DNA from: Okeania sp.
Lineage (GTDB): Bacteria; Cyanobacteriota; Cyanobacteriia; Cyanobacteriales; Microcoleaceae
DNA length: 11,747 nt
Reading direction: 5' to 3'
Assembly: GCF_035285525.1 (NCBI RefSeq)
Contig: NZ_JAYKGW010000200.1
Span: 1 to 11,747 of the forward strand
Part shown: in pieces, positions 1 to 11,747 of the stretch
Position numbering within the stretch: position 1 is the first letter of the stretch
Layout of the letters: every line of letters begins with the position of its first letter
Notes under the pieces: generated by a model
The model's input: the letters and a program-made list of their open reading frames with translations, nothing else
The model's database searches: none
Told to the model about the DNA's origin: nothing
Program-made: the position numbers and the translations under genes

Positions 1-283
1 AGATATTTTAGCTAAAGGCAAATTTTCTATAATTATTAAATATAGATATCCTCAGAATTTTCCACTTTCTGACTTTTGCCGAAAGTTGAGATATTTTGCC
101 AGAGAATATCAAAGTTTGCTTAGGAAAAATATTTTAGCTAAAGGCAAATTTTTTTTAATTCTTAAATATAGATATTCTGATAATTTATTACTTTCTGACT
201 TTTGCCGAAAATTCATAGATTTTGTCTGAGAATATCAAAGTTTATTTAGGAAAAATATTTTAGCTAAAGGCAAATTTTTTATC
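1..283. repeat. Tandem repeat with a 126-bp period, about 2.2 copies, truncated by the left window edge
   Basis: ATATTTTAGCTAAAGGCAAATTTT recurs at 3, 129 and 255, giving an exact 126-bp period. Units 3-128 and 129-254 align along their whole length at roughly 85% identity by eye. The third copy decays after about 283. The most conserved block is GAGAATATCAAAGTTT..TTAGGAAAAATATTTTAGCTAAAGGCAAATTTT. Confidence 0.9.
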
Positions 284-298
284 ATAAATATTTCTAGT

Positions 299-315
299 GC
301 GAGCATCTTGCTCGC
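299..315. terminator. Short GC-rich hairpin between the tandem repeat and the 3' end of the 1012-aa gene; possible terminator
   Basis: GCGAGC (299-304), loop ATCTT, GCTCGC (310-315) form a perfect 6-bp stem. It lies 84 nt downstream of the minus-strand stop at 399-401. No clear U-tract follows on either strand, so terminator function is uncertain. Confidence 0.3.
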
Positions 316-398
316 GTATATCTCAGCAATTTATAAACCACTGTAATATTTCAAATATTTCTACTATTTACTGAACACTTATTTTCCCCAACCTCCTA

Positions 399-3300
399 TT
401 AAAAATCAACTCCATCAACAGCATCATTAACCTCTGTCAAAAAAGCCAAAGCATTAAACTCTATACTTTCTGTCATCTGAGGAAAAATTGCTAAACTTCC
501 CAACGCTTCATCACCAATAATATTTTCATAAGGGTCTAACTTTAAACTTAAATTACTACTATCTCTTTCCTGTTTTTCAAACCTCGAAAAATGGAAAAAA
601 GTTAAATATTGAAGAATATCATTTTTCAACGAACTATCATAAACCAAACCTTGCCGAATGTCCTCATCATCCATCACCCCAGAATAATATTTTCCTAACA
701 AAGTGGAATAAGAAATAACGCCATTATAAAATCGTTCATCCTCAGTTCTTTTACCACCCACAGAAATGCCATTAAACAAATTGAAAAATACCACTGATTT
801 TTGACTACTATCTTCAGCAAGATTCATTAATTGTCTAGTGTCTTGAATATACAAAGATTTTGCTCCAGGAGTTTTGAGTTTTCGGACATAATATTTATCA
901 AAAAGTACAGGATATATTTTAATGTCATCTCGGTTTTGTTTCATCGTTTTAATAATAGTAGGAGACATAAAATATAATCTTTCTTCCTCTTCTTGTTGAG
1001 TAATATGTAATTTACTGGTATAAGGTGCTTGTGCTACATATAAAAAGTGTTGATATCCTTCCAAACAAAGTTCGCTAATTCTATCCATTAACACAGGTGG
1101 TTCCTCATACATCTTTCCTTGTTTATAGTTATCAAAAAATGTAGTCAAAGGTTGAATTTTTACACTGCCATTTTCTAACCTTTCAATACTTATTACTTCT
1201 CCAAATAAATTAGTAATTCTATCACTACGTTTTTGACTACCTTTTCTGGAGTCACTCAGTTTACTAGAAACAATAATAATTGCCAGTTTATCTAATAAAG
1301 TAAAATCAGAATTATTATTGAAACTAAACTTTTTAGGCAATACAGAATATAGGGAATTTAAACCATTCCTAACATAACTATTACCTACCCGAAAACCTTG
1401 AGAATTACACCGATATTTTTTACTAAAAATAAAAGCTAATGTTTTGGCAACATTAGCCAGAAACTTTTCAGCCGGAAAAGGATTTTCATGGGTTCCTTCA
1501 TGGAGTCGCAACATCGGAATAAATAACTCTTTTTCTTCTCCTGAATATTGCTCTAATAAAATATGTAAACAAAGATAAGATAACAATATCCAAGTAAAAC
1601 GATAGATAAATGCTTGAGTCGAATTTAATTGATTTTTTCCTGATTTTAAACGTTCATTATTGTAACTAAATAGAATAAATTTATATCCTTTCTGCACAAA
1701 ATTTTCGTGATAAATTTGCCTACAAGTATCTGTATTAGGTATCCACATTACAGGCAATGTTTTAATTCCTGCTATATCATATTCCCACTGAAAACTTTGG
1801 CGATCGCTTCCCTCAAAATAACGTACATCTTCTATCTTAATACTTGCAGGTAGCTGACACACCGCTCGATTATTTGTTGCTTCCTTAACCAGAAAAATAT
1901 ACCTCAGACATTTCTTATAATTCTCTCTTAAATCATCGTGAAAAAAATTACCTTGAAACAAACTATCATCATCAGTTTTGATAATTCTTTTATTAATACA
2001 AATTTCCCGCCTTTCTATAGAGTTAGGTAATTTTTTCCCTCTATCTAAAAAGTTTCTGACTAAACCCCTTAACTTCTCGATTTTTTGCTTCACTCCATAT
2101 CTCTTAAATCCTTCTATCAAGCCCCGAAAAATCTTATCTTTTTCATCATCATTATCTCCTTTCAATACAGGCAAAACATTTTCATCAAATTTAGGTATAG
2201 GATTATAAGTTAAATCATCATCATAATGATAATTCTCTTCCGTTGGGTTTGGGCAAGAAAATATAAAATAGTATAAAAAAGCTCGCGTCAATATTTTTCT
2301 TGCCCAAGTTTTCTTTTTCTCTGGATTAGCCTTTAACGCCTCATTTTCCTCATAATTATTATGAGTAATTATCTCCAAATTATAATCAAAAACTTCTTTT
2401 CCACCCCTAGCTTGTACTTTCCCATCCAACTTCATTTTCAAACCCAAAATAAACTGAGTTTCTCCTGTTTCTCTATTTGTAGTTTCTCCCAAATTACCAT
2501 GAATAATTGGAATAATTGGCAGTGCATCAAAAACTTCAGCACGAGCAAAAATATCCCGGTAATTAAAACTTTCTTCAGCATAAGAAACATCATAATATCC
2601 ATCAGCTTTAGACTCATCATTAATATATTCTTCCACTAACTTCAAACGCCGAATTAAAACTTTCATATAAATAACTCCTAGCTTATAATTAGTCTCAATA
2701 TTCGCTAATAAATGTTCTAAATATATAATTTTAGCTTCCTTTTTTAACTTCCCCAAAGTTTCCTCATCTACGAGTTTTTGTAACTTATTAAAATCGGAGT
2801 TTCTATCCTCAACTTGTTTTCCTAAAAGAACATAAATATCTTCAATCTCTTCTGGGTCTTCTGAATCAAAATTCTTTTGAATTCTCCGTTTAATTCCTGT
2901 TTTTAGCTGAGACTGAAACTGCGTAATATTTCCCACTGTAATTGTCAGCTTATGGAATTTTAACAAAGAATTACTACCGGGAAGTTGAGAATCTAAAATT
3001 AACTCTTGTTTTTGCAAGTCTATGTATTTTTCGTCAAAAGGATAAGCTAAACCTAGTTTATTAGCACGCCCCTGAAAATCTGTTAAATTAACAATCAAAC
3101 TATCGACAAAACTAGCAATATCTCCTATTCCTTCAGTAGATTCTAAATTAGCGATTAAATAGTCTTTTATTTCTCGTATTTTACTCAGAAATTTTTCTTT
3201 CTCTTTCTCTACAAAATTTACAGTAGCAACACGAACACCCTTCGTATTGCTTAAAGGATTTTGAATATCCATAGTAGCAATAGACTCAGCTATCTCATCA

Positions 3301-3437
3301 ATATTTATCAGTAAACGTCGGCGATCGCTCGATATTTTAAACAGATTTTGTTCTGGTAATTTATTCAAAATTTTTTCTAACAAGCTTTGATAGTTAACCG
3401 GAACTAGATTATCACCTTCCCTAATAGTATTTCCCAT
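399..3437 (-). CDS. Large hypothetical protein (1012 aa), family not recognised
   Basis: A 3039-nt uninterrupted ORF in DNA rich in stop-prone A/T triplets, starting at ATG 3435-3437 and ending at TAA 399-401. It contains two HIP1 sites (1800-1807, 3321-3328). The N-terminal 300 aa or so are K/E/L-rich and helix-like. There are two strongly hydrophobic segments (about aa 384-395 and 609-628). A lone HEGTH (aa 646-650, nt 1488-1502) is present. I found no canonical Walker A, DEAD/DEAH, HKD, HNH, GIY-YIG, RuvC-like IDRG or paired HEPN motifs. Confidence 0.85.
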   Translation of the reverse strand: MGNTIREGDNLVPVNYQSLLEKILNKLPEQNLFKISSDRRRLLINIDEIAESIATMDIQNPLSNTKGVRVATVNFVEKEKEKFLSKIREIKDYLIANLESTEGIGDIASFVDSLIVNLTDFQGRANKLGLAYPFDEKYIDLQKQELILDSQLPGSNSLLKFHKLTITVGNITQFQSQLKTGIKRRIQKNFDSEDPEEIEDIYVLLGKQVEDRNSDFNKLQKLVDEETLGKLKKEAKIIYLEHLLANIETNYKLGVIYMKVLIRRLKLVEEYINDESKADGYYDVSYAEESFNYRDIFARAEVFDALPIIPIIHGNLGETTNRETGETQFILGLKMKLDGKVQARGGKEVFDYNLEIITHNNYEENEALKANPEKKKTWARKILTRAFLYYFIFSCPNPTEENYHYDDDLTYNPIPKFDENVLPVLKGDNDDEKDKIFRGLIEGFKRYGVKQKIEKLRGLVRNFLDRGKKLPNSIERREICINKRIIKTDDDSLFQGNFFHDDLRENYKKCLRYIFLVKEATNNRAVCQLPASIKIEDVRYFEGSDRQSFQWEYDIAGIKTLPVMWIPNTDTCRQIYHENFVQKGYKFILFSYNNERLKSGKNQLNSTQAFIYRFTWILLSYLCLHILLEQYSGEEKELFIPMLRLHEGTHENPFPAEKFLANVAKTLAFIFSKKYRCNSQGFRVGNSYVRNGLNSLYSVLPKKFSFNNNSDFTLLDKLAIIIVSSKLSDSRKGSQKRSDRITNLFGEVISIERLENGSVKIQPLTTFFDNYKQGKMYEEPPVLMDRISELCLEGYQHFLYVAQAPYTSKLHITQQEEEERLYFMSPTIIKTMKQNRDDIKIYPVLFDKYYVRKLKTPGAKSLYIQDTRQLMNLAEDSSQKSVVFFNLFNGISVGGKRTEDERFYNGVISYSTLLGKYYSGVMDDEDIRQGLVYDSSLKNDILQYLTFFHFSRFEKQERDSSNLSLKLDPYENIIGDEALGSLAIFPQMTESIEFNALAFLTEVNDAVDGVDF

Positions 3438-3588
3438 TTTTATTGCACCCTAGTTAATTGTATTTATGCAATTATTATGCTGGAAATTATATCCAGCTAA
3501 ATTCTTATTTATTAATTATATAGACAAACTAACTACTATTATAAAATGATAAAATTCTATATATTTTCTTTATTTTTACCGAATAATT

Positions 3589-3721
3589 AAGCTTTCAAGC
3601 CTCTCCTTTAAAGGGGATAAAAAAAGAATATTCAATATAGTCAAGCCTCCTTATTCCAAGAGGTACTGATAACTTTACGGACTTTGCACGTCTAGCGTCC
3701 CTACTGATAACTGAAATGACC
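3589..3721 (-). repeat. Diverged copy of a dispersed MITE-like element (CAGTTATCAG / GGGACG-palindrome family)
   Basis: The reverse complement of 3702-3721 (GGTCATTTCAGTTATCAGT) is identical to 8197-8215. It is followed by a degenerate TAGGGACG...GTCCGTA palindrome, a second (C/A)AGTTATCAGTA, and a distal CCCCTTTAAAGGAGAGGCTTGAAAG block. That block matches CGCCTTCAAAGGGGAGGCTTAAAAC at 8498-8522. Confidence 0.6.
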
Positions 3722-4155
3722 AAACATTTTTCTGAACTTATGAAATTATACTCTTAAAGTTTTAACCAATTAACATAAGCATTCAGCTAGAAAATAAATA
3801 AAGCAAAAATTGCCTTAACTTCTACCACATTTTCAACCCATAAACCATAAACTAAACCAAAAGAAAAACCTGCTTTAGTTTCAAATAAAAGTAATAAACC
3901 TGATAACTAATACCTGACTGCTAACTGCTTACCACTAATCTTAATTTGGTTGTCAAAAATTCCAGAATAAAAGATAAGAAAGCATTCTTCAATTATCCCA
4001 GATTTTTCTAAACTTTTCCCAAAAAATATATTTTCACCAATCAAATAGGCAAAAGTAATTTTAAAAAGTAATTCTACCTAATTAAACATAGATAACCATT
4101 TTGTAATTATTTATGTTACATTAGAAATACATTGTGTAGAATAAAAGATAAAAGA

Positions 4156-4791
4156 ATGAATGAATACCATAAAATCCAAACCGTTTTTTTGAGAAATCCT
4201 GACAGTAATTATAAAGATTTACTGTTAGGTAAATTTGCTAAACCAGAATTTGATTTGCTCAAAAATATCGACTGGGTTTGGACAGAAAAAATAGACGGTA
4301 CAAACATCCGAATAATGTGGGATGGCGAGTCAGTTAAATTTGGAGGTAGAAGTGATAATGCTCAAATTCGTACATCATTATTAGAGGTGCTGCAAAAGAA
4401 ATTTACCGTAGATAAAATGAGTCGAGTATTTAAGGAACAAACAGAAGTTTGTTTATACGGTGAAGGTTACGGTAAAGGGACTCATAAAGGAGGAAATTAT
4501 TTACCAAATAGTGTTGATTTTATACTTTTTGATATTAAGATTGGAGAGTGGTGGTTAACAAGAGAAAGTATTGAAGAAATAGCAGAAATGCTTGGTATTA
4601 AAATTGTACCAATAATTGGTATTGGTTCCCTGGATAAAGCAGTAGAATTTGCCAAAAAAGGTTTCACTTCTCGCATAACAGAAAATAAACAATTTATGGC
4701 AGAAGGTTTGATTATGAAACCTCAGCAAGAATTATTTAATCGTGCTGGAAAGCGAGTAATAACTAAGATTAAATATAAAGATTTTTTTTGA
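4156..4791 (+). CDS. ATP-dependent RNA ligase family protein (nucleotidyltransferase domain only, about 211 aa)
   Basis: Covalent nucleotidyltransferase motifs appear in the canonical order. Motif I is TEKIDGTN, with the lysine codon at 4288-4290. Motif III-like FILFDI, motif IIIa-like LYGEGYG, motif IV AEGLIMK and motif V RVITKIKYK follow. The track ORF starts at TTG 4132, and I prefer the first in-frame ATG at 4156. The stop is TGA 4789-4791. No appended OB, C-terminal or kinase/phosphatase domain is present. Confidence 0.8.
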   Translation: MNEYHKIQTVFLRNPDSNYKDLLLGKFAKPEFDLLKNIDWVWTEKIDGTNIRIMWDGESVKFGGRSDNAQIRTSLLEVLQKKFTVDKMSRVFKEQTEVCLYGEGYGKGTHKGGNYLPNSVDFILFDIKIGEWWLTRESIEEIAEMLGIKIVPIIGIGSLDKAVEFAKKGFTSRITENKQFMAEGLIMKPQQELFNRAGKRVITKIKYKDFF

Positions 4792-4803
4792 TATTTTTAT
4801 AAA

Positions 4804-4857
4804 TAGGGACGTTGCATAACAAAAATGCGTTACATGTCGCGCAGCGAAACGTCCCTA
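4804..4857 (+). terminator. Long-loop palindrome of the GGGACG repeat family, placed as a possible terminator of the RNA ligase gene
   Basis: TAGGGACGTT (4804-4813) and AACGTCCCTA (4848-4857) form a perfect 10-bp stem around a 34-nt interior. It starts 13 nt after the stop codon, and CAAGATTTTGG follows it. The arms are the same as those of the palindromes at 8218-8245 and 8371-8396. Confidence 0.4.
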
Positions 4858-5592
4858 CAAGATTTTGGTTATGACAATGTGGTTCATCCATTTCAAAAGC
4901 GCTGTAAACATAATAACTTACTGAAGTTAACTGATAATTAATTTCATTCTTATATCACTTCTTGGAAATTAATTCCTCCTTTAGTCTGATAATGAGTTAA
5001 TAACTCAAAGCTAATAGCTGTTAGCTAAATTCTCTTACAAATAATCTTTCTCTACTTCTTACTCTTTTTTCTCTGATAGTAAGACTTTTATCTGAGGATT
5101 TTCTAATAATTTAGTTGCATCTACTAATAGTTTATCAGTCCAAAGTTCTTTTTTAAGACGCTGCAAGTTTCCCCAATTTTTGTCTAATTTTAATGCTGTT
5201 TCAGCTATTGTTAAACTTTCAGTTTTGTCTTTGTTGTAGAGAGCAACTCCTAATGCTAATTTAGGTTCTACTAATTGGTTATTAATTTCAAGTGCAGCTT
5301 GTCAATGTTCTATTGCTTCATCTATTTTTTTCATTTCATATTTAACTAAGCCAAGATTAATAATAGAAACTTCATAGTCTGGTTGAATTTCTAAAGCTTT
5401 TTCATAAGCAGCGATCGCCTCTTCATATCTTTCTAAATGTGACAGAGCAGTGCCTTTGTCAAACCAAGCTTCGTGAGAGTCTGGTTGAATTTCTAAAGCT
5501 TTTTCATAAGCAATGATCGCTTCTTCATATCTTTCTAAATTTTCCAGAGCAATACCTTTATTGCTCCAAACTTGGTGATTATCTGGTTTAAT

Positions 5593-6180
5593 TTATAGAA
5601 ATTTATCATAAGCATAAATCTCTTCTTTATATCTCCCTAAAAGTGACAAAGCATAGCCTTTATCGTACAAAGCTCCTTCATAATCTGGTTTAATTTCTAG
5701 AGCGTTATCATAAGCGATAATTGCTTCTTCATATTTTTCTAAATTTGAGAGAGCATAGCCTTTATTTTGCCAAGCATAGTGAGAGTTTTGTTTGATTTTT
5801 ATAGCTTTATCAAAAGCAAAAACAGCCTGTTCATATCTACCTAAATATCTCAAAGCAATACCTTTATTATTCCAAGCATCGTGAAAGTATCGTTTGATTT
5901 CTATAGCTTTATCAAAAGCAGAAAGCGCCTGTTCATATCTACCTAAATATCTCAAAGAATAGCCTTTATTGTTCCAAGCTTCGTGATAGTCTGATTTAAT
6001 TTCTAAAGATTTTTTATAAGCAAATATCGCCTCTTCATATCTGCCTAAATCTGACAGAGCAAGACCTTTATTGTTCCAAGTTTGATTATCATCTGGTTCT
6101 ATTTCTAGATATCTATCATAAATAGAAATTGCCTTTTCATATTTACCTAAATATCTTAGTGCGTTGCCTTTCTTGTTCAA
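5593..6180 (-). CDS. Longest uninterrupted TPR segment of the disrupted gene (195 codons); could be annotated as a stand-alone TPR protein
   Basis: The track ORF shows clear TPR periodicity. It is in the same frame as 6307-6588, and its only start is a TTG that reads as Leu within the repeat. Confidence 0.35.
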   Translation of the reverse strand: MNKKGNALRYLGKYEKAISIYDRYLEIEPDDNQTWNNKGLALSDLGRYEEAIFAYKKSLEIKSDYHEAWNNKGYSLRYLGRYEQALSAFDKAIEIKRYFHDAWNNKGIALRYLGRYEQAVFAFDKAIKIKQNSHYAWQNKGYALSNLEKYEEAIIAYDNALEIKPDYEGALYDKGYALSLLGRYKEEIYAYDKFL

Positions 6181-6306
6181 AGCATAGTGATAGTTTGGTT
6201 TGATTTATATAGCTCTATCAAAAGCAAAAACAGCCTGTTCATATCTACCTAAATACCTCAAAGCAATGCCTTTGCTATTCAAAGCATAGTAATAGTTTGG
6301 TTTGAT

Positions 6307-6588
6307 TTATATAGCTCTATCAAAAGCAGAAATAGCCTCTTCGTATCTGCCTAAATCTGACAGAGCATTGCCTTTGCCATTCCAAGCTTCGTGAAAGTCT
6401 GGTTTAATTTCAATAGCTCTATCAAAAGCATAAATCGTCTGTTCATATCTACCTAAGTCTGACAAAGCGATGCCTTTATTATACCAAGCTTGGTAATAGT
6501 CTGGTTCAATTTCTATCGCTTTTTCATAAGCAGCGATCACCTCTTCATATCTTTCTGATTTTATTAGTGCATCTCCCTTATTTCTCAA
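6307..6588 (-). CDS. Upstream TPR segment of the disrupted gene (93 codons)
   Basis: The track ORF holds about 2.7 TPR units. It is in frame with 5593-6180, starts on a TTG, and ends at a TAA that replaces the conserved Glu of AIEIKP. Confidence 0.3.
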   Translation of the reverse strand: MRNKGDALIKSERYEEVIAAYEKAIEIEPDYYQAWYNKGIALSDLGRYEQTIYAFDRAIEIKPDFHEAWNGKGNALSDLGRYEEAISAFDRAI

Positions 6589-6687
6589 AATTATGTGATA
6601 GCCTGGTTTAAGTTCTAGGTCTATTTTTTATCTATCATAATCAGTTATATGTAAATTTTGTGATAATTAACTAGCAACCATAGTTAT

Positions 6688-6728
6688 AAAAAAACAAGCT
6701 TAAACTTTTTGAACGCTTAAGCTTGTTT
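6688..6728 (-). terminator. Rho-independent terminator of dnaN
   Basis: AAACAAGCTTAA (6692-6703) and TTAAGCTTGTTT (6717-6728) form a perfect 12-bp stem with a 13-nt loop. On the minus strand the stem runs straight into a T7 tract: 6694-6692 close the stem and 6691-6688 trail it. The structure begins 27 nt after the dnaN stop. Confidence 0.7.
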
Positions 6729-6754
6729 CTTTATTATAATAAAAAACTTTACCT

Positions 6755-7918
6755 TTAACTTCTTAACTGAACAGGCATAATTAAATAAGTCATTTTTAAT
6801 CCTCCCAAAGGATTTAAAACTACCGGAGTTGTAGCCGTATTTAACTGAATAGAAATTTCCGAAGCTGAAGGAATAGCTTTCAAACCTTCAATCAAATACT
6901 TAACATTAAAAGCAATTTCTTCTGGTTCATCAGCAGAAATTTGTGCTGCCAGAGACTCTTTTCCACTACCCACATCTTGAGCTTCTACAGATAAAGAAAT
7001 TTCCTGATTAACATTATCAATAGAACACTTTAAAATGTTATTTTTTTGGTCAGCTAAAACAGCTATTCTTTCCACCGCTCCTAAAAATTGTTTCCTATCT
7101 ACATTAATTTGATTAGTAAATTTATTAGGTAATAATTGACGATAAGCTGGATATTGACCTTCCAATTTTCGGCTAGTTAAACGTTGTTCTCCCAACTCAA
7201 AAATTACCTGACTTTCATCAAATTTCAACGTCACAGAAGCACCAGATTTACCCATTCCAATCATTCGTTCAATTTCTCTTAAAGCTTTTGCTGGAATAGT
7301 TGCTTCAAACTCTGGCATTTCTTCAACTTCTTCTGTTTCTTCCTCATCCTCCGGTGTGACACTTTCAGTCTCCACTATTGCTAAACGATGACCATCAGTA
7401 GCAGCAAATACTAAACCATCTGGTTGTACTTTTAAATTTACTCCCGTTAATACTTGTTTGGTTTCATCAGGACTTGTCGCAAATAGAGTACCTTTCAAAC
7501 CACTAATTAAAGCTTCCGGTGGTAAATTTACTACTCCTCCATCTTCTACGTTTGGTAATTCTGGATATTCCTCCCCTCCCATACCTCTAACTTGGTAACG
7601 TCCAGATGTGGAAGTAAGGGTAGCAACGGCTTCTCCCTCATCATCATCAATGGTAATATTACCGTCTGGTAATCTTGAGACAATATCGTTAAATAATTTG
7701 GCAGGTAAGGTAAAAGTTCCACCGGTTTCTACAACTGCTGGAAAACTGGAACGAATGCCTAAACTTAGGTCAAAACCTGTTAATTCTAAACGTTGATTCT
7801 CTACATCTGCGGTTAATAAAACGTTGGCTAATACGGGATGATTAGGGCGAGAAGGAACTGCACGGCTAACTAAAGAAAGGTTACTACTTAAGTCACTTTG
7901 GGTACAAGTTAATTTCAT
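6755..7918 (-). CDS. dnaN: DNA polymerase III beta subunit (sliding clamp)
   Basis: 387 aa. The N-terminus MKLTCTQSDLSSNLSLVSRAVPSRPNHPVLANVLLTAD..LELTGFDLSLGI is the characteristic cyanobacterial DnaN signature. The length, the C-terminal ..VVLNP....YLIMPVQLR and the adjacent DnaA-box cluster all fit. Confidence 0.97.
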   Translation of the reverse strand: MKLTCTQSDLSSNLSLVSRAVPSRPNHPVLANVLLTADVENQRLELTGFDLSLGIRSSFPAVVETGGTFTLPAKLFNDIVSRLPDGNITIDDDEGEAVATLTSTSGRYQVRGMGGEEYPELPNVEDGGVVNLPPEALISGLKGTLFATSPDETKQVLTGVNLKVQPDGLVFAATDGHRLAIVETESVTPEDEEETEEVEEMPEFEATIPAKALREIERMIGMGKSGASVTLKFDESQVIFELGEQRLTSRKLEGQYPAYRQLLPNKFTNQINVDRKQFLGAVERIAVLADQKNNILKCSIDNVNQEISLSVEAQDVGSGKESLAAQISADEPEEIAFNVKYLIEGLKAIPSASEISIQLNTATTPVVLNPLGGLKMTYLIMPVQLRS

Positions 7919-8100
7919 TGGATTTTATTTATTTGATGAACTTGAGGTTTTTTCAACAAAGCTTACCTCGGACTGAAATCCTAGCATTATTAACTGAAGT
8001 AATCTAGACTTCTAATACCAAGGGCGATAAATGTTTTTTGGAAATGTGTAGAAGTCAGTAAGAGGGAAAAGTTTTATTAATAATATTTCTATTTAATATC

Positions 8101-8118
8101 TGTGGAAAATGTGGAAAA
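8101..8118 (-). promoter_or_regulatory. Two abutting DnaA boxes (TTTTCCACA on the minus strand)
   Basis: TGTGGAAAA occurs at 8101-8109 and again at 8110-8118, as exact 9-mers. Confidence 0.8.
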
Positions 8119-8164
8119 CTTCAAAAAATTTTTACCAGGACAATGATTTCACCAATAAATAGCC

Positions 8165-8184
8165 TGTGGAAAACCTGTGGAAAA
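8165..8184 (-). promoter_or_regulatory. Two DnaA boxes separated by 2 nt
   Basis: TGTGGAAAA occurs at 8165-8173 and 8176-8184, as exact 9-mers in the same orientation as the first pair. Confidence 0.8.
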
Positions 8185-8196
8185 ATCTATATTATG

Positions 8197-8262
8197 GGTC
8201 ATTTCAGTTATCAGTTTGTAGGGACGTTGCATGCAACGTCCTTACAGTTATCAGTATTTTTG
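8197..8262 (+). repeat. Partial copy of the CAGTTATCAG / GGGACG-palindrome element
   Basis: GGTCATTTCAGTTATCAGT comes first. The palindrome GTAGGGACGTTGCATGCAACGTCCTTAC (8218-8245) has one mismatch. It is flanked by direct CAGTTATCAG repeats (8205-8214 and 8245-8254), followed by TATTTTTGG. Confidence 0.7.
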
Positions 8263-8350
8263 GCTGTTTGCACAGCATGACCTAATTTTTAATTAAAATA
8301 CTTTTCAAAAATTAAAATTAACATAGATGGATTTATGTCAAGAAAGCCTA

Positions 8351-8523
8351 ACTTTTCAGTTATCAGTTCCTAGGGACGTTGCATGCAAGGTCCGTACAGT
8401 TATCACGTCCGTACAGTTATCAGTATTTTTGGTTATTTACGAAGCATTCCACACCGAAAGTATCGGGATTGAAATACTGAATTTTTATTTCTTTCATCGC
8501 CTTCAAAGGGGAGGCTTAAAACC
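8351..8523 (+). repeat. Full-length copy (about 170 bp) of the same MITE-like element
   Basis: CAGTTATCAG is at 8357-8366 and TAGGGACGTTGCATGCAAGGTCCGTA at 8371-8396. An internally duplicated GTCCGTACAGTTATCA, then TATTTTTGG, follow. The distal block ATTGAAATACTGAATTTTT...CCTTCAAAGGGGAGGCTTAAAAC is shared with 3589-3660 on the opposite strand. Confidence 0.65.
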
Positions 8524-8823
8524 TGATTTTAATTGATTGAAAACAAAGATTAATCGTAAGCATTCAGCTATTAGCATCTCAGCTATCAGCTCTTTAATGA
8601 AGAGAGCAAATTTTTGAACTTATAGTACATTTTTAAGCCATAAATTGAAGTACAAAAACGAGGTTTTGAGTTGTCAACCCATACATTGTTTGGCAGGAAA
8701 TGTAAATATTTCCCAGAAGCTGATAACTGATCGCTGATTGCTAAATACTTAAGGTTAATCTTCCCATACTGAATCCTCAAATGATACTATTCGTAGTACC
8801 AATATCTATTTTTGCCAAAAAAT

Positions 8824-11747
8824 ATGAATACCTTTTCTAAGTACATCAAAGAAATAGAATTTTATCTACAATCCGACAACGCTACAGAACATACATATCG
8901 CCCCATATTAAAAAGTTTAATAGAATCTTTTGCCACTGAAATTAATGCAATTAATGAACCTAAAAGAATTAAATGCGGTGCGCCAGATTTTTTAGTTTTC
9001 CAAAAACAACAAACTATCGGATATATAGAAGCAAAAAATATTGGTACTTCCCTCAATAAAGCCGAGAAAACTACTCAACTAACTCGCTATTTTAAAAGTT
9101 TAGGAAATTTAATTTTAACCGACCATATAGAATTTCGTTGGTATATTAAAGGCGAACAAAGTTTAAAAGCTAAAATTGCCAAACTTAGCAAAAATAAGAA
9201 ACAATTAACTCCAGACTTAGAAGGAATAGAACAAACAAAACAAATATTCCAAAAATTCTTAAATATTAACATTCCCTTAGTCAAAACACCCCAGGAATTA
9301 GCAACTAGAATGGCAAATATTGCTCAGTTAATTAGAGAAGCGATCGCTACTGCTTTAAATGATGAAGATAAGGGAGGAACATTACGAGACCAACTCGAAT
9401 CTTTTCAGAATGTTTTACTGAAAGATTTAACTAAAAATAAGTTCGCAGATATGTACGCCCAAACTATTTGTTATGGTTTATTTGCTGCTCGTTGTAATTG
9501 CGATATTCCCGATAATTTTTCTAGGTGGGTAGCAGCTCGCGATTTGCCAAAAACCAACCCATTTCTTAGGAATATTTTCGGGCAAATTGTTGGTACAGAA
9601 TTAGATGAAAGAATTGCTTGGGCGGTAGATGATTTAGCAGAATTATTGAAGCATACAGACATGACAGAAATTCTTCAGGATTTCGGAAAAAAGACTCGTA
9701 AATCTGACCCAGTTGTTCATTTTTATGAAACATTTCTAACAGCTTATGACCCAAAAATGAGAAAATCGCGTGGTGTTTATTATACTCCCGAACCTGTGGT
9801 TAATTATATTGTCAGAAGTGTCGATTATATTTTAAAAAATAAGTTTGATATTCCTAAAGGTTTAGCAGATGCTAATAAAATCAAAATTTCTCATCCTAAC
9901 CAGAAAGGAAATATTGATAGTAATCAAGAAATTCATCAAGTTTTAATTCTCGACCCGGCAGTGGGAACAGGAACTTTTATGTATGCTGTTATTAGCCATA
10001 TTTATGAAAGTTTTCTACAACAAAAAGGAATGTGGTCTAGTTATGTTAGTCAACATTTATTGCCTCGTTTATTTGGTTTTGAATTATTGATGGCTCCTTA
10101 TACGGTAGCGCACATGAAATTAGGTTTACAACTGCAAGAATTAGGTTATAAATTTGATTCAGATGAACGGTTGAGAATTTATTTAACTAATACATTACAA
10201 GAGGCATTTCAATTAGAAAAACAAGTAATTGGTTTTGCAACTAGGATTAAAGAAGAGGCTGAAAATGCTAAAGAAATTAAACAAGAATTACCAGTAATGA
10301 TAATCTTAGGAAATCCTCCTTATGCTTATGAGTCAGAAAATACTGACCCTTGGATTATTAATTTAGTCAGAGATTATTATCAAATTGACGGGAAACCTTT
10401 AGGAGAAAAAAACCCTAAAGGATTATTAGATGATTATGTTAAATTTATTCGTTTTAGTCAGTGCCAGATTGAAAAAACAGGATATGGTGTATTAGCTTTT
10501 ATTACTAATCATGGTTATTTAGATAATCCAACTTTTCGTGGAATGCGTCAAAGTTTAATGACAACTTTTGATGAGATTTATGTTTTAGATTTGCATGGAA
10601 ATAGTAAAAAGAAAGAAGTTTCTCCTGATGGTTCTCCAGACCAAAATGTGTTTGATATTCAGCAGGGAGTAGCTATTGGAATTTTTATTAAGTTGCCTAG
10701 AAAAAGTCAGAAATTAGCAAAAGTTTATCATGCAGATTTATGGGGAGTACGGGAGTTATTTGAAGATACTTCTACTGGTAAAAAATTGATAGCTGGTAAG
10801 TATCATTGGTTGGAAGAAAATGATATTTATTCTACAGAATGGGAAGTTTTAAAACCTCAGTCAAAATTCTATTTATTTAAGCCTCAAAATATTGATTTTC
10901 TTTCCGAGTATGAGCAATTCTGGAAAGTAACTGAAATTTTCCCAACTCATAGTGTCGGAGTTATTACTGCCAGAGATAATTTAACAATTCATTTCACAGA
11001 AAAAGATATTTGGAATACTGTAAATAAGTTTGTAAATTTATCTGTAGAATCGGCAAGAAATGAATATAATTTAGGCAAAGATACAAGAGACTGGAAAGTT
11101 GATTTAGCTCAAAAAGATTTAAAAAAATCTGAGATTTCTCAAAGCAATATTACTCCTATACTTTATCGACCTTTTGACAAAAGATATACTTATTATACAG
11201 GCAGATCGAGAGGTTTTCATTGTACTCCTAGAGGTGAAGTAATGAAACATTTTTTGGCAGGAGAAAACTTAGGTTTAATTACAACTCGTCAGCAGTCACA
11301 ACCCGGAAATTGGCATCTATTTGGAGTGACAGAAAATATTATTGAATCTTGTGCAATATCAAATAAAACAAAAGAGATAAATTACCTTTTTCCTCTCTAC
11401 CTTTACCCTGATACTCCAGGTGAAAAACAATTAGGAATAGGTCGTCGCGCCAACCTCGCACCAGAATTTGTTCAAGACTTCTCAAAACGACTCAAAATGA
11501 AATTTATAATTGATAGTAAAGACAGTAAAAAACAAACATTCAGAGCTGAAGATATCTTTAATTATATATATGCAATTTTTCATTCTCCCACCTACCGCAG
11601 TCGCTACTCCGAATTTCTGAAAATAGACTTTCCACACATTCCTTTAACTAACAACCCAGAATTATTTTTCCAACTAATAAAAATAGGCGATCGCCTGATT
11701 AATCTCCACTTAATGAAAATAACTGCCTCAGAAATTAGTAGTTATCC
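8824..11747 (+). CDS. MmeI-like Type IIG restriction endonuclease / N6-adenine DNA methyltransferase fusion (3'-partial, at least 974 codons)
   Basis: My own translation reads from ATG 8824 to the window end with no stop; the ORF track does not list it. The N-terminus has a PD-(D/E)xK nuclease motif: GAPD55 (8986-8988) ... IE69-A-K71 (9028-9036). LNKA..QLTRYF and LILTD..FRWY follow, colinear as I recall it with the MmeI D-x9-EMK...LDKA...VCDFQRFRL nuclease domain. The gamma-class methyltransferase order is present: HFYETFL and YYTP, then motif I ILDPAVGTGTF (9952-9978), then motif IV NPPY (10312-10323). The C-terminal FHSPTYRSRYSEFLKIDFPHIP is typical of the Type IIG / type ISP-like target-recognition region. 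Confidence 0.9.
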   Translation, partial: MNTFSKYIKEIEFYLQSDNATEHTYRPILKSLIESFATEINAINEPKRIKCGAPDFLVFQKQQTIGYIEAKNIGTSLNKAEKTTQLTRYFKSLGNLILTDHIEFRWYIKGEQSLKAKIAKLSKNKKQLTPDLEGIEQTKQIFQKFLNINIPLVKTPQELATRMANIAQLIREAIATALNDEDKGGTLRDQLESFQNVLLKDLTKNKFADMYAQTICYGLFAARCNCDIPDNFSRWVAARDLPKTNPFLRNIFGQIVGTELDERIAWAVDDLAELLKHTDMTEILQDFGKKTRKSDPVVHFYETFLTAYDPKMRKSRGVYYTPEPVVNYIVRSVDYILKNKFDIPKGLADANKIKISHPNQKGNIDSNQEIHQVLILDPAVGTGTFMYAVISHIYESFLQQKGMWSSYVSQHLLPRLFGFELLMAPYTVAHMKLGLQLQELGYKFDSDERLRIYLTNTLQEAFQLEKQVIGFATRIKEEAENAKEIKQELPVMIILGNPPYAYESENTDPWIINLVRDYYQIDGKPLGEKNPKGLLDDYVKFIRFSQCQIEKTGYGVLAFITNHGYLDNPTFRGMRQSLMTTFDEIYVLDLHGNSKKKEVSPDGSPDQNVFDIQQGVAIGIFIKLPRKSQKLAKVYHADLWGVRELFEDTSTGKKLIAGKYHWLEENDIYSTEWEVLKPQSKFYLFKPQNIDFLSEYEQFWKVTEIFPTHSVGVITARDNLTIHFTEKDIWNTVNKFVNLSVESARNEYNLGKDTRDWKVDLAQKDLKKSEISQSNITPILYRPFDKRYTYYTGRSRGFHCTPRGEVMKHFLAGENLGLITTRQQSQPGNWHLFGVTENIIESCAISNKTKEINYLFPLYLYPDTPGEKQLGIGRRANLAPEFVQDFSKRLKMKFIIDSKDSKKQTFRAEDIFNYIYAIFHSPTYRSRYSEFLKIDFPHIPLTNNPELFFQLIKIGDRLINLHLMKITASEISSY

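Follow-up and report, generated by a model that had tools for sequence, protein, structure and literature searches.

Systems that combine an Argonaute with an effector rank among the major classes of prokaryotic immunity, and programmable nucleic-acid tools have come from them. The newly recognised branches, namely pPIWI-RE, DdmDE, ApsAB and SPARTA/SPARDA, have each brought new mechanisms. In DdmDE, the catalytically inactive prokaryotic Argonaute (pAgo) DdmE recruits the helicase-nuclease DdmD, and ApsAB is similar. ApsAB of E. coli ST38 has anti-plasmid activity, and ApsAB-like systems have been reported in cyanobacteria. The three-gene pPIWI-RE/DinG/REase system was predicted to carry out guide-dependent restriction (Burroughs, Iyer, Aravind 2013).

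The window discussed here, i.e. the whole 11,747-nucleotide stretch of Okeania sp. DNA that was analysed, harbours a gene with an ATG start that encodes 1012 aa and is the largest among the complete open reading frames (ORFs) of the window (Table 1). An identical protein is already on record for Okeania sp., annotated as hypothetical. The best explanation, to which we give a probability of roughly 55%, is that this protein would serve as the guide-binding sensor in a conserved Argonaute-like/helicase module of two genes, of which it is the Argonaute-like subunit, and that the module is guide-directed against plasmid or phage DNA. The pair is probably a new variant of guide-directed anti-plasmid and anti-phage systems, and on the best reading the module is analogous to DdmDE, ApsAB and pPIWI-RE yet distinct from them.

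The likeness to DdmDE of Vibrio cholerae, whose DdmE is a 'long-C' pAgo, lies in the combination of an Argonaute-fold protein that has no DEDX tetrad and a large partner (~1200 aa) that contains an SF2 helicase, in the location on mobile or island DNA, and in the likely logic of a sensor recruiting a motor effector. However, no sequence or profile similarity connects the pair to DdmE or DdmD, the DdmE chain is absent from the top 50 Foldseek matches and PADLOC gave no match. Further, the Argonaute-like protein is ~300 aa longer than DdmE with an unrelated N-terminal half, and the gene order is reversed, with the Argonaute-like gene first. The P-loop lies at K55 in DdmD and at about residue 420 in the partner, which has no recognisable C-terminal PD-(D/E)xK; the architecture of the DdmDE and ApsAB partners, in which an SF2 helicase at the N-terminus is joined to a PD-(D/E)xK nuclease at the C-terminus, is thus not seen at the level of sequence.

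As with ApsAB, the Argonaute-like protein is missed by Pfam Piwi, was revealed only by structure modelling and is paired with a helicase. The 'QG' in the MID-like motif of ApsB has its counterpart in the invariant Q680-G681. Cyanobacterial ApsA-like proteins, however, are ~1315 aa long with a P-loop near residue 55, ApsB-like proteins measure ~770 aa against ~1000 aa here, the helicase gene comes first in ApsAB and second here, and the RNase H fold of PIWI that was reported absent from ApsB is predicted in the Argonaute-like protein. The pPIWI-RE system shares a PIWI-module protein that is often catalytically degenerate, a non-PAZ, family-specific N-terminal region and close operonic linkage to an SF2 helicase gene. 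It differs in its strict REase-DinG-PIWI order, as opposed to an Argonaute-like gene followed by a helicase-like gene with no REase gene, and in its DinG-type Fe-S cysteine cluster; the partner has three conserved cysteines, which are scattered.

Finally, the classical Argonautes (TtAgo of the long-A, RsAgo of the long-B and SPARTA/SPARDA of the short pAgos), together with eukaryotic Med13, are the best structural matches of residues 470–1012. Long-B and short pAgos also share the incomplete catalytic tetrad and the reliance on an associated effector. In contrast to classical Argonautes, the protein is not matched by the Pfam models of Piwi, PAZ or the N domain and lacks their conserved C-terminal '...FFV' end, and a helicase-like ATPase takes the place of the TIR, SIR2 or nuclease-APAZ protein as effector.

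Table 1. Features of the window and the evidence on which each was delimited.
Feature	Position	Strand	Basis
Argonaute-like protein gene, complete	399..3437	-	ORF list and translation; stop codon 399-401
N-terminal region, aa 1-469	2031..3437	-	family-specific alpha/beta with long helices (model secondary structure)
Beta-rich linker domain, aa 470-586, before the MID-like domain	1680..2030	-	model secondary structure
MID-like Rossmann-type domain, aa 587-706	1320..1679	-	topology, conservation, Foldseek MID-PIWI matches
PIWI-like RNase H-fold domain, aa 717-1012	402..1289	-	Foldseek and conservation
126-bp tandem repeat, 2.2 copies, cut by contig end	3..282	.	TRF on window
RNA ligase gene	4132..4791		
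Type ISP/IIG-like restriction-modification (RM) ORF	8797..right end		

The family and its helicase-like partner

The preliminary description considered the protein an orphan, which was refuted by 576 homologous clusters at 90% identity in one search and 270 clusters at 50% identity in an exhaustive search. The homologues are nearly all full length (~1000 aa), and all are annotated as "hypothetical". They occur in at least 165 cyanobacterial species (carriers include Trichodesmium, Okeania, Microcoleus and Nostocales), and six conjugative plasmids of Nostocales carry them. Among Bacillota they are found in the Bacillus cereus group, Gottfriedia and Epulopiscium, and their distribution across the two phyla is patchy. 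Neither phage-encoded homologues nor viral structural relatives were found, and the literature, searched by topic and by accession, held no earlier description of the family. Residue conservation was scored on 45 diverse members at 21–50% identity, Bacillota included.

At the level of sequence, the statement that the protein cannot be placed in any family stands: Pfam, NCBIfam and PADLOC gave no match at E ≤ 1, Pfam PAZ included, and the PDB gave no sequence match. A Pfam scan of the 45 members at E ≤ 10 returned no Piwi (PF02171), and 0 of 45 matched the pPIWI_RE, DUF3893 or RNaseH_pPIWI_RE models. PDB searches by phmmer and hmmsearch yielded no match, whether run with the protein alone or with profiles of the family, and profiles of the Argonaute-like and partner families run against all PDB sequences, DdmD and DdmE included, found neither of these two at E ≤ 10. 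Alignment by hhalign gave a probability of 0.12 against a 13-sequence TtAgo-family alignment, a narrow pAgo profile because the TtAgo homologue search gave only 15 Thermaceae sequences, and of 0.18 against eight ApsB-like N-terminal 400-aa fragments that do not contain the ApsB MID region. No sequence or profile method provided a link to Argonaute, pPIWI-RE, DdmE or ApsB.

The informative neighbour of the gene is a ~1240-aa helicase-like gene that the window does not contain. Of 77 testable loci across the family, 72 have this SF2-helicase-like gene next to the Argonaute-like gene: it follows directly downstream, on the same strand, in 67 and lies directly upstream in five more, which form A-helicase-B operons. 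The gap between the two is often 13–27 bp, or the ORFs overlap by 4–8 bp, and in a single case both proteins are fused in one 2028-aa ORF. Even the Bacillus members, at 21% identity, are still paired with the helicase-like gene. The genes flanking the pair vary between genera. The RNA ligase and RM genes of the window, which had been offered as context, do lie where they were described but are not conserved neighbours: a ligase was found in 3 of 91 loci, and an RM gene in one (a fragment). The earlier suggestion of a defence or nucleic-acid-processing role remains plausible, although homologues do not as a rule have the neighbours that were cited as evidence for it.

The core motifs of the partner, GNPGIGKT, DEIT and QVIYRxRG, are of the SF2-helicase ATPase type, and the core is flanked by ~400 conserved N-terminal residues and ~380 C-terminal residues, both of no known domain. 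Partner proteins measure about 1210–1270 aa, and the Walker A lysine is K426 in the Kamptonema partner. Helicase_C matched all 16 of 16 partners at 28–30 bits (gathering score 23.5), with ResIII and DEAD matching some of them, and a PDB profile search returned only insignificant, generic P-loop or helicase matches. At the sequence level, Pfam, NCBIfam, PADLOC and profile searches of the PDB found no nuclease family in the partner. Similarly, a by-eye search of both proteins for PD-(D/E)xK motifs revealed none that was convincing, and neither protein yielded a nuclease domain. The PADLOC matches of the partner to PDC-S49, mad8, SngC and Aga_Helical-REase and the Pfam match to DpnII-MboI were treated as chance because they are weak and confined to one member.

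Predicted fold and conserved residues

AlphaFold2 models were built for the full-length protein (pLDDT 79.5, pTM 0.72) and for its C-terminal 543 aa, residues 470–1012 (pLDDT 86.9, pTM 0.87). When these were compared with the PDB by Foldseek, the top 21 matches of the former and the top 23 of the latter all belonged to the Argonaute/PIWI superfamily, with probabilities of ~1.0, E-values down to 7e-8 and 400–570 aligned columns. The best matches were TtAgo (7e-8), Med13, the SPARTA/SPARDA short pAgos, RsAgo and the MID-PIWI of QDE-2, followed by NurA and RNase H. TM-scores to Argonautes are low (0.24–0.38) and the rmsd is ~10–13 Å, so the match denotes a fold class and not a close structural relative. 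At this fold level, and with these low TM-scores, the arrangement of the superfamily is present, i.e. a Rossmann-like MID followed by a PIWI of RNase H fold. Among the structural checks proposed beforehand, the one for PIWI/RNase-H-like folds was the one that succeeded, and the C-terminal part indeed has the alpha/beta, nucleic-acid-type fold that had been suspected from sequence.

The N-terminal region, searched within the full-length protein, has no detectable relative; P307 and K336 are conserved in it. The linker forms part of the C-terminal model that matches Argonautes. In the model, the MID-like domain has the topology beta-alpha-beta-alpha-beta-alpha-beta, and R644, H646, (R661), K665, Q680-G681, N691, S695, Y697 and K702 are conserved. 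The string RLHEGTH, which had been noted as the only R-x5-H/HExxH string, is not a zincin-type site; its R644 and H646 belong to the conserved positions of the MID-like domain. It does lie at residues 644–650 as stated, as do GISVGGKRT (890–898), LAIIIVSSKL (718–727), HFLYVAQAP (797–805) and SVVFFNLF (881–888), and the 1012-aa protein has no Walker A motif. A candidate for the MID pocket motif (Y/H/R)-x3-K...Q...K is R661-x3-K665...Q680-G681...K702, in which R661 is the family consensus (the Okeania protein has A661) and Q680 is conserved at 100%; its spacing, compared by sequence positions only, is near that of TtAgo R418-K422-Q433-K457. The basic and polar residues that the MID-like domain keeps as a cluster would be suited to gripping a short guide nucleic acid by its 5' end.

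In the PIWI-like domain, D729, E747, D/E785, H949, E954 and K966 are conserved. By secondary-structure register, rather than 3-D superposition, D729 (93%) and H949 (100%) fit positions 1 and 4 of the DEDX catalytic tetrad, which marks active slicers only. The canonical tetrad is incomplete because the strand-4 position (Y-I/V-A-x-A-P, residue 803) carries no Asp (K/Q/R); it is K, Q, R, H or N in 43 of 45 members. Lacking this second catalytic Asp, the domain therefore probably binds a guide-target duplex and is not a slicer. Towards the C-terminus, R/K952 and E954 (96%) are conserved; they were compared, by description only, with the Arg and Glu that are absolutely conserved on the beta-sheet extension of PIWI in pPIWI-RE.

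The same conserved acidic and histidine residues (D729, E747, D/E785, H949 and E954) could make a non-canonical metal site, and the C-terminal domain might then be a NurA-like or other RNase H-fold nuclease, the pair acting as a guide-free helicase-nuclease machine for end resection or restriction. NurA, the HerA-NurA complex and TdpAB rank directly after the Argonautes (E-values of 4e-4 to 1e-3, probability 0.54–0.82), and the lack of profile similarity to Argonautes and the low TM-scores to them point the same way. We regard this as improbable, given that every NurA chain ranks below every Argonaute, the Argonaute matches being 3–4 orders of magnitude better and extending beyond the RNase H core to cover MID and PIWI. 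The matches also include the MID-PIWI-only structures (QDE-2, short pAgos) and Med13, and the RNase H-like domain follows a Rossmann-like one that bears a conserved polar cluster, which is the order seen in MID-PIWI. Further, the partner is an SF2 helicase with SF2 motifs and Helicase_C, and not a HerA/FtsK-type ATPase.

The Foldseek similarity could in principle be an artefact of modelling or searching, with the protein in an unrelated role, e.g. structural or regulatory alongside a STAND-like or AAA-type ATPase. This fits the low TM-scores, the missing support from sequence methods and the weak matches of the partner P-loop to nSTAND3, AAA_22 and AAA_16. It is nevertheless very improbable: two independent models from different alignments gave the same exclusive list of Argonautes at a probability of 1.0, the model is confident where it matters, and all 16 partners score above the Helicase_C gathering threshold, some with ResIII and DEAD in addition.

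Genomic context and possible roles

On the reading as a guide-directed module, the Argonaute-like gene would be co-transcribed with its ~1240-aa partner, and its product may recognise invading plasmid or phage DNA through base pairing. It would then recruit or activate the helicase partner, by which the invader DNA might be unwound and destroyed. This scheme of recognition followed by recruitment is drawn by analogy with DdmDE and ApsAB. More ambitiously, and only tentatively, the family could be an unrecognised Argonaute/PIWI clade that no current sequence model detects. Such a clade would combine an N-terminal module of its own (470 aa) with a degenerate active site, would act under guide direction against plasmids or phages together with an SF2 helicase-like effector of a new type, and would have been spread by plasmids and islands between cyanobacteria and Bacillota.

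The chromosomal surroundings can also be read differently. The neighbours there are mostly housekeeping genes, and a PADLOC scan of 143 neighbouring ORFs of chromosomal loci showed no enrichment of defence genes, leaving a defence-island context unsupported. In 16 of 91 loci dnaN lies upstream of the Argonaute-like gene, and in Okeania, Dapis and Trichodesmium the gene sits next to dnaA/dnaN near the chromosome origin region (the T. erythraeum copy at ~12.9–15.9 kb of the chromosome). This adjacency and the broad presence of the family in filamentous cyanobacteria would also suit a role of the pair in maintaining the chromosome of large, polyploid filamentous cyanobacteria rather than in immunity. 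Conceivable tasks are R-loop processing, assistance in replication termination or decatenation, or the handling of replication-transcription conflicts, as has been proposed for TtAgo and for Pseudomonas stutzeri PIWI-RE with DinG. Epulopiscium, another giant polyploid bacterium, carries the family too, and deletion of PsPIWI-RE alters cell division and ciprofloxacin sensitivity.

Mobility and rapid change favour the guide-directed defence reading and speak against such a maintenance role, which we consider unlikely. The six conjugative plasmids carry the family close to integrases, a transposase and the DISARM gene drmD. An example of a plasmid-borne pair is AVA_RS29110/29105 on plasmid C of A. 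variabilis ATCC 29413. The island around a Bacillus member holds three serine recombinases and a SIR2 gene. The cross-phylum spread is patchy, paralogous and tandem copies of the module occur in the same genomes, solo copies exist as well, and the flanking genes differ from genus to genus. At the syntenic site, the Argonaute-like gene is 57–58% identical as against 82–88% for the neighbouring dnaN, i.e. it diverges far faster.

Common as it is in filamentous cyanobacteria that are ecologically dominant, the family is not represented by any model of Pfam, NCBIfam or PADLOC. If it does restrict plasmids or phages, this would help explain the poor transformability of many of these cyanobacteria and would extend Argonaute biology by a helicase effector of new architecture. 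If it instead maintains the chromosome in polyploid giant cells, the PIWI fold would prove to have a new housekeeping use in bacteria. The plasmid-borne or Bacillus copies allow either outcome to be tested directly.

Within the window, an Rfam scan gave no match, and the two HIP1 sites reported inside the gene are present (at 1800 and 3321). The putative place of the partner here is beyond the left contig end, behind the 126-bp repeat array. In sister genomes, an array of 2–24 copies of this repeat fills the spacer between the Argonaute-like and helicase-like genes (blastn and TRF; loci L004, L007, L009, L010, L011, L013 and L016). The repeat, first taken for an independent accessory element, is the spacer between the two module genes in the Okeania lineage. 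Its folding is barely better than that of shuffled sequences (z = −1.9), and this variable minisatellite may regulate or feed the module.

Extent of the family

The 1012-aa protein is real, conserved and uncharacterised. The preliminary description had it right in all but one word: the quoted peptide strings were all located at their given residues, no Walker A motif is present, the gene contains two HIP1 sites, and the tandem repeat, RNA ligase and restriction-modification (RM) enzyme named as neighbours are present in the window (see table). The label "orphan", however, was inaccurate, as one search returned 576 clusters of homologues at 90% identity, almost all of them full length at ~1000 aa. 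When 1.84 billion representatives were scanned exhaustively with HMMER, 270 clusters passed E ≤ 1e-3, of which 155 reached E ≤ 1e-30. The query is identical to a recorded Okeania sp. protein annotated as hypothetical, from an 11,747-bp contig, and the family is nowhere described in the literature searched, although papers beyond that set may differ.

At least 165 species-representative genomes carry the family, and those listed are cyanobacterial without exception (80/80). Members occur in Oscillatoriales/Microcoleaceae (Okeania, Trichodesmium, Dapis, Hydrocoleum, Microcoleus, Kamptonema, Oscillatoria, Laspinema and Phormidium), in Nostocales (Tolypothrix, Calothrix, Anabaena and Sphaerospermopsis), and in Moorena, Planktothrix and Pleurocapsales. 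Divergent members (21–27% identity) were found in the Bacillus cereus group, Gottfriedia and Epulopiscium. Six large conjugative Nostocales plasmids carry a member, and a search of phages for homologues found none.

Features of the window, the query protein and homologous loci (L-numbers)
Sequence	Feature	Position	Strand	Basis or remarks
Window	126-bp tandem repeat	3-282		TRF; 2.2 copies
Window	Ago-like gene, 1012 codons, ATG start	399..3437	-	ORF list and translation
Window	Stand-alone Rnl2-like RNA ligase	4132-4791	+	PF09414, 2e-20; divergent from Ago-like gene
Window	TPR-repeat ORFs	5593-6588		Pfam
Window	dnaN	6755-7918		Pfam
Window	Type ISP/IIG-like RM enzyme, ORF open to right end	8797-11745	+	Type_ISP_C 4e-69; N6_Mtase, Eco57I and MmeI methylase signals
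Query protein	Long-helix, family-specific region	1-469
Query protein	Beta-rich linker	470-586
Query protein	Rossmann-type domain	587-706		beta-alpha-beta-alpha-beta-alpha-beta; conserved R644, H646, K665, Q680 (100%), G681, N691, S695 (100%), Y697, K702
Query protein	Domain with RNase H-fold element order	717-1012		conserved S725, D729, G746, E747, D/E785, Y904, Y910, H949 (100%), E954, K966
L010	Repeat array	4369-7418		24 copies
L016	Repeat array	11112-12735		~13 copies
L013	Repeat array	11364-12322		7.7 copies
L004, L007, L009	Repeat arrays			1.8-2.5 copies
L011	Repeat array	11300-13375		extends to contig end

Predicted Argonaute-like fold

Searches at the sequence level were uninformative. 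The query matched nothing in Pfam, NCBIfam or PADLOC, 45 family members gave nothing relevant in Pfam at E ≤ 10, PDB sequence and profile searches returned no match, and hhalign against a TtAgo-family profile was negative (probability 0.12). Structure prediction, on the other hand, gave a consistent picture. For a full-length AlphaFold2 model built from an alignment of 30 sequences (pLDDT 79.5, pTM 0.72), the best 21 Foldseek matches in the PDB were all Argonaute-family (TtAgo, MILI and QDE-2 MID-PIWI). Residues 470-1012 were modelled again from an alignment of 89 diverse sequences (pLDDT 86.9, pTM 0.87), and the best 23 matches were once more exclusively Argonaute-superfamily chains: TtAgo (7e-8), yeast Med13 (9e-8), the short pAgos of SPARTA and SPARDA, CpAgo, QDE-2 MID-PIWI and RsAgo, an inactive long-B Argonaute (TM up to 0.38). 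NurA and RNase H-fold proteins ranked after the Argonautes. As TM-scores to the Argonaute matches are low (0.24–0.38), the protein would be a divergent member of this fold class rather than a close relative.

The conserved residues of both C-terminal domains are retained from cyanobacteria through Bacillota. Assigned by secondary-structure register rather than coordinate superposition, as are all MID and PIWI residues here, the R(661)-x3-K665...Q680...K702 spacing is similar to that of the TtAgo MID pocket (R418, K422, Q433 and K457), and the invariant QG recalls the Y-x3-K...QG...K motif of ApsB. Following strand 4, at the site of the second catalytic Asp of active Argonautes, the residue is K, Q or R and never a conserved acid, so that the canonical DEDX tetrad is incomplete. 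Collectively, the predictions point with confidence to an Argonaute-like MID-PIWI fold for the C-terminal half, in which the active site is degenerate, and we refer to the family as Ago-like.

The helicase-like partner and the repeat array

The Ago-like gene and a novel SF2 helicase-like protein form a tight two-gene module. In Kamptonema, Oscillatoria, Dapis and Trichodesmium, a same-strand ORF of 1237–1269 aa lies downstream of the Ago-like gene. Among the 77 loci whose downstream sequence extends for at least 1.5 kb, this partner is directly downstream in 67, often after a gap of 13–27 bp, and directly upstream in five, which form a paralogue A-helicase-paralogue B operon with 4-bp overlaps; two loci stop within the repeat array and only three are solo. 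The two ORFs overlap on A. variabilis plasmid C, on Nostoc N6 plasmid pNPM2 and in Bacillus. In P0156, a 2028-aa protein of a high-GC relative on a 6.7-kb metagenome contig, both parts share one ORF with a ~40-aa linker; this could be a genuine fusion or an artefact of read-through or sequencing. The partner carries the SF2-type motifs GNPGIGKT, M-I/V-DE-I/V and Q-x2-Y-R-x-R-G; Helicase_C was matched in 16/16 partners, and ResIII or DEAD in some. Its N-terminal ~400 aa and C-terminal ~380 aa had no match in Pfam, NCBIfam, PADLOC or PDB profile searches.

The three-gene operons occur in some Microcoleus-type genomes (L083, 1310-11012; L084; L068; L074; L080), and their paralogues are only ~45% identical. 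Solo "B-type" copies exist (L086, 76% identical to the L083 B), and, separately from these operons, L050 (511-10683) carries two modules in tandem.

Downstream of the Ago-like gene, the window holds the 126-bp repeat and then ends. Across the whole Okeania/Dapis clade a 125–126-bp tandem repeat of ~2 to 24 copies lies exactly between the Ago-like and helicase genes, which indicates that the window assembly broke inside this spacer array and that the helicase gene is expected just past position 1. The repeat unit has no Rfam match and folds only marginally better than its shuffles (z = -1.9). In other lineages this gap contains short tandem repeats unrelated to the 126-bp one (42 bp in L019, 91 bp in L003 and 88 bp in L020).

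Genomic context and likely function

The preliminary description had proposed a defence or nucleic-acid-processing role on the basis of accessory-type neighbours. As partners, the RNA ligase and the RM gene did not hold up: the ligase is present in only three of the 91 loci, the three closest (L005/L011, L014), and is thus lineage-specific, and an RM gene occurs in one locus only, as a fragment. Chromosomal flanks, for the most part housekeeping genes, are not the same from genus to genus, and 143 neighbouring ORFs scanned with PADLOC showed no defence-gene enrichment.

The main rival explanation is that the Ago-like/helicase pair serves chromosome or genome maintenance, which its breadth across cyanobacteria and its origin-proximal position would suit. 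However, plasmid copies adjoin integrases, a transposase and the DISARM gene drmD, and the Bacillus copy is flanked by three large serine recombinases and a SIR2 gene. Further, in the Okeania/Trichodesmium lineage, where the module lies downstream of dnaN, dnaN remains 82–93% identical at this syntenic site (82–88% for L017 and L018 versus the window) and the Ago-like gene drops to 57–58%; this suggests that the module underwent allelic replacement or strongly accelerated divergence there. One MAG holds two copies, 90% and 58% identical to the query. Together, these observations are more consistent with a mobile, rapidly evolving conflict system than with a core housekeeping gene.

The closest kinds of known system are DdmDE, ApsAB and pPIWI-RE/DinG/REase, in which Argonaute-like sensors have helicase partners. 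By analogy, the most likely function of the Ago-like protein, at a probability of roughly 0.55, would be to recognise foreign DNA by means of a guide, the helicase partner acting as effector. The module merits experimental work.

Membership of the three systems themselves was considered and rejected. DdmE and DdmD have no profile similarity to the family, and DdmE is absent from the 50 best fold matches. For pPIWI-RE, there is no pPIWI_RE Pfam match, gene order differs and the partner helicase lacks the Fe-S Cys cluster. The cyanobacterial ApsAB-like systems of the ApsAB paper belong to a different family, as judged from their size, motif position and gene order and from hhalign against ApsB-like fragments.

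Other features were observed near the module. In the window, the TPR region (5372-6609, minus strand) comprises two ORFs (195 and 93 aa) inside one array of 102-bp period and may be a single TPR gene split by a frameshift or recent repeat expansion. In Dapis (L004, 6612-8123), dnaA and dnaN are separated by a reverse transcriptase of group II intron type (RVT_N, RVT_1, GIIM) close upstream of the module, and the Trichodesmium copy (L006) has several RVT_N fragments upstream of it. Finally, in L092 (15487-17884), a ZorA-like/OmpA-like gene pair, which may encode Zorya components, is found at a distance of 2.6 kb from the solo Epulopiscium copy.
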